This document shows positions 1 to 61,753 of a DNA stretch of 61,753 bases, piece by piece. The DNA comes from Pseudomonas phage Max. The DNA is taken from sequence record PP661416.1. The stretch is one strand, 5' to 3'. Positions within the stretch are counted from its first letter, which is position 1; the number at the start of each line of letters is the position of its first letter. The notes under the pieces are model-generated. The model made no database searches, was not told the DNA's origin, and saw nothing but the letters and a program-made list of their open reading frames with translations. The position numbers and the translations under genes were made by a program.

Positions 1-111
1 ACGCCCAGTGTTGGCCTTCCTCCGGGAGGTAGATGGCCCGCCACATCATGGCGAACTCATCCCGAGCCGGTTGCTGCTGGAGGTTCGGGTGTTCGCTGGA
101 CAGTCGCCCGT
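1..111. repeat. terminal direct duplication: bases 1..111 are identical to 61643..61753 (circular or permuted genome, unit length about 61,642 bp)
   Basis: Exact 111-nt match between the two window ends, in frame with the DNA polymerase ORF. Confidence 0.95.
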
Positions 112-1210
112 AGGCAGCGCCCGCGGTCCCGTCGCTTTCGTCATCCTTCTGGCGGCGGAGCTGGTTGAACGTCCCGTGGAGGCGACCGTTCACCATGTGG
201 TCCCGGACGGAGCTGGCGAAGGTCGTGCGCAGCTTGTTCACCTTCCGGGCGCGTTCGAGGAGGTCCGCCACGGGGTGGTCGATTGATCCCAGCAGCTCCT
301 TGTCGATGTTGGGCTTGCCCTGGGAGGTCTTGTTCAGCTTGATGCCGATGTGTTCGAGGGCGGGGGCGATCACCTCCGGCTTCCAGACATCGCCCACGGC
401 GATCCGGTGGCCGGTGATCGACCGGACTTGGGCCAGGGCCTCCGTCTCCTTCTCCAGCGCCCAACGCTCAATCATGTCCAGGCGGTCGCAGTCGATTCTG
501 ACGCCCCGGCGGCGAAGGCCCGTGAGGATCGGGAGCAGCTTGGACTCCAGATTGTACACGCCCCAGAGGTCCTGCTCATCAATCTCCCGCTCCTGACGGC
601 GGAGGATGTTCAGAGGCAGGCGCGTGTCCTCCTCCGCGTACTTCCCGACAAACTTGGCCGGGAGCATCCACATGTCCTTCTTCGGGTCAATCCCATAATC
701 GACCGCGGCGGCGCGCAGCAGGGCTTCGTCCTTGCCGTGGAAGCCCCACCGCTCCGCGATAGCTTGCATGCTGTAGCTGTCGTGGAGTTCGCAGATCAGC
801 GGGTCAGCGATCTGGATGTCACGGAAGTAGCGGACCCGCTCGAACTCGATGCCGTCCCCGGCGAGGAAGTCCAGGTCATACGGGAGGTTGGCCCCCACGA
901 GGTCGCCGGTGAACACCTTTGCCTGGGCGCGGAGGTAGGCCAGCACGCCCTCCAGCGGGAGGTTGCCCCCGCCTTCGTGTCTGATGGGCAAGTACCCGCC
1001 CGGGCCGTCCTCGATTGCGAAGCTGATGCCGGTGATGTAGCTGTTCGGGCGACGGCCCGCCCCCGGCCCGAGTTTGCGCAGGTCCGGGTCCCGCGTCTCG
1101 CAGTCGATGGCGACCCGCTTGGCCCCCTCCCACGAGGGGAGGGTGCTGAGGTCCGGGGCCACCCAGTCGCTGGAGACGGTCGTGAACAGGGGTGGTTGGA
1201 GGTATGACAT
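1..1210 (-). CDS. DNA polymerase, family A (T7-like), N-terminal 3'-5' exonuclease plus palm start. It is the 5' part of a gene that wraps the circular junction and continues at 60858..61753
   Basis: ATG at 1208-1210 overlaps the upstream TGA. Translation MSYLQPPLF...VAIDCETRD (ExoI DxE)...YGRLSSEHPNLQQQPA reads in frame into the MMWRAIYLPEEGQHWA repeat shared with the window end. Confidence 0.9.
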   Translation of the reverse strand, partial: MSYLQPPLFTTVSSDWVAPDLSTLPSWEGAKRVAIDCETRDPDLRKLGPGAGRRPNSYITGISFAIEDGPGGYLPIRHEGGGNLPLEGVLAYLRAQAKVFTGDLVGANLPYDLDFLAGDGIEFERVRYFRDIQIADPLICELHDSYSMQAIAERWGFHGKDEALLRAAAVDYGIDPKKDMWMLPAKFVGKYAEEDTRLPLNILRRQEREIDEQDLWGVYNLESKLLPILTGLRRRGVRIDCDRLDMIERWALEKETEALAQVRSITGHRIAVGDVWKPEVIAPALEHIGIKLNKTSQGKPNIDKELLGSIDHPVADLLERARKVNKLRTTFASSVRDHMVNGRLHGTFNQLRRQKDDESDGTAGAAYGRLSSEHPNLQQQPARDEFAMMWRAIYLPEEGQHWA

Positions 1211-1596
1211 CAGGCTCCGACCTCCGCAATCATCTTGCGCAGGAGGTTCAGGGCCGCGGTCAGCTCCGGGTCGGACTCCCAGAAGGTGAGGATGCGGACC
1301 ACTTCGGCTTCGTCCTCCGTCAGCCCGTTCGCGGCGGCGAAGGCGTCCGGGGTAATGACCACGGGAGCGGAGCGGGGCAGCAGGACCCCGTTGCGGTACA
1401 GGTCCTGGACCTTCTCCACGTAGTGGATCGCCTTCTCAAGGTCCTGGCGCGGGTCCTCGTGCTTCTTGCGGTTGCGGGTCGCGTACTTGGTCGCGCAGCC
1501 TTCGGTGTAGCGGAGGCCGTTCAGCTCCACGTAGTCCCAGTGTTGGACGGGCGAGCGGTAGTGCTCACCGCCCACTTGCTTTTCGTTCACGCTCAT
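1210..1596 (-). CDS. DUF3310-family phage protein (GGEHY motif)
   Basis: KQVGGEHY motif, RBS AAGGAG 7 nt upstream, ATGA overlap with the polymerase start. Confidence 0.55.
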   Translation of the reverse strand: MSVNEKQVGGEHYRSPVQHWDYVELNGLRYTEGCATKYATRNRKKHEDPRQDLEKAIHYVEKVQDLYRNGVLLPRSAPVVITPDAFAAANGLTEDEAEVVRILTFWESDPELTAALNLLRKMIAEVGA

Positions 1597-1792
1597 CTTG
1601 TAACTCCTTCATCAGTTCCCGGAGCCGGAGTGTCTGCTGGCGGTACAAGTACCCAAAACACCCGTGCTCCCCGTTCATCATATCTGTATGGACCTTGCGG
1701 AGGTGCGCAGCGAGTTCTTCCACCGTGTCGAAGGCGTAGAACTTCAGCTGCGGGTCCTCCGCCCAATCACGTCGCAGCTTCTCCAAGTCCAT
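1565..1792 (-). CDS. hypothetical protein
   Basis: RBS GAGGAGG 9 nt upstream of the ATG. High GC3. 32-nt overlap with the next gene. Confidence 0.5.
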   Translation of the reverse strand: MDLEKLRRDWAEDPQLKFYAFDTVEELAAHLRKVHTDMMNGEHGCFGYLYRQQTLRLRELMKELQDERERKASGR

Positions 1793-2402
1793 CGCGCACC
1801 ACCTCCTCGAAGAAGTCCGAGAGACGGCGATGCGGCTGGTGCTTCGCTGCCACGTAGAAGGCGCGGACGGGTTCGGGCAGGCTACCCTCCAGGCCCCGCT
1901 TCTCCGTCACCGCCTCGCATGCCCTCCGCATGGCCGTGACCGCTTCGTTGCCCAGGGCTTCTTCCTCCCGGCACCACAGCCACAGTTCGAGGGTGTCCAC
2001 GGCCTTCAACCAGTCCTCCTCGTCAGGGAGAAGGCCCGGGAGCAGGCCCAGGGTCGCCAGCACGCGGCGTTCCGCCTCCTCATACACCTTCCCGAGTTCG
2101 GAGTGGGTCCACTTCGCCGGGGCCGGGATGTCGCCCAACCAACGCTCCGCGCAGTCGTGCCACTGGACCGCCTTGATCAGGTTCAGCGACGGGTGCGGGT
2201 GGAGCAGCAGCAGGAGGCTCACGGCCCCGTAGCTGTGCTGGGCGATGTTGTACTGACCGTGGTGCGGGACGATGTGGCACCGGCGGACCGTCCCGGCCTC
2301 CCGGGTCGCGGCGATCCGGGTCAGGAGCGGGCGGGCGGCGCGGCGGTTCAGCTCCTCCGCCTCGCGCTCCTCGTCATGAATCTTGCTCATCAGGCTTCCC
2401 AT
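1767..2402 (-). CDS. HD-domain 5'-deoxynucleotidase (YfbR-like)
   Basis: NIAQHSYGAVSLLLLLHP and QWHDCAERWLGDIPAP align with the YfbR motifs NVSEHSLQVAMVAHAL and MYHDASEVLTGDLPTP. RBS GAGGAG. Confidence 0.7.
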   Translation of the reverse strand: MGSLMSKIHDEEREAEELNRRAARPLLTRIAATREAGTVRRCHIVPHHGQYNIAQHSYGAVSLLLLLHPHPSLNLIKAVQWHDCAERWLGDIPAPAKWTHSELGKVYEEAERRVLATLGLLPGLLPDEEDWLKAVDTLELWLWCREEEALGNEAVTAMRRACEAVTEKRGLEGSLPEPVRAFYVAAKHQPHRRLSDFFEEVVRDGLGEAAT

Positions 2403-2414
2403 TGTTCCGTCTCC

Positions 2415-3470
2415 TCACTCATACGCCACGCCATCGTCCATCGCCCGGGCCTTGCGGGCCTCGAAGGCGGCGCGGCGGCGTTCGATCCATTCCACCCCGG
2501 CCAGCTTCCAGTCGGTGGCGGCGACGTTGTCCAGCTCCGCCAAGGCGGCGTCAAAGCGGGAGGGGTTGGAGGTCTGCTTGAAAGCCTTGTGGGCCTTCAA
2601 CATCGGGATCGCCACGCGACGGAAGAACGGGTCACGGAAGCCCACGGCGTCCGGCTCGCTCAGGAACATCATCAGCTCCTGGTTCCACTCCTCCGGGTCC
2701 GTGGACATCAGCGGGTAGGGCTCCGCGATCCCGGCGGCGTAGGGGTCGGGCGTCTCCTTCCCGGTCATCGGGTTGGCGGCGAGGTCCGCGAGCGGGGCGA
2801 CCTTGTTCAGCACCTCCTCATAGGCATGGAAGTTGGCGCTGACTTGGCGGTAGATGCCTTGTTCCACCCCGACACTCCGGGCGACGTACTCATGGAGGTA
2901 GCTGAAATGGACCGCGTTGGCCCCGTAGGCTCCCCAGATCAGGTCGTTGGAGCGGTTGGTCACGGTCATGTCCAGGCGACCGTCGCAGGCGATCTGGAAG
3001 ATGGCCTGAAGGTTGCACGGGAGGTCCTTGCCTTGGCGGCCCAGGTCCGCGTCCGCGTCCCACATCGACAGGACCTGGCGGCGGTCATCGTGGTTCGCCT
3101 TCAGGGCGGCGATGATCTTGGGCAGCTGGTCCTCGAAGAAGTGCTGGCGCCAGCGGAAGCCGTAGGCCCCGTGGAAGGTCAGGCCGTCATCCGAATAGCT
3201 GCGCATGCGATCCACGAAGCGGGCGACGTACTCCACGTCATTGCGTCCGCCCAGCATCCAGAGGCTTTCCATCAGGTGGAAGAAGGGGTTGGCGTCCCGT
3301 TCCGCCCAGAACAGCACGCGCTCCGCCGGGCGGAGGTACACGGTGGTGACGGGTTCCGGGAACATGAACACGGGGCCGTTGCGCGAGTCGCGGCGGACGC
3401 CCTCGAAGGACAGTTGATACAGGGCCTCCGGGAGGGCCTGTTGTACGTTGCGGGTCTTGATGACTTTCAT
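2415..3470 (-). CDS. thymidylate-synthase (ThyA) homologue, likely dUMP/dCMP 5-hydroxymethylase
   Basis: LPCNLQAIFQI (catalytic Cys in a PC context) and RSNDLIWGAYGANAVHF resemble ThyA LPPCH...RSxDxxLGxPFNIASYALL. Sits next to the modification genes. Confidence 0.75.
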   Translation of the reverse strand: MKVIKTRNVQQALPEALYQLSFEGVRRDSRNGPVFMFPEPVTTVYLRPAERVLFWAERDANPFFHLMESLWMLGGRNDVEYVARFVDRMRSYSDDGLTFHGAYGFRWRQHFFEDQLPKIIAALKANHDDRRQVLSMWDADADLGRQGKDLPCNLQAIFQIACDGRLDMTVTNRSNDLIWGAYGANAVHFSYLHEYVARSVGVEQGIYRQVSANFHAYEEVLNKVAPLADLAANPMTGKETPDPYAAGIAEPYPLMSTDPEEWNQELMMFLSEPDAVGFRDPFFRRVAIPMLKAHKAFKQTSNPSRFDAALAELDNVAATDWKLAGVEWIERRRAAFEARKARAMDDGVAYE

Positions 3471-3580
3471 TTCTTGTTAAACTCCACGAAGATGACGTTG
3501 CCGGTCCGGCGAAGGACACGGGGGCGAGGGAGCCAGACCAACCACCAGCTCCAGTACCACCAGAACGGCGAGAAGATCAC
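3467..3580 (-). CDS. possible 37-aa hydrophobic micro-protein (GTG start), translationally coupled to the ThyA-like gene
   Basis: AGGAGG 6 nt before the GTG. Trp-rich peptide (V)IFSPFWWYWSWWLVWLPRP... Its stop TGA overlaps the ATG of the next gene. Not in the ORF track (<60 aa). Confidence 0.25.
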   Translation of the reverse strand: MIFSPFWWYWSWWLVWLPRPRVLRRTGNVIFVEFNKK

Positions 3581-3592
3581 GGCCCCCTCCTG

Positions 3593-4153
3593 TTAAGCCG
3601 AAGCGGTCTGCGGCGGAAGGCCCAGGCGGGCGTTCAGGTCCTTGATCGGCAGCGCGATAGCCCGGGACGGCGATTCAACCGCGAAGGGGCGGGCGAACTG
3701 CTCCACCTCCGGCCAGACCTGAATCAGCTTGTTGACCGTGGTCACGCTTTCGAGGACGGCCCAGGCTCCGGTCTTGGCCTCCTCGCGCTCGCGCTTGAAC
3801 TGGGCGCGGTCCTTCAGGTAGGTGCGCAGCTTCTCGCCCAGCGGGTGGTCCGCCTTATAGACCTTGCCGGGGTTGTGGCTCCAGCAATCGGCCACGCGCT
3901 TCTTCTCCGGGAGGTCCAGCGAGTGGTAGGACTCCCCGACCACCTGGACGCGGATGCTGCTGCGGACTTCGAGGAAGCCGTTGGGCAGGGCGTACATGTG
4001 GGCGCGGATCGCCTCCGGGTACAGGTCGTTGTAGAACTCCAGCGCCAGCTCCTTCTCGCGGGCGTCCAGGGCCTTCTCGCGGTCGGAGAAGGAGTGGGCG
4101 AGGATCGCGTCACGGACCTGCTCGCGGATGTAATTGGACAGACGTACAGCCAT
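3593..4153 (-). CDS. hypothetical protein (track ORF trimmed to the internal ATG with RBS)
   Basis: GGAG 8 nt upstream of ATG-GCT-GTA (MAVRLSNY). The N-terminal 29 aa of the track ORF lack an RBS. Confidence 0.55.
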   Translation of the reverse strand: MAVRLSNYIREQVRDAILAHSFSDREKALDAREKELALEFYNDLYPEAIRAHMYALPNGFLEVRSSIRVQVVGESYHSLDLPEKKRVADCWSHNPGKVYKADHPLGEKLRTYLKDRAQFKREREEAKTGAWAVLESVTTVNKLIQVWPEVEQFARPFAVESPSRAIALPIKDLNARLGLPPQTASA

Positions 4154-4208
4154 GATGGTTTCTCCATTTCGTTGATGCCGCCGGAATGGTCCGGCGGCGA
4201 GGTTTCGA

Positions 4209-5180
4209 TCAGGCGAGGGTGGTTGCCTTGCGCCAGTCATACTTCGAGCGCATCTTGCCTTCGTTCAGGCGCACGCGCTCATACTTGTCGAACTCGCACA
4301 GCGTGTGTTCGATGTCCCGGGCCTCGAACCGCGGCCCCACGTGCGGGCTCCCGAGCTGCGGCGGTCCGAAGGTTTCGTTGAAGCCCCGGGCGTCCAGGGC
4401 GTTCAGCTCCTGCATCAGCTCGATCATTTCCGCGTTCGTCTGCTCCGGGCGGGGCTTCGCTGCGAGGTCGCGCCCGTACAGGCGGTTGAGCCCGCGGATC
4501 GCCCCGGGACCGGCGTTGGCCCAAGTCCAGATGTCCGGGGCGTTGCGCAGGTAGCGGGTGTGGCGGAGGTCGGTCACCACCTCATAGGCCATGAACGGTC
4601 CCCAGCCGATGTAGCGGGGCTGCTGGAACTTCTCCCAGACGGTTTCGAGCCGGTTGAAGGCCCGGAGGACGCCCGGAGTGGTTTCCAGCATCCGCTGCCA
4701 TTCCTCGCGGTCCTCCCAGAGACGGCCCAGGACAATCTCCGCGATGTAGCGGTGCTTGGTCCAGCTGTACCACTCCTTGGAGGGGTCTGACTCCGCGCGG
4801 ATCATGTAGGCTCCGGTGTACACCTTATCGCCGCGGACGGCGCGATGCTCCAGAGCGGTCGTGAGCCAGGAGGGCTCGAAGTCAGGGTTGTCGGGCCACT
4901 GCTTGGTCTGGATCAGCTCCGCGAGGGTATCCGGCCAATTGATGTAGCGGGCGATGGCGAGCATGAACCAAAGGTGGGGGTGGTCCGCGAAGGGCTGACG
5001 AATATGCTTGTCAACCCAGATCGTCACGGTGTCCAGCTCGCGGAAGATGTTACAGAACCGCCCGTCACGCAGAACCGGGTCCGCGGTCCAGGGGCCGGGC
5101 TTCCCGGCCTTGCGGTCCAAGTAGATGTCGTGCCGGGCCTTCATGAAGGCGGCGATGTCGTTGATGCGTGGGGTGGTCAT
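4209..5180 (-). CDS. aGPT-Pplase-like protein (alpha-glutamyl/putrescinyl-thymine pyrophosphorylase family), putative DNA base-modification transferase
   Basis: Real start MTTPRINDIA at 5180, set by the stop of the upstream kinase gene. The 167-aa R/G/P-rich N-terminal extension in the track is spurious. Trp-rich fold with GWGPFMAYEVVTDL, paralogous to 8162..9037. Confidence 0.55.
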   Translation of the reverse strand: MTTPRINDIAAFMKARHDIYLDRKAGKPGPWTADPVLRDGRFCNIFRELDTVTIWVDKHIRQPFADHPHLWFMLAIARYINWPDTLAELIQTKQWPDNPDFEPSWLTTALEHRAVRGDKVYTGAYMIRAESDPSKEWYSWTKHRYIAEIVLGRLWEDREEWQRMLETTPGVLRAFNRLETVWEKFQQPRYIGWGPFMAYEVVTDLRHTRYLRNAPDIWTWANAGPGAIRGLNRLYGRDLAAKPRPEQTNAEMIELMQELNALDARGFNETFGPPQLGSPHVGPRFEARDIEHTLCEFDKYERVRLNEGKMRSKYDWRKATTLA

Positions 5181-5191
5181 AGTCGGGGTCC

Positions 5192-5755
5192 TCAGCCCAA
5201 ATTCTCGATGACGGCCTTGATGTCCTTCAGGGCCGTCTCCCAGTGGATGTCGCGGACCGTCTCGCCGTCTGCCAGGGCCTTGTCGCGGACCCGGGCGATG
5301 GTGCGGTGCTTGTCGGCCACCTGGTCCTCCTTGATGGGCTTCCCGCCGTTGCGCTCCTGGATGCGCTTCAGGCAGACTTCGAGCGGCGTGTCCAGGAAGG
5401 CCCAGATCATTCCGCCGTTCGCCTTCGACCACTCCTGCCACGGACCGTAGATGGTACTGACCACCACGCCCTCGAACAGGACCGCCTTCACGTCCGGGTC
5501 CCGCCCAACCAGCTCCGCGACGGCCTTGGCGGCGGCTTGGGTCTTGATCCGGTCCAGACCGGCGGTGGTCGCTCCGGCGGCGGCGGGGGTGTAGTCCCCG
5601 ATGATGGCGATGCCGTCCGGGGCATACGTCACCGGGATCGGCTTGTGGTCCGGGACGATGACGTTGATGACGCGGCAAAGCGGATCGCGGGCCAGGCAGC
5701 GCAGCAGGGTGGTCTTGCCGGAGCCGTTACAGCCCCGCACGTTGATGTACTTCAT
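5192..5755 (-). CDS. P-loop kinase, candidate 5-hydroxymethyl-dU DNA kinase
   Basis: Walker A GCNGSGKTT at the N-terminus. GGAG RBS. Sits between the aGPT-Pplase-like and radical SAM genes. Confidence 0.6.
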   Translation of the reverse strand: MKYINVRGCNGSGKTTLLRCLARDPLCRVINVIVPDHKPIPVTYAPDGIAIIGDYTPAAAGATTAGLDRIKTQAAAKAVAELVGRDPDVKAVLFEGVVVSTIYGPWQEWSKANGGMIWAFLDTPLEVCLKRIQERNGGKPIKEDQVADKHRTIARVRDKALADGETVRDIHWETALKDIKAVIENLG

Positions 5756-5809
5756 CTTGGTTCTCCATTTCAGTTGAAAACGGCGGAGCCGGAGCCCCGC
5801 CCGGGTTGC

Positions 5810-7252
5810 TCAGTCAATCTGCGTGATCGGGATGATCTTGCGCTCGCCGCCGTCCTCCTCCGGCGGGGTCGGTTCCACGATCTTCTTGAAGTCGGGCGAG
5901 CGCAGAGCCTTCGCCGCCCCGAACAGTTCCGAACCGCAGCGGGGCTTGCCCTCGTTGTCGTCCGCGCAGTGGAGACAGCCGGTGGGGGCGCACTCCTTGA
6001 CCTCCTGGAAGGGCTGGCCCAGATCGGTCCGGGTGAACATCGGGACGCGCTGGCCGTGGCACTGGTCCGCGGTGATCATTTCACGGCCCATCGAAAGCCA
6101 GGCCGGTTCGCCGGTTCCGGGCTTCCCGCGGCGGTACTCATAGCACGTCGCGTAGGTCATGCCCAGCTCCGTCGCCCACTTCCGGTACAGCTGGTGGGCT
6201 TCGACCCGGTACGGCTCCGCGATGGTCTTTTGGGCTCCGGCCTGGTTCTCCGTGAACAGGTCCATGAAGGCTTTGGTGCGCTCCGGGCCGAACCGCTTGT
6301 GGAGACGTTCGATCATCGCCGGAGCCCAGCTGTAGCCCGCTTCCACAAACTTCACGATCACGTGGTTGTTGCCGACCGCGGCCAGGCGCTCGAACAGGTG
6401 GCGGATGTCGTCATGGGTGACGATCCCCGGGACCACCGGATTGACCTGAATGGACGTGTAGATGCCCTGACGGCGCAGCTCCGCGATTTCGTCAATGTGG
6501 TCCTGGAGGGAAATGGCCCCGGGGGACAACTTGTGCCAATCGCGGTCGTTGCCGGTGTTCAGCGACTTCTGGGCGTAGCTGTAGGGGTTCCGCTTCAGGA
6601 GGTCGATGGCCCAGGACGGGTAGCTGAGACGGCTCAGGAAGAAGATGGGCAGGCCCAACTCCACGAAGGCTTCCGCCCCCTGCTGGGTGTTGTGGTACAC
6701 GTCCTCAATCGGCAGGAAGGGGTCCGTGAAGCTGGAGAAGTAGCCCGCGGCGGAGGTCCGGGACTTCGAGAGCATGTTGCGGACCTGCTCGCCGTAGTTC
6801 ACCGGGACGCTGATGAGGCCGGTGCCGCGGTAGCCACGGAACCCGCTGTTGACGTAGCAGAAGGCGCAACCCACGGTGCAGTAGCCCCCATAAGGCTCCG
6901 TCAGGATCGCCTCGCTGAAGCAGGGGCGGGCGCGGGAGCCTCGCTTGTCGTTGTGCTTGTCCTGGTACCAGCCCTGAAGGGGCTTGGCGTTCGGGATGCG
7001 GATGTGCGGGAGGTAGGTGACGTCATTGAAGCCAAGATACACCTTGACCTCCTTCTTGTCTTCATCCTTCGCGTTGCGGACCATACCCACCTTGGCCATG
7101 CGGAACTTCGCGCGCATGCCGGTCAGCGGGTCATCCTCCTCCTCGATTGGGCCCAGGAACTCCCGTTGGTTCGGGTCCGGGCGCATGAAATACTTGTAAG
7201 CCTCCTGAGCGGCTTCGCCGGTTTCTTCATTCAGCCATGCTGCGTGGTCCAT
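5810..7252 (-). CDS. radical SAM enzyme
   Basis: CTVGCAFCY is a CxxxCxxC 4Fe-4S/SAM motif. 480 aa. Downstream of the promoter at about 7279..7306. Confidence 0.8.
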   Translation of the reverse strand: MDHAAWLNEETGEAAQEAYKYFMRPDPNQREFLGPIEEEDDPLTGMRAKFRMAKVGMVRNAKDEDKKEVKVYLGFNDVTYLPHIRIPNAKPLQGWYQDKHNDKRGSRARPCFSEAILTEPYGGYCTVGCAFCYVNSGFRGYRGTGLISVPVNYGEQVRNMLSKSRTSAAGYFSSFTDPFLPIEDVYHNTQQGAEAFVELGLPIFFLSRLSYPSWAIDLLKRNPYSYAQKSLNTGNDRDWHKLSPGAISLQDHIDEIAELRRQGIYTSIQVNPVVPGIVTHDDIRHLFERLAAVGNNHVIVKFVEAGYSWAPAMIERLHKRFGPERTKAFMDLFTENQAGAQKTIAEPYRVEAHQLYRKWATELGMTYATCYEYRRGKPGTGEPAWLSMGREMITADQCHGQRVPMFTRTDLGQPFQEVKECAPTGCLHCADDNEGKPRCGSELFGAAKALRSPDFKKIVEPTPPEEDGGERKIIPITQID

Positions 7253-7278
7253 AGTTCAACTCCTCATCTATTGCGAAA

Positions 7279-7306
7279 AAGTCTAGTGCCTTACCCGGAA
7301 GAAGTA
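7279..7306 (-). promoter_or_regulatory. sigma70-like promoter (minus strand: -35 TTTACT, 17-bp spacer, -10 TAGACT), member of the repeated promoter family
   Basis: Plus-strand gaagaagtaaag...agtcta. Intergenic between 7324 and 7252. Confidence 0.5.
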
Positions 7307-7323
7307 AAGCACTATGAATTGGG

Positions 7324-8160
7324 TCACTCCCCGATGTTCCAGAACACGATGGGGCGTGGATGGACGGAAGCCAGGTTGAGCGGGTCACTCAGCCACTTCC
7401 AAGCCTTCAGATCATAGAACGGGTTGCAGGGGAACGGGGCGGAGGCGTCCCGGGCCGCGTCCGCGTACCCGTAGCCCTCGTCAATGAACTTGATCCGGTC
7501 GCCCAAGGTCAGGCCCGCGGCCTTCTCGATGTACTCCCGGGTGGCGTCCTGGCTCCGCGAGTATCCCATGTGGAGGATGACGTTGTAGTTGCGGAGCAGG
7601 CCCGCCTCCTCGAAGCCCTTGAGCACCCCGGCGGCGACCGTCCCCGAGCTGATACTGATGACCAGGGTCCCGGAGTCCGGGAGGTGCGGGGCGGTGCGGA
7701 CGGCCTCCGCGGCGTTCTCCGGGATCGACTCCGGGAGCTTCAGGGCGTTCGGCATCAGGTAGCTGTCGTGGTAGTTCTCCCGCAGGTGCTTCTTGGCCGT
7801 ATGGTACAGGATCGCGGAGCGGCCCGCCGGGATGTCCACGAGGTCCGCCCCGAGCTGGCGAGCGTGCTGCTGTTGGACGCGCGGGGCGTCCGCGGCCCCG
7901 TCGCGCTTGAAGCGGGGCCAGTAGTCCACGGCCTGTTTCCCGAGCTGCTGGCAAACGTAGGCGACCGCCCAGCCCGCCTTCGAGTGGTACGTGTCCAGAC
8001 AGCCGATGGTGGTCTCAGGCCGGTTCTTGATATGGGCGACAACTCCGCGAATCTTGCTGAAGGACGGACCCGGGAGCGGGGCGCACAGGTCCTCCCGCTT
8101 CACGAGGATCGGGACCCCGTTGAGCTCATAGGTTTCGACCGGGGTGTTGTTGACGATCAT
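7324..8160 (-). CDS. PLP-dependent enzyme, fold type II (ACC deaminase / D-cysteine desulfhydrase-like)
   Basis: VKREDL...SFSKIRG lysine motif. Start reset to the ATG at 8160 (AAGGAG RBS, ATGA-type junction with the upstream stop at 8162). Confidence 0.6.
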   Translation of the reverse strand: MIVNNTPVETYELNGVPILVKREDLCAPLPGPSFSKIRGVVAHIKNRPETTIGCLDTYHSKAGWAVAYVCQQLGKQAVDYWPRFKRDGAADAPRVQQQHARQLGADLVDIPAGRSAILYHTAKKHLRENYHDSYLMPNALKLPESIPENAAEAVRTAPHLPDSGTLVISISSGTVAAGVLKGFEEAGLLRNYNVILHMGYSRSQDATREYIEKAAGLTLGDRIKFIDEGYGYADAARDASAPFPCNPFYDLKAWKWLSDPLNLASVHPRPIVFWNIGE

Positions 8161-8161
8161 C

Positions 8162-9046
<885 letters not shown>

Positions 9047-9310
9047 TCACAAGTATGCGTGACTGATTTTCCCGGACAGGTCCTTCAGGATGTCCCAATC
9101 AGAGAATTGGCGACTGAAGGAAGGCCCCATGCGGACTTCTTTGTTGACGTGAATACGGGAATGGACCGTCAGCCACTTGCTGTCGCCGTCCTCCGTGATC
9201 ACAATGTGAATCCACGGAGGTAGCTTGAAGGGCTCCATCCTGTATCCCCGCTCCGCCGGGTACTCCACCCGGCGGAGCAGGTAGTCATAGGTGCGCTCCG
9301 AGGCTCCCAT
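9047..9310 (-). CDS. hypothetical protein
   Basis: Internal ATG (MGASERTYDY) with a GAGG RBS, packed tightly between neighbouring genes. Confidence 0.4.
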   Translation of the reverse strand: MGASERTYDYLLRRVEYPAERGYRMEPFKLPPWIHIVITEDGDSKWLTVHSRIHVNKEVRMGPSFSRQFSDWDILKDLSGKISHAYL

Positions 9311-9320
9311 GACCCTTGCC

Positions 9321-10004
9321 TCAGTCGGCCAGGCGGGTCTGGCGGGCATCAGCCTTCGGGGCGGACTTCAGCGGCTTGTGGGCCGGGATCGCGTGGCCTT
9401 CCGGGACCACGATGTGGAACCGCTCAGTGCCGTCCGCGGCGAAGGCGGAGCGGACCCCGTAGCCCTTCAGCTTCATGTCCCAGCCGAAGCCGGAGCGCAC
9501 GGTGGCTTCGGTCCAGGGCTTGTTGCCGCCACTCAGGGCTTCGATCAGTTCAGCCATGGTCGCACCGTTCGGGCGGGACAGCATGTCCAGGAGCATGGCC
9601 TGCTTCGAGCCCTCGCGGCAGGGGATCGGGGCGTGGCCCGGGGCGGCCAGGTTGGTGCCGCGCGGGGCGCGGGCCTTCTTCTCCTCCGCGGACTTCGGAG
9701 CCTTCTGGGCCTTCGGAGCAGCGACGGGGGCGGGGGTTGCGGTTTCGTTCACGGTTTCGACCTTCTGGGGTTCGGCCTGCGCCTCAGCCTCAACTTCCGG
9801 GTGCGCTTCGGCATAACGCTGAAGCATCTTCCAGGTGCGGGCAATGGCGGTGGTCTTGTCGGCAAAGCGGCGGACGTTCGGGACGGACTCACCGTTGCGG
9901 AAGGTGCCGATGACTTCGTTGTACAGCTCGACCAGGGCCGGGCCGGACAGCTCGCTCAGGGAGGCTTCGGTGTAGGCGACGTTGTTGAAGTTGATGGCGT
10001 TCAT
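9321..10004 (-). CDS. hypothetical protein, possible winged-helix domain; first gene downstream of the promoter at about 10056..10084
   Basis: 227 aa. Ala/Pro/Lys-rich linker, then a C-terminal MLLDMLSRPNGATMAELIEAL segment. Confidence 0.5.
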   Translation of the reverse strand: MNAINFNNVAYTEASLSELSGPALVELYNEVIGTFRNGESVPNVRRFADKTTAIARTWKMLQRYAEAHPEVEAEAQAEPQKVETVNETATPAPVAAPKAQKAPKSAEEKKARAPRGTNLAAPGHAPIPCREGSKQAMLLDMLSRPNGATMAELIEALSGGNKPWTEATVRSGFGWDMKLKGYGVRSAFAADGTERFHIVVPEGHAIPAHKPLKSAPKADARQTRLAD

Positions 10005-10055
10005 GGTAGGCTCCTTTTCTGGGGTTGAGGTGCGATCTTGTTCGACCGTGAGAGA

Positions 10056-10084
10056 ATCTTAACCCCAGCCCCCGAAGAAGTAAA
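10056..10084 (-). promoter_or_regulatory. sigma70-like promoter (-35 TTTACT, 17 bp, -10 TAAGAT)
   Basis: Plus-strand ccccgaagaagtaaag motif. Intergenic. Confidence 0.45.
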
Positions 10085-10103
10085 GTGGTTTGACTAAACT
10101 TTT

Positions 10104-10610
10104 TCAGGTCCCCGTCCGAAGGCCAACAACCGTTGGACGGCGGAGGGCGAACCGTTGTACAACTTCTTCCCAGAAGGCCCGGGCGGCGTCCTCGTGCCCA
10201 GGCTTCCTGTACCAATGGTTGCGCCCCGAGGTGTGCGGAACCACAGCGACCTCGAAGCCCCAGCGATCATCCGCAAACCACTGGTGGAAGTCCAGGTGCT
10301 GGGCCGGATAGCCGAAAGCCTCCGCGACGTTCCGCCCAACGAGGATGACGTGCCGACCGCCCAACAAGGGCTTCATCGCGGCTGCGGCAATCCCCGCGTC
10401 CCGGGCGGGCCACTTGTCGTCCCGCTTCCAGCGCCCAGGGAAGGTGTGGAGCAGGTTGGTGCGGTCGAAGGTCTTGAGGTAGTCCTTGGGCGATAGGCCC
10501 GCCAGCTCCGCCAGACGCCCTCCCGCGGAGGACCGCGGGAGGGGAGCCAGGGGCCGGTCCGGGTCCGTGTTAGGTCCTGGTGCTTGGCCGATCAGCAGGG
10601 GCTTGTTCAT
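10104..10610 (-). CDS. uracil-DNA glycosylase superfamily-like protein
   Basis: LLIGQAPGPNT (GxxPG motif A) and VVPHTSGRN (HPS-like motif B). RBS GGAGG. Confidence 0.45.
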   Translation of the reverse strand: MNKPLLIGQAPGPNTDPDRPLAPLPRSSAGGRLAELAGLSPKDYLKTFDRTNLLHTFPGRWKRDDKWPARDAGIAAAAMKPLLGGRHVILVGRNVAEAFGYPAQHLDFHQWFADDRWGFEVAVVPHTSGRNHWYRKPGHEDAARAFWEEVVQRFALRRPTVVGLRTGT

Positions 10611-10755
10611 CTTCGGGTTCCTCCATTTCTTGGGTGACGTTCAGTTTGAGGGTCCGCTCCGGGACCGGGATGGCCCATTCAGCAAGGCGCATCCCGGTCA
10701 TGAGCAAGAACCCGGCGGCGATCAGCAAGACCGCCTTCAGGCTCAGTTCTTTCAC
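10570..10755 (-). CDS. possible 61-aa membrane micro-protein (GTG start overlapping the RNR stop, GTGA)
   Basis: GGAGGGAG 5 nt before the GTG. TM segment AVLLIAAGFLLMTGM. Confidence 0.3.
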   Translation of the reverse strand: MKELSLKAVLLIAAGFLLMTGMRLAEWAIPVPERTLKLNVTQEMEEPEDEQAPADRPSTRT

Positions 10756-12575
10756 TCGCACTCCCTCCGTCCCGTGGCCGGGTCGATGCGACACTGGCTT
10801 GCCGGCTCCTCCGCCGGGGCGTCCGCTTCGGGCTCGCCGCCGTCATCCTTCACCACGAGGATGCCCGACCGCTTCCCGCCCAGGCGGAAGGTCGTGCAGC
10901 CCTTCGCCCCGCCTTCCCAGGCGCTCACATACACGTTCTTGAAGTCCTCCCAGCTGATGTCGGAAGGCACGTTGCAGGTCTTGCTCACCGCGGAATCGAC
11001 CCGCTGGGCGGCGACGGTCAGGGCGGCGACGTGTTCCTGGACGGTGACGCGGGAGCAAGCCTTGCCGCGGACCCCGAACACGCGGGCACCGTAGTCCTCC
11101 ACCGTCTCCACCCGCGGGCCGCTGAACTCGATCACGGTGCGGTCGAAGCTGTAGGCGAACACCGGCTCAATCCCGGAGCTGACGTTGTCGGCGCACAGGC
11201 TGATGGTCCCGGTCGGGGCGATGGAAGTGAGGTGGGAGTTGCGGATGCCGTATTTGGCGATGGCGTCCCGCACGTCCTCGCGGAGGGTCTTGATGAACTG
11301 GCCCTGCAGGTACTTGTCCTTGTCGAACTTCGGGAAGGAGCCCTTGACCTTGGCGATGTGGGCGCTGGCCAGGTAGGACTCATCACGCAGCGTGTCCAGC
11401 ACCTCCGCCTCGAAGGCGAGGAAGGCGGGCGAACCGTACTCATGGCCCAGGGCTTCGGCAGCGTTGGCCAGGCCGGTGATCCCGAGGCCCATGCGGCGCT
11501 TGTCCTTGGCTTCCTGCTTCTGCTGCGGCAGCGGATAGATCGCGCGATCCACCACGTTGTCCATCGCGCGGACCACCTGCGGGATGTCCTCGCGGTACTG
11601 GTCCCAGTCGAAGGCGTAGCGGCCCGCCCCGTCCTTGAAGATGTACTTGACCAAGTTGAAGGAGCCCAACAAGCAGGCACCATAGGGCGGGAGCGGCTGC
11701 TCACCGCAGGGGTTGGTGGCGGCGATGGTCTCGCAGTACCAGAGGTTGTTCATGCGGTTGATCGCGTCGATAAACAGCACGCCCGGCTCCGCCCAGTCCC
11801 AGGTCCCGCGCATGATCGCGTCCCACAGCGCCCGGGCGTCCACTTCGCGGTAGGTCCGGCCCTCGAAGGTGAGGGGGAACGGCTCGCCGGAGGCGACGCA
11901 CTCCATGAACTTGTCGGTGATGGCGACGGAGACGTTGAAGCCGGTCAGCTTCAGGGTCTGCTGAAGGGACATGACCAACTGCTGCTTCTGGGCTCCTTCC
12001 GGGAGTTCGGCCACGAGGTCCCAGAGCGGCTGAACGTCCTTCCCGGGTTGCTTGGCGTGAATGAACTCCTCGATGTCGGGATGGTCCACGCGCATCACCC
12101 CCATCTGGGCTCCGCGGCGATGGCCGGAGGAGGCGACGCACTTGCAGATCGCGTCGAAGATGTGCATGAAGCTGATGGGGCCGGAGGAGTGGGACTGGAG
12201 CTTGCGGATCAGGTCGCCGCGAGGACGGAGGGTGCTGAAGTCATAGCCGATCCCGCCGCCCATCCGCATCGTGGCTGCGGCTTCCGCGGCCCGGACCATG
12301 ATGGAGCCTTCGCCGTCCACGAAGCTGTCGTTGATCGTCCCGGAGACATAGCAGTTGTAGGGTGTGACTTGGCGGGTGGAGCCCATCGCGGACTGGATGC
12401 GGCCCGCCGGGAGGAAGCGCATGCCCAGGAGGGCGTCCCGGAAGTCCGCGAAGTGCTGGTCATCGTCCTTCAGGGCCGCGGCGATCCGGTTCATGGCCTC
12501 GCGGAAGGACTCGCCGCTGCCGCGGTACTTCTGGGCGTGTAGTTCTTGTGAGTAGGGTACTTGAGGACCGTGCAT
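10752..12575 (-). CDS. nrdJ: ribonucleotide reductase, class II (adenosylcobalamin-dependent, NrdJ-like)
   Basis: About 607 aa. Start MHGPQVPYSQELHAQKYRG with AAGGAG 9 nt upstream. Class II RNR-like length and architecture. Confidence 0.8.
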   Translation of the reverse strand: MHGPQVPYSQELHAQKYRGSGESFREAMNRIAAALKDDDQHFADFRDALLGMRFLPAGRIQSAMGSTRQVTPYNCYVSGTINDSFVDGEGSIMVRAAEAAATMRMGGGIGYDFSTLRPRGDLIRKLQSHSSGPISFMHIFDAICKCVASSGHRRGAQMGVMRVDHPDIEEFIHAKQPGKDVQPLWDLVAELPEGAQKQQLVMSLQQTLKLTGFNVSVAITDKFMECVASGEPFPLTFEGRTYREVDARALWDAIMRGTWDWAEPGVLFIDAINRMNNLWYCETIAATNPCGEQPLPPYGACLLGSFNLVKYIFKDGAGRYAFDWDQYREDIPQVVRAMDNVVDRAIYPLPQQKQEAKDKRRMGLGITGLANAAEALGHEYGSPAFLAFEAEVLDTLRDESYLASAHIAKVKGSFPKFDKDKYLQGQFIKTLREDVRDAIAKYGIRNSHLTSIAPTGTISLCADNVSSGIEPVFAYSFDRTVIEFSGPRVETVEDYGARVFGVRGKACSRVTVQEHVAALTVAAQRVDSAVSKTCNVPSDISWEDFKNVYVSAWEGGAKGCTTFRLGGKRSGILVVKDDGGEPEADAPAEEPASQCRIDPATGRRECE

Positions 12576-12635
12576 TTTGCGAGTCTCCTTGAAGGGTTGA
12601 GGGCTTTCTATCATATCGTTGCTCCTGTTCTTGGG

Positions 12636-13829
12636 CTACATCATAACGAGGTCGATGCGTTCCGCGGCCCGGGTAATGGCGGTGTACAACCATTCCTTCC
12701 GGTCCTTCCCGTACCACTCGTCAAACAGCAGGACGTTGTTCCACTGGGAGCCCTGCGACTTGTGGACGGTGAGCGCATAGCCATAGTCGAACTCCTCCGC
12801 GTCCTTCCGCTCCCAATACTCCGGCTTGTTTCCGTGGAAGTAGTGGGGGTGGGCGCTGACTTCGACCTTCGCGCCGTCCTCGCCTTCGATGTCCATGATG
12901 ACATAGTCGCCGTCGAAGATCGTGTCACGGCGGACCTTCCAGAGCTGGCCGTTGAGCAGGCCCACCTCGTGGTTGTTGCGGAGGCACACCAGCTTGTCGC
13001 CTTCCTGGGGCAGGGCGTTCGTCCGCCCGAGGAGTTCCCGGGCACGTCCGTTGCTCGTGATTCTCGTGGCGTTCCTGCCAACGAGGAGCTGGTCAGTGGA
13101 CAGTACCATGTCCCGGAGTTCTTCGCGTGGCAGGCGGCCATAGGGAATCACGCGGCTGGCACCGTAGTCGCCGGGGCGGAGCACGCGGCCCTCGCGGACC
13201 TCCTTGGACATCCAGATGATCGGGTTGTCCTGGGCCTGGCGGTGAATCTCCGTGAGCAGGATGTCGGGCTTGTTCTTGAAGAAGGGGGTGCCGCCCACGG
13301 GCGGGAGCTGCCCCGGATCGCCCAGGGCGAGGATCGGGCAACCGAAGCTGAGCAAGTCCTCCCCCATCTGCTCGTCAATCATGGAATACTCATCCACCAC
13401 GAGCAGCGCGGCCTCGAACAGGGGCGACTCCGTGTTGAGCTGGAACATCGGGCGGGCGAGGTTGATCTGCTCCGCCTTGATCGCCGCATCGACCTTCTCC
13501 ACGAGGGTTTCCGGGACGGGCTTGTGAGTGAGGAGCCGCGCCCGCTCCGCTTGAAGTTCCTTCAGGCGCTGCTGCGACTTGTCCTTGGGCGTGTAGATGA
13601 GCTTGTGAATGGTGCTCACGTTGGTCGCCCCGGACTTCGTGAGGACGTGAGCGGCCTTGCCGGTGTAGGCGGCGAAGTACACGGGACCATTGACGGTCGC
13701 GGCGAGGTGTTTGGCCAGGGTGGTCTTGCCGGTTCCGGCGTACCCGGCGAGCTGGAACACGGGCTTGTCCCGGGTCTTGAGCCACCGCCCAACCCGGTCC
13801 AGCGCGGTCTGCTGTTGCGGACTCCACAT
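12636..13829 (-). CDS. SF1 DNA helicase (Dda/RecD-like)
   Basis: AGTGKTT, VVDEYSM, GDPGQLPPV, TVHKSQGSQW, AITRA motifs. Confidence 0.85.
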   Translation of the reverse strand: MWSPQQQTALDRVGRWLKTRDKPVFQLAGYAGTGKTTLAKHLAATVNGPVYFAAYTGKAAHVLTKSGATNVSTIHKLIYTPKDKSQQRLKELQAERARLLTHKPVPETLVEKVDAAIKAEQINLARPMFQLNTESPLFEAALLVVDEYSMIDEQMGEDLLSFGCPILALGDPGQLPPVGGTPFFKNKPDILLTEIHRQAQDNPIIWMSKEVREGRVLRPGDYGASRVIPYGRLPREELRDMVLSTDQLLVGRNATRITSNGRARELLGRTNALPQEGDKLVCLRNNHEVGLLNGQLWKVRRDTIFDGDYVIMDIEGEDGAKVEVSAHPHYFHGNKPEYWERKDAEEFDYGYALTVHKSQGSQWNNVLLFDEWYGKDRKEWLYTAITRAAERIDLVMM

Positions 13830-13850
13830 GATGATCGTTCTCCGTTTCTG

Positions 13851-13880
13851 ATGAAAAGAAGGGGGCCACGAAGGCCCCCT
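13851..13880 (-). terminator. putative intrinsic terminator (GGGGGCC-TTCGT-GGCCCCC + TTCTTTTCA on the minus strand) between the SSB-like and helicase genes
   Basis: Perfect 7-bp GC stem, 5-nt loop, T-rich tail read on the coding strand. Confidence 0.45.
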
Positions 13881-13930
13881 GAAGGTACGGCCAGAGGGGG
13901 CGGGCCGTCCGGGTCGGTCCTCCCGGTAGA

Positions 13931-14770
13931 TCAGAACACCGGCTTGCCGCCGCCTGCGCCCTGGGCTTCTTCGTCCGCGGAGCCCGGAGCCTGCGACTCA
14001 TAGGCGGCGCGGGCCTTGCCCTGCTCGATCATCGACTTGATGTTCACGGCGGACTGGAACAGCGGGTCATCCGGCAGCAGGCGGGCTTCCTGGGCGTTCG
14101 CGCCGTCGAAGGCGATGGCGTCCCAGTTGAAGAACTGGCCCTTGTTGTTCTTCTCGCTCACGGTCTTGAGGCGGTAGCGGTGGGCGAACAACGGAGCCGG
14201 GATGCGGCGACCGTCCGGCAGCGGAATCTGGATGGTCTTGGCCTTGGTCATCCAGCCCTTGTACTTCTTGATCTTGGTGGAGCTGAAGGCCAGGACCGCT
14301 TCCGAGGCGTTGCCGTCATCATCCAGCGCGATGCCGTACACATAGAAGGTTTCGATCAGCTCGTTGCCGTCCGGGGTGCTGTACTTGCCATACTCCGCGG
14401 ACGCGGCCTTGGCGTGGTTCACCAGATCGCTGTTGACTTCGTGGATGCCCACGAAACCGCCGCCCGCATCGCGGGGCTTCCACTCCACGTACACGTGCTG
14501 GGTGGTCGCCGGGACGAAGGCGATGCCCTTCTTGCCGTCCCAGACTTCGCCGGTCACGGTGTTCAGGATCATGCCCTGGCGCAGGCTGTCGTTCTCCTGG
14601 AGCTGCGGGCTGAGGGCCTGAAGAATCTGGAGGAACGGGATGCTGTAGTCATCGCTGGTCTGGTTCTCGAAACCCGCGCCCGCGTAGTCGGCATATGCGC
14701 CGTACTCCGCCATTGCGGTGTTCTGTTCCTTCACTGCGACATCGGTGGTCTTGCTATCGGTCTTGGCCAT
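13931..14770 (-). CDS. hypothetical protein, SSB-like (acidic C-terminal tail ending in Phe)
   Basis: Start MAKTDSK with AAGGAG 8 nt upstream. C-terminus ...SADEEAQGAGGGKPVF recalls T7 gp2.5 and SSB tails. Confidence 0.45.
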   Translation of the reverse strand: MAKTDSKTTDVAVKEQNTAMAEYGAYADYAGAGFENQTSDDYSIPFLQILQALSPQLQENDSLRQGMILNTVTGEVWDGKKGIAFVPATTQHVYVEWKPRDAGGGFVGIHEVNSDLVNHAKAASAEYGKYSTPDGNELIETFYVYGIALDDDGNASEAVLAFSSTKIKKYKGWMTKAKTIQIPLPDGRRIPAPLFAHRYRLKTVSEKNNKGQFFNWDAIAFDGANAQEARLLPDDPLFQSAVNIKSMIEQGKARAAYESQAPGSADEEAQGAGGGKPVF

Positions 14771-14912
14771 GGTGTGGCTCCTTCGGTTCAATGTGAGCGG
14801 GTCGATTGGGCCCCCGGTCGAATAGCCCTGCCGTCTCACCGGCTGTACCCGCTGTCACCCGCGGGGCGGTTCGGTTGGGAGGAAGGCCCGGGGCCGTCCT
14901 CCGGCATTCTGG

Positions 14913-15458
14913 TCACACTTCGATCTTGGACACGCGCTGACGATGGACCCCGAACAGGTCCAGGGGGACTTCCTCGCCTTCACGCAGCTTCTCGCGGACG
15001 AAAGCGGCAAGGGTCGAAGGATGGACACTGGCGTTGTCGTCCACCTCGAACTCGTCCGCGAGACGCTGGCGCAGTTCGTCAGCCTTCTCGTCCTCGCCCT
15101 TGCCGAAGGCGACGGCGACCACGCGCTTGATCATCGCGGCATGGCCGTTCTGCTTGAGCCAGGCGAAGGCGAGCGGGGCCTTGGCCTTCGGGATGCTGGC
15201 GCGGATCGTCTCGTCAATCTTGATCTTCAGGCCGGTGGTGGTCTTGAACTCACCAATGCCGATCTGGTCCATGAGTTCGGGCACCTGGCGCTCCGCGATG
15301 TCGCGGAGTTCTTCGCGGGCCTTGTTGAGCTGGGCTTCGAGGTCTGCGACCTTCGACTGGGCAGCGGCCTGTTGTTCGGCCAGCTGAGTGAGTTGGCTCA
15401 GTTCGCCACCGGCGGTCTGAGGTTGGACATAGTCCAGGTATGCGTTTTCACTTGACAT
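14913..15458 (-). CDS. hypothetical coiled-coil protein (Gp157-like?)
   Basis: Start MSSENAYLDYV with a GGAG RBS, first gene after the promoter at 15507..15535. Confidence 0.4.
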   Translation of the reverse strand: MSSENAYLDYVQPQTAGGELSQLTQLAEQQAAAQSKVADLEAQLNKAREELRDIAERQVPELMDQIGIGEFKTTTGLKIKIDETIRASIPKAKAPLAFAWLKQNGHAAMIKRVVAVAFGKGEDEKADELRQRLADEFEVDDNASVHPSTLAAFVREKLREGEEVPLDLFGVHRQRVSKIEV

Positions 15459-15506
15459 GTGGTTCTCCGTTTCTTCGGTGAGGGGGTATCCCAATCACGC
15501 TGAAGA

Positions 15507-15535
15507 AGTATAGCCGGTCAATCGGAAGAAGTAAA
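15507..15535 (-). promoter_or_regulatory. sigma70-like promoter (-35 TTTACT, 17 bp, -10 TATACT)
   Basis: Plus-strand gaagaagtatag...ggaagaagtaaag. Confidence 0.5.
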
Positions 15536-15871
15536 GAGGCCCGAGGCGTCCACCGCGATGTAGCGTTGGTCCTTGCCGCTCCACTGGAGCAGGGACACGT
15601 CCCCGTCATTGGCGTCCGCGGCGATGGCGACGGCGAACCCGATCAGGACCGGATTGCCCACGAGCAGGAGGTGGTCCCCCGGCCCGAAGTCGGCCAGCTT
15701 CTCCTTCAGCTCGTCAATGATGGGCTCCGGGCGGAACGGGGCCGCGGTCGGGCTGAGCAGGAACACCAGCTCACCGAACTCCTCCGCCGGGGCGAGGTTG
15801 AATTTGGGCTCGAACCGCTGCTTGTCGCGGTCCCAGCGGTGTTGGTTCTGTACAACAAATACACGGCTCAT
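15518..15871 (-). CDS. hypothetical protein
   Basis: 117 aa, high GC3, 8-nt gap to the SNF2 stop. Confidence 0.5.
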   Translation of the reverse strand: MSRVFVVQNQHRWDRDKQRFEPKFNLAPAEEFGELVFLLSPTAAPFRPEPIIDELKEKLADFGPGDHLLLVGNPVLIGFAVAIAADANDGDVSLLQWSGKDQRYIAVDASGLFTSSD

Positions 15872-15878
15872 AGTAGTC

Positions 15879-17573
15879 TCACAACCAGTCTTTGAGGCGG
15901 TCGCCGGTGATCTGGCTCGCCACGTTGAATTTGTTCCTCAACGCTTCCACCACCTTCTCATCCACGGAGTCCTCAGCCACGAGGTCGATGTACAGCACGC
16001 TGTTGGTCTGTCCGATCCGGTGGGCGCGGTCCTCCGACTGAAGGCGGTCGATCAGCTTGAAGCTGTTGGAATAATAAATGACAGTCTTGGCTGCCGTCAA
16101 GGTCAGACCCGTCGCCCCCGCCGCGGGATTGCCCACGAACACGCGGGCCTGTTCCTCCGGCGGGACGGCCTCGCGCCCAACCACCTGTCCGTTATGGTAC
16201 AGGGGGCGCTCGCCCTGGAACCGGGCCTTGGCGTCCGCCCGCTCATCATCGTTCACCAGCCCGTCATAACGGACCGCGCTGATGCCGCGCTCGCGGAGGG
16301 CGTCCATGATCAGCGTGATGTCCATCTGGAACCGGGCCCAGACGATCACCTTGTGCTGGGACTCCTCGATCAGCTCACAGAGCAGGTCCAGGCGACGGTT
16401 CGGCCCCGGGATTGTGTACACGGGTTCTGCTTCATCGTCGGTCGGGAGGTAGCCGCAGGTGATCTGCTGGAGGCGGAGGAGCCGGGTGATGGCGAGGGCG
16501 GCGATGACCGGGGTGGTGCCTTCAGCTCCGAGGTCCGGGGCGTCTCCGCAGTCCGGGCACGGGTAGATGAAGCCGTCAAACTCCACCTCACGTTTGCCCA
16601 AGCAGGTCGGGCAGGCGTCCGGCGACGGCTCCGCGGCGACCGCTTCCGCGTCCCGCTCAATCCCGCCCGTCTCCAGCCACACGATGTACTCGTCACGCAA
16701 CTGGCGATACAGCTTGCCCTGCTCCGGGGTCATCGGGAAGAACCGCTTGCTATACAGCTTCGGCGGGAGGTCCAGCACGTCATCCTTCGTCACGCGGGAG
16801 GAGACGGGCTGAAGGAGGCTGTTCAGGGCGTCCAGGCGGCGATAGCCCACCAGCACGTCATACTCGTTGCCATCGTTCTTCTTGGTCTTGGGGTTGAAGG
16901 CGGTCGGGTTCCAGCCCTTCTTCCAGATGCCGAAGTGCTGCTTGAACTCCGTGAAGGTCCCCAGCTGGTTCTTGTTCCAGTAGTCGTCAATCAAGAACTT
17001 GATCTGGCTGTAGGCGTCGAAGGGTCCCTGAGCAATCGGAGTCCCGGTCAGGACCCGCCTGAATGGCGCGTACTTCGCGGAGCGGAGGATGGACTTGGTG
17101 CGCTCCGCGGTCGGGGTCTTGATGTAGTGCGCCTCATCCAGGACGTACAGGAGGCGGCGCTTGTCGAAGAAGTCAATCAGCGCCCGCTTCCCGGAGGCGG
17201 TCATGAAGGCTTCATAGCTGATGGTGAGCCAGGCGAAGCCCTTGTGCTCAATGACGGCCTTGACCGCCTGCTTGTGCCACTTGGTGTCGGCCTTCGGGCT
17301 CTGGTAGTGGAAGGCCCGGACGTGCTTGATCACCTCATCGGGTACGTGGTCCGGGATTTCCTTCTCAACCCAGTTGCGGTGCACGCCGTTCGGGGCGACC
17401 ACCAGCACGCCGTCGATGAGCCCGCGGAGCCAGAGCCAGCAGGCGGTGTCGATGGTCAGCTTGGACTTGCCGGTGCCCTGTTCCCAGAAGATCGCGCGGG
17501 CTTCTTCTTCGCGGGAGCGCAACCACTCCTCACGCTGGTGGTTGAAGGGTTCGGTCTTGAAGGGGTATTCCAT
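15879..17573 (-). CDS. SNF2-family DNA helicase (DEAH box, inserted Cys4 zinc finger)
   Basis: GTGKS Walker A, LDEAHYIK, helicase-C motifs, CPTC...CPDC. Confidence 0.85.
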   Translation of the reverse strand: MEYPFKTEPFNHQREEWLRSREEEARAIFWEQGTGKSKLTIDTACWLWLRGLIDGVLVVAPNGVHRNWVEKEIPDHVPDEVIKHVRAFHYQSPKADTKWHKQAVKAVIEHKGFAWLTISYEAFMTASGKRALIDFFDKRRLLYVLDEAHYIKTPTAERTKSILRSAKYAPFRRVLTGTPIAQGPFDAYSQIKFLIDDYWNKNQLGTFTEFKQHFGIWKKGWNPTAFNPKTKKNDGNEYDVLVGYRRLDALNSLLQPVSSRVTKDDVLDLPPKLYSKRFFPMTPEQGKLYRQLRDEYIVWLETGGIERDAEAVAAEPSPDACPTCLGKREVEFDGFIYPCPDCGDAPDLGAEGTTPVIAALAITRLLRLQQITCGYLPTDDEAEPVYTIPGPNRRLDLLCELIEESQHKVIVWARFQMDITLIMDALRERGISAVRYDGLVNDDERADAKARFQGERPLYHNGQVVGREAVPPEEQARVFVGNPAAGATGLTLTAAKTVIYYSNSFKLIDRLQSEDRAHRIGQTNSVLYIDLVAEDSVDEKVVEALRNKFNVASQITGDRLKDWL

Positions 17574-17599
17574 AGGGTGGCTCCATTTCTCATAGTGAT

Positions 17600-17660
17600 G
17601 CCCGGAAGTATAGCCCAGCTGGGCGGCGAAGGCGAGCGGAGAATCATGTGCGCTTGGGAC
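17600..17660 (-). promoter_or_regulatory. promoter for the SNF2 operon: -10 TATACT with a poor -35 and an upstream CCCAAGCGCA box at about -50
   Basis: Plus-strand ggaagtatag at 17605-17614 and tgcgcttggg at 17649-17658. Confidence 0.35.
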
Positions 17661-17744
17661 GGGGGCCCAACGCTCGACTTCGTGCGCTGAAGAAGTATGA
17701 AGTGGAGTAGGCAGGGAAGCCCAGCGGGGCTGGGGGTTTATATA

Positions 17745-17763
17745 TTCTTCTTCTTCTTCTTCT
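17745..17763. repeat. (TTC)6 microsatellite
   Basis: ttcttcttcttcttcttc. Confidence 0.9.
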
Positions 17764-17797
17764 TAACTTACTTAACTTACTTACCTTAAACCCCTGG
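17760..17797. repeat. 38-bp block ttcttaacttacttaacttacttaccttaaAcccctgg (tandem CTTAACTTA units), region A copy; near-identical to 43874..43911
   Basis: 37/38 identity with the region B copy. Confidence 0.9.
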
Positions 17798-17854
17798 ACG
17801 GCCTCCGAACAGCAGGAACGGTCGCCGGTCGCCTCCCTGGGCAGGGGGTCCGGG

Positions 17855-17997
17855 CGATTTATCGGGCGAAGTAGAACTGAACTGGAGAAAGTGAAGTAAC
17901 CTAAGCGCAGGAGGGTCGGAGCTGTTACGGCGCTGGGCTTTCGATGGCGCTTGGGGTCTATACTTCTTCAGGTGTGAAGGTAAGTAGCCCAAGCGCA
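17855..17997. promoter_or_regulatory. region A regulatory module: CGATTTATCGGGCGAA, AAGTAACCTAAGCGCA, a plus-strand -10 TATACT (17959-17964) and CCCAAGCGCA (17988-17997). Collinear with region B
   Basis: Same element order and spacing as 43970..44118. Confidence 0.5.
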
Positions 17998-18000
17998 TCC

Positions 18001-18345
18001 TCACTTCTGGGCCCACTCCTTCAGCCCGAGGATTAGCAGGCTGGCGAGGCCCGAGAAGAAGATGCCCAGGAGGGCGAGGGTGCCCTTGCGCTTCAAGTCC
18101 TCCCCGGACTCGCGCCACTGGCGGAGGTGTTGGAAGTCCCTCTGCATAGCGAACGGGTCGGACGTGTCCACCCCGAGCTGCATCAACGTCTGCTTGACCG
18201 CTTCGGCCACTACGTCGTTCAGCTCCGAGTGAGACATGGCAACCGTCTCCGCGGCTCGTTTCGCCGCGTCCTCCACGGATAGTTTCGCCGCCCGGGTCGC
18301 AGCCGCAACGGCGATGTCTTCGACTTGCTCCGGGGTCAGGGGCAT
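18001..18345 (-). CDS. small protein with a C-terminal transmembrane helix (last gene of the late operon)
   Basis: Start MPLTPEQVEDIAV with a GAGGA RBS. TM segment TLALLGIFFSGLASLLILGL. Confidence 0.45.
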   Translation of the reverse strand: MPLTPEQVEDIAVAAATRAAKLSVEDAAKRAAETVAMSHSELNDVVAEAVKQTLMQLGVDTSDPFAMQRDFQHLRQWRESGEDLKRKGTLALLGIFFSGLASLLILGLKEWAQK

Positions 18346-18412
18346 ATCGGGGTCCTCGCACCAAGATGATCTTGGGCCGTATTCTACGGAACCCAAGACA
18401 ACTTGGCAAATT

Positions 18413-18898
18413 TTAGACAGCTGCGCCCGTCGCGTCCACCCAGGCGGAGCCCGTGGACCAGATCGGCTTGCCCAGGGTGGTGTCGAAGTATTGGCCCCCG
18501 ATCAGGGCGGCGCTCGCCGCCGGGCGGTTCGCGGTCGTGCCGTAGCCGCGGAGGAACTTCCACGCGCTGCCGTCATACCAGTAGGTGCTGTTGGTATCCT
18601 CCACGGAAATGGTCCACCCCTTCTTCGGCACGAAGAACTCCCAGGCCGTCGCCGCGCTCGAATAACGCGCGATCCGTTGGCCCTGACCCGACCAGTTCGT
18701 GCCGGTCGGGCTCGCCGGGAGCACATACAAGTCCCCGTCCGTGGGCGAAGCCGGTTGGGCGGTCGTGGTCGCGGACTTCGCGTGGCCCATGAGAAGGCCG
18801 TCCACCGCACGGAGGAAAGACATGAATTGGTTGTAGTGCTGGTCCCCCAGCGCGCCGTTCACCATGATGCCCAAGTTCGGGCCGTTACTGATAGCCAT
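18413..18898 (-). CDS. putative tail fibre / receptor-binding protein
   Basis: Start MAISNGPNLG, ATGA-coupled to the J-like gene. Position after the host specificity protein. The R/G-rich 106-aa extension in the track is spurious. Confidence 0.45.
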   Translation of the reverse strand: MAISNGPNLGIMVNGALGDQHYNQFMSFLRAVDGLLMGHAKSATTTAQPASPTDGDLYVLPASPTGTNWSGQGQRIARYSSAATAWEFFVPKKGWTISVEDTNSTYWYDGSAWKFLRGYGTTANRPAASAALIGGQYFDTTLGKPIWSTGSAWVDATGAAV

Positions 18899-21069
18899 CA
18901 CAAACCTCCAAGATAGTTTCCAAGATTGTTCCCGAGTCCGGCCCGATCCACATACCAATCCTGGGATTGGTAGCTGTCCAGGCCGTCGCGGACCGCCGTG
19001 ACCTTGATCCGGTTCCGGCCCGCGGTGTTCTCCGTCGCCTCGTTGGTCCAGGTCCAGCTGGTGCCGGTCAGGCCCGGCTCCGACTTCAGGAGCGTGCTGC
19101 CGTTGGCCGCGTAGATGTCCACGCGGTAGGTCACCCCCGGCTCCGGGCCGATGTTCGCCGCGGAGTGGTCGATAATCGGACGGACCACCTGCTGGGTCCG
19201 GTCGCGGTGCGCCCAAGATAGGCTCAGACCTCCGAGGATAGCCGAAGGATACTGGAGACTGTTCACCCGGAAGTTCCCGGGAGCGTAGGGGCGTGCGAAA
19301 CGGCCCACCAGCGCCTTCGAGTCCTCCGGCGCAACGGACAGGTCCAGAATGCCGACCCCGGACCGGCCCAGGCCCTTCGCGGCGATGGTCTCGCCGCTGT
19401 TATACTCAAGACGGTCGCGCACGCGGGCGTCCTCCGCGAACCAAAACCGCGCCCCGGCTGCGTGTTCCGCGCAGACGGTATCCAAGCACCCCCGACCCAC
19501 CGTCACGATCCCGTTCACCAGGTCGATAGTGTCCACGCGCACGATTTCGTTGTCAATCAGCGCATAGGTCCCCGTCCGCGCAAATTCGGTGCGGGAGGAC
19601 AGATTGGACAGCTGGATGGAGGTCTGTATGGGCGTGATCGCGTTCGTCAGCGTAGCGTGCGCCGCGGGGTCGCCGGTGGCCGCGTATGCGTAGGACCCGC
19701 CCGTGGGCTTCGTCCACAGTTCATAGTTCTGGAGGTACTGGGCGGGCTCGCCCATCAGGCCGATCAGGAAGGCGGAGGTGTTGTCCAGCGCCTGGAAGTC
19801 GCCCGAGGGCAGACCGTTCGCCAAGTCCCAATAGTTCGCCTCCTCCAGACGGCGGAGGGCGAACGGGTTGGGCGCTTGAACTGGGTCCACCCAGCCCGAG
19901 CCCTGGTTGCCCATGTAGGTGGAGGACGGAAGGCCGAACATGTCCTCAACCGCATCCACCACGATTTCGCCGCTGGTCAGCTCGCCGTAGTTCACCCCGA
20001 GGACGCGGAACACGATGTCCACGAGGCTGTGCTCATCCCAGGAGAAGCGGAACACGTCCCCCAGGGTCAGGTTCCATGCGTTCCGGTTCACCCGGATGCG
20101 GATGCGTGCGAAGGGGGTGGACTTCTGGCGGAGGTCGCGCATGGCCAGTTTCGCCGCGTTCGCCGCGGTGTCGATCCCGGGATAATTCACCGTCTGGCTC
20201 ACTACGCCCTGTTGGGCTTGAATCGCTGCGAGGTCCTGGACGGTCACGGAATCGTCCTCAGTGGAGCCTTGCGGACGGTAGGTCACCACGATCTCATTGA
20301 CAATTTCCGCGTAGCCCGGGCGCTCGAAGGACTCCAGCCGGGTCGTGTTGGACTCGTTGAACAGCGGCAGGTTCGCCACCACGTAGTCCTCACGGATCAG
20401 CTTCACCACGAATTGACCGTTGTCGGGTCGCGTGTACAACATTCCATTACAGTGGCCCAGCACCGTGTATATGAAGGACTCGATGGAGTCCTGCTTGGTC
20501 ATGATCATCGACACGCCCAAGCCTTCCGCGTGAAGGGTGTCCGCCGCAGCGCGAAAGGCGGCGTCATCCAGGGCGTTGATCGGGTATCCCATCCCCCAGT
20601 CCGGGTTCGTCAGCGTCTCATAGATGACGTGGGCAGGGTTCGCGGAGCCGTTGATGTCCGCCTTCGCCGGATACCAAGCCTTGCCCGGGAGGCGCTTCAC
20701 CTTCAGCGCCCAGGCCTTCGGATAGGGGGACATGGCGCACATGTACACCTTCCGAAGGACCAGGGACAGGACGCCCCGGAAAGCGGGTATGACCGTGCCG
20801 AGTTTGGATTGGAGGTAACTGTTGCGGCCCTGGTTCGATTCCCCCATCATGATGTCCACGTAGCCCTGGACACCCCCCTCCTTCTTCTCGCCGCCGAACA
20901 GCTCCGGGTTGTTGATGTAGATTTGCTGCGAGGCCGTCACGTCCCCGCTCCAGGCGGTTCGGTCGCCCACGACAATTTCCTGGACGGAATCGACCGGCCC
21001 GTGACAGATCACGAGGTGGGCGCCAAGATAATACTTGTACCCGATTGTTACACTAGATTTGCTGCCCAC
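18898..21069 (-). CDS. host specificity protein (lambda J-like central tail fibre)
   Basis: 723 aa. N-terminus MGSKSSVTIGYKYYLGAHLVICHGPVD resembles the lambda J N-terminus. Confidence 0.75.
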   Translation of the reverse strand: MGSKSSVTIGYKYYLGAHLVICHGPVDSVQEIVVGDRTAWSGDVTASQQIYINNPELFGGEKKEGGVQGYVDIMMGESNQGRNSYLQSKLGTVIPAFRGVLSLVLRKVYMCAMSPYPKAWALKVKRLPGKAWYPAKADINGSANPAHVIYETLTNPDWGMGYPINALDDAAFRAAADTLHAEGLGVSMIMTKQDSIESFIYTVLGHCNGMLYTRPDNGQFVVKLIREDYVVANLPLFNESNTTRLESFERPGYAEIVNEIVVTYRPQGSTEDDSVTVQDLAAIQAQQGVVSQTVNYPGIDTAANAAKLAMRDLRQKSTPFARIRIRVNRNAWNLTLGDVFRFSWDEHSLVDIVFRVLGVNYGELTSGEIVVDAVEDMFGLPSSTYMGNQGSGWVDPVQAPNPFALRRLEEANYWDLANGLPSGDFQALDNTSAFLIGLMGEPAQYLQNYELWTKPTGGSYAYAATGDPAAHATLTNAITPIQTSIQLSNLSSRTEFARTGTYALIDNEIVRVDTIDLVNGIVTVGRGCLDTVCAEHAAGARFWFAEDARVRDRLEYNSGETIAAKGLGRSGVGILDLSVAPEDSKALVGRFARPYAPGNFRVNSLQYPSAILGGLSLSWAHRDRTQQVVRPIIDHSAANIGPEPGVTYRVDIYAANGSTLLKSEPGLTGTSWTWTNEATENTAGRNRIKVTAVRDGLDSYQSQDWYVDRAGLGNNLGNYLGGL

Positions 21070-21256
21070 GGGCCTTCTCCACTACTTGTAGCGCCATGTG
21101 ATCGCCGGTCGCCTCCAGCTCCTCCGCCGGGATGCCCTCGTGGACGAAGCGGCCCCAATCCAGCCCGTGTCGGGCGGCGAAGGCGCGCATGCCGCGGGAG
21201 CAGTAGCCCAAGGCGCGGGCGTGTTCGACCCGGACCATCACTGGCTCGTTGTTCAT
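21053..21256 (-). CDS. hypothetical small tail-module protein
   Basis: Start MNNEPVMVRVEH, ATGA-coupled to the upstream ORF. Confidence 0.4.
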   Translation of the reverse strand: MNNEPVMVRVEHARALGYCSRGMRAFAARHGLDWGRFVHEGIPAEELEATGDHMALQVVEKARGQQI

Positions 21257-21489
21257 CACTTGCCGCCGTCCGTTTTGACGGGACTGCTGGCCAAGTCCCC
21301 GTACCATACCACGTTCGGGCTCTTCACGGTAACGGTCCCGAACACAACCGGGATCGGTCGCCCAGGCTCCGCGGTTGGAAATTGGAAGTCCTCCAACGAA
21401 GCGGGTTTGGGGGTGGCCTGCTTCGGGGCGAGGGCCACCGCCGCGTATGCCGCAACGATGAAGATGATCAGATACACAGCCCATTCCAT
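21256..21489 (-). CDS. small membrane-anchored tail-module protein
   Basis: N-terminal TM segment MEWAVYLIIFIVAAYAAVALA. Confidence 0.4.
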   Translation of the reverse strand: MEWAVYLIIFIVAAYAAVALAPKQATPKPASLEDFQFPTAEPGRPIPVVFGTVTVKSPNVVWYGDLASSPVKTDGGK

Positions 21490-21502
21490 GATGGGGTCCT
21501 CC

Positions 21503-22342
21503 TCAAAAGATCGGTGTGCCGTTCATCGGGTTCTTCTTCGGGTAGAACGGCTGACCCCCGTAGTTGTCCACGTTGTTGAACTTGTTGTGGCACGTATTCA
21601 GGGTGTGGTCGCACCCGGGATAGGCCCGGACCGTCGCATTGGCGGGTATCCCAGCCAACGGGAGGTTGAGTGTGATCGCCTGCCCCACGTGCGCGATGAT
21701 GAACCGCCGTTCCAGGACCCCAGCCACTTCCCAATCCACGTAGCCCCCGGCGAAGTAGCCGTCAGCGAAGGAGGAGAAGGCCGGTGACAGGAGGTCCCGC
21801 CCCGAAACGCCCGTGAGGGTCGCATCCACCCGGAAGTTCGCGGAGGACAGGCCGCATGCGGCCCCATACAGGACGTGCGGGCAAGTCGTCTGATACATCC
21901 GGCGGAGGGTCGGGCGGCGCAGCGACGTGAACACCGGCTCCAGCCGCACTTCGGCCTCGCGCTCCAGGAACTTCACATTGACCACTCGCCCAACCCACGG
22001 GACGGCGAGCTGGCCGTCACCCTCGTGGTAACGCTGGACGGTGAGCTGAACGATGTCCGTGGGCGGCGATCCGCGGAACTGGTCCAGAAAGTTGATATTC
22101 TTGTCCATCGTCAGCGTCAAGTTGCTTCGGGACATTTCCTGGTTCTGCTCGAAGGCTCCGCGCTTGATTTGGACAGAGGCGTAGGTCACGCCCTCCACCA
22201 CCTTGTCCTCGTCAGCGGAGGTGTAGCGCCAATATTGCGCGCCCCGGGCGAACAGGTACAGCTCGACCGGGTAGGCTTCAAACAGGCTTCGCTCGCGTGC
22301 GTCATACGTCATGGTTGAATCTCCATCATGCGGACCGTACAT
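21503..22342 (-). CDS. tail protein (possibly DUF2163/BR0599-like distal tail component)
   Basis: Position between the tail proteins and J. Cys-rich C-terminus. Confidence 0.4.
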   Translation of the reverse strand: MYGPHDGDSTMTYDARERSLFEAYPVELYLFARGAQYWRYTSADEDKVVEGVTYASVQIKRGAFEQNQEMSRSNLTLTMDKNINFLDQFRGSPPTDIVQLTVQRYHEGDGQLAVPWVGRVVNVKFLEREAEVRLEPVFTSLRRPTLRRMYQTTCPHVLYGAACGLSSANFRVDATLTGVSGRDLLSPAFSSFADGYFAGGYVDWEVAGVLERRFIIAHVGQAITLNLPLAGIPANATVRAYPGCDHTLNTCHNKFNNVDNYGGQPFYPKKNPMNGTPIF

Positions 22343-23979
22343 TCAAGGACCCTGTTGGAGTTCCACTGAAGTTCTACACGATCCGCGTCCAGGCGCTTCA
22401 GGCCCAAGAAGCTGATTTGGCGGATGCGGCTGGCGTTGATGTTGATCGGGGCATCCAGACCGATGACCGCCGTGTCCGTCCCGGAGGCCGTCGCCGCATT
22501 GATCGTCCGTAGCAGCCACGTTCCGTCATCCAGGAGGATGCCGATGTGGGTGCGCTCCGGCGCAAATTCGCGGTAGTCGTCAGCATACACCTCGATGCTC
22601 TGGGTCAGCTCCCCCGTTTGGGCGATCCGCATGTTGTTCTCGAAGGTCGGAACCCAGAACGGGCGCAAGCGTCCCGCACGCCGGTGAAGGAACTTGCGGA
22701 AGTTCCAGATGTCCTGGAGCCCCTGCAGCAAGAACTTGTAGGGGCGTCCAATCCGCGTGTAAGTCCAGGGCGAATAGAAGCTGGCCCCCGCCGCGGTCCC
22801 GTAGTCCACGACATCCACCCGAGCTTGAAGGCTGTCCGTCAGCGCCTCGCCGTTCTTCAGCGCCTCGTCAAAATACACGTCATACCCGAGGAACTGCGTG
22901 GGGGCCGCGGGCGGGTCCAGGTCGATGTTGTCGCTGAACTCATAGGTCATTTCCAGCGAACCGTTGTAGCCCGAGGTTGCCCGCGAGACGTTGCCGACAA
23001 TCCGCCCAAGGCGCACGGGCACGATCCACGGGTTGTTGAAGGTTTCAGCCAGTGGTCGGTTCAGCGTCAAAGTCCCGGCGGAAACGATACCCACGTCAGC
23101 GGTCGCGCTCTTGCGGTTGGACTCCCAGATCATGATCAGTGCGCCGTCCCGGTAGTCGGAGGCGGTCGTGTCGATGTTGATCACGGTCGTGCCCGCCAGC
23201 AGGGTTCCGACCTGTTGGGCCTCAGACCAAAGGGCGACGGCCCAACGGCGAGTCAACCAACCATACACCAGGTTCTCCGCCCGGGCCATTTCCCGGTACG
23301 GGATCGGATAGGTGACGTTGAAGGACTGGCGGGGCTTCTTGCGCAGTCGCACCCGCTGCTCCGACCCGTCATTGGTCGTGAGCACGTCCGTTTTCCACTC
23401 CAGGACCTCCTTGGCGGGGGCCTCGAAGATGTACGGCAGTGCGACGATACGCGAGCCCAGGACCGTCAAGTTGGCGTCATCCGCCGTCCCGTCCCAGTCG
23501 AAACGGAAGATGGCGTTGATGTCCGGCGGGCCGTCCGTGGTGACGGTCAGCTGATAGGTCTTGGTCTCCAGAGCCGCCCAGGTCGCGGGCGGGACGGCCC
23601 CCACAAGGGAAATGCCGCCGCCGTTCTGAACCTGGATGTTCTGGAGGTATCGGTTGTTGAAAAAGCCGTTCCACACCTCGATTGCGAACTGCTGCTCACT
23701 CACGAGGTTGCCCACGTTCACGTTCGAGGGGCGGATGTGGATGCGGTTGTAGTAGTCGTCCAGGAAGCTAATGCCCCGCCAGGACGGGAAGTTGTACTCA
23801 GGCTCACTGATGGGGAGGTTGTCGGTCAGCGGACCATAGACCGTCGCGGAGACTTCAGGAGTCACCAACGGAGGACTTTGGTCAGCCCAGACGAAGGAGT
23901 CCAGGCCGTTCGACCAGTCCACAGACGGCCCCCGCAGGGTGTCGATCCCCACGAGGGCGTGAGTGGTAATCACCGCCAT
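22309..23979 (-). CDS. tail protein (baseplate/hub-like)
   Basis: 556 aa, tail module. Confidence 0.5.
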   Translation of the reverse strand: MAVITTHALVGIDTLRGPSVDWSNGLDSFVWADQSPPLVTPEVSATVYGPLTDNLPISEPEYNFPSWRGISFLDDYYNRIHIRPSNVNVGNLVSEQQFAIEVWNGFFNNRYLQNIQVQNGGGISLVGAVPPATWAALETKTYQLTVTTDGPPDINAIFRFDWDGTADDANLTVLGSRIVALPYIFEAPAKEVLEWKTDVLTTNDGSEQRVRLRKKPRQSFNVTYPIPYREMARAENLVYGWLTRRWAVALWSEAQQVGTLLAGTTVINIDTTASDYRDGALIMIWESNRKSATADVGIVSAGTLTLNRPLAETFNNPWIVPVRLGRIVGNVSRATSGYNGSLEMTYEFSDNIDLDPPAAPTQFLGYDVYFDEALKNGEALTDSLQARVDVVDYGTAAGASFYSPWTYTRIGRPYKFLLQGLQDIWNFRKFLHRRAGRLRPFWVPTFENNMRIAQTGELTQSIEVYADDYREFAPERTHIGILLDDGTWLLRTINAATASGTDTAVIGLDAPININASRIRQISFLGLKRLDADRVELQWNSNRVLECTVRMMEIQP

Positions 23980-23980
23980 A

Positions 23981-24973
23981 TCAAGTCACCTTTTTGTACG
24001 CTATCCCACGTTGCCAGCTCCGTCCGCCTTTCTGGTACCATGGAAACACTTTCCACGTATCTGGTCCAAGGCTGAACTCCTCCCCCGGCTGGTACAGGGT
24101 CATGTCCATGTAGCGCATCCCCGGGACCACCCCGACCGGGCTCAGGAACTCGTTGTTGCGATTCACAGAGACAATATTGGGGAGGAGAAGCCCGACCCCG
24201 TTCAGGGGGTTGGGCGAATAGTCCCGCAATACTTTATCGTGAACCCCACCACCTTGGCAAGCCTGGAACATTTGGGTGTTCGCTGCGGACCGCGCCGAAC
24301 CACACCAATTGTCGAAGGACTCGAACTGAGCGCGCAAAAAGGAGCCGCTCATGTCGCTGGTCGTGGAGTAGTCTGCGGCCCTGAAGGGGACCTCCTCAAG
24401 TGAGCGGGTACCAGTGTCAATTTCGTTATTCAACCAGGCAGTGGACCCCGACACGGCCGGGTGGTTCCCGCCCGTAGCGTAGAAGAACCGCCCGCCGCCC
24501 GGAGCCGCCGGGTTGAACAAGTCCAACGAGCCGAAGCCCAGGCGCTGGAAGATGGTAGATGCCACCTCCAGCTCCAGGTAGATGGTCTTGCTGTCTGGCG
24601 CAAATAGGTGGTAGGACGGGAACGGCCCAAAGTAGATCGGCAGGGGCAGGTTAGCGTGTCCCTGGTCGCCGCCCGAGGAGGACGTGCGCAGAGGGTAGCC
24701 GGGCTGGCGATCCCAGGCGGAGCCCCCGGCGTAGCTGTCCGAGCCGTTGATGGCGATCCCGTACTTGCCGGATTGCGAGGAACCGTTAATGACAATGGTT
24801 TCATTCTGGTAGCTGCGCAGGTTGAAGTAGGCCGTACCCTTGCTAAGGCAAAGTTCTCGCCCGGAGCCAGCAGCCACGTCGCGGTTCACGGTCCAGCCTT
24901 GAGCCGCGGCGAAGTCCCGCAGCTTGATCAACATGTCGTTTGGTCCGGTCGCGGACCCGGTTTCATAAGCCAT
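23981..24973 (-). CDS. tail protein; its N-terminus is paralogous to 24987..26507
   Basis: MAYETGSATGPNDM vs MANEIGTATNFEDF. Confidence 0.5.
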   Translation of the reverse strand: MAYETGSATGPNDMLIKLRDFAAAQGWTVNRDVAAGSGRELCLSKGTAYFNLRSYQNETIVINGSSQSGKYGIAINGSDSYAGGSAWDRQPGYPLRTSSSGGDQGHANLPLPIYFGPFPSYHLFAPDSKTIYLELEVASTIFQRLGFGSLDLFNPAAPGGGRFFYATGGNHPAVSGSTAWLNNEIDTGTRSLEEVPFRAADYSTTSDMSGSFLRAQFESFDNWCGSARSAANTQMFQACQGGGVHDKVLRDYSPNPLNGVGLLLPNIVSVNRNNEFLSPVGVVPGMRYMDMTLYQPGEEFSLGPDTWKVFPWYQKGGRSWQRGIAYKKVT

Positions 24974-24986
24974 TGATCAGTTCTCC

Positions 24987-26507
24987 TCAATCCATCGACA
25001 AGGCCCAGAACTCGTGGACAGAGTTCCGGTATGCGTGTTGGAACACCACGTGCGTCTTGCCGTTGAAGGTTGTCGTGTTCTCCGCGCCGTTCTGATACCC
25101 GCTGATGCTGAAGGTTCCCTCCAGCTCCCCGAACACCTGAGCGAAGGGAGCCCGCTGGAGTAGGACGCAGGGCTGAAGGACGTACCCGCCGCCCAAGCAA
25201 TCGCGGTATGGGAGCTTGCCTTGGTTCCATTGGTCGTTCATGCAGTGGGGCCACACGCTGCGCCAGCCGCCGGACGGCGAGAAGGGGATGCTGTAGGATT
25301 GTGTCGGCCCATACAAGTCCTCCGGTTGTGGGTTCGAGTCGCCCCGGTTCCCGAAGTACGCCCACTCACCGTCCGGGTTGCGCAGGTACAGGGTCGCCCA
25401 ACGGCCTTCGCCCGCCGCATAACTGTCGTTGCCAGGTCCCGGATACACTCCGTGGCGCCAGTTCGCGTAGGAATAGCGCCACTCCGCAGAACGGAGGGTG
25501 TCCTGTGGGACCAAGGACCCCCCGACCGCCAGCGGGTAGGGGAACTGGTTGGGCGTAGCATACGGCAGGATGAAGCCCAAGTAACCCCCCTCATAGCTGG
25601 TCGATACCTTCACAGCGAACCGGAAGGAGCGGCCCGAGGCCACAAACCAATAGGGCATCGCGGCGTTCCACAGGGGGACCATCGGGACGGCGAGCGGGTA
25701 TTGAGCCCCGAACTGGTACAACGCGCCGGGCTGGTTGAACCAAGACATTTCACTGGCGTCATAGCCCGTGTACCCGTTCATGAACAGGTTGTACCAGCCT
25801 GCGGCGCTGTCATACTCTGACCTGATTCCAGTGTAGATTTCATCCAGACCGGAGTTGCCCAGGGCCTTCAGGATGACCTCCGAGCCGAAGTGGTTGGACA
25901 CGGTTCCGTCCGCCTCCAGCAGGAGGAGTTCGGACCAGGAAATGGCCGTTGTTCCGGTTTGGACGGCATCCCACAAAATACGCCAGTACAGATGAGCCCC
26001 GGGAGTTCCGGGAACCGCGAACAACCGCCGCTCCCCGAGGGAAAAGGCGGGTGCGTTCGTTACGGTCAAGGCGGTAGTCCAGGAAGTGCCGTTGTCCGAG
26101 TATTGGAGGCGGAAGGACCGCGGGGCATATCCGTTGTACGTGCTGTTCGTCGGATGTGACTTGATCAGCACGTTCTTGACTTCGCGGGCTGTCCTCATTT
26201 CCCACGAATTGAAGCTGACCCCCACGGATAGGTTCGTGGCGTAGAAAGCGGCCCCTGCGCCGCTATCGGCGGGGTTGTTCGTGTTCAGAGTTCGCGGGTC
26301 ATACCGAAACGTGTGGACCATCTTCCGCGAGGTGACGGCAGTAGGGTCCGTCAGGTTACTGGTATGGGTGGCGATGTTGTCCCGGCGGACACGCAGCGCC
26401 TGCCAAGCCTGACCTGCCGACACCAGTGCCGCGTTCGTGGTAAGAAAGGCGACGATCTTGCTGAAGAAGTCCTCAAAGTTCGTCGCGGTTCCGATTTCGT
26501 TTGCCAT
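24987..26507 (-). CDS. tail protein (distal tail / fibre-like)
   Basis: 506 aa, directly downstream of the tape-measure protein. Confidence 0.5.
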   Translation of the reverse strand: MANEIGTATNFEDFFSKIVAFLTTNAALVSAGQAWQALRVRRDNIATHTSNLTDPTAVTSRKMVHTFRYDPRTLNTNNPADSGAGAAFYATNLSVGVSFNSWEMRTAREVKNVLIKSHPTNSTYNGYAPRSFRLQYSDNGTSWTTALTVTNAPAFSLGERRLFAVPGTPGAHLYWRILWDAVQTGTTAISWSELLLLEADGTVSNHFGSEVILKALGNSGLDEIYTGIRSEYDSAAGWYNLFMNGYTGYDASEMSWFNQPGALYQFGAQYPLAVPMVPLWNAAMPYWFVASGRSFRFAVKVSTSYEGGYLGFILPYATPNQFPYPLAVGGSLVPQDTLRSAEWRYSYANWRHGVYPGPGNDSYAAGEGRWATLYLRNPDGEWAYFGNRGDSNPQPEDLYGPTQSYSIPFSPSGGWRSVWPHCMNDQWNQGKLPYRDCLGGGYVLQPCVLLQRAPFAQVFGELEGTFSISGYQNGAENTTTFNGKTHVVFQHAYRNSVHEFWALSMD

Positions 26508-26516
26508 GTTCTATCC

Positions 26517-29339
26517 TCAACTGTTCACAACCTGGCGGACCGCGCCAGCGTTGCGTTGGATCACGTTCAGCAGGACCCGCTCGCCCGAGGAGCTGGTCAG
26601 GTAGTCCTGCATCAGGTTCGGGTCGATCACGTTCACAACCCGGATCGCGGACCCACCGCCCTGCTGCCCCTCGCCACCGCCCTGACGCGCTTCGTCCCGC
26701 TCCTGGGTCGGAGTACGGACAGACACCTGTTCGCCAGGCGTAGCACGGAAGGCGACCAGTTGCGAGTCCGTCCCGCCCGTCCCGCCCACGGTGAAGTCGC
26801 CGCCGAAGGCAAAGCCCGGCGTTTGGGCGATGATCTGGGCGACGTTCGCAGCCGCCACCGCTCCGGTCGCCGCCGCGAGGGCGTAGTTGGCCGGGGGCGG
26901 AGCGGAGGCAAGGGCCTTCTGAACCGCCAGCACGCCGTCAATGGTCGCCGTGGTGATCGCCGCCGCCTTGCCGATTGCCGCCAGCTTCTTGTTCTCCGAC
27001 CGGGACAGCCCGGACAGGGTGGAGAAGAAGTTGCGCTGGGTGGACAGGTTCTGCTCAGTGATCTGGGCCTGGACCCGAGCCTTCAATTGCTGGGCGGTCT
27101 GCTCGCTGATGAGGTCGGCTTGCCGCATCTCATCAATCCGCGCGTACATCTGCTCATACTGCGACAACATCGCCTGCTGGGCTTCGACCGTACCCGCGAG
27201 AAGGTCCGCGTTGGACTCCACCAGGAACTGGTTTGCCTGGGCCTGCGTGATCGCCCCCGCGGCCAGCAGCTCGTTGATCGCCGTGAGCTGGGCGGTGAAC
27301 TCCTGCTGGGGTCCGAGGATCGCCTGAAGGACCTGGTTGCGGGTTTCCGCCGCCCGGGTTTCCGCCTGAATCAGGGTCAGCTTCTCGCGGAGCTGCTTCA
27401 GCTCCTGCTCCCCGAGCATCACGCCCTGATAGCGCAGGTCCTGCTCGATGTAGCGCAACTGCTGTTCGACCTCGCGCTGCTCCGAGGTGAGGCGCAGCAG
27501 ATCGCGCTCCTCCTCCAGCTGACGGTTGATCGCGCCCATCGGGTCCAGGGCGTCCTTCAGCTGCTCTTGGATCAGGGCGAGGACCTGAGCCTTGCGCTCC
27601 GAAGTGATCAGGCCCGCGCGCTCCGCCTTCTCCAGGAGGGAGAGGGCGTTGGCGTACTCCTGCTGAGCGGCCCAGACACGGTCATAGGACCCGACCAGTT
27701 GGTTGAGTTCGTCCTGGAGTTTCTTGAGGGCCTTGGCCGCCTCCTCATCGCCTTTCCCGGAGGTCCGGCGACCGCCCCCACCGCCGCCCAGGTCTGGCGT
27801 CTCGACTTGAGCCGCGGCGACCCGCTCCTTGGAAATGTCGCGGGCGCGTTCGATCCAGCTGTCCAGCATCGCCTCCAACCCACTTTCGGATTGGGCGAGG
27901 ACTTCTTGGCGGAAGCCTTCCTCAAAGTTCGTGCCGATGTTGGCGCCAACGGCCTTCCAGCCCTCGATGTTGCCGGTCACCGCGGCCTTCAGGCCGTCCA
28001 CGTCAAGGTCCACCGCCGCCTTCAGGGCGTTCCCGAGCTGGCGGAAGTTGTTCATCAGCGCGTCAATGACGGAGCCCACGACATTGAGGACCCCCCGCAT
28101 CACGCCCCGGATCGTCCCGCCGATCATGTCGAACACCTGGAGGACGGTGCGCACCAGCTTCAACCACCACGCTTCCTGGTTCTGGACGCTGGCCCCGGCC
28201 TGGTCGGTCATGTTCTCATAGGCCGTCGCCGCGGAGCCGGTCAGCCAGTTGAAGAACTCCCCGACCGTATTGGCGAGGCCGGTGATGATCGGGCCGATGT
28301 CCTCCCAGGCGGCGCGCATCAGATCGCCCAGAGTGGTCGTGTCGTCAATCCCCAGCTTGATTTCGTCCCGGAACAGGGTCAGGGCTGTGATCACGGAGGT
28401 GAGGACGATCAGGAATGCGCCCAAGGGGTTCGCGGCGATGGCGGCGTTGAGGGCGATAACGGCGGTGCGGACGGCGTTGAACGCTGCCGCGCCTCCGGCG
28501 ACGATAGCGAAGCCCGCACCCACCGACAGGAGGACCTTGGCGATGGTGTCCAGGTTGTTGCTGATGAACATGATCGCCTTGGACAGCAGTTCGCTCGCGC
28601 CGGTCGCCTCATCGAACTTACCAACCAGGTCCACCACGTTGTTCTGGAGGACTTGGAAGGACTGGCCGATGGTGGGGACGGACTTGGCAAACCGCTCCTC
28701 CAGCTCCGTCCGGGCGTTCTTGAAGGCGTCGAAGATGATGTCAGCGCTGATTTTGCCATCCTGGCCCATCTGACGGAGTTCGCCGCGGGTCACGTTCAGC
28801 TGCTTGGCGATCACGTCTGCGACGGTCGGCAGCTGTTCCAGGACGGAGTTCAGTTCATCGCCGCGGAGGACGCCCGAGGCGAGGCCCTGGGCCAGCTGGA
28901 TCATACCAGCTTGAGCCTCGCCCGCGCTCGCGCCGGACAGGGCGATGGCTTGGTTCAGCGACTTCGTGAAGTCGATCAGCTCCTGCTGCGACAGGCCCAG
29001 GTCCTTCGCGCTGTTGGCCAATCGGCTGTACGTCTCCACCGTACCCTCCAGGGACTGGCGGGTGGAGTTCGAGACGTCAAGCAGCGACCGATACACCGCC
29101 CCGAGGTTCTGGGCCTCAAGGCCCGTCGCCCGGAGTCGGTTCTGGAGGTTGGTGTAGGTGTCCAGCAGGCGCACGAGTTCGCGCGCAGACAGGTACGCGC
29201 CCAGGGAGGCCAGGGCGTTCTTGAGGAAGTCCACCCCGCCCGCGGCTCCGCGCCCGGACTTCCCGATGTCCTCCAGGTTTCGCTGAACGACACGCGAACC
29301 TCGTTCAGTGATGACTATGTCAATGCGTTCTTCGGCCAC
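26517..29339 (-). CDS. tape measure protein
   Basis: 940 aa, long coiled-coil, GTG start with GGGGAG 6 nt upstream, follows the G/GT chaperones. Confidence 0.85.
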   Translation of the reverse strand: MAEERIDIVITERGSRVVQRNLEDIGKSGRGAAGGVDFLKNALASLGAYLSARELVRLLDTYTNLQNRLRATGLEAQNLGAVYRSLLDVSNSTRQSLEGTVETYSRLANSAKDLGLSQQELIDFTKSLNQAIALSGASAGEAQAGMIQLAQGLASGVLRGDELNSVLEQLPTVADVIAKQLNVTRGELRQMGQDGKISADIIFDAFKNARTELEERFAKSVPTIGQSFQVLQNNVVDLVGKFDEATGASELLSKAIMFISNNLDTIAKVLLSVGAGFAIVAGGAAAFNAVRTAVIALNAAIAANPLGAFLIVLTSVITALTLFRDEIKLGIDDTTTLGDLMRAAWEDIGPIITGLANTVGEFFNWLTGSAATAYENMTDQAGASVQNQEAWWLKLVRTVLQVFDMIGGTIRGVMRGVLNVVGSVIDALMNNFRQLGNALKAAVDLDVDGLKAAVTGNIEGWKAVGANIGTNFEEGFRQEVLAQSESGLEAMLDSWIERARDISKERVAAAQVETPDLGGGGGGRRTSGKGDEEAAKALKKLQDELNQLVGSYDRVWAAQQEYANALSLLEKAERAGLITSERKAQVLALIQEQLKDALDPMGAINRQLEEERDLLRLTSEQREVEQQLRYIEQDLRYQGVMLGEQELKQLREKLTLIQAETRAAETRNQVLQAILGPQQEFTAQLTAINELLAAGAITQAQANQFLVESNADLLAGTVEAQQAMLSQYEQMYARIDEMRQADLISEQTAQQLKARVQAQITEQNLSTQRNFFSTLSGLSRSENKKLAAIGKAAAITTATIDGVLAVQKALASAPPPANYALAAATGAVAAANVAQIIAQTPGFAFGGDFTVGGTGGTDSQLVAFRATPGEQVSVRTPTQERDEARQGGGEGQQGGGSAIRVVNVIDPNLMQDYLTSSSGERVLLNVIQRNAGAVRQVVNS

Positions 29340-29341
29340 CG

Positions 29342-29788
29342 TCAGCTCCCCGGGTCCCCGTCAACAACCCTTCCGAACTGTACAACCTGGACGGCTTCGA
29401 GCACCGCCTGTTCCACGAAGTTCGCCGGGGCTTGGGCGGAATACCCGTCATTCAGTCGTTGGATGTACGGGAGGTTGTTGGTGATGTGAATCTCCTCCCC
29501 GTAATTGTACCCGCGAATGACCGATTCAGCTTGGTCGATTGCGGCCTGAGTGTTGGCGGCTTCAGTGCTGCCCGCCTCGCCGGGCGAGTAGGCATCAATC
29601 ACGGAGGAGGGGGCGGAGCCAATCGCGGCGATCCAGTTGGATCGGGCGCGGCCCGTGTCCACGGGCGTCCCAGACACCACGGCTTGATCCGCGGCGAGGG
29701 CGACCTTGCGAGTGAGCGCGTCAGCGCCCTCCGCGACCTTTCGGCCCCGGAGGGTAATGCGTCGGCTGAACTCACTTAGACTTGGCAC
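29342..29788 (-). CDS. hypothetical tail-module protein (start uncertain, GTG proposed)
   Basis: Frame is open between the GT stop and the TMP start. GGAGCG before the GTG. No ATG available. Confidence 0.35.
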   Translation of the reverse strand: MPSLSEFSRRITLRGRKVAEGADALTRKVALAADQAVVSGTPVDTGRARSNWIAAIGSAPSSVIDAYSPGEAGSTEAANTQAAIDQAESVIRGYNYGEEIHITNNLPYIQRLNDGYSAQAPANFVEQAVLEAVQVVQFGRVVDGDPGS

Positions 29789-30110
29789 GGGCTGCGCTCC
29801 ACTGTAGATACTTCTGGTCAAGTCGCTGGATGAACCAAACAAAGTCCTCCTGCTGCTCGCCCTCGATCCCGTTGATCATACAATACTCCAGTATGGCCAA
29901 CAATGGGATAGGTCCCAGGCCCGTGCCGATTTGCCTACATGACGTCAGGTCCAAAAATCCGATGTAGTACAGCTCAGAACCAAGGGTCAGCTCCGGGGCG
30001 TTCTGTATGCGGTCGGGCAAGGGCATCCCGAACCGCATACACTGCTCGATGATCTTCTGCTCTACTGGGCCTTGCTCGAAGCCGTAGCAGAGGACTTCCC
30101 AGAGTTTCCC
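29772..30110 (-). CDS. GT-type extension reached by a programmed -1 frameshift from 30062..30535 (the fusion product spans 29772..30535)
   Basis: The -1 frame stays open across the G C-terminus. Slippery heptamer G_GGA_AAC lies in the overlap. Confidence 0.55.
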   Translation of the reverse strand, partial: GKLWEVLCYGFEQGPVEQKIIEQCMRFGMPLPDRIQNAPELTLGSELYYIGFLDLTSCRQIGTGLGPIPLLAILEYCMINGIEGEQQEDFVWFIQRLDQKYLQWSAARAKSK

Positions 30111-30535
30111 AGGTCCGTCTCCCGTACCTCATCGCGGAACAGCGCCACGTTGGCGGACTGCTCGCGGAGGTCCACGAACAGGTCCGGCAGGTCCTCGAAC
30201 AGCTTCAGGACGTTCTCCTTGTTGAAGTCCATCGGCTGGCCGTCCGGGCCTTCCACGTTGATCCAATCCAGCACCACCGTCTCCGCGAACACTTCCTTGT
30301 ACAGGCGGTCCGCGGTCTTGTTGTCCAGCATCCCGGTCTGGATGGCCTTCTTGTACGGGCGGGTGGCCTTCTCCAGCGCCTTCGAGAAGGCGACGTTGTG
30401 GCCCCCGGCACGCGCGATCTTGATGCGGATCGGCTTGCCGTCCGCGGTCTGGCCGTACTCCAGCCAGATGCCGTCCGTTTCCAGGTTCTCGTTGGTCTTG
30501 AACAGTTTGTACAGGCTCATTCTCTGTTTCTCCAC
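30062..30535 (-). CDS. tail assembly chaperone (lambda gpG analogue)
   Basis: Directly upstream of the frameshift partner and the TMP. 157 aa. Confidence 0.65.
   Translation of the reverse strand: MEKQRMSLYKLFKTNENLETDGIWLEYGQTADGKPIRIKIARAGGHNVAFSKALEKATRPYKKAIQTGMLDNKTADRLYKEVFAETVVLDWINVEGPDGQPMDFNKENVLKLFEDLPDLFVDLREQSANVALFRDEVRETDLGNSGKSSATASSKAQ
30104..30110 (-). promoter_or_regulatory. slippery heptamer GGGAAAC (X_XXY_YYZ) for the -1 programmed ribosomal frameshift
   Basis: Minus-strand ctG_GGA_AAC in the G frame. The shift gives GKLWEVLCYGFEQGPVEQKIIEQCMRFGMPLPD... Confidence 0.55.
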
Positions 30536-30549
30536 GTAGGGTGAGGGAA

Positions 30550-30569
30550 GGGAGGGCCGGAGCCCTCCC
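30550..30569 (-). terminator. GC hairpin GGGAGGGC-N4-GCCCTCCC after the major tail gene
   Basis: Perfect 8-bp stem. Same motif at 48648..48667. Confidence 0.35.
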
Positions 30570-30582
30570 CAGGCTCCGTTGA

Positions 30583-32115
30583 TTATACGTCAGCCGCGTT
30601 CGGAAGGTAAGGGAATTCATTGAGCAGCAGGGTGTAACCCGCCGCGCTTTCCGCCGCGTCCACCGACAGGGGCAAGGTGATGGGCTGGTCCTGCTCCACG
30701 TTCAGGCGACCGTCGCCCAGGGCGAGCAGCGGGATGTCCCACACCAGACCGGCGTTGTTCTTCACCAAGGCGAAGTCCAGCGTCACGTCCGAGTTGTTGC
30801 GCACCGCCTGGACCGCCGCGATGTCCGCAAAGTAGGCCGTCACGTTGCCCGACACCTGGAAGGTGCCCGCGGAAACGTCGAAGGCCCCGAGGACAGCGAC
30901 CGCCTTGTTGGGCGAGACGTTGTTGTTGATCGTCAGCGTCAGCTCCGTGAGGAAGGCGAACAGGGCGGTGGGGTTCGAGTTGCCCGCGGTCAGCAGGTGC
31001 ATCTTGATCCGGCTGAAGTCCGAGGAGGTGTTGAAGGCCGGTGCGTCCACGAGGTCGGGACGGGAGCCGGTCTTGACGCCCGCCGTCCCGTCGCGCTGCT
31101 CGTTGTCGGTCGCCACGAAGCTCAGATCAACCGTGACCTTGTCGGCCTGGCGAATCTGGAGGCTCAGTTCATTCGGGACCGCGCCCACCAGGTACTCCGA
31201 CATGGTGCCGTTGGCGTCCTGGCCCAGGGTACGTTCGAGCTGGTACGTGCGGCGCTTGATCAGGTTCGCGTCCCGCTCGTTCTTGATCACGTTGCCGTAG
31301 AACAGCTGGATGGTCTTGCCGGTGCCCGTCTCCGCGGCCATGGTGCCGGCGGTCTTGTCGAACTCGATGTAAGTGGCAGCGACCGCGCGGACCCGGGCGA
31401 AGCCGTTGTTGCCTGCGGTGCTGAACTTCGTCGCTGCGGCGTCCCCGCCGATGAACACCCACTCGCCCACTACCAGGCCCAGGGTCGTCAGGTCCTTCGT
31501 ACCCGAACCGCGGACCAGGCGCGGATAGCTGCCGGACACGTCGATGTTCATTTCAGCGGAGCCGAACTGGAAACCGACCTTGATCAGCTTCGCGGTCGCC
31601 GGGGGCGTCTCGTCCACTGCGGTTTGAGTCACCACCACGGTCAAGGCGGTGGAGCTGGCGACGTTCTTCAGGCCGTTGTTCGAGGCCTGGCCGAAGCCCG
31701 AGGCGAGGACCAGATCACCGGCGAGGAACTGCGACCCCACGGTGCCGGAGCCCAGGGTGTAGGTCTTGCTGGTGCCCGTCACGCCGGAGAAGGGCACGGC
31801 GGTCCCGTTGGTCGGGATGTTGGTGGCCTTCTCGCGGATGTCCGCGAAGAAGAAGCCCTGAAGCAGGCGGGTCAGGTTGTTCTGGGTCAGGTCCTGACCG
31901 AAACCGCCCGAGGCGTCCAGGTCCGTGGTCACGCCCTTCTTGCGCTGGCGGGACGGGTTGATGGGGTTCCGGGCGACCGTGGTCAGCTGACCACCAAAGT
32001 CATTGTAGCCGTTGGGCTCCAGCGGATACCACACCGGCGACACGGGCAGGTTCTTGATCGTGTCCTCCTCCGCGTAGCGGAGGCCGGTGACGTTCGAGTC
32101 AATCTTGTTAGCCAT
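30583..32115 (-). CDS. major tail protein (tube)
   Basis: 510 aa, immediately upstream of G/GT, hairpin after the stop. Confidence 0.55.
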   Translation of the reverse strand: MANKIDSNVTGLRYAEEDTIKNLPVSPVWYPLEPNGYNDFGGQLTTVARNPINPSRQRKKGVTTDLDASGGFGQDLTQNNLTRLLQGFFFADIREKATNIPTNGTAVPFSGVTGTSKTYTLGSGTVGSQFLAGDLVLASGFGQASNNGLKNVASSTALTVVVTQTAVDETPPATAKLIKVGFQFGSAEMNIDVSGSYPRLVRGSGTKDLTTLGLVVGEWVFIGGDAAATKFSTAGNNGFARVRAVAATYIEFDKTAGTMAAETGTGKTIQLFYGNVIKNERDANLIKRRTYQLERTLGQDANGTMSEYLVGAVPNELSLQIRQADKVTVDLSFVATDNEQRDGTAGVKTGSRPDLVDAPAFNTSSDFSRIKMHLLTAGNSNPTALFAFLTELTLTINNNVSPNKAVAVLGAFDVSAGTFQVSGNVTAYFADIAAVQAVRNNSDVTLDFALVKNNAGLVWDIPLLALGDGRLNVEQDQPITLPLSVDAAESAAGYTLLLNEFPYLPNAADV

Positions 32116-32148
32116 GGTTGTAACTCCTCAATTCAAGTGGCAAGGGGT

Positions 32149-32601
32149 TCATCGCAGTTCGTCATACTCGAACTCCACCACCACGTTCATCTGGTACCAC
32201 GCGCCGTCCGGGCCAATCTCCTGGATGCGCGCGTTGCGGAACCAAATGCCGCTCGCGGTGCCTCGCCCCTCGAAGGCGTCCCGGGCGATTATCGCGCATT
32301 TTTCAGCAAGAGACAAGCCTTGTCCCCCTGACAGCGGCGTGAAAACTTGTACCGTGATCAGTCCGGGACGGGTAAAGCGGCGACCGCCGGTGGGTCCGAA
32401 GGTCGCCTGCCGCGAAGTCGTGTGGCGCAACGTGATTCGGGCATAGGGCTTGTCCGCGGGCGGAGGGTCGCCCGCGTCCACCCCGGGCCATTCCACGCGG
32501 ATCGGAGCCCCGCCGTTGAGGGCCGGGGTGTCCGCGGTCCACTTCGTGTTGAACAGCCCAAGGATTTCGTCGCGGGCGCTGTCGAAGGTCGGGAGGGTCA
32601 T
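32149..32601 (-). CDS. tail terminator / tail completion protein
   Basis: 150 aa, directly upstream of the major tail gene. Confidence 0.4.
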   Translation of the reverse strand: MTLPTFDSARDEILGLFNTKWTADTPALNGGAPIRVEWPGVDAGDPPPADKPYARITLRHTTSRQATFGPTGGRRFTRPGLITVQVFTPLSGGQGLSLAEKCAIIARDAFEGRGTASGIWFRNARIQEIGPDGAWYQMNVVVEFEYDELR

Positions 32602-32966
32602 TGGCGCACCTGCAATTCATACATGATCGCTTGCCCGTTCGGGTTCAGCGGTTTCACGGCGATGACCTTCCAGACCTCCAGGCCCCGCAGCACCAAGCCT
32701 TCGACCTCCGGCGGAGCCGTCAGGCCCTCCGCGGGCATGAACACGCGCTGGTCGCCCATGCGGATCGTCTGGCCGTCGATGTAGCGTTGCTCATAGTCCA
32801 GGAACACCGCCTCAATGGTCTGGTCCGCCGCGACGTTGCCGCCCGGCTTCCACGGCTTCGCCGGATCGGGAGCGGCCCCGGCGGTGAAGCCCCGGAGGGT
32901 CACGGCCTGGCCGTTCTTCTTGATCAGCTTCTTGGCCAGCGCAATAGCGGAGTCAAACCGTGCCAT
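32598..32966 (-). CDS. head-tail joining (head closure) protein
   Basis: 122 aa, ATGA-coupled. Confidence 0.4.
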   Translation of the reverse strand: MARFDSAIALAKKLIKKNGQAVTLRGFTAGAAPDPAKPWKPGGNVAADQTIEAVFLDYEQRYIDGQTIRMGDQRVFMPAEGLTAPPEVEGLVLRGLEVWKVIAVKPLNPNGQAIMYELQVRQ

Positions 32967-32969
32967 GGA

Positions 32970-33491
32970 TCACCCCCGCAGCAACGTGCCGCCGGAGCGG
33001 ACAAGGCCCGCGCGGACCAGCTTCTGGTCCGCCGCCGGGTATTTGGGCATCTGGAACACGGCCCCGCCCACGAAGGTGACGGACTCGCTGATGGGTCCGA
33101 CCGCTTCCGACTTCGACAGGACCGCCACGCCCGAGGCGTTCCGCTCCGGGTCCGGGTTCAGCTCCGCGGCGAGGGCGCGCAGGGCGTACTCCGCGCAGGC
33201 TTCCTTCACCTCCGGCGGGATGTCGTTGATGTAGTAGCGGTCACGGTCCCAGGCGTCCGTCCGGGGCCATTCCGTGGTCTGGTCACGGCCCAGCCGCTTC
33301 TTGCCCACGAAGTTGAACCGCTGGTCCAGGTAGTCGGTCGCGCGGATGACCGCGGCCTCAATCTGGGGGTCCGCGGAGCCCGCGAAGGAGTTGCCCCGGT
33401 CGGTGTGGTAGGTCTTGAACTCCTCCACGCTGATGTAGGCGTTCGCCCCGGCGACGGCTCCCGTGTTGTCTTGGACGATCAAGGCCATCAC
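32970..33491 (-). CDS. head-tail connector/adaptor protein (gp6-like)
   Basis: MMALIVQDNTGAVAGANAYISVEEFKTY...AAVIRATDYLD pattern typical of phage adaptors. Confidence 0.5.
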   Translation of the reverse strand: MMALIVQDNTGAVAGANAYISVEEFKTYHTDRGNSFAGSADPQIEAAVIRATDYLDQRFNFVGKKRLGRDQTTEWPRTDAWDRDRYYINDIPPEVKEACAEYALRALAAELNPDPERNASGVAVLSKSEAVGPISESVTFVGGAVFQMPKYPAADQKLVRAGLVRSGGTLLRG

Positions 33492-34213
33492 GTCCTCCAG
33501 AAGGCTTGATATTTGGCCCGGCGGATCGTCAGGACGTTCCGCACGTGGCTCCGGTTGATCTCATACCAGCTCCGGTTGCCGTAGCCCCGCTGCGGGACCT
33601 TCGACTTGAGGCTGGTGCGTTCTACGTGTCCAAACCAACGGGCCGGGTCGCATCCGTGGGTGTTCGAGCACAGGCGGCGATCCTGTAGGACGCCCGCCGC
33701 CCCGCCGTTGTAGCTGGACAGGACGAAGGCCCACTGGTCCGTGACCGTTGCGCCCGGGTTCGCGGCGATCCTCCGCCACAGGCTCCGGTTCATTTCCACG
33801 ATGGCCGTGAGCTGGAAGCCCGGGTCATAGCGGTTCTCCCAGGTCCAGTCGCGGAGGGAGTTGTGGGTGTTGCGCAGTTCGTTGAACACGTTCATGCGTT
33901 CGGAGCCGTCCGGGCGATAGGCGACCGTGACCTGACCGAAGCCGAAGCCGTATTCACGATGGGTGCGCAGCTCCGCCCGCGGGTTCCAGCAGCGGGAGTG
34001 CGTCAGGCTGATACAGCTTTCCTGCTCCACCAGACCGGCGAGGGTCCAGGGCTCCGGGGCTTGCGGCCAGACCGCCTCCTGCTTCTCGACCAGCACTGGC
34101 GCGTACACCTTCGCCCCCGAAGGGACGAAGGTGCGGGCGTCCTGGGCGAGGGCGACGGAGCCGAAGGCCCAGCAGAGGACCGCGAAGGCGAAGTGAATCA
34201 GGCTTTTGCCCAT
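33488..34213 (-). CDS. endolysin: lytic transglycosylase (SLT-like) with an N-terminal signal peptide
   Basis: Start MGKSLIHFAFAVLCWAFGSVALAQD. EQES...GFGFGQVT resembles the SLT catalytic region. Next to the holin and spanins. Confidence 0.5.
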   Translation of the reverse strand: MGKSLIHFAFAVLCWAFGSVALAQDARTFVPSGAKVYAPVLVEKQEAVWPQAPEPWTLAGLVEQESCISLTHSRCWNPRAELRTHREYGFGFGQVTVAYRPDGSERMNVFNELRNTHNSLRDWTWENRYDPGFQLTAIVEMNRSLWRRIAANPGATVTDQWAFVLSSYNGGAAGVLQDRRLCSNTHGCDPARWFGHVERTSLKSKVPQRGYGNRSWYEINRSHVRNVLTIRRAKYQAFWRT

Positions 34214-34533
34214 AGCACCAATCCCAAGAAGGTGAAGCAGATGGTCAGGGCGACGGCGAGGACCACGAGGCCCCCGGCCACGGAGCCCTCCCGGGCATGC
34301 GCGAGCCATTCCGACAGGTCCACCTGGGGTAGTACCACACGGGTGATCACAACGGTGATCCCTGCCAGCGCGAGGGCAAACGCTGTCCACTGCGCGAGGG
34401 TCACGACCATGGCCGGGTCGATCAGCAGCAACGGGGCGATGCTGGCGATGAGCAGGACCCAGGCCGTGAGGTCCAGGAAGGGGGCGAGGCGCTTGCGCAG
34501 TCGGGCGAGGAAGCGGGTGACGGCGATGTTCAT
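34198..34533 (-). CDS. holin (three predicted TM helices)
   Basis: MNIAVTRFLARL..., TMs LTAWVLLIASIAPLLLI, WTAFALALAGITVVI, AGGLVVLAVALTICFTFLGLVLW. GGAG RBS. Confidence 0.6.
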   Translation of the reverse strand: MNIAVTRFLARLRKRLAPFLDLTAWVLLIASIAPLLLIDPAMVVTLAQWTAFALALAGITVVITRVVLPQVDLSEWLAHAREGSVAGGLVVLAVALTICFTFLGLVLWAKA

Positions 34534-35099
34534 TGTTGGTTCTCCGGTTGCGGTAGGGTACACAGCTGGACGGCGGACCGCGCCCAAGCCTGAAGGGCGG
34601 TCAGTTTCCTGATGGCCCGGTCGCCGTCTGCGGCGATTCCCCAGAGAGCTGCCGAAGTCTCTGGCGCAAGTTCGGCTGTTCCGGCTCCATCAGCTCCGCC
34701 GGGGGCGGACTCAGCCGCACCGGATCGGGCCGCACCACAAGAGGAGACTTGGAGGCGCAGCCGCTGATTGCCAGACCGCAGATCAGCAATAGTGCGCTCA
34801 TCCCGCGCCCGGGCGTCCGCTTGCTGTTGGGCGAACTCCGCCCGGAGGTCTGCGACACGCTGTTCATGGGCTTTCTCCTGTTCACGGTTCTTGTCGTTGG
34901 CCTCAGCCAGGAGGCGTTCCTGCTCCCGTTCCCGGGCGCGGACCTCCTCCTTGTATTTGTCCAGGGCCTCCGCCGCCTCCGCGGTCGCGTCCGCCTTCCC
35001 GGAACCATAGCCGAAGCCGTAGCCCGCGAGGGCGATCAAGGCGACGGCGAGCAGGACGCCCGCCGCGGCCCAGACCTTGGAGGAGGGGAAGCCGAACAC
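34530..35099 (-). CDS. i-spanin (Rz-like)
   Basis: N-terminal TM, coiled coil, DLRSGNQRLRLQ, embedded lipoprotein ORF. Confidence 0.65.
   Translation of the reverse strand: MFGFPSSKVWAAAGVLLAVALIALAGYGFGYGSGKADATAEAAEALDKYKEEVRAREREQERLLAEANDKNREQEKAHEQRVADLRAEFAQQQADARARDERTIADLRSGNQRLRLQVSSCGAARSGAAESAPGGADGAGTAELAPETSAALWGIAADGDRAIRKLTALQAWARSAVQLCTLPQPENQQ
34601..34801 (-). CDS. o-spanin (Rz1-like lipoprotein) embedded in the +1 frame of the i-spanin gene
   Basis: MSALLLICGLAISGC lipobox, then a Pro-rich segment PLVVRPDPVRLSPPPAEL. Confidence 0.6.
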   Translation of the reverse strand: MSALLLICGLAISGCASKSPLVVRPDPVRLSPPPAELMEPEQPNLRQRLRQLSGESPQTATGPSGN

Positions 35100-35102
35100 G
35101 GG

Positions 35103-35273
35103 TCAGACCCCGCCCTTGTCCATGCCCTTGATCGGGGCGGTGGGGCCGGAAGGGGCCGGAGCGGACTTGCCGCCCATGACCACGTTCTTCGAGTTCTGGC
35201 CGTGACGCACGCCAGACTTCGAGGCATTGACCATCTTCGAGGCGGTTGCCTTGGTGGTGCCGGATTTCGCCAT
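35103..35273 (-). CDS. possible 56-aa basic protein (not in the track)
   Basis: AAGGAG 7 nt before the ATG. MAKSGTTKATASKMVNASKSG... High GC3. Confidence 0.35.
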   Translation of the reverse strand: MAKSGTTKATASKMVNASKSGVRHGQNSKNVVMGGKSAPAPSGPTAPIKGMDKGGV

Positions 35274-35300
35274 GATGCTTCTCCTTCGGAGTTGGTTGGG

Positions 35301-35906
35301 TTACTGAGCAGCCTTCGCCTTGTCGCGGGTATGGCCCGGGGCGACGGCTTCCACGTCAGCGCGGGTGATGCCGGCGGAGCCATACAGCTTCTCCACGGCG
35401 GTCATCGCGGGCTTTCCGTCCTTGGTCCAGTGGGTGTCGTCCGCCGGGTCCAGGCCCAGGACCGCCTTCTGGAGCTTGGTGTTCAGCTCCACGGTCGGCT
35501 CCTTCGCCGGATCGGTCAGGACCTCCGGTTGTCCGTCCCCATCGGATACACCCCCGGCTTGCCCGGCTTCGGCTTCGACACCTCCGCCGCTGACAGGTGC
35601 CGCGTCACCGGCTTCAGTCCCGCCCCCGTTGGGCTGAACGTCGCCGTGTACCGGCTGTTGGCCGTCCGGCTGGGAGCCTTCTTGAAGATCACGCTGGCCA
35701 TCGGGCACCTCCTTCAGTGCGGGGTGTCCTTCCGGGTAAGCCTGCCAGTTGCGTTCGAGGAAGCGGGCGTGCAGGGCGACCTCCTCCGCCGGAGCGGTGA
35801 TGGTCAAGCGGCCCTTCTCGAAGGCGTAGGGCTGACTGCCCAAGCGAATCGTGCGGCCCGCGAGGGCTCCGGTCAGGACAAAGGTTGTTTGGATGATGGT
35901 GGACAT
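35301..35906 (-). CDS. hypothetical head-module protein (C-terminal Mu-like N-domain-like motif)
   Basis: LGLDPADDTHWTKDGKPAMTAVEKLYGSAGITRADVEA. Confidence 0.45.
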   Translation of the reverse strand: MSTIIQTTFVLTGALAGRTIRLGSQPYAFEKGRLTITAPAEEVALHARFLERNWQAYPEGHPALKEVPDGQRDLQEGSQPDGQQPVHGDVQPNGGGTEAGDAAPVSGGGVEAEAGQAGGVSDGDGQPEVLTDPAKEPTVELNTKLQKAVLGLDPADDTHWTKDGKPAMTAVEKLYGSAGITRADVEAVAPGHTRDKAKAAQ

Positions 35907-35925
35907 TTGTACAGTTCTCCTGGGG

Positions 35926-36498
35926 TTATTCAGCCTGCTTCACCGCGGCGAGGACCCGCGGAACCACAGCAGCGTCGGCAGGCAGAACCACGCTGAGGGC
36001 GGCACCCGAGGCTCCGCCGTCCGTGATCGCGCCCACCAGGGCGTCGATGGGGGACTTGCCCCCGGGCGGCGTGATCCGCACCGCAACTTGCTGGTCGCCC
36101 AAGGCGTCCGCAGCTCCCGCGATGGTGAGGGTGTTCGTGACAGCGTCATAGGACGCGGCGTTGATCTGGGTTGCGTTCAGAGCAGTGACCAGGGCCGCGG
36201 CGATTTCGTCCACGGTGTTGTTGGTCGCGTCTCCGACCACGGTGACGCTGATGGGCGCTCCGTCCGGGCCTCCGCCCAAGACCACCACGTTGAAGGTCCA
36301 GCCGTCCCAGTCGGCTCCGGCGGTGATTTCGGTCACGGTCGAATCGTTGAGCCAGGCCAGGCCGTCGCCGTCGAACTTCGCGGCAGCAGTCTGCTTGGCG
36401 ATGGTGTCGGAAGCGGCGAACACCACCATGGCGTCCGCGCCGTGCGTAAGATTGTGGCCGGACTTGTTCCGGTCCAGGGTTACAAGGTAAGCGGGCAT
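35926..36498 (-). CDS. putative head decoration / accessory capsid protein
   Basis: 190 aa, Ala/Gly/Thr/Val-rich, just downstream of the MCP and its terminator. Confidence 0.4.
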   Translation of the reverse strand: MPAYLVTLDRNKSGHNLTHGADAMVVFAASDTIAKQTAAAKFDGDGLAWLNDSTVTEITAGADWDGWTFNVVVLGGGPDGAPISVTVVGDATNNTVDEIAAALVTALNATQINAASYDAVTNTLTIAGAADALGDQQVAVRITPPGGKSPIDALVGAITDGGASGAALSVVLPADAAVVPRVLAAVKQAE

Positions 36499-36519
36499 GA
36501 TGGGTTCTCCTGAATGCGT

Positions 36520-36593
36520 TCAAACAAAGGGCGGACCAGTCTCAGACCGGCCCGCCCTTCGGGTACTACGGGGCAGAGCCCTCCCCGGAGGGC
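36520..36593 (-). terminator. tandem GC hairpins after the major capsid gene (GCCCTCC-CC-GGAGGGC, and AAGGGCGG-N17-CCGCCCTT + TTTGTTTG)
   Basis: Inverted repeats read on the minus strand right after the MCP TAA. Confidence 0.4.
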
Positions 36594-36602
36594 GGGACTG
36601 CC

Positions 36603-37535
36603 TTAGTTGAGGATGCCGTCTGCGGCGGCAAGCCCCTTCTCGCTGAACAGAGCCAGGCCGCAGTACCACTTGACGCGCCAGATGTGCTCATCGGAGTCCT
36701 CCGACTCGCCCACGTCCACAACCTGGATGCCCGCGGCCTGAGTCGCGGTCAGACCGGCGATGCCGTGGGTGCGCGAACCGTCATCCAGCGTACCAGCGAA
36801 GATCGTGGTGGCGTTGGTGCCGGTGCCCTTGGTCTGGTTGGTCGGGATGTAGTCGTTGCGGAAGATCGGCGTGCCGGAGTAGGCCGGGACCTCCGCACCG
36901 CTGGGCAGCTCGACAACCTCGTTGATGGACGCACCGCCCAGGGCGCGGAGCAGCGCCTTGTAGCTGCGCAGGGTACGCGCGTGCATGGTCAGGTAGTCCA
37001 CCTGGCCGTCCTTGTCCACCACGAGGTCCATCAGCTCATCCAGGATGGCGAAGCTGATGTTGGAGCCGTTCGCGCCGGTGGTCGCTTTCTGACCGGAGGC
37101 GCACAGCTGGATCAGGCCCGCGAACTCGTTGCCCGCGCCGGTGCCGTTGATCAGCTGGTCCTGGTACTTGCGGCCAGCGGACTTCGCCTTGGAGGCGATC
37201 TGGACAGCGGTCTGGTCGTTGCCGTCGCCGGAGCGGGTGGCCTGGATCAGGCCGTTCACTTCGGCGTCACCCATGATGGTGGTGAGGTTGGAGTTGACCT
37301 TGGTGAAGGTCGCAGCGGCCTTACCAGCACCCGCGCCGGAGAAGGTCGTGCCGACACCGGCCATGATGACGTCGCCAAGGGCGTTCTCGCGGTTGTACGC
37401 GAGGCTGTTGCCTTCGATGGAGTCGAAGGGCAGCACGTCGAACATGCGGTTGACGGTGATGATGTTTTCGATCACGCCAGCAACCAGTTCGTCCTGGGCC
37501 AGCTTGGCGCTTTCGGCAAGGGTAACAGAAGCCAT
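36603..37535 (-). CDS. major capsid protein
   Basis: 310 aa, follows the scaffold gene, terminator hairpins after it. Confidence 0.75.
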   Translation of the reverse strand: MASVTLAESAKLAQDELVAGVIENIITVNRMFDVLPFDSIEGNSLAYNRENALGDVIMAGVGTTFSGAGAGKAAATFTKVNSNLTTIMGDAEVNGLIQATRSGDGNDQTAVQIASKAKSAGRKYQDQLINGTGAGNEFAGLIQLCASGQKATTGANGSNISFAILDELMDLVVDKDGQVDYLTMHARTLRSYKALLRALGGASINEVVELPSGAEVPAYSGTPIFRNDYIPTNQTKGTGTNATTIFAGTLDDGSRTHGIAGLTATQAAGIQVVDVGESEDSDEHIWRVKWYCGLALFSEKGLAAADGILN

Positions 37536-37730
37536 GATTGGCCCTCCTTCAGAAGTTGATGACTCAAGCGGTTTTCAGCCGTGCCGGATCACCCGGTGTT
37601 CCGTCGCGGCCCGCGGAATCACTCCTGTGGGCCTTCGCCTCTGGCTATACAACCAAAAGTGACGTCAGTATAGTACCAAGTTGCGAAAAAGGGAAGCCCC
37701 CTGGCCAAACTTGGGGGCCTCCCCGATCCG

Positions 37731-38513
37731 TCACGCCCGACCGCGGCCCGCCTTGAACTGACCCTTGGCGAGGCCCTGGGCGATCTTCTCGTTGGCGGTC
37801 AGGACCTTGCCCTGCTGGCGCGGAGGCGTCTGACCGCCACGCGGAGGCATGCCGCCGCCCGCCGGGGCTTCCGACTCGAACAGGCGGCCATACTTCTCGT
37901 TGGCCTTCATTTCGCTGACCAGCTCGCGGATGGTCATGGGCTGGCCGGTCACGCCCGAGTAACGCTGGTCACCCTGGGCATCGACCACGAACACCTTGAA
38001 TTCACCGTCCTGCTCGACAACCTTGACCTGGTTCTTGATGAACGGCAGCAGGAGTTCCGGGACGCCCTTCAGCTCCGCAACGGCGGCAGTGGCGGCGTTC
38101 TCGACCAGGAGCCCATACAGCTGGTTCTGGAGGGCTTCGGCGCGGGCTCCGGCCTTCTTCAGGTCCTTCGCGTGCGCATCGGCCAGCTCCTGGCGAACCT
38201 TGTCCAGATTCAGCTTGGCTTCGCCGCCCTTGGCCAGCTGGTCCTGGAACTCAGCCAGCTTCGCGCTGATGTTGGCCTTGATTTCCTCCGGCGTCGCACC
38301 GAAGTCAGCCAGCGGGGTCAGGTCCACGGAGGTCTTGGCCTTCGCCTCCGCACGAGCAGCCTTGAGGGAGCGGTTCAGGCCGGTCACGGCCTCCACGATC
38401 CCCTTGTGGGCTTCGTCCGGGACGTACTTGCCATCATCGCCCTGCTTGTAGATTCCCCGGAACTGTTCCGGGACCTTGTCGATGGAATCGACCGGAGTGA
38501 ATTCAAAGTCCAT
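37731..38513 (-). CDS. scaffolding protein
   Basis: 260 aa, Ala/Lys/Glu-rich coiled coil, between the Mu-F-like and MCP genes. Confidence 0.65.
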   Translation of the reverse strand: MDFEFTPVDSIDKVPEQFRGIYKQGDDGKYVPDEAHKGIVEAVTGLNRSLKAARAEAKAKTSVDLTPLADFGATPEEIKANISAKLAEFQDQLAKGGEAKLNLDKVRQELADAHAKDLKKAGARAEALQNQLYGLLVENAATAAVAELKGVPELLLPFIKNQVKVVEQDGEFKVFVVDAQGDQRYSGVTGQPMTIRELVSEMKANEKYGRLFESEAPAGGGMPPRGGQTPPRQQGKVLTANEKIAQGLAKGQFKAGRGRA

Positions 38514-38581
38514 AATTGTATCCTCATTGTCGGCGGATCACCCGCCAGTGTTGTGCCTCACGCACGGTTCATATTGTAGCC

Positions 38582-39790
38582 TCAGAACTTTTCAGGGTCA
38601 AGGCCAGCCTTGCGGAAGGCGTCCGGCTTGCGCTCCGCGAGTTGGGACAGGGTCAGCTCGTTGCCGGCCCGATCCACAAATTGATCCACGTTCAGCCCGC
38701 CCTCCCGGAACAGCTTGGCCTTGGTCTTGCCCAGGACCTCATCCTGGAAGCCCGCGGGCTGACGCTTCAAGAAGTCCTGATATGTGGTCGCCGCCGGAAC
38801 CCGGCCCACATTCTCCGCGGCCCAAGCCTTCCTGATGTCCTGGATCGGCTTGCCCTGCTCCTTCGCCATCCGGCGGAAGTCGATTTCACGCTTGGCCCGG
38901 GTCCGGGTGTCCGTCACGGTCGGGCGATTGCCCAGGAGGCCCACGCCGTCGATGTAGGCGACCATCACCGACCGGCAGTTGAAGTGGGCCGGGGGCTTCG
39001 CGTCCTTGGGCTGGAGCAGGGGGATGTCCGCGGGCAGGTCGTTGTCGCCCACGGGGGTCCCGTGACCGTCCCGGGCGCGGCATACAGCCGTGGTCCGACC
39101 GTCCAGCGTGCTCACCCAGACCTTCGCCGTGATGATGTCGCTGTTGGCGTCCCAGACGTAGCCCCGCGCGGTGTTGGACACGTGGTTCACCGCGGTGCGG
39201 ACGATCCCCTGGGCGTCCCGCCGGGTCATCGACAGGATGCCGTCCGCATAGGCGTTCTTGCGCGTCCCGACCACTCGCCGCACGATGTCGTCAATGGGCT
39301 CCCCGTTCGTCATCCCGAGCTGAAGGGCCGTGGTCAGCCGCTGCTGGTCCACCGCCTCCAGGGTGCTGAACCAGTCCCGGAGGAACCGGCCCTGGAACGG
39401 GCGGGAGGTGGCGATGGCCCGGAGCTGGTCCGCGTTCACCGCCATGAAGCCCACCTCAATCGTGATGGAGGACTGCAGCAGGTCGATTTCGGCCTGGCCT
39501 TCGAGGACGGCGAGCTGCCCGAGTTCGTCCCGCACCAAGGTCTTGTACTCCGCGAGGGCCGCGGCCCGGGCTCCGCGGATGTCCGTGAGCAGGGCCTTCC
39601 AGCGTTCGCCGGTGAAGTCCAGGTCACGGCCCTCGAAGCGGGCGAGCCGGGTGCGCAGGCGTTCGGTCAGGTCGCGGTCCGCCTCCTCCAGGAGCCGGGC
39701 GACCCGCTTGGTGACGCCCGCGGTGTAGCGGCGCAGGTCGATTTGGTGACGCAGCGCGGCGTCCCGGTACTCCTCATTGAATGTGGGCAT
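38582..39790 (-). CDS. head morphogenesis protein (Mu gpF / SPP1 gp7-like)
   Basis: 402 aa, TTAVCRARDGHG region. GAAATGGAGAAG RBS. Confidence 0.75.
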   Translation of the reverse strand: MPTFNEEYRDAALRHQIDLRRYTAGVTKRVARLLEEADRDLTERLRTRLARFEGRDLDFTGERWKALLTDIRGARAAALAEYKTLVRDELGQLAVLEGQAEIDLLQSSITIEVGFMAVNADQLRAIATSRPFQGRFLRDWFSTLEAVDQQRLTTALQLGMTNGEPIDDIVRRVVGTRKNAYADGILSMTRRDAQGIVRTAVNHVSNTARGYVWDANSDIITAKVWVSTLDGRTTAVCRARDGHGTPVGDNDLPADIPLLQPKDAKPPAHFNCRSVMVAYIDGVGLLGNRPTVTDTRTRAKREIDFRRMAKEQGKPIQDIRKAWAAENVGRVPAATTYQDFLKRQPAGFQDEVLGKTKAKLFREGGLNVDQFVDRAGNELTLSQLAERKPDAFRKAGLDPEKF

Positions 39791-39905
39791 CCCGCTTCTC
39801 CATTTCTTTGGGTCCGTTCATGCCGAAGTGGATACACGCCCCGATCAGCGGCCCGAGGACGATGCTCAGGAGGAGCCAAAGCCCCAAGAAGTGCCAGACG
39901 TTCAT
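39774..39905 (-). CDS. possible 43-aa membrane micro-protein coupled between the portal and head-morphogenesis genes
   Basis: GGAGGTGAG 2 nt before the ATG, which overlaps the portal stop (ATGA). MNVWHFLGLWLLLSIVLGPLIGACIHF. Confidence 0.3.
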   Translation of the reverse strand: MNVWHFLGLWLLLSIVLGPLIGACIHFGMNGPKEMEKRDAHIQ

Positions 39906-41434
39906 GACTCACCTCCAGGATTTCCACCACCTTCTCCGCCTTCGCCGCCCTCGCCTTCGCCTTCGCCCTCACCCTCCCCACCTTCGGGCGGGTTCTTCTG
40001 GGCCGGGTCCAGGTCCAAGCCAGCGCGGCCCATCGCCTCGCTGATTTCCTCCATCAGCTCCTCCCAGTCCTCATCCTCATCGAAGTCCTCCGGGAGGACC
40101 CCGCGCAGGCGGAGGCCGTTCAGGTAGGTCTTGCGGCTGATGTCGCGCTTCTCGCGTGCGACTTGGAGGGCCTGAAGGCCCGGGGCGTCCATTTCCTCCA
40201 GGTCATAGTCCTTCACCAGCTCCACGGTGCCGCCGTTCGGCCCAAGGCGGAGCCAGTCCGCGGTGATGTCCAGGGCCTGGGCCAGGGCGTCCTCGAACAG
40301 CCCAGTCATCGCGCTCAGGTCGCTGGTCGCCTCCGCGCTGTCCAGCGCCCGGGCGGTCGCCGTCTGTCCGCCGGTCTTGCGCTTCAGGAACTCTGCGCCA
40401 TAGCCCGCCATCTGCTCCTCAAGGTCCTTGAGGTCCGTGCGGCCCGCGGCGATGGCTTGGCCGGTGTGCTCCACGTAGTAGAACCGGCCCGCCGGGTCCG
40501 GGTTGTACAGCACCTTGTTCGGCCCGACCACCACCGGGTCCGAGTCCTCCCCGGACGCCCCCGAGCAGGCGAGGATCGGGAAGCGGGAGACGGTGAGGAT
40601 GTGGCGTTGGTCGGAGGCGGACTGCCAGTGCGCCACGTTGAGGTGAGCCAGGTCCAGGAGCGGGGGCTTGCCCATCATGAAGCCTTGGCGGTCCGCGTAG
40701 AAGGTGACCAGCGGGACGTAGTTCAGCCCCGTCGCCCACTCATCCGCCAGCGCCCACTCCTCCTTCTGGGCGTTGGACTTCTTCACCGGCTCCCAGAGCT
40801 GGACAAGGCCCGGCTCCAGGACGCGGATGCGGCGCTTGCAGACCTCCGCGAAGCCGTCCTGCTCCATGTAGTGTTCGATGATGCGGACGTGCTGGAGGAC
40901 TTCGACCCCGTTGATCACCTCCGACCGGGCGAACAGCAGGCACTCCGGCTTGATCATGACCCAGTACGGGCGCAGGCCCTCCCGGCGATCATCCGCCAAG
41001 GTCCGGGGTTGGCCGTCCTCCCGCGGGGCCGGGCGGGGCATGTCGATGAGGACGTGGCAGAGGGCCTTGGCCATGCCTTCGCGGAACCACTGACGGGCGA
41101 ACACGTCCAGGTTGTTCCCCTGGAGGTCCACGTCAGGCAGGATCGTCTCCTCAATCGCCTTGGGCACATCCTCGTTGAGCTTGATCGGCTCGCTGAAGGG
41201 CTTGCCGCTCAGGGTGTCCAGCGTCTGTTCGACCATGTTGAGGAGGACGGCGGACGCCAGGCGCTCCTGATAGCCCCTGTCCGTCTCCTCCTGGTGGCGG
41301 GGCAGGTACGTCTCGCCCGCCTCGCGCATTGCTTCGGTCCCGCCCAGCAGCGTCTCGATGACGTGCCAGCGCGGGAGCATCTGGTCATACGCCCCGCTGG
41401 TCGTGGCGGGGCTCTTTGGGTCTTTGTCGGCCAT
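39902..41434 (-). CDS. portal protein
   Basis: Start MADKDPKSP with AGGAG 9 nt upstream. 510 aa with a Gly/Glu-rich C-terminus. Follows TerL. Confidence 0.8.
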   Translation of the reverse strand: MADKDPKSPATTSGAYDQMLPRWHVIETLLGGTEAMREAGETYLPRHQEETDRGYQERLASAVLLNMVEQTLDTLSGKPFSEPIKLNEDVPKAIEETILPDVDLQGNNLDVFARQWFREGMAKALCHVLIDMPRPAPREDGQPRTLADDRREGLRPYWVMIKPECLLFARSEVINGVEVLQHVRIIEHYMEQDGFAEVCKRRIRVLEPGLVQLWEPVKKSNAQKEEWALADEWATGLNYVPLVTFYADRQGFMMGKPPLLDLAHLNVAHWQSASDQRHILTVSRFPILACSGASGEDSDPVVVGPNKVLYNPDPAGRFYYVEHTGQAIAAGRTDLKDLEEQMAGYGAEFLKRKTGGQTATARALDSAEATSDLSAMTGLFEDALAQALDITADWLRLGPNGGTVELVKDYDLEEMDAPGLQALQVAREKRDISRKTYLNGLRLRGVLPEDFDEDEDWEELMEEISEAMGRAGLDLDPAQKNPPEGGEGEGEGEGEGGEGGEGGGNPGGES

Positions 41435-41491
41435 GGTCGGTTCTCCTGGTTCGCGGATTCTCGCCCGAAGGCGAGGACCCGGCAAGTTGTA

Positions 41492-43039
41492 TTACATGTT
41501 GCCCTGCTTGACGCCACGCAGCTTCTTGCGCACGCGGTAGCGGATCGCGTCACCAATGTGGTCCTCCGCCTCCGTGTTCACGTCATCCAGGTCCTTGTCG
41601 TCGCGGGGCAGCACAGGGACCGTCTCGATGGTCTGCTGACACCAGTCGAAGATGAACAGCCCAGGGACCTCGCGCGGTCCCCCGCCCGCCGGAGGCAGCG
41701 CCCCCTTGAGCAGCTTGCGGATTTGCTCCCAGCCCTGCTTGCGCGAGCCTGGGCCCTTGTCCGCGGGCGTCCAGCGCACGCCCTTCTTCTCCATGTCCAC
41801 GGCGATGCTGTTGCCGTTCTCCACGTCGAAGATGGAGGAGTCAGCGGGGCCTGGCTTGACCCGACCTTCCAGCGCCCAGTCCTCCTCCCGGTCCTTCACC
41901 CCTTGGGCGACCTCCGAGGCGAGCATGCGGACGCCCTCGTTGCGGGTCCCGTTCCAGCCGTACCACTCCTGGATCAGGTACAGATCGCCCCGCACCTTGC
42001 CGTACACGCGGCCATTCCACTCGAACGGCTCACCATTCGACTCCGCCCACCACAGGACGGCGAAGGGCTTGGAGCTGCCCCAGTCGAAGCTGCGGTCAAT
42101 CTTCCACCGCTTCGGGATCACCGACAGCGGGACGGAGGGCACCACGTGTACGTCCCCGCGGTAGATGTCGTCAAACATCCCCCCGGCGATGATGTCCCAG
42201 GAGCCGTGGAGCCAGGCGGCGAGTTCGGAGGGGTTCCGGGCCGCGGCTCGAATCTTGCTGATGTACTCCGGGTCAGCGTGGAGCAGGATTTGGTTCTCAT
42301 AGATGGACCCGTGGATGGCGACCCGGGGCGGTTCGCGCTCGCCGTCTCGCATCGCGTCCAGGATCACCCGACCGCGCATGTGGGGGAGGCGGAAGCGGGC
42401 CTTGACCCAGTTGTGGCCGGGGCCGTAGGGGTTGGTGGTCGCCCGGTAGCAGCGGGGCATCCCCGGCTTCGTGGAGCGGCAGCAGGACATCATGACGGTG
42501 TAGCACTTGTCATCGGCCCAGTTGCAGAGTTCTTCCCAGCCAATCCACGGGTATGCGTGGCCGTGGTAGTTCCAATAATCCTCCGGCGACTTCATGTGGC
42601 GCAGCAGCAGCTCCTCGCCGTCCGGGAAGGTCCACTTGTGCTCCACCTTGTTGTACTTGGCCCCCGGGAAGATGCGCTTGAACCACTTATTGGTCTTGTT
42701 GATCACGTCCGACAGCTGGGGGTAGGTCTGACGGAACAAGATGCCCCGCCACTCCGACCCGTAGCCCTTCCCCACGTGCTGAAGGAAGTCCATCAGCAGG
42801 CAGTCGGTCTTGCCCGGGCCGCGCGTCCCCTCATACAGCACCTCGAAGATCGGATGCGCCATGAGGAAGGCGAGCTGCGACCCGTACTGCGGGCACCAGG
42901 TCGCCTCCGACTCCTTCCCCGTCTCCGGGTCCACGTAGTAGCCCCGCAGCTCGCCGGGCTCCGCCTCGCGCCACTCAATCGGGTAGTCCGGGCGGGCGGC
43001 GATGGCGACCGCCTTGCTCACTTCGGTCTGGGCGAACAT
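41492..43039 (-). CDS. terminase large subunit
   Basis: Walker A GTRGPGKTD. 515 aa. Coupled to TerS. Confidence 0.9.
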   Translation of the reverse strand: MFAQTEVSKAVAIAARPDYPIEWREAEPGELRGYYVDPETGKESEATWCPQYGSQLAFLMAHPIFEVLYEGTRGPGKTDCLLMDFLQHVGKGYGSEWRGILFRQTYPQLSDVINKTNKWFKRIFPGAKYNKVEHKWTFPDGEELLLRHMKSPEDYWNYHGHAYPWIGWEELCNWADDKCYTVMMSCCRSTKPGMPRCYRATTNPYGPGHNWVKARFRLPHMRGRVILDAMRDGEREPPRVAIHGSIYENQILLHADPEYISKIRAAARNPSELAAWLHGSWDIIAGGMFDDIYRGDVHVVPSVPLSVIPKRWKIDRSFDWGSSKPFAVLWWAESNGEPFEWNGRVYGKVRGDLYLIQEWYGWNGTRNEGVRMLASEVAQGVKDREEDWALEGRVKPGPADSSIFDVENGNSIAVDMEKKGVRWTPADKGPGSRKQGWEQIRKLLKGALPPAGGGPREVPGLFIFDWCQQTIETVPVLPRDDKDLDDVNTEAEDHIGDAIRYRVRKKLRGVKQGNM

Positions 43040-43566
43040 CAGCTGCCCTCCCCGGTCGGACGGCCCACGGTCCCGCGGGCGAGGTCCCCAAACTGGTTCT
43101 GCCAGTCGTTGATCGTGGCCGGAGCCCCCGGGACGATCAGCACCCCGCCGGTGCCCGAGGCGGTCATGCTGGCCGCGTCCTTCCCGTCCTTGAACTCCGC
43201 ACGATGGGCGCGGAGCATCATGGCCATCAGCGAATCGCTGTACACCCGCTCATAGGTGATGATCTCATCCTTGAACTTCCCGCCGATGATCGGGCGCTCC
43301 ACGCCGTCCCGCGCCCGCTTCAGGGCCGCGCTGAACAGGTGCTCGTCAATCCACGCTTGGCGGGCGTCCTCCAGAGCCTGGGCAAACTCCGGGTCATTCT
43401 TGACATGATAGTCGATGGTGGAGCCGGAGACGCCCACGGCCTCCGCGCACAGGTACTTCCGCCCACCCAGGTCGGGGTGCGTGCGGAACAACTCCAGGTA
43501 CTGCTCCTTGCGGTCCGAGGTGAATGGCACCATCGGCTTCGGCTTCAGTTTCTCAATCGGGTGCAT
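43039..43566 (-). CDS. terminase small subunit
   Basis: Start MHPIEKLKP with an RBS. HTH-like segment CAEAVGVSGSTIDYH. Immediately upstream of TerL. Confidence 0.65.
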   Translation of the reverse strand: MHPIEKLKPKPMVPFTSDRKEQYLELFRTHPDLGGRKYLCAEAVGVSGSTIDYHVKNDPEFAQALEDARQAWIDEHLFSAALKRARDGVERPIIGGKFKDEIITYERVYSDSLMAMMLRAHRAEFKDGKDAASMTASGTGGVLIVPGAPATINDWQNQFGDLARGTVGRPTGEGS

Positions 43567-43656
43567 CACGCTCCCCCTTCGGTGTGTACTGTTCGTCAAT
43601 CGCGCATCACGCGGCGATCCGTCCCCGGCCTCACGCCCAAGGACATCCTCGCGGCG

Positions 43657-43685
43657 AGTATAGCGTGAGCTTGTACATTAGCCAA
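43657..43685 (-). promoter_or_regulatory. candidate late promoter (-35 TTGGCT, 17 bp, -10 TATACT), about 100 nt upstream of TerS
   Basis: Plus-strand gagtatagcg...attagccaag. Confidence 0.4.
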
Positions 43686-43852
43686 GGGTGGGTCGCGCTC
43701 GCCCGCGGGGGAGACACGAGGAGCGTGTGGCAGCGGATTGCCCAAGCAGGCACGCAGCGTCCTCCGCTTAGGTTCGAGGGGTCGCGCTTCACTTCCACGT
43801 CCGAAAAAGTAAAAAGTCAAGCGGGCAAAAAGGCCATATAAAACAGCCCTTT

Positions 43853-43874
43853 ATAGATAGATAGATAGATAGAT
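43853..43874. repeat. (GATA)5 microsatellite
   Basis: atagatagatagatagatagat. Confidence 0.9.
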
Positions 43875-43911
43875 TCTTAACTTACTTAACTTACTTACCT
43901 TAACCCCCTGG
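43874..43911. repeat. 38-bp block ttcttaacttacttaacttacttaccttaaCcccctgg, region B copy of 17760..17797
   Basis: 37/38 identity. Confidence 0.9.
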
Positions 43912-43969
43912 GAGCCCTTCGGACACCAGAAAGCCTCAACAAGGATTCTCTTGGGCCGGTCCGCCGGGT

Positions 43970-44118
43970 CGATTTGTCGGGCGAATTTATTTCAGGTAAG
44001 AATCCCAAGTAACCTAAGCGCAAGGTGCGGGAACCCCAGACGGGCTTGACTTCCCGCCACGCCTTGCTTCATACTTTTTCGGAGCCGAACCCAAGCGCAC
44101 TCCCGTAACCCAAGCGCA
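43970..44118. promoter_or_regulatory. region B regulatory module: CGATTTGTCGGGCGAA, AAGTAACCTAAGCGCA, a plus-strand promoter TTGACT-18-CATACT (44046..44075) and two CCCAAGCGCA boxes (44090, 44109)
   Basis: Collinear with region A. The plus-strand promoter points into the 3' end of the early operon. Confidence 0.5.
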
Positions 44119-44233
44119 CCCGGTCGAAGTGGAGAAGGAGGAGGGAGCCCCGCCGGTTTTCCCGCAGCCTTCGGCCTCCTGTAGTGAAGTCGGCACCATT
44201 GCCGCCCGGCGGGGCATTGATCGTGAGGGCTGG

Positions 44234-44452
44234 TCAGGCCCGCTTCCCTCGTTGAAGGAACCAGTCCAAGGCGGCGCAGATCGCGGGGTTGTCCCACCAC
44301 TCGTCAATCATGCGGCGTGCCGCCCGGTCGCGGAAGAAGGTTGGCCCGCAGTAGTTGTGCCACTCCATGAACACGCAGGAGCCGTCCGCGAGGCGGAGCC
44401 GGAAGAAGGGCGACAGGCAGACGATGCCGCCCGGGATGCGCACGTAGGTCAT
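44234..44452 (-). CDS. hypothetical protein
   Basis: Start MTYVRIPGG, ATGA-coupled. Confidence 0.4.
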   Translation of the reverse strand: MTYVRIPGGIVCLSPFFRLRLADGSCVFMEWHNYCGPTFFRDRAARRMIDEWWDNPAICAALDWFLQRGKRA

Positions 44453-44703
44453 CGCCGGTCCTCCATGTAGTCGAACACGGCCTGGTCGATGCGTTCGCGC
44501 TCCGCCTCCGTCATCTTGCGCTCCAGCCAGGGCGCGGGGCGTCCGCGGCGGTCGCGGACTTCCCATTCACCGCATCCGCCTTCCGCCGGGTAGCAGTATT
44601 CAGGCGGGCCGCTGATTTGGGCGGGCACGTAGGGCTCCCAGTAGGTGACCACGATGAGGCAGGGGATGCCCGCCACGCGGTCCTCGAACTCAGCCAGTGA
44701 CAT
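44449..44703 (-). CDS. hypothetical protein
   Basis: 84 aa. Confidence 0.4.
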   Translation of the reverse strand: MSLAEFEDRVAGIPCLIVVTYWEPYVPAQISGPPEYCYPAEGGCGEWEVRDRRGRPAPWLERKMTEAERERIDQAVFDYMEDRR

Positions 44704-44706
44704 AGT

Positions 44707-44895
44707 TCACCTCCCCGGGATCGCCGGGAGCCGGACCCAGTGATCAGTCCCGGCTTCGTTGTCGCAGAGTCGCCACAGCGTGCCGTCCTCGCACTCGACA
44801 ACCACTTGGCGGACCAGGTAGCCGTCGCGGGTCGTGCCCACGGAGGAGGTCATGGACCGCACGCGGCGGTCGGGCGGGGTGTTGGGCGTGTTCAT
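44707..44895 (-). CDS. hypothetical protein
   Basis: 62 aa. Confidence 0.35.
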   Translation of the reverse strand: MNTPNTPPDRRVRSMTSSVGTTRDGYLVRQVVVECEDGTLWRLCDNEAGTDHWVRLPAIPGR

Positions 44896-45278
44896 GCGTC
44901 CTCCTCCTCCGGCGGGTTCCCGCCTTCCGTCCCGTCGCAGAAGGTACAGCGGTCAGGACCCAGCGTGCTTTGTTGAAAGCCGGTCGCCTCGCAGGTCGGG
45001 CAGGTCCGGTTCTCCTCGAAGTCCTCCGCCGGGAAGGCGTGCCAGCCGTAGCCCAGGGCGTCCGCGGGCGGTTCGGGCAACGGCTCCTGCTGTTCGGTCG
45101 GGAAGCGGGCGTGCGGCTCATACTCCAGCACGGTCCGCGTCCGCGGGATCGGGTCGCCGCTCCGGGTCAGGCTCCAGTCATCGAACTGCGCCACGACATG
45201 GCCGTGGGTCGCCTCGCGCAGCAGCGCGGTCTTGCCGATCAGGTGCGGGATCGGGCCGCGGTAGATTCCCCGCTTCAT
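44892..45278 (-). CDS. zinc-ribbon protein
   Basis: Start MKRGIYRGP with AAGGAGG. CPTCEATGF...CTFCDG. Confidence 0.45.
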   Translation of the reverse strand: MKRGIYRGPIPHLIGKTALLREATHGHVVAQFDDWSLTRSGDPIPRTRTVLEYEPHARFPTEQQEPLPEPPADALGYGWHAFPAEDFEENRTCPTCEATGFQQSTLGPDRCTFCDGTEGGNPPEEEDA

Positions 45279-45673
45279 GCTCCGCCCTCCTTCGCCCAAG
45301 GGCAGTTCGGGGCCGTGTGGCCTTCCCCTCCGCACAGGGCGCAAGCCTTCAGGGCCGCGCGGACTTCGCCCGGGACCTCGTTGAGCAGCTGGATCGCGTT
45401 GGCGTCCAGGGCGCTCGCGCCCCAGTTGAACTTGGGCAGGGCCTCCTCGAACAGGCGAGCGGCCCGGGCGAGGGTCGCCTGGGCGTCCGCCGGTCCGGGA
45501 ATCTCCAGGAAGTGACGGAAGATGTCCGCGGCGAGGCGGGCCGCTCCTTCCCGAGTCACTTGGACATAGCCTTGGTCACTCGTGATCTGGAGGCAGTAGC
45601 CCCGGGCGTCTCCGCCATAGAACCCGGTCAGCTGGTAGCCTTCCCGGCGGCGGTGGATCAGTTCGGTGCTCAT
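45275..45673 (-). CDS. hypothetical protein
   Basis: 132 aa, ATGA-coupled. Confidence 0.45.
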   Translation of the reverse strand: MSTELIHRRREGYQLTGFYGGDARGYCLQITSDQGYVQVTREGAARLAADIFRHFLEIPGPADAQATLARAARLFEEALPKFNWGASALDANAIQLLNEVPGEVRAALKACALCGGEGHTAPNCPWAKEGGA

Positions 45674-45975
45674 TTCGCGGCCTCCGAGTCGAAGAAGCGG
45701 GGCAGGAAGCAGCGGGTGAGCTTCCCGGTGGTGCGGTCGATGTGACGCGCGATCCCGCCCACGTCATGGGCGAAGTTGAGGTCATCCGCCTCCAGGAGGT
45801 CCTTCAGGCGGAGCGGGCAACCGTTCAGGTGAGTCGCCGTCAGGTCCATGGAGGCGCTGAGGCGGTCGAAGGGCCGGGCCGGGAACAGGCGCTGAAACAG
45901 GGCCTCGTGGCGGTCCACGATCTGTTCGATCAGGGCCGCGTCCTCCGGGGTCGCGTCGAAGTTGATGAGGGTCAT
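45670..45975 (-). CDS. hypothetical protein
   Basis: 101 aa. Confidence 0.45.
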   Translation of the reverse strand: MTLINFDATPEDAALIEQIVDRHEALFQRLFPARPFDRLSASMDLTATHLNGCPLRLKDLLEADDLNFAHDVGGIARHIDRTTGKLTRCFLPRFFDSEAAK

Positions 45976-45997
45976 GGCGGGCTCCTTTTCTACAAGG

Positions 45998-46327
45998 TTA
46001 CAGGATGATCTGCTTGACCATCGTCAGCAGGCGGTCGAAGTCGCGGGTGAAGTGGGTGATCTTCAGGCCAGACTTGTTCGGGTGGTAGCACAGGCCCTCC
46101 GGGGTCGCCATTTCAGCGTAGTGGATGGAGTGGACCTGGTTCCAGCTCAGGGTCGCCGGGTTCCAGACTTCCGCCCGGGCGAAGGACTGGAACTTGTAGC
46201 TGTCGGACTTGATCGTGAGGCGCACCTTGAAGTCGCCCAGGGACAGGACGCGGCGGGCGGTCACGTCCTGGCGACCTTGGTTGATGGTCTCCTCCAGGAG
46301 GTTGGTCTTGGGGGCGGTCTTGCTCAT
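45998..46327 (-). CDS. hypothetical protein
   Basis: 109 aa, AAGGAG RBS after the hairpin. Confidence 0.45.
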   Translation of the reverse strand: MSKTAPKTNLLEETINQGRQDVTARRVLSLGDFKVRLTIKSDSYKFQSFARAEVWNPATLSWNQVHSIHYAEMATPEGLCYHPNKSGLKITHFTRDFDRLLTMVKQIIL

Positions 46328-46354
46328 GGTTTTGCTCCTTTTCTGGGAAGTTCG

Positions 46355-46375
46355 GGGCGGATCGGTTCCGCCCCG
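46355..46375 (-). terminator. GC hairpin GGGGCGGA-TCGGT-TCCGCCCC after the ArdB gene
   Basis: Perfect 8-bp stem, intergenic. Confidence 0.35.
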
Positions 46376-46384
46376 ATGGGTTGG

Positions 46385-46795
46385 TCAGTCGATGGCGGCG
46401 ATGATTTCCTCAGCCTCCGGGTGGTCGAAGGCGAAGTCACGCAGCTTGTAGAACAGGTCCACGTAGTCCTGGCGCTGCGGGTACTTCCAGCAGAGGGCGT
46501 TGAACACGAACAGGCAGGTGATCAGGCCCGCGGCGTCTCCGCTGACCTCGCCCGAGTAGCCGTTGGTGTCCACGGTCAGTCGCAGCTTTCGGTTCTCAAT
46601 CGCCGGGGCCAGGTACATCGCGCCGTTGGACAGCTTGTACATGTACCAGTACGCGCCGTTGTACTCCTCGCACATCTTCTGGAGGTGGCTGTACATGGCC
46701 ATTTCGACCCGGAGGAAGTCCGCCCCGAAGTGGGCCGGGAGGACCTGGAGGCGCTGGTCATCGTTGTCGATGCGGGTGGCTGTGATCTTGCTCAT
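46385..46795 (-). CDS. antirestriction protein, ArdB/KlcA family
   Basis: LPAHFGADFL...CEEYNGAYWYMYKLSNGAMYLAP...GEVSGDAAGLITCLF...DHPEAEEIIAAID aligns along its length with E. coli KlcA. First gene after the promoter at 46829..46857. Confidence 0.75.
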   Translation of the reverse strand: MSKITATRIDNDDQRLQVLPAHFGADFLRVEMAMYSHLQKMCEEYNGAYWYMYKLSNGAMYLAPAIENRKLRLTVDTNGYSGEVSGDAAGLITCLFVFNALCWKYPQRQDYVDLFYKLRDFAFDHPEAEEIIAAID

Positions 46796-46828
46796 GTTGA
46801 GTTCTCCATTTCTGATTGAGGTGAAGAA

Positions 46829-46857
46829 AGTATAGTGTGGGCTCCCGAAGAAGTAAA
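46829..46857 (-). promoter_or_regulatory. sigma70-like promoter (-35 TTTACT, 17 bp, -10 TATACT) + conserved RBS cassette
   Basis: gtgaagaaagtatagtg...cgaagaagtaaag. Confidence 0.5.
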
Positions 46858-46871
46858 GCCCCGCCGGGTGT

Positions 46872-47342
46872 TCAAGGAACCCACGGCGGTCGGAGCCCTC
46901 GCGCGGCCCGGTGGCCGGACTTCTCCCGCTCCGCTTTGTCGTGTCGCAGGTCGCGGTCCGCCTCCGCCATGTCCGATCCGGTCCCGAAGCTGAAACCCGG
47001 GACTGAGCCGCGCAGGAGAAGGAGCCGTTGGGTGAGCTGTTCAGCGTCTCCGTCCATGACGGCGAACTCATCGCCCGACACGCGGAACACCCAGTCAGCT
47101 CCGAAGGATCGCACGAGGGCGTCCGCCAGGACCTGGAGGGCTTGATCACCGGCGCGGTGGCCCCAGTTGTCGTTGATCCACTTCAGCGAGTCCAGATCAA
47201 CGAGGGCGACGGCCCGGGCCTCCCCGAGGGCTCCGGTGAAGGCCCTGCGGTTGAGGACCCCGGTGAGGGGGTCCTGGTACAGGGCGGCGTACAACTCTGC
47301 CTCCGACATGCTGCGGAGGGCTTCGAGGAGGTTTGGGCGCAT
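46872..47342 (-). CDS. stand-alone GGDEF-domain protein (motif SGDEF), putative nucleotide cyclase
   Basis: LTGVLNRRAF...VDLDSLKWINDNWGHRAGDQALQ...FRVSGDEFAV. Start MRPNLLEAL with GGAGGA. Confidence 0.65.
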   Translation of the reverse strand: MRPNLLEALRSMSEAELYAALYQDPLTGVLNRRAFTGALGEARAVALVDLDSLKWINDNWGHRAGDQALQVLADALVRSFGADWVFRVSGDEFAVMDGDAEQLTQRLLLLRGSVPGFSFGTGSDMAEADRDLRHDKAEREKSGHRAARGLRPPWVP

Positions 47343-47346
47343 CCGG

Positions 47347-48231
47347 TCAGTCCTCCAGCACCGCGATCCGCTGGACAACGGTTTGGGCCTGGCCGCGGTA
47401 CTCCGCGTGCTCCTTCACGGGGGCCTTGATCTTCAGCTCCTCGCCTTCCTCCGCGTAGAAGGCCCCGGACTTCGACACGAGGCAGGCCCCGGTCGCGCGG
47501 TCGATCATCGTGATGATGTGGACCGTCTCGATGCCATAGCCGTTCCAGGCGTCCCGGGCGAAGGTGTAGCGGCGCACCACGGTCACGTCGAAGGTCATGC
47601 GCTTCTTCGGCTCGCCCACGTACAGGTCGGGCTTCGGCTTCGGCAGGGCGAGGTGCGGGACCCGGCGGGCGACCTCCTGGGCGGTCAGGCGCATCAGGCC
47701 TCCTTCCTCGAAGTCCGGCAGGGTGTCGATCAACCAGCTGATGTAGCCCCGCGGGGCCTCGTGGAACTCCTTGCCCGCGTAGGGTCCGAAGGCGAACTTG
47801 CCGCCCAGGATGGTCTGGCGCTTCTCCTCCTCCTCCGCGGCCCGTTCCGCGGCCCAGCGGTCCTCGCGCTCCTTCCGCTCACGCTCCCGGCGCTCCAGCT
47901 CCGCGGCGTTGGCGCGGTGAATCGCGTTCATTTCCTCCCGGAGGGAGTCGCGGGAGGTCGTGAGCTTCAGGCCCATGCGCTCAGAGGCTTCCTGGGCCTT
48001 CTCGAAGGCTTCATCAGGGTCCTGGCTCAGGTTCTTCACATGGTAGCTGCGGACCTCGAAGGAGCCCTGATACACGCCATTCACCACGGCGTTGCCCATG
48101 GGGCCAGGACCCGGGACGGCCTTCAGCTCCGTTTCGCGGAGGGTGAAGAAGCAGCCCAGCTCCCCGACTCCGATGAACAGGGTGGGGACGAAGGTGGAGG
48201 GGTTCAGGGTGCGGTTGTGGATGTTGTACAT
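47347..48231 (-). CDS. hypothetical protein with a DUF3820-like C-terminal region
   Basis: Start MYNIHNRT with AAGGAG. FGPYAGKEFHEAPRGYISWLID. Confidence 0.45.
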   Translation of the reverse strand: MYNIHNRTLNPSTFVPTLFIGVGELGCFFTLRETELKAVPGPGPMGNAVVNGVYQGSFEVRSYHVKNLSQDPDEAFEKAQEASERMGLKLTTSRDSLREEMNAIHRANAAELERRERERKEREDRWAAERAAEEEEKRQTILGGKFAFGPYAGKEFHEAPRGYISWLIDTLPDFEEGGLMRLTAQEVARRVPHLALPKPKPDLYVGEPKKRMTFDVTVVRRYTFARDAWNGYGIETVHIITMIDRATGACLVSKSGAFYAEEGEELKIKAPVKEHAEYRGQAQTVVQRIAVLED

Positions 48232-48255
48232 GATCAGGCTCCTTTTCTTGGGTGG

Positions 48256-48275
48256 GGGAGGGCCTGAGCCCTCCC
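48256..48275 (-). terminator. GC hairpin GGGAGGGC-CTGA-GCCCTCCC
   Basis: Intergenic, perfect 8-bp stem. Confidence 0.3.
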
Positions 48276-48281
48276 GGTCGA

Positions 48282-48545
48282 TCACAGCTGGCCGAACTTC
48301 CAGAGGGTCTGGCGACCTCCGCGAGGTCCGAAGCCGATCAGCTCCAGGGAGCCGTCCGCGCGGAGGACCAGCATGTTGATCCGGCGGATCGCGCGGTCAC
48401 CGGCGAAGGTCCGGGCGGCGCTGGCCTTCGCTTCGCGCAAGGTCGGCAATTTCATGCGGTTCTCGACTTCGCCCAGGGAGGCGAGCAGGCCCATGTCGAT
48501 CAGTTCGCGGGCAGCGTGGGTCTGGGGCGGGAGGATCAGGCTCAT
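48282..48545 (-). CDS. hypothetical protein (first gene after the promoter at 48585..48614)
   Basis: GAAATGGAGAACTGAA-ATG. Confidence 0.45.
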   Translation of the reverse strand: MSLILPPQTHAARELIDMGLLASLGEVENRMKLPTLREAKASAARTFAGDRAIRRINMLVLRADGSLELIGFGPRGGRQTLWKFGQL

Positions 48546-48584
48546 TTCAGTTCTCCATTTCTACAAGTTGTTCAACGTGAAGAA

Positions 48585-48614
48585 AGTATAGTGCCATTCA
48601 CCCGAAGAAGTAAA
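48585..48614 (-). promoter_or_regulatory. sigma70-like promoter (-35 TTTACT, 17 bp, -10 TATACT)
   Basis: gtgaagaaagtatagtg...cgaagaagtaaag. Confidence 0.5.
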
Positions 48615-48647
48615 GCCCCAGAACAAACTTTTTTCGACCCGCGAGGA

Positions 48648-48667
48648 GGGAGGGCCGGAGCCCTCCC
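48648..48667 (-). terminator. GC hairpin GGGAGGGC-CGGA-GCCCTCCC between a gene end and the next promoter
   Basis: Identical 20-mer at 30550..30569. Confidence 0.35.
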
Positions 48668-48675
48668 GCTTCGTC

Positions 48676-49284
48676 TCACTTGCCTTCGGCTTCCCGGGCC
48701 TTCGCCTCCGCGGCGGCGATGATGATAGACAGCGGGGTCAGGGTGCCGTTCAGGTAGTAGAAGGCCCGGAGGAAGGTGGTGCCGTGCTGGTTGGTCACGT
48801 AGTGGACGTTGGCGTGGACCGGGAGCCCGCCGAAGATGTCGTGGAGGCGGAGGGCGTTGTTGTACTGCTCCTGGCGCAGCTCCATCAGGTCGCGGATGGA
48901 CTTGGTCACGGCTTCGATCTTGGCGGTGTCGCTGGCGCGTTCGATCTTCACCACCGGAGCGGCCTTGACAGCGGCGCGGAACTCCACCAGGGCTTCGATC
49001 TGGGCGACGGTCGCGGCGGTCTGCGGGAACACGCGAAGGGCGAGGGCGGAGTGCTTGGCCTTCCAGTTGTGCGGGTAGTCGGCCAGGTTCCAGTACACGT
49101 CATCATGATCCGCGGTGCGGGCGTCCCGGTCGATGTCCAGGACCAGGCCGGTGATGTCGCGCTTCAGCAGCTCGAAGGCGCTGTTGAGGTCGCGGAGGGC
49201 TTCTTGTTGAGCGGCCTTGGAGGTGAAACCGGCCTCGAAGCGGGCGGTGGCGCGGTCGGTGTAGAAGGCGGCGGTGCGGGTCAT
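48676..49284 (-). CDS. hypothetical protein (first gene after the promoter at 49331..49359)
   Basis: Start at the second ATG (MTRTAAFY), 6 nt after GGAGAAC. Confidence 0.5.
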   Translation of the reverse strand: MTRTAAFYTDRATARFEAGFTSKAAQQEALRDLNSAFELLKRDITGLVLDIDRDARTADHDDVYWNLADYPHNWKAKHSALALRVFPQTAATVAQIEALVEFRAAVKAAPVVKIERASDTAKIEAVTKSIRDLMELRQEQYNNALRLHDIFGGLPVHANVHYVTNQHGTTFLRAFYYLNGTLTPLSIIIAAAEAKAREAEGK

Positions 49285-49330
49285 GATGTTCTCCATTTCT
49301 GTGGTTGCCGTTCTTGTTGAACGTGAAGAA

Positions 49331-49359
49331 AGTATAGTGGGGGCTCCCGAAGAAGTAAA
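49331..49359 (-). promoter_or_regulatory. sigma70-like promoter (-35 TTTACT, 17 bp, -10 TATACT)
   Basis: gtgaagaaagtatagtg...cgaagaagtaaag. Confidence 0.5.
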
Positions 49360-49384
49360 GCCCCCTCATACAACTTTCTTCGAT

Positions 49385-49576
49385 TCACGGCAACTTGTGG
49401 CGGTCCCGACAGGGCGCACAGACTCCTCCCACCAGCCTCCCGCTCCATTCGCCACACAGGTCGCAGTCGCCCGGCTCCCCGGGCGGTATCTTCGCCGCGG
49501 CCTCCGCGATCCGGGCCACTTCGCGGTCCGTGTCGTGGAGGATGCGGTCATTGCTCAAGTCGATTTCGTCAGCCAA
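49385..49576 (-). CDS. TraR/DksA-type C4 zinc-finger protein
   Basis: CDLCGEWSGRLVGGVCAPC. Confidence 0.5.
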   Translation of the reverse strand: MADEIDLSNDRILHDTDREVARIAEAAAKIPPGEPGDCDLCGEWSGRLVGGVCAPCRDRHKLP

Positions 49577-50141
49577 TCTTGGGTTCTCCTTCAGGGTTGC
49601 CCCGGAGGACGTTCAGGGCGCTCATGAGGCAGATGATCTGGCGGCGGCAGTCCTCCAGGCTGGTGTGAACGGCTTGCGTCCCCTCCGGCTTCGACCAGCC
49701 CCGCTCCTTCGCCAGGTCATACACGGTGCGGGTGTCCCGGGCCATGGAGTATCCCCAGGGAATCGGGACGCCCGCCCGGCGATAGTAACCCTCAAGAATG
49801 GCGACGTCAAAGGACGGCCCCTGGGCCCAGACCCGCTTCAGGTCCGGGTACTTGCCCAACCAGCGGGCGAGGTCGGTCAGCGCGGAGCGCATCGCCTTCG
49901 GCGGGCGCTTGGGCTGGAGTCCGCCCTGGTCCCGCCAGAACTGGACCGTGGAGGCATCGACCTCGCCGCCCAGCATCAGGGCGCTGTGGAGGTCCACGTC
50001 CACCTCGAACAGGTCCGGCTTCACCAATCCGGTTCGGCTGTTGAACGGGATCGCCCCGACCTGAATGACCCCGGCGTTGGGGCCGGTCGCCATCGTCTCC
50101 AGGTCGATCATCACGCTGTCCATCGTGTTGTCGTCACTCAC
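49569..50141 (-). CDS. DnaQ-like 3'-5' exonuclease (DEDDh)
   Basis: VMIDLETM (Exo I), HTSLEDC. GTG start with AAGGAG 7 nt upstream. Confidence 0.65.
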   Translation of the reverse strand: MSDDNTMDSVMIDLETMATGPNAGVIQVGAIPFNSRTGLVKPDLFEVDVDLHSALMLGGEVDASTVQFWRDQGGLQPKRPPKAMRSALTDLARWLGKYPDLKRVWAQGPSFDVAILEGYYRRAGVPIPWGYSMARDTRTVYDLAKERGWSKPEGTQAVHTSLEDCRRQIICLMSALNVLRGNPEGEPKIG

Positions 50142-50142
50142 G

Positions 50143-50424
50143 TCACTTCTCCTTCTTCAGTTTGATCTCATTGAATCGTACAAACTCTTGCCACACGGGG
50201 CATTCCTGGACCGACTCGCCGCCCTCCACCACTTCGCAGTAGGGCACGGCCTCCGTCCGGTTGAGGCAGTTACAGTGGCGGCAGTCGCCGGTCCCATAGT
50301 GCGACTCCCACTGCTCCACGGCGATGAAGTAGCCCGAGCAGCGACCGCCTCCGAAGCGGTGCGGGAACCGATAGGCCCCGCAGGTGCAGACGTACTCCCC
50401 GCGGCGGGGTTTCCGGCGGGCCAT
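50143..50424 (-). CDS. Cys-rich zinc-binding protein
   Basis: CTCG...C...CRHCNC...C. Confidence 0.4.
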   Translation of the reverse strand: MARRKPRRGEYVCTCGAYRFPHRFGGGRCSGYFIAVEQWESHYGTGDCRHCNCLNRTEAVPYCEVVEGGESVQECPVWQEFVRFNEIKLKKEK

Positions 50425-51107
50425 CAGCGGAATTGATAGGGGTCGCGGTGGGGTTCGCCCAGGTCAAGGCGCGGTCCGCGGCGATCCGGTCCGCTGATGT
50501 AGCTGACCCCGACCTGTCCGACCCGCTCATGGACCTCGTTGCGCACTCCCGGCAGCGGCGGTTCGCCTTCCGTCACGCGGTCGATGTACCCTTGGGCACG
50601 GGCCAGGTTCAGCTCCGACCGGCGGCGGGCGTCCCGCTCCGCCTCCAGCTCCTTGCGGAACACCTCCCGCTCCTTGTCCAGCGACCGGCGGGCCTCGTTG
50701 CGCTCGCCTTCGAGGCGTCCGGCGATCCCCTCCAGCTCCGCGATCCGGGCCGCGGCCTTGTCCAGAGCGGCTTGGAGGTTCGAGGCGACGATGTCCCGGG
50801 CCTTGAGCTGGTGATCCAGCCATTCGCGGAAGGTCGCCCCGAGGACGGAGGGCTGACCGTCCGTTCCGTCGCCGCGGTTGTACAGCATCATGGCGAAGTT
50901 GCCGATGTCCACGGGGTCGCCCTTCTCCAGGTGATCCAGCAGCATCACCGCGAGGGTGTCCAGTTGACACTGGTCGGGGTCGTGCCAACCGCCCCGGCCC
51001 TCCGCCCGCTTTTTCTCCAGCTTGCGGCGCATCGCGTCCGCGAAGTCAGCCACGCCTTGGTTGTCGATGAACTCAGCAGCGGCGTCCGTCATGTCGATAT
51101 GTTCCAT
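50424..51107 (-). CDS. hypothetical coiled-coil protein
   Basis: Start MEHIDMTD with GAAACGGAGAAC. Confidence 0.45.
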   Translation of the reverse strand: MEHIDMTDAAAEFIDNQGVADFADAMRRKLEKKRAEGRGGWHDPDQCQLDTLAVMLLDHLEKGDPVDIGNFAMMLYNRGDGTDGQPSVLGATFREWLDHQLKARDIVASNLQAALDKAAARIAELEGIAGRLEGERNEARRSLDKEREVFRKELEAERDARRRSELNLARAQGYIDRVTEGEPPLPGVRNEVHERVGQVGVSYISGPDRRGPRLDLGEPHRDPYQFR

Positions 51108-51133
51108 GTTTGTTCTCCGTTTCTGTCGGGTTG

Positions 51134-51751
51134 TCAATCTTCGTCAGGCAGTCGCCATTCGTCCTTCTTCACCTTCTTCATCTTCGCCTTGCCCAACCAG
51201 TTCGAGGAGGCGAGGTGGAGGGCGTAGTCATGACACACCACCTGCCCGTCGATCAGGCCGAAGTTCTCCGGCTTCAGGTCGGTGAAGAAGTCGGGCAGCT
51301 CCTTCGGCAGTTCGCCATGGGGCAGGGGTCGCGTCCGCTCCTGGATCAGGACGATACCACAGGGGCTGATGCGGCGACACGGGGCGAACCAGCGCGCCCA
51401 GGGGGTGAATTGGACCTCGTGCCACATCTGCCATTCCGCGACATTCTGGAAGGACTGCGCGGTGGTTTCGACCTTAGCCACGAGGGCGGTTTGTCCGTGG
51501 AGGGCATACACCTGGCGGGCGACTCCGAACCCCAGGCGGTCGCCCAAGAAGGTCCTGATGAAGTCGTTTTTCACCACGCTGCCCCACTGTTCGTGATCAA
51601 GTTCCAAGGGGTGTTTCTCCGGTAGGGGTTGTTGGTCGAAGCCCGGGGCCATCATCCCGGGCCAGGTGATCGGTCCCGACTCCGGCGGCGGGGCGGCGGG
51701 CGTCCGCCTGAACAGGCTCCGCAGCCAGCTCAGAACTCGCTCATGATCCAT
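51134..51751 (-). CDS. minimal eukaryotic-like protein kinase fold protein
   Basis: GFGVARQVYAL...VAKV (Gly loop, VAxK), FTDLKPENFGLIDGQVVCHDYA (catalytic loop, DFG-like). Start MDHERVLS with AAGGAG. Confidence 0.45.
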   Translation of the reverse strand: MDHERVLSWLRSLFRRTPAAPPPESGPITWPGMMAPGFDQQPLPEKHPLELDHEQWGSVVKNDFIRTFLGDRLGFGVARQVYALHGQTALVAKVETTAQSFQNVAEWQMWHEVQFTPWARWFAPCRRISPCGIVLIQERTRPLPHGELPKELPDFFTDLKPENFGLIDGQVVCHDYALHLASSNWLGKAKMKKVKKDEWRLPDED

Positions 51752-51890
51752 ATTCTCACTCCTTCGGTCTTGCGCATCTTGAATCGGAGGTTCTTGGCCT
51801 CCTGACAGGCGCGGGCGTAGCCCGTCACCTTCTTGGTTTGAAGGGAACCTCCCGGGACGATCCAGCACAGCTCCCAGCTCCGGTCCTCCT

Positions 51891-52160
51891 TCAAGTTCCG
51901 GCCCTCATCCTGTCCACCGTCTCCTTGCCCAGGACCCGCTCCAGCTCCTCCCAGGAGGTCGCCCGCGAGCCGTCGCCGGTCGGGATGCCTTGGGCCGTCT
52001 CGCGCTGGTCCACGATAGCCTCCACGATAGCCTGGCGGAACAGGGCGAAGGCGAGAAGGCGGAGGCCCCCGTGGATCGCCGCGTCAAGGTTCACCGGCGG
52101 CAACCGCTCCGCCTTGGGCTTGTACGTCCCGTTGGGGCGCTTGTTCGGGTCTTGGTTCAT
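51891..52160 (-). CDS. hypothetical protein
   Basis: 89 aa, GAAGGAGG upstream. Confidence 0.35.
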   Translation of the reverse strand: MNQDPNKRPNGTYKPKAERLPPVNLDAAIHGGLRLLAFALFRQAIVEAIVDQRETAQGIPTGDGSRATSWEELERVLGKETVDRMRAGT

Positions 52161-52164
52161 GGCG

Positions 52165-52452
52165 TCAGCCCTCCTTCACGCAGAGGTCGATGATCAGCAG
52201 GTTGAAGCGGTCCGGGTCGCGCTCCTCGCGGATCGCCTCCCAGTGCCCGCCTTCGATCCGGCGCAGCTCCAGGTGGTAGTTCCCGGGCTCGCCCAGGAAG
52301 GCGAGCTGGTACGCTTCCCCGGTCCAGGCGGCGCGCTCCGGGTAGGTGAGCTGGGTGGGCGAGTCCTTCACGATGTTCCCGCCCAGGCCCCGTCCGTGGA
52401 GTTCGCTCAGGAAGTCGCCCACGTAGGCTTCGACTTGGTCAAATGGTATCAT
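52165..52452 (-). CDS. hypothetical protein
   Basis: Start MIPFDQVEAY, ATGA-coupled. Confidence 0.4.
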   Translation of the reverse strand: MIPFDQVEAYVGDFLSELHGRGLGGNIVKDSPTQLTYPERAAWTGEAYQLAFLGEPGNYHLELRRIEGGHWEAIREERDPDRFNLLIIDLCVKEG

Positions 52453-52454
52453 GG

Positions 52455-52754
52455 TCAGTCCTCGAAGGCCCCGCGGGCGGTTTGGCGTTGAATCTCTGCG
52501 AAGTGGCGCACGAGGCGAGCCCGGCGGAACTCCACCTGGCGGGCGACCGGGGTGCCGTTCAGAACTTCGTCCGCGGTGTGGCGCCCAAACACGCTGTCCA
52601 GGTAGTTGCGGACCTCCTCCGGCTTCGCGGAGGGGATCGCTGCGGCAATCGCCTCGAAGGCCACGGCCCAAGCCTTGCGCGCGGCCTCCTCGCCCTTCTT
52701 CAGGGCGTAGGTTCCGAAGAAGCCATGGCCCGGGTTGTTCGTCTCGATCATCAA
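52455..52754 (-). CDS. hypothetical protein
   Basis: 99 aa. Confidence 0.45.
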   Translation of the reverse strand: MMIETNNPGHGFFGTYALKKGEEAARKAWAVAFEAIAAAIPSAKPEEVRNYLDSVFGRHTADEVLNGTPVARQVEFRRARLVRHFAEIQRQTARGAFED

Positions 52755-52769
52755 TTGTCTCCGTGTTGA

Positions 52770-53099
52770 TCAGGGTTTGTCGTCATCCGGCTTCGGGAGG
52801 AGGGCGAGCAGCGCCCGGCGTCTCCACCACGGGAGTTCCTTCAGCTGGAGCGGTCGCGGTCCGGGAATCGCCAGGGCGGGCGATCCGAAACGATGCGCCA
52901 GCGTGTCAAAATGGCGGCGCAGATCGGCTTCCAGGTAGTCCTCCACAAAATACTCCCGGCGCTGGACGCGGCACCGGACCCGCTCCGAGGCAAGGACGCC
53001 CCGGGCGATGACCAGGAACTCCTCCCAGTCCGCGACCGGAAGGCGTTGCCGGTACTCCTCGAACAGAACGGCCAGGGCCGCTTCGTCCAGGTCTTTCAC
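52770..53099 (-). CDS. hypothetical protein (GTG start overlapping the upstream stop, GTGA)
   Basis: GGAGG 6 nt before the GTG. VKDLDEAALAVLFEEY... The N-terminal extension in the track is spurious. Confidence 0.4.
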   Translation of the reverse strand: MKDLDEAALAVLFEEYRQRLPVADWEEFLVIARGVLASERVRCRVQRREYFVEDYLEADLRRHFDTLAHRFGSPALAIPGPRPLQLKELPWWRRRALLALLPKPDDDKP

Positions 53100-53572
53100 A
53101 GCTGACCTCCGTGTAGTTCCCCGAGGCGCTGATTCAGCCACGCGACCTCCTTGGGCAGGAGCTGTTCCTGGTGGTCCACGAGGTAGCGCAGGCGGCGCAA
53201 CTGTTCCTGGTTCTCGTTGGACAGCTTCGCCACGTTGCTTTCGAGGCGCTTCAGCTTCGCGGGTACGTCCTTGGCGAGTTCCGCCATCAGCCGGCACTCC
53301 TCCCCGAAGGCGCGGAGGGCGTCCCGGGACGCGGCCACGGGGTCGATGTTGTCCCCGTAGTTGTTGCCCAGGTACTCCGCGCAAGCGGCTCCCGCCGTCC
53401 CGATCAGCTGGAGGAGGTGCTGCTGGCTCGCGCATTGGCCCGGGTCGATGTCCGTGGAGGACTTCAAGCCGGGGCGCTTCTGGCTGTACACGAGGACCGT
53501 CACTTGGTACTTGCGGGGGTCCTCCGGGTTGCGCCCGAGGCGGGCCTGGACGCCCTGGATGGTAGTGGTCAT
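53096..53572 (-). CDS. hypothetical coiled-coil protein
   Basis: Start MTTTIQGVQ, ATGA-coupled to MazG. Confidence 0.45.
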   Translation of the reverse strand: MTTTIQGVQARLGRNPEDPRKYQVTVLVYSQKRPGLKSSTDIDPGQCASQQHLLQLIGTAGAACAEYLGNNYGDNIDPVAASRDALRAFGEECRLMAELAKDVPAKLKRLESNVAKLSNENQEQLRRLRYLVDHQEQLLPKEVAWLNQRLGELHGGQL

Positions 53573-54174
53573 GCCGGTTCTCCTTCGCACAGGGGGTTGG
53601 CTTTCCAGAAGGCGCGCAGCTCGCGGCCCAGGTAGATGTTCACGCCGTCCTGGCCCTCGAAGAAGCCCCCGGCCCGGAAGGTCGGCACCACGGCGTCCTG
53701 CGCCCCGGCGGCGATCCCGTCCGCGGATTGAGCCCAGTTCAGGGCTTGATCGGCGGAGTCGAAACCCTGCGCCGTGAAGAAGCTGCCGGAGTCGCTGATG
53801 ATGTAGAACTTGTCCAACTCCATTTCCAGACCGCTTCCGGGGTCCAGGAAGGTTTCCACGTGCTGCATCTTCCCGGTCGGGCTCCGTCCCCAGGAGCGGT
53901 TGCGGTTCACGCTCATCTTGTAGTCCACCACGGTCTGGAGGTCCACGTTCAGCTTCTCCGCGACCTGGGCGAGCATGATGAACACGTCCGCGCACTCCTT
54001 CTGGAGTTCCTGGACCAACTCCTGGTCCATGTCCGCGACCGGGACGGCGGCGACGGTAGCGAGGCCCGCGACCAGCTCCGCCACCTCCACGTTCATCCGC
54101 GCGGCGACTTCCGCGGGGTGCTTCGGGCCGAAGGTGTCGTCAGCCCAGCGGGTGATTGATTCTTGGGTTTCCAT
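53569..54174 (-). CDS. MazG-like nucleoside triphosphate pyrophosphohydrolase
   Basis: TRWADDTFG...EVAELVA...ELQKECADVFIMLAQVAEKLNVDL. Confidence 0.7.
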   Translation of the reverse strand: METQESITRWADDTFGPKHPAEVAARMNVEVAELVAGLATVAAVPVADMDQELVQELQKECADVFIMLAQVAEKLNVDLQTVVDYKMSVNRNRSWGRSPTGKMQHVETFLDPGSGLEMELDKFYIISDSGSFFTAQGFDSADQALNWAQSADGIAAGAQDAVVPTFRAGGFFEGQDGVNIYLGRELRAFWKANPLCEGEPA

Positions 54175-54176
54175 AT

Positions 54177-54446
54177 TCAGTTGGTTCTCCGAGGTTCACA
54201 AACAATAGTCTTGCCCAGGGGCCGCGACGGATCGCGGCGGCACTCCAGGCGCTCAAACCGGGACGGGTCCGGCTTTCCTGCCTCCGCCGGTACGGTGACG
54301 CGGACCGGCGGGGCGAGACGGGGCGAGAAGCTGCCGACCTGCGCCCGGCGGACCGTCTCCTGGGCAGAGTACAGGGGGCGATCCTCCGCTTGCGCCTGCG
54401 TGGCGAGCGGCAGCAGGACGGCCAGGGCGAGGGTCATCAGTCTCAT
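54177..54446 (-). CDS. small secreted protein (signal peptide), first gene after the promoter at 54481..54509
   Basis: MRLMTLALAVLLPLATQAQA. AAGGAG RBS. Confidence 0.45.
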   Translation of the reverse strand: MRLMTLALAVLLPLATQAQAEDRPLYSAQETVRRAQVGSFSPRLAPPVRVTVPAEAGKPDPSRFERLECRRDPSRPLGKTIVCEPRRTN

Positions 54447-54480
54447 GATCGGGCTCCTTCGGTTCGGGGTCAGTGAAGAA

Positions 54481-54509
54481 AGTATAGTCACGGACCCCGA
54501 AGAAGTAAA
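54481..54509 (-). promoter_or_regulatory. sigma70-like promoter (-35 TTTACT, 17 bp, -10 TATACT)
   Basis: gtgaagaaagtatagtc...cgaagaagtaaag. Confidence 0.5.
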
Positions 54510-54513
54510 GTGG

Positions 54514-54855
54514 TCAGTGCTTCGAGGCCGTCATGGACTGGAGGAGGTCGCCCAAGGAGGGGCGGGCGTCCTCCGCCTCGCGCTTGCTCAGGAAGGCGCA
54601 GCCGTGGTCATCCAGATAGCTCGCGTCCAGTTCCCACTCGCCCAACTCCTCCATCGGGAGGTCCGCGGCGTTCATGAGCACCGGCCAGGCCCGGCTCATC
54701 TGCTCCTGGGCGTCCCGCCCGAGTTCGTTCAGTCGCTCCTGAAACTCGCGTTCCAGCTCCGCCTTCTGGGCGTGGGCTTGTTGGTGGATGCCGTGGACGG
54801 CCCGGGCGGCGGTCAGGGCGTCTCCGGTGAGACGGATGGTGGTCTTGCGGCTCAT
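54514..54855 (-). CDS. hypothetical protein
   Basis: 113 aa. Confidence 0.45.
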   Translation of the reverse strand: MSRKTTIRLTGDALTAARAVHGIHQQAHAQKAELEREFQERLNELGRDAQEQMSRAWPVLMNAADLPMEELGEWELDASYLDDHGCAFLSKREAEDARPSLGDLLQSMTASKH

Positions 54856-56030
54856 AGCGGTTCTCCGGTGATCTGTTCGCCCAAGGACACGATGGTGTCC
54901 ACCAGGAAGTTCTGCATGGTGCGGGTTTCATCGTACAGCTGGTGACGGAGGTGGATGAACTCCTCAATCAGCGTCCCGGCCAGCATCTTGGTCCCCATCA
55001 TCAAGGTGCGCTTGCTGACGTAGATTTTGCCCTCATGCGCCCGGCCCATGACTTCCTCGCCCAGGAACTCGCTGACAATGATCGGGTACTCCTGGACGGC
55101 GAAGCCCAGCCGCTCGCAGAAGCCCGCGGCCTTCTCCAGCCGGGTCCGTTCCAGCTCGCTCAGGCGCATCGGGGTCGCCTCCTCGTGGAGCTGGTCCATG
55201 ATCCAGACCTGCGAAGCCTTCAGCGCGGAGCGGGACAGCGAGGAGTCGAAGCTGCGGGCGAGTTCGGAGACGGTCGCCAGGAAGGGCTTGGACGGCTCCA
55301 CGCCCTCGAACTCCAGCGCATGCTCGAAGGTCGCCTTGGGCGCGGTGACGGCCTTCTTGATCAGGGGAGCCTGTTGCGACTCGCAGAGCCCGCGGCGGAC
55401 GGCGGCGCTGATGTCCCAGGACCACTTGATGGTCCGATCCTCCGTCAGGTCCACCTTCTTCTGGATGTTGTAGGTGAACTGCGAGGGGTTGTCCAGCCGG
55501 TAGGCTCGCACGCCCCGGTAGTACACGAAGTGAGACGGGCCGGGATGGATGTGGACGGCCTCGTGGCGCTCCAGCGGTTCGGAGGACAGGATGATGTCGG
55601 AGCGGGAGGCCCAGACATCCAGGAACTTCTCGCCCCGGACCACAATCACGGTTTCGTCCGCGGCGACTTCCGGGACCTCGCTGGCCTCGAACACTTCGCC
55701 CCGTTCGTCCATCGTGTTGCAGTACAGCTCGCGGAAGGCTTGCCACACTTCCCAGGTCTTGCCGACCTCCGTGGTGAAGCCCAGACGGCGGTTGTTCATC
55801 GTGACCACGTTGAAGTCATCGACCCGGACGCGATCCCGCTTGATGCCGAACTCCAGCTTGCGTTTCCCGGCGTGAATGGTGATGTCGCAGCCCTCGCGGA
55901 GGAGGATGGCGATGGCGTACTTGAGGCCGGTCCCGAAGAAGCCGATGGCCCCGGGGTTCTCCTTCGAGCTGACCCCGAAGGTGGTGATGGACTTGGGGTC
56001 AATGACGCCCTTGTTGCGGAAGATGATCAC
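54852..56030 (-). CDS. hypothetical protein, 392 aa (GTG start), with an N-terminal Gly-rich IGFFGTGLKYAIA segment
   Basis: AAGGAG 7 nt before GTG-ATC-ATC. No confident family assignment. Confidence 0.45.
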   Translation of the reverse strand: MIIFRNKGVIDPKSITTFGVSSKENPGAIGFFGTGLKYAIAILLREGCDITIHAGKRKLEFGIKRDRVRVDDFNVVTMNNRRLGFTTEVGKTWEVWQAFRELYCNTMDERGEVFEASEVPEVAADETVIVVRGEKFLDVWASRSDIILSSEPLERHEAVHIHPGPSHFVYYRGVRAYRLDNPSQFTYNIQKKVDLTEDRTIKWSWDISAAVRRGLCESQQAPLIKKAVTAPKATFEHALEFEGVEPSKPFLATVSELARSFDSSLSRSALKASQVWIMDQLHEEATPMRLSELERTRLEKAAGFCERLGFAVQEYPIIVSEFLGEEVMGRAHEGKIYVSKRTLMMGTKMLAGTLIEEFIHLRHQLYDETRTMQNFLVDTIVSLGEQITGEPL

Positions 56031-56068
56031 GTTGTGACTCCTTTTCTCAGGGTTGTTGAAACAGAATC

Positions 56069-56434
56069 TTACTCCACCCACACTCGCTCATAGCGGTCCG
56101 GGAGGGCTCCACACGATCCGGGGGAGCCGTCCGCGTTCACCACGCGCACGCACTCCCGGGTCAGGTAGCTGATATGAACCTCCGGGCGGTCCAGATAGTC
56201 CGCAAAGACCCCCGCCAGGCCCCAGAGCAGCAGGACGGCGAAGGCGAGCGGAGCAGCCCAGCGGGCGTGGTCACACAACCTCGTCAGCGTCCCACGCATA
56301 GCCCCGAAGGCGATTGACTTCAAACTCGAATCGCAACGGGCTTCGCGCAGCAAGTCCTCGTGCGACTTCTTGCGGTTTTGCGCCGCGCGGGATTGGGTGC
56401 CCGTGTATGCGGCGGAAGGCTTCTTGTAGTTCAT
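56069..56434 (-). CDS. membrane protein, first gene after the promoter at 56512..56540
   Basis: TM segment AAPLAFAVLLLWGLAGVFA. Confidence 0.45.
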   Translation of the reverse strand: MNYKKPSAAYTGTQSRAAQNRKKSHEDLLREARCDSSLKSIAFGAMRGTLTRLCDHARWAAPLAFAVLLLWGLAGVFADYLDRPEVHISYLTRECVRVVNADGSPGSCGALPDRYERVWVE

Positions 56435-56511
56435 GATGGGTCAGCTCCTTTCCAATCTCGAATCGCGGCGTCAGTATCGGGGGTTGGTTCATTTCTCAAC
56501 TCGTGTGAAGA

Positions 56512-56540
56512 AGTATAGTGGGTCAATCCGAAGAAGTAAA
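56512..56540 (-). promoter_or_regulatory. sigma70-like promoter (-35 TTTACT, 17 bp, -10 TATACT)
   Basis: gtgaagaagtatagtg...cgaagaagtaaag. Confidence 0.5.
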
Positions 56541-56545
56541 GCGGT

Positions 56546-56761
56546 TCAGGTCAATTCCAGCGCACGGCGGATTTCCCGCCGGACCTGAAGGCGGGCGTTG
56601 AGGGCCGCGCGGTGGTCGGAGGAAGTCCGCGAGCACGTCACCATCAGGGGCTTCCCCCTCACGGTGAAGCGGACCTTGTAGTGTCTCCGGCCCAGCTCCA
56701 CCGTGTAGGCGATCCCCGCCCCCTCCAGCTCCCGCTTCGTTGCTTCCAGCGTCTCGCTCAT
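56546..56761 (-). CDS. hypothetical protein
   Basis: 71 aa. Confidence 0.4.
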   Translation of the reverse strand: MSETLEATKRELEGAGIAYTVELGRRHYKVRFTVRGKPLMVTCSRTSSDHRAALNARLQVRREIRRALELT

Positions 56762-56771
56762 GGGGGCGTCC

Positions 56772-59183
56772 TCAGAATGGCGGCTTGTCCGACTTCGGGC
56801 CGTCCTTCAGAGGCTCCTGGGTCGGTTCGACCTTGGGCCACTCGAACGGGCCGCCAAAGTTCTTGTCCCAGTGCGCCCGGACCTGCTCCAGCGGCGGGAG
56901 GTGGTACATGTACACGCGCTTCTTGATCATCACCTCGAAGCCGTGTTCATTGGTCCATGGAATCTCCGCCATTTCCTGCTTCGACTGCGGCCAGCCGTCC
57001 GGGAAGGCCCGGGCAAGCCACTTGCCGAAGCCGGTGCGGCTCATGCGGAAGTTCCGGCCCTGGTCGCGGAGGTCGTTCACGTAGTCGTCATACAAGCTGT
57101 CCTTCACCACCTTGTTCCGCCAGTCCTGGTCGGTCTTGAGCAACCGGCCCTCCCACAGCTTCTCATACATCCACTGGGTTTCCGGCGACATGCTCATGAT
57201 CTTCTGGTCCTGCAGCGCCCGGGTCTGGGGGACCTGGCGAACCTCGAAGGCGCTCAGGTCATAGGTCAGGAGGAAGTGGAGCAGGTGCTCAAGTCCTCCG
57301 TTGTCCAGATCGTCCTTGATGCGCTTGAAATAGGCGTGGTCCTGCTTGTGTCCCTCGCCCACCTCCATGACGAAGAACCGGCGTTCATCCAGACCCGCGG
57401 GCACCACCCAATCTTCGTTCGAGGCGAGGACCAGGTGGACATAGTTCGGGGCCGCTTCCGCGTCCACGCCCTTGCCCTCGATCACCAGGTGTTCTTCGGT
57501 CACGAGGGTCTTGAGCACGCTTTCGTGCTTCTTGTCCCCGGCGAAGAAAGCCTCATCACCGAACAGCAGGACGGTATCGCGGAGGTGGGCGTTGAAGGAG
57601 CCCACCAGGTGCTTCGAGTCGCTGACTTGGAGGTAGTGACGCCCGAACATCGCGCCCAGGACCTTGGCGAAGAAGGACTTGCCGGTGCCGCGGCGACCGC
57701 GGAGGACCACGGCCACTTCGCCCGGGCCGTCCGGGTGCTGGACCATCCGCGCCATCCACCCGACCAGGTAGTGGTAGTGCTCCGGGTTCCCTGAGCAGAC
57801 GTTGTCGCGGATGTGGTTCAGGAAGGGCATATGCTTCTCGCCCGGGAGGGAGTCGCACGCGAACCCGCGCCAGAGGTTGTAGGCTTCTTCGACCTCCTGG
57901 CCGGGGGCAAACACGATGGTCTCATATTGGCGGCGCTGGGGGTGATCAATCCAGAAGGCTCCCGCGGCCTTCTCGATGGGCTTGCCCTCCTCCGAGTGCC
58001 CAACCACTACCTTGATGTGGCGGTAGCGGTTGCGGAAGTCCTCGAAGGACTGCTTGCTGATTTTGGTCCGCTTCATCGCCGGGTCCCAGACCTCGCTGAT
58101 GATGCGGCACTTCCCGCCGATGTCCGCGATGACGGCGTGCTTCTCGTTGAGCTTGCGCAGCCAAGGGTCCACCGCCTCCTCGTGGGCGCGTTCGATCTGC
58201 CGCAGGGCGTAGCCTTCCCAGTTCGGCTTGTCTCTGACGCTCGCGGCGATTTCGTTGGAGCCGGTGATCACCGCGAAGATCATTTCATCAGGGACCTCCG
58301 CCCGCACGAGGTCGCAGCAGACCTTGAACAGGGCTTCCGACCGGGAGGGGTACTTGGTCGGGTCCAGCGGGTCCTGCCCAGTAGCAATCAGCGCCAGTAC
58401 GTGGTCGCTGATAGCCTTCCCGTGCTCATGGGCCCACTCCCGCAGCTCCTCCGTCCCGATGTCCGGGACGTTGCCCGTGATCTTCACCTTCGGACGGCCC
58501 CCGGCCAGGCCCTGCTCCGCCATCTGGACTCGAACCGCGGGGGTGAATTGCTCGATGGGGTAGCTGGCCTCATTCCACTCCACGAGACGGGCGAGGGTCG
58601 GCTGGCGACCCTTCTTGACCTTCTTCGCGGTGGGCATGTTGATCGTGCCCGGGAGGCGCATGATGCGGTCCACGTTGTGGCAGTGGTCCGCCTGAAACAC
58701 CTTCTCCAGCTGGATGTTGTACGCTTCCAGCTCCTGAGCCTTCGCCACCGATCCGGCGATGTCCAGCTTGTCGGACGGGTTCAGACGCCAAAAGCCCTGA
58801 TAGCCCCCGCCCGAGTCGATGATGACCGTGGGCTTGGGCGTGTAGGACTGGAGCAGCTTCAGAGCCCGCGCCCGCTCCTCCTCGAAGTCCTCCCCGGCTC
58901 GCGGGTCGATGTCCACGTGAAGCCAGGCGAGGCGGGCCATGTCCTCCTTCGAGGCTTTCACGTCCATCGCCCGGCGGACCGGGTTCACGTGGAAGTACAG
59001 GTTGCGCTTGCCCTGGTGCCCTTCGATCCACTCCGCGGCCTTCTGCCAGCGGTCGGGCATGAATGTGACCGTCTCCGTTTTCCCGTCCGGGATGATGGCC
59101 GTCAGGACCCACGGCCCTTCCGGGCACCACTTCTTCAAGAAGTCGATTGCGTCCTTGGTCTTGTGTTTCGGCAGTTCCGCCAT
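56772..59183 (-). CDS. bifunctional primase-polymerase / SF3 helicase (prim-pol N-domain + D5/P4-type helicase)
   Basis: 803 aa. Walker A GRRGTGKS in the C-terminal half. N-terminal prim-pol-like region with DIDP/acidic motifs. Confidence 0.8.
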   Translation of the reverse strand: MAELPKHKTKDAIDFLKKWCPEGPWVLTAIIPDGKTETVTFMPDRWQKAAEWIEGHQGKRNLYFHVNPVRRAMDVKASKEDMARLAWLHVDIDPRAGEDFEEERARALKLLQSYTPKPTVIIDSGGGYQGFWRLNPSDKLDIAGSVAKAQELEAYNIQLEKVFQADHCHNVDRIMRLPGTINMPTAKKVKKGRQPTLARLVEWNEASYPIEQFTPAVRVQMAEQGLAGGRPKVKITGNVPDIGTEELREWAHEHGKAISDHVLALIATGQDPLDPTKYPSRSEALFKVCCDLVRAEVPDEMIFAVITGSNEIAASVRDKPNWEGYALRQIERAHEEAVDPWLRKLNEKHAVIADIGGKCRIISEVWDPAMKRTKISKQSFEDFRNRYRHIKVVVGHSEEGKPIEKAAGAFWIDHPQRRQYETIVFAPGQEVEEAYNLWRGFACDSLPGEKHMPFLNHIRDNVCSGNPEHYHYLVGWMARMVQHPDGPGEVAVVLRGRRGTGKSFFAKVLGAMFGRHYLQVSDSKHLVGSFNAHLRDTVLLFGDEAFFAGDKKHESVLKTLVTEEHLVIEGKGVDAEAAPNYVHLVLASNEDWVVPAGLDERRFFVMEVGEGHKQDHAYFKRIKDDLDNGGLEHLLHFLLTYDLSAFEVRQVPQTRALQDQKIMSMSPETQWMYEKLWEGRLLKTDQDWRNKVVKDSLYDDYVNDLRDQGRNFRMSRTGFGKWLARAFPDGWPQSKQEMAEIPWTNEHGFEVMIKKRVYMYHLPPLEQVRAHWDKNFGGPFEWPKVEPTQEPLKDGPKSDKPPF

Positions 59184-59195
59184 TTCCGATCCCCC

Positions 59196-59522
59196 TCAAA
59201 AGCCCCAATATTCACGAAGGCGCTCAACCGGCGCTTTCCCGTCCTCCATCTGGATGACCCAGAGGCGAGTGCAGCCCAGAGCGGCGGCGATTTCGCGCTG
59301 GGTCTTACCCGAGCGGCGGCGGAATAGCAAGCAGACCTCGTGGGGCTTCAGTTGTCCGAGGTGCTGGCGCGGTTGATCGTCCAGGCGGCGGTCCGCTTCC
59401 CATTCACGGTAGCGGTCCGGGTGCACCCCGTACTCCTTCGCGGCCTCAATTTGGTTGAGGCCCTTGCGGCGGCGGTGTAGCAGTAGGCTTTCGCCTTTGG
59501 TTGGTGTCACTGTAGCAGACAT
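59196..59522 (-). CDS. HTH DNA-binding protein (putative transcriptional regulator)
   Basis: Start MSATVTPTK with AAGGAG. KGLNQIEAAKEYGV and TQREIAAALGCTRLWVIQMEDG helix-turn-helix-like segments. Confidence 0.5.
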   Translation of the reverse strand: MSATVTPTKGESLLLHRRRKGLNQIEAAKEYGVHPDRYREWEADRRLDDQPRQHLGQLKPHEVCLLFRRRSGKTQREIAAALGCTRLWVIQMEDGKAPVERLREYWGF

Positions 59523-59905
59523 GTACAAATCTCCTTGGTTCTTGGAAGGCGTGTCCAACGTGCGACACAGACCTCATACAGACGTTCTCGCGGAACCCGG
59601 CCCAGCATAGCAGCGGCCACCGCTCCATCGAATAGCAACCACTCAGTCTCCCCGACCTTCAGCAGGAGGAAGGCCCGGCCCCCGGCCCTGCGGCGACGGG
59701 TCAGCCAGGTCCTCTGCTGGCGGGTGAAGTGGTCCACTCGAAGCGGTCCGCCCCTGGGCGGCCAGCGTTCAGCGAACTTCAATTCAATCCAGCCCTGGTT
59801 GTAGTTCACATCCGGGGTCCCGGGCACAATGGGGTTCTCCACGCGCACCGGGTCCAGCGACCGGATGACGGGGCGGAGGGAGTCCCACATTGCGGCTTCA
59901 GACAT
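59507..59905 (-). CDS. VRR-NUC domain nuclease (PD-(D/E)xK)
   Basis: GTPDVNYNQGWIELKF...QQRTWLTRRRRAGGRAFLL matches the VRR-NUC pattern G.PD...G...ELK...S..Q..W. Confidence 0.55.
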   Translation of the reverse strand: MSEAAMWDSLRPVIRSLDPVRVENPIVPGTPDVNYNQGWIELKFAERWPPRGGPLRVDHFTRQQRTWLTRRRRAGGRAFLLLKVGETEWLLFDGAVAAAMLGRVPRERLYEVCVARWTRLPRTKEICTCLLQ

Positions 59906-60359
59906 CTACCCACCTCACTTCGATGTTGTAACGGCGGGCGACTTCCAAAGCCTCATCAATGCGTTGATTCCACTCAGCAACCCACCCCGGATCGCGGCCC
60001 GAGTAGTCGATGCCCGGGAAGGCGACCCGCTTCACGCCCGCCTTCCCCGCGGCCTCCATACAGTTCGGACAGCAGGGGAAAGAAGTATAGAGCGTGAAGC
60101 CAGTCGCAGGCGAGCCCAGAAAGTTGAGTGCGTTGACCTCTGCGTGAACAACGTGCTGGTATTTGTACCCGCGGTCAGCGTACAACTCCGGCGAGTCATC
60201 GTGCCCGGGCGGGAAGCCGTTGAACCCGGTCGAAGCCACGCTGTTGTTGGGCCGAACCAGGACGGCTCCGACCTTCGTGGAAGGGTCCTTGCTCCAGCCC
60301 GCGACGTGTTGGGCCAGCCCAACATAGCGGCGGTCCCAGCGGTCTTGACGTTCGCTCAT
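59898..60359 (-). CDS. dCMP deaminase
   Basis: HAEVNAL...PCCPNCM zinc-binding motifs. Confidence 0.85.
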   Translation of the reverse strand: MSERQDRWDRRYVGLAQHVAGWSKDPSTKVGAVLVRPNNSVASTGFNGFPPGHDDSPELYADRGYKYQHVVHAEVNALNFLGSPATGFTLYTSFPCCPNCMEAAGKAGVKRVAFPGIDYSGRDPGWVAEWNQRIDEALEVARRYNIEVRWVDV

Positions 60360-60550
60360 TTCACCTCCCCCTTCAGCAAAACCTTCTGGGCGACGTTCCC
60401 GAGGAAGTAACCGCCCAGCAGGAGCCAGGTCAAGGACTCGAAGGCGTCCACCGGCAACTTGCCCATGTACAGGAGCCAGACCAGGACCGCCTCCCAGATC
60501 ATCGCCGCCCAGAACTTCCGGGAGGTCCAGCGCACGGCGATGTCGTTCAT
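60356..60550 (-). CDS. small two-TM membrane protein
   Basis: Start MNDIAVRW. TM segments AAMIWEAVLVWLLYM and WLLLGGYFLGNV. Confidence 0.4.
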   Translation of the reverse strand: MNDIAVRWTSRKFWAAMIWEAVLVWLLYMGKLPVDAFESLTWLLLGGYFLGNVAQKVLLKGEVK

Positions 60551-60861
60551 ATCAGCCCCTTCTCGTTGGCGATCCATTCGGTGACCGTCAGGGTCGCTGT
60601 GCGGCCCTTCTTCTCGACCGCGCGGACCTGTGACTTGGGCATCCAGACTTCCTCCTCACCGCCGTGGTCGATGAGGTATGCCTTGTCTGTCTCGCGCTTG
60701 ATGACCACTTCGAGGTCCACGGTGTTGTCGTTGCTGCGGCGCATATCGTTCTCCAGGGGTTCGCCCCGGACTTCCTCCGGGGTCAGGCGGGTACACTTTG
60801 CGCAGCGTGCGTCCGCAAACAAGTAAGTGACCTGCGCGTCACATTGATAGCAGAACTTCAT
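60547..60861 (-). CDS. zinc-ribbon protein
   Basis: Start MKFCYQCDAQ...CAKC, ATGA-coupled to the DNA polymerase stop. Confidence 0.4.
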   Translation of the reverse strand: MKFCYQCDAQVTYLFADARCAKCTRLTPEEVRGEPLENDMRRSNDNTVDLEVVIKRETDKAYLIDHGGEEEVWMPKSQVRAVEKKGRTATLTVTEWIANEKGLI

Positions 60862-61753
60862 GATGGTGGGTTCCCGTCCCAGCCCATGGAATGACCCCAG
60901 CTCTGCCCAATCTCCACGTCCACCTTTGACGGGAGTTCGAGCGGCGTGCACGTCCTCATGATGTGGGCGGCTTCCGCGGCCTCCTTCATGTCGTGTACGC
61001 TGAAGGCGATCTCATCGTGGACCTGGATGATGATGTCCAGTCCGGCTTCCGCGCAGGCCACCATCGCCATCTTGGTCTGGTCCGCGGAGGAGCCCTGAAT
61101 CAGCCGGTTCAGTCCCTTGTGGGTCCAGTCATAGTTCCCGTCCTTGTCCTTCGGGAAGCGGCAACGGCGACCGCTCAGGGTCGTGATGTAGCCCACGGCC
61201 TTCGCCCGGGCTTCGCAAGCCTTCGCCAGCTTCTTGATGAACGGCACCTTGTGGTCGAAGGTGTCCAGGAGGGCCTGACCCTCCGGCCCCGCGGCCTCGA
61301 ACCTCCGCGCCCCTTCCGCGACCAGGCGCTGACCCTCCGGGCTGTTCACGTCGAACAGCTGGAAGCGGGGGCCACGCACGGCCATCATAGTCGGGAGCCC
61401 GAGCTTGCGGCACATCTTCGCCCCGCCCATCCCGTAGGACAGGCCCAGGTAGATTTCCTTGGCGTCCTTGCGCTTGATCCCCGCCATGTCCGCCATCATC
61501 TGGTGGTTGTCGGTGTTCGGGTCGTTGCGGTACTTGTCCCGGGCTTCGATTGCGGACAGCCAGGCTTGGTGCCCAATCAGGTCCTTCGCCAAGCAGGCAT
61601 AGTGGACCGCCATGCGCGGCTCCTGCTGGCTGTAGTCGTTGGACGCCCAGTGTTGGCCTTCCTCCGGGAGGTAGATGGCCCGCCACATCATGGCGAACTC
61701 ATCCCGAGCCGGTTGCTGCTGGAGGTTCGGGTGTTCGCTGGACAGTCGCCCGT
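60858..61753 (-). CDS. DNA polymerase family A, C-terminal part (fingers/palm motifs). Same gene as 1..1210 across the 111-bp terminal duplication
   Basis: Track ORF 60858..61691 contains RRxxKxxxYGxxYG-like and QVHDE (motif C) signatures. Bases 61643..61753 equal 1..111. Confidence 0.9.
   Translation of the reverse strand, partial: GRLSSEHPNLQQQPARDEFAMMWRAIYLPEEGQHWASNDYSQQEPRMAVHYACLAKDLIGHQAWLSAIEARDKYRNDPNTDNHQMMADMAGIKRKDAKEIYLGLSYGMGGAKMCRKLGLPTMMAVRGPRFQLFDVNSPEGQRLVAEGARRFEAAGPEGQALLDTFDHKVPFIKKLAKACEARAKAVGYITTLSGRRCRFPKDKDGNYDWTHKGLNRLIQGSSADQTKMAMVACAEAGLDIIIQVHDEIAFSVHDMKEAAEAAHIMRTCTPLELPSKVDVEIGQSWGHSMGWDGNPPS
61643..61753. repeat. second copy of the 111-bp terminal duplication
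   Basis: Identical to 1..111. Confidence 0.95.

Follow-up and report, generated by a model that had tools for sequence, protein, structure and literature searches.

A stand-alone, shortened GGDEF domain of Pseudomonas phage Max is a candidate unregulated c-di-GMP synthase for host takeover

Pseudomonas phage Max, a Yuavirus-like phage of Pseudomonas aeruginosa, carries a gene whose product consists of a GGDEF domain and little else, and the locus raises the question of what such a protein could do for the phage. We analyzed the 61,753-nt stretch of sequence record PP661416.1 (the window), in which positions 46872..48231 are occupied by two adjoining minus-strand ORFs. These ORFs and the genes on either side are as follows.

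46385..46795, minus strand: ArdA-type antirestriction gene, the downstream neighbour, with a separate promoter (Pfam, PHROG).
46872..47342, minus strand: GGDEF (SGDEF) coding sequence, ortholog of YuA gp44, 156 aa plus stop (ORF call, translation, Pfam, AF2/Foldseek).
47347..48231, minus strand: 294-aa ORF of the YuA gp43 family, upstream in the GGDEF transcription unit (phrog_3628, E = 1.2e-80).
48282..48545, minus strand: 87-aa ORF, the first after the promoter (phrog_15793, E = 1.1e-54).

The GGDEF ORF starts with an ATG at 47342, and a longer version beginning with a TTG at 47378 is not used, because homologs share the start MRPNLL. The first-pass annotation had described a 156-aa protein made essentially of a GGDEF domain, and the motifs that it quoted (LTGVLNRRAF, WGHRAGDQ and RVSGDEF) are found exactly in the translation, while the Pfam and TIGR profiles detect no domain besides GGDEF and nothing recognisable as a dimerisation or sensor domain. 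Alignment to Pfam GGDEF (PF00990), which that annotation had proposed as a check, gives E = 2.6e-16 and a score of 60.3 bits, well above the curated cutoff of 23.8, and TIGR00254 scores 60.1 bits (cutoff 37.4). The Pfam match spans profile positions 2–87 of 161 only, because the domain is shortened. With 336 homologs found and pairwise dN/dS values of 0.25–0.38 among five orthologs, the gene is genuine and under purifying selection. Its GC3 of 0.82 is slightly lower than that of its neighbours (0.88–0.92), which is not decisive on whether the gene came from a host. Recent capture from the host finds no support, as SadC, the best solved relative, is only 32% identical.

The GGDEF assignment is itself a rediscovery, because YuA gp44, so annotated since 2008, and many of its relatives already carry the name diguanylate cyclase. 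YuA gp44 (YP_001595867.1) is equal in length at 156 aa, shares 91% amino acid identity with the Max protein, from which it does not differ in any essential way, and is likewise flanked by the gp43 homolog on one side and by a repeat promoter followed by the ArdA gene on the other. Compared with the YuA annotation, for which we relied on the GenBank notes, Max has an extra promoter copy and the upstream 87-aa ORF, which is not annotated in YuA between gp42 and gp43. Orthologs of gp44 occur in Yuavirus and Vojvodinavirus phages, and in PAC9, MP1412, AN14, CN1 and further phages they carry the annotation 'diguanylate-cyclase GGDEF domain protein'; two alleles circulate, SGDEF (Max, YuA) and AGDEF (PSA20, CN1). 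YuA gp44 is also mentioned in a 2023 review, and in the literature searched we found no enzymatic or in vivo results on the protein or any ortholog. What is new here is the shortened module with its clade-specific tail, the conservation of individual residues, the missing I-site and the delimitation of the clade.

The AF2 model of the protein (pLDDT 95.8, pTM 0.89) shows a predicted fold that is a shortened version of the GGDEF domain, which is palm-like with the order βααββαβ. All 50 matches listed by Foldseek against the PDB are GGDEF-domain proteins, mostly cyclases, and include DgcB, TM1788, WspR, PleD and SadC. The TM-scores of these listed matches on the query are moderate (0.52–0.68), owing to deletions and the C-terminal tail of the phage protein. 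A profile search of PDB sequences likewise returns 49 GGDEF chains, with P. aeruginosa SadC at the top (E = 8.5e-18). In the model, a short N-terminal helix pair (residues 3–11 and 14–22) is predicted to pack onto the domain, α1 is truncated, the α3–β4 hairpin and the β4–α4 loop are shortened, and a clade-specific tail (K..RE..G.RA.RG..PPW) replaces β5. The protein has the GGDEF fold and catalytic residues in common with canonical cyclases such as PleD, WspR, SadC, DgcZ and YfiN/TpbB, along with the motifs DxLTGxxNRR, DxDxxKxxND, GHxxGD, xGDEF and the AD...K helix. It differs from them in being about 20–30 residues shorter, in having no sensor, receiver or coiled-coil domain and no RxxD I-site, in carrying Ser for the first Gly of the GGDEF motif, and in replacing the canonical C-terminal GRN/β5 with the conserved RE..G.RA.RG..PPW coil. 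Isolated GGDEF domains are frequently monomeric and weakly active; tandem-double relatives of the phage protein exist (P0221–P0223), in agreement with a need for two GGDEF domains.

At least 80% of the protein is present in 56 phage records, and all of the homolog contexts examined are phage-like; the neighbours of distant GGDEF homologs are unrelated. An apparent independent occurrence in Escherichia phage ERS-1 was set aside, as it is a frameshift-ridden Yuavirus-like region in an UNVERIFIED record. Using a clade cutoff of E ≤ 1e-30, we obtain 259 cluster representatives (71,963 at E ≤ 1e-10). Stand-alone phage proteins and domains embedded in giant polyvalent proteins make up this small clade of closest relatives. 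Its members match from end to end, N-terminal helix and K..RE..G.RA.RG..P tail included, and stand well apart from ordinary GGDEF domains; 82 stand-alone domains and 52 from giant proteins conserve the clade signature. Apart from the stand-alone family itself, no sequences come closer than the polyvalent versions of phages and conjugative elements, which have profile E-values of 1e-33 to 1e-61 across the entire module, tail included. They share with the phage protein the clade signature, the preference for SGDEF and the lack of an I-site. Unlike the stand-alone Max protein, they sit inside proteins of 1,000–5,500 aa that carry LPD1/5/22/39 domains, an Eco57I-type methylase and an SNF2 helicase; they also retain a longer β-hairpin ahead of the S.G strand, and usually have His at the position of Max R87 and Gly at that of W154. 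GGDEF modules in polyvalent proteins were noted by Iyer et al. in 2017, who proposed that they interfere with host nucleotide signalling (PMC5512222).

Absence of the catalytic residues, which the first-pass annotation had named as grounds for dropping a cyclase assignment, is not what we see. D49, D51, K54, N57, D58, G65, D66, G90, D91, E92, K136 and R139 are all fully or almost fully conserved in the family, with D49 and N57 found in 120/120 relatives and D66 in 116/120. D49, N57 and D66 align to the SadC block DLDHFKRIND...GD, and we take their counterparts in PleD to be D327, N335 and D344. The cross-dimer Arg of PleD is presumably the first R of NRR, which corresponds to R32 here and is present in 120/120 relatives. 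K136 (117/120) fits the L..AD..L...K register of the canonical α4 helix, on which we take the phosphate-binding residues of PleD to be K442 and R446; the counterpart of R446 is ambiguous, either R139 or R145, and the register of the HMMER alignment to SadC differs from that of the motif. In the scheme of Hallberg et al. (2019), the Asn of the GGDEF active site recognizes the sugar face and the GTP-specific Asp the Watson–Crick face, the Asp of the GGDEF motif holds Mg while its Glu acts as general base across the dimer, and the cross-dimer Arg stacks on guanine (PMC6456294). Read against this scheme, the phage protein keeps all residues with a known role in binding Mg2+, guanine or the 3'-OH.

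The same residues bear on the product. The first-pass annotation had left open a hybrid cGAMP cyclase, and such Hypr enzymes are recognized by Ser or Thr at the Watson–Crick position together with a cross-dimer residue other than Arg (PMC6456294). The phage protein has the canonical residues at both positions, D66 (116/120) and the invariant R32, which speaks against a Hypr-type enzyme and indicates c-di-GMP rather than cGAMP. A defence-system cyclase or mCpol (Cas10 palm) was also considered and rejected, with no PADLOC match at E ≤ 1 and with GGDEF families providing all of the best matches. We therefore regard it as very unlikely that the protein is an active cyclase whose main product is something other than c-di-GMP, be it 3',3'-cGAMP, c-di-AMP, linear pppGpG or another signal, used to jam or mis-trigger cyclic-nucleotide immunity or rival elements. 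Such a product would suit the unique, conserved Arg-rich tail (K..RE..G.RA.RG..P) that takes the place of the canonical AK..GRN/β5, the occurrence of the same module within polyvalent counter-defence proteins, and the proposal of interference with host nucleotide signalling (PMC5512222). Against it stand the canonical GTP-specific Asp and Arg pair, the lack of a PADLOC match, and the CBASS- and Cas10-type families, which match no better than GGDEF.

The first-pass annotation had also singled out the A-site and I-site for inspection. The A-site is SGDEF (residues 89–93), in which G90, D91 and E92 are invariant while the first position varies among the 120 relatives (S in 55, A in 31, G in 27). 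The RxxD I-site, expected five residues upstream of the A-site, is found in 0/120 relatives, the phage protein having F80-G-A-D83 (FGAD) in that register, and in 2/142 domains of the wider clade. GGDEF proteins that serve as c-di-GMP receptors bind the nucleotide via the RxxD I-site, and with no RxxD here we reject a receptor of that kind. An SGDEF motif is compatible with catalysis, as had been claimed, since ECA3270 (SGDEF) and VCA0965 (AGDEF) are both active cyclases in which the first motif Gly is replaced (PMC3974145). The comparison is one of motifs; both are multi-domain bacterial proteins, and the RxxD of VCA0965 is functional (PMC3974145). Replacement of the first motif residue of VCA0965 by Ser abolishes its activity (PMC3974145), so SGDEF is tolerated in some backgrounds only.

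It is this last observation, along with the absence of a dimerisation domain, the shortened fold, the replaced motif Gly and the frequent use of degenerate GGDEF domains as receptors or scaffolds (PMC3974145), that would fit a protein that is catalytically dead or nearly so and acts by binding GTP, c-di-GMP or host GGDEF proteins. It might then form non-productive heterodimers with host cyclases that lower c-di-GMP, or serve as a receptor or decoy. We consider this unlikely. Binding alone would not need a full catalytic set, yet D49, N57, D66, D91, E92, K136 and R32 are invariant at 40%–99% identity in stand-alone and polyvalent forms alike; the I-site used by receptor GGDEF domains is missing; and ECA3270 is active with the same SGDEF motif (PMC3974145).

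The signals around the gene are listed below.

46821..46857, minus strand: the repeat-promoter copy that comes next, 15 nt past the GGDEF stop (repeat search, sigma70 scan).
47351..47356, minus strand: GGAGGA, resembling a Shine–Dalgarno site, within the last codons of the upstream ORF and 8 nt ahead of the ATG of the GGDEF gene (sequence).
48256..48275, no strand assigned: perfect GC-rich hairpin, GGGAGGGC-N4-GCCCTCCC, between the 87-aa and 294-aa ORFs (repeat count).
48577..48614, minus strand: predicted repeat promoter for the string of 87-aa, 294-aa and GGDEF genes (repeat search, sigma70 scan).

The promoter previously placed at 48585..48614 was recovered by the sigma70 scan as TTTACT-18-TATACT, and lies within a 37–38 nt repeat that has four minus-strand copies in the window against 0 expected; these four were returned by a variable-gap pattern, a fixed-spacing pattern returning none. 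In the YuA record, the homologous repeats bear the label 'putative sigma70 promoter requiring phage-encoded cofactor'. The copy at 46821..46857 is predicted to drive the ArdA-like gene, whose product matches Pfam Antirestrict (PF03230; E = 9.6e-28, 96.6 bits, cutoff 25) and phrog_10132 'anti-restriction protein'. The GGDEF gene had been called the terminal gene of its operon, and it is indeed the last gene ahead of the next repeat promoter; a scan found no intrinsic terminator between its stop and that promoter, so that "terminal" means just the last before the next promoter. The stop codon of the upstream 294-aa ORF (TGA, 47347..47349) is 4 nt ahead of the GGDEF ATG, which makes translational coupling of the two ORFs plausible. 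The GC-rich hairpin occurs three times in the window (30550, 48256 and 48648) against 0.23 expected, and no T-run follows the copy at 48256..48275, so a terminator role is not supported for it.

The upstream neighbours give little indication of a dedicated partner. The 294-aa protein had been described as DUF3820-like, and its own Pfam scan gives no match at E ≤ 1, DUF3820 (PF12843) included; a weak DUF3820-like motif is suggested by its homologs, since PF12843 is found in 2/100 and JGI gives the name DUF3820 to three. In its AF2 model (pLDDT 91.8), a long helix is accompanied by an OB-fold-like C-terminal domain that has weak Foldseek matches to RPA/SSB OB folds (E of 3e-3 to 1e-1), and a PDB sequence search returned nothing but coiled-coil noise from radial spoke proteins. 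We rejected the gene as a conserved partner of the GGDEF gene, because its homologs in Rhizobium phage RHph_Y52, Pseudomonas phage Epa19 and one metagenomic phage have no GGDEF neighbour. The homologs of the 87-aa ORF in PAC9 and PSA20 are annotated as hypothetical proteins.

On balance, and with modest confidence, we favor an unregulated c-di-GMP synthase for host takeover, one that may remove the phage's own pilus receptor. Reading from the conserved residues, two copies of the protein would meet, each carrying one GTP, to form c-di-GMP; with neither a sensor domain nor an I-site, output would be set by the amount of protein made alone, and the protein probably floods the host with c-di-GMP. 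The gene would be transcribed from the phage-specific, sigma70-like repeat promoter in a host-interaction region, beside the ArdA gene, such that infection would lift host c-di-GMP. YuA depends on type IV pili, and c-di-GMP induces plzR, whose product PlzR abolishes pili and with them YuA adsorption (PMC11461919). As PlzR stops YuA adsorption, the most likely payoff of high c-di-GMP would be that infected cells lose the phage's own receptor, and it is plausible that pili are blocked through this host route, with PlzR preventing type IV pilus assembly. Superinfecting pilus-dependent phages would then be excluded and progeny spared adsorption to doomed cells, with reduced motility and increased matrix as side effects. 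There is precedent for a phage raising c-di-GMP in P. aeruginosa, in that the YIP peptides of PB1-like phages act on YfiN (PMC8085984). YIPs are small peptides that activate a host cyclase, whereas Max would supply its own enzyme.

The same activity could instead be valued for lysogenic conversion, biofilm or GTP drain and not for receptor removal during the lytic phase, which we judge to be rather improbable. We know of no report of lysogeny in Yuavirus phages; current annotation makes the YuA 'integrase' a DNA primase, and the GGDEF gene shares its repeat promoter with replication-region and host-interaction genes and lacks a moron-like promoter of its own. YuA was also used as an infecting, pilus-dependent phage in the PlzR study (PMC11461919). 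In favor of conversion, the record of YuA gp44 carries the note "putative role in host cell conversion", and lysogens of Bordetella phage LK3, said to encode a GGDEF diguanylate cyclase, overproduce biofilm, a phenotype that the authors attributed to the GGDEF gene but without a genetic tie to it (PMC8471281). The close LK3 relatives CN1, CN2 and FP1 have GGDEF orthologs that are 65–70% identical.

Returning to the favored synthase, the presence of the module inside polyvalent proteins fits a general role in host takeover or inter-element conflict. More tentatively, we hypothesize that the gp44-type and polyvalent GGDEF domains are one 'invasion' clade of sensor-less, feedback-free cyclases, in which the Arg-rich tail adds a further property and which serve to disarm hosts or rivals. 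The tail might permit self-association without a partner domain, dock the enzyme on a host target or alter its product, and the output might shut down receptors via PlzR/PilZ or might jam cyclic-nucleotide immunity.

If active, the Max protein would be a tiny cyclase that lacks any recognisable site of regulation and by which the phage sets host c-di-GMP directly, and at 156 residues and free of feedback it could be a handy tool for raising c-di-GMP. Yuavirus phages are under isolation as candidate therapeutics, and an active gene that pushes P. aeruginosa toward less motility and piliation and more biofilm matrix would bear on the safety of phage therapy, as well as on the design of phage cocktails, because other pilus-dependent phages could be cross-excluded. 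The link to PlzR offers a simple and directly testable mechanism. Should the clade as a whole prove to be a set of invasion enzymes, this would be the first enzyme-based hijack of a second messenger by a lytic Pseudomonas phage.

The region 46872–48231 holds two minus-strand ORFs, as the first-pass annotation had it. ORF A is a real gene whose translation contains LTGVLNRRAF, WGHRAGDQ and RVSGDEF as quoted there, and it shares its MRPNLL start with its homologs; ORF B ends 4 nt ahead of it.

Features of the GGDEF locus and associated repeats
46385..46795, minus strand: ArdA antirestriction gene (Pfam E=9.6e-28)
46872..47342, minus strand: ORF A, 156 aa, ATG at 47342
47347..48231, minus strand: ORF B, 294 aa, phrog_3628
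47351..47356, minus strand: GGAGGA, within the final codons of ORF B
48282..48545, minus strand: 87-aa ORF, farther upstream of ORF A and ORF B, phrog_15793
48585..48614, minus strand: sigma70-like site TTTACT-18-TATACT, upstream of the 87-aa ORF, ORF B and ORF A
46821-46857, 48577-48614, 49323-49359 and 54473-54509, minus strand: promoter repeat copies (exact-core search)
49385-49576, minus strand: 63-aa ORF, CxxC...CxxC zinc ribbon, CDLCGEWSGRLVGGVCAPCRDRH
30550-30569, 48256-48275 and 48648-48667: perfect GC-rich hairpins GGGAGGGC-N4-GCCCTCCC

The description of ORF A as a stand-alone GGDEF protein is borne out by its Pfam match (E=2.6e-16), which spans profile positions 2–87 only, and by a TIGR00254 score that exceeds its cutoff. 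The family profile retrieved 49 GGDEF chains among solved structures, headed by P. aeruginosa SadC (E=8.5e-18). An AlphaFold model (alignment of 61 homologs; pLDDT 95.8, pTM 0.89) has the GGDEF fold, and among the Foldseek matches listed from the PDB, 50 of 50 are GGDEF-domain proteins, cyclases for the most part. Compared with SadC, ORF A is trimmed by ~11 residues past NRRAF (α1) and by ~10 residues ahead of the S.G strand. In the model, α4 begins three residues past β4 and an ordered 15-residue coil lies at the β5 position, so that the domain, as modelled, is shortened and compact.

Residues of ORF A were placed using the SadC alignment and PleD numbering. Their roles follow Hallberg et al. 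2019 (PMC6456294).

Conservation of ORF A residues among 120 relatives
D49, metal Asp: 120/120
N57, sugar-face Asn: 120/120
D66, Watson-Crick Asp, GTP specificity: 116/120
D91, Mg-binding Asp of the motif: 120/120
E92, cross-dimer general base: 120/120
R32, cross-dimer Arg: 120/120
K136, phosphate-binding Lys, L..AD..L...K register: 117/120

The catalytic set is thus intact and conserved. The Arg partner of K136 may be R139 or R145, HMMER having taken a different C-terminal register in its SadC alignment. The first motif residue is Ser in ORF A and varies across the family (S 55/120, A 31/120, G 27/120). Enzymes with SGDEF (ECA3270) and with AGDEF (VCA0965) are active, with a tolerance that depends on background (PMC3974145), in keeping with the earlier remark that SGDEF variants can be active. 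The I-site register reads FGAD, and RxxD occurs in 0/120 relatives. Together with a dN/dS of 0.25–0.38 for the gene (window, PAC9, YuA, PSA20, CN1), the fold, catalytic residues, motif variants and I-site absence argue for a working, GTP-specific cyclase without feedback inhibition, a prediction drawn from sequence and model. A cyclase with a product other than c-di-GMP is improbable, as the near-invariant D66 and the invariant R32 speak against it, and these GTP-specific residues also count against the hybrid cGAMP option first proposed. The main weakness of the active-cyclase reading is that nothing obvious for dimerisation is present; a non-catalytic binder or decoy, set beside the intact catalytic set, seems to us unlikely.

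Nearly all of the 336 homologs in a 90%-clustered database are 146–195 aa with GGDEF as sole Pfam domain, and ORF A itself has no sensor. Examined homolog contigs are phage-like, with siphovirus-size genomes (terminase, holin, tail or lysozyme genes) as well as jumbo-size contigs, and on these no conserved neighbour gene was found. When 1.84 billion representatives were searched exhaustively with the profile, 466,365 GGDEF matches came up, only 259 of which reached E<=1e-30. The best 150 of these 259 comprise 87 stand-alone proteins (260 aa or less), 10 intermediate ones and 53 proteins of >700 aa (maximum 5,484 aa). Three of the intermediates (metagenomic P0221, P0222 and P0223, 478–544 aa) are tandem doubles with two complete mini-GGDEF copies, the NRR motif being degenerate in both; judged from sequence, they may be covalent pseudo-dimers.

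In each of the four giant proteins scanned, Pfam finds "large polyvalent protein-associated" domains (LPD1, 5, 22, 39), and one adds an Eco57I-type methylase and an SNF2 helicase. These are polyvalent proteins of the type that Iyer et al. 2017 described for phages and conjugative elements, in a paper that already recorded GGDEF domains in such proteins (PMC5512222). Stand-alone and embedded modules have the same catalytic residues, SGDEF preference (71/142), I-site loss (RxxD in 2/142) and conserved C-terminal tail K..RE..G.RA.RG..P (132/148), which places ORF A in a mobile-element clade. In the literature searched, no explicit tie between the stand-alone phage proteins and polyvalent-protein modules was found; the tie suggested by these shared features is an incremental observation. 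A viral protein fragment without a UniProt name, BFVD A0A516M277_1 (1143 aa), has a domain with 36% identity and a TM-score of 0.82 to the mini-GGDEF model and is probably another polyvalent protein. With the ArdA-type gene directly downstream under its own promoter copy, the GGDEF module of ORF A looks like part of an "unbundled" collection of the modules typical of polyvalent proteins.

The region shares 93–97% identity with many Yuavirus phages of Pseudomonas aeruginosa, with Bordetella phages of the genus Vojvodinavirus as more distant relatives. ORF A is 91% identical to its YuA ortholog gp44, for which the GenBank note gives a putative role in host cell conversion, and many relatives are labelled "diguanylate-cyclase GGDEF domain protein". 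ORF A is therefore a rediscovery of low novelty, with a putative function already annotated; a literature search for a biochemical or genetic study of such a protein found none. Two alleles exist, SGDEF (window, PAC9, YuA) and AGDEF (PSA20, CN1); as N-terminal residues 8–35 and the block ADRDLRHDKAEREKSGHRAARG are identical in the two and the middle is ~40% different, the sequences suggest recombination within the gene, also between Pseudomonas and Bordetella phages. A frameshift-ridden version of the Yuavirus 87-aa ORF/gp43/gp44/ArdA region in Escherichia phage ERS-1 (PP337211.1 48204-54560), a 175-kb UNVERIFIED record, was rejected as an E. coli phage gene; a chimeric assembly or sequence of poor quality is the probable cause. 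Elsewhere, the YuA annotation (L015 14312-15367 and neighbours) lists a putative deoxyuridylate hydroxymethyltransferase (gp17) and threonine dehydratase-like and photolyase/radical-SAM-like proteins. Since thymidine is hypermodified in the related phage M6, the DNA of the window's phage is, by analogy, probably modified too.

ORF B had been called DUF3820-like. Pfam finds no match in ORF B itself; among its homologs, PF12843 occurs in 2/100 and the JGI name "DUF3820 family" on three, so the label is weakly supported. Its model (pLDDT 91.8) runs from an N-terminal beta domain through a long helix and a small helical unit (GK.F.EAPRGY..WL) to a C-terminal beta barrel (residues 211–286) that is predicted with confidence. 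The barrel's weak likeness to RPA/SSB OB folds is consistent with relatives being labelled "DNA binding protein", and this domain alone matches four further PHROG families with no function assigned. Because ORF B homologs in the other phages examined have no GGDEF gene behind them, the adjacency reflects gene order at this locus and does not mark a functional pair.

The proposed promoter at 48585..48614 was recovered within a 37–38 nt repeat, with four exact-core copies on the minus strand against 0 expected by chance. In the repeat, TTTACTTCTTCGGG-N-(C)ACTATACTTTCTTCAC, a sigma70-like promoter (TTTACT-17/18-TATACT) precedes a conserved TTTCTTCAC. Since spacer and downstream bases are conserved, a phage factor may bind there; the YuA record labels homologous repeats "putative sigma70 promoter requiring phage-encoded cofactor". 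A candidate cofactor, from sequence, is the 63-aa zinc-ribbon protein, with homologs labelled TraR/DksA family regulator (PAC9) and RNA polymerase-binding protein (CN1). One copy begins 15 nt past the ORF A stop, ahead of the ArdA gene, and no terminator-like site was found 3' of ORF A. The promoter copy and 87-aa ORF (48282-48614), between gp42 and gp43 homologs, lack a counterpart in the YuA annotation (L005 1630-1745), are likewise present in PAC9 and PSA20, and look like a small mosaic insertion relative to that annotation. Two of the three GC-rich hairpins (0.23 expected) lie in intergenic spacers of the promoter/87-aa/ORF B/ORF A string; as a T-run is missing after each, they may serve RNA stability or processing and not act as classical terminators.

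We propose that an ORF A homodimer would make c-di-GMP at a rate governed by expression alone, raising host c-di-GMP during infection. YuA infection depends on type IV pili, c-di-GMP acts on the plzR promoter, and PlzR abolishes both pili and YuA adsorption (PMC11461919), so induction of plzR would lead to pilus loss and may remove the phage's own receptor. YIP peptides of other Pseudomonas phages raise c-di-GMP by activating YfiN, in a study that considered superinfection exclusion as well (PMC8085984). That ORF A serves lysogenic conversion or biofilm instead of receptor removal has a small chance of being correct: in a 2021 paper, lysogens of Bordetella phage LK3 are hyper-biofilm and its GGDEF gene was noted, with no genetic link between the two (PMC8471281). 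The feature is real, and the original interpretation holds within the reach of computation.
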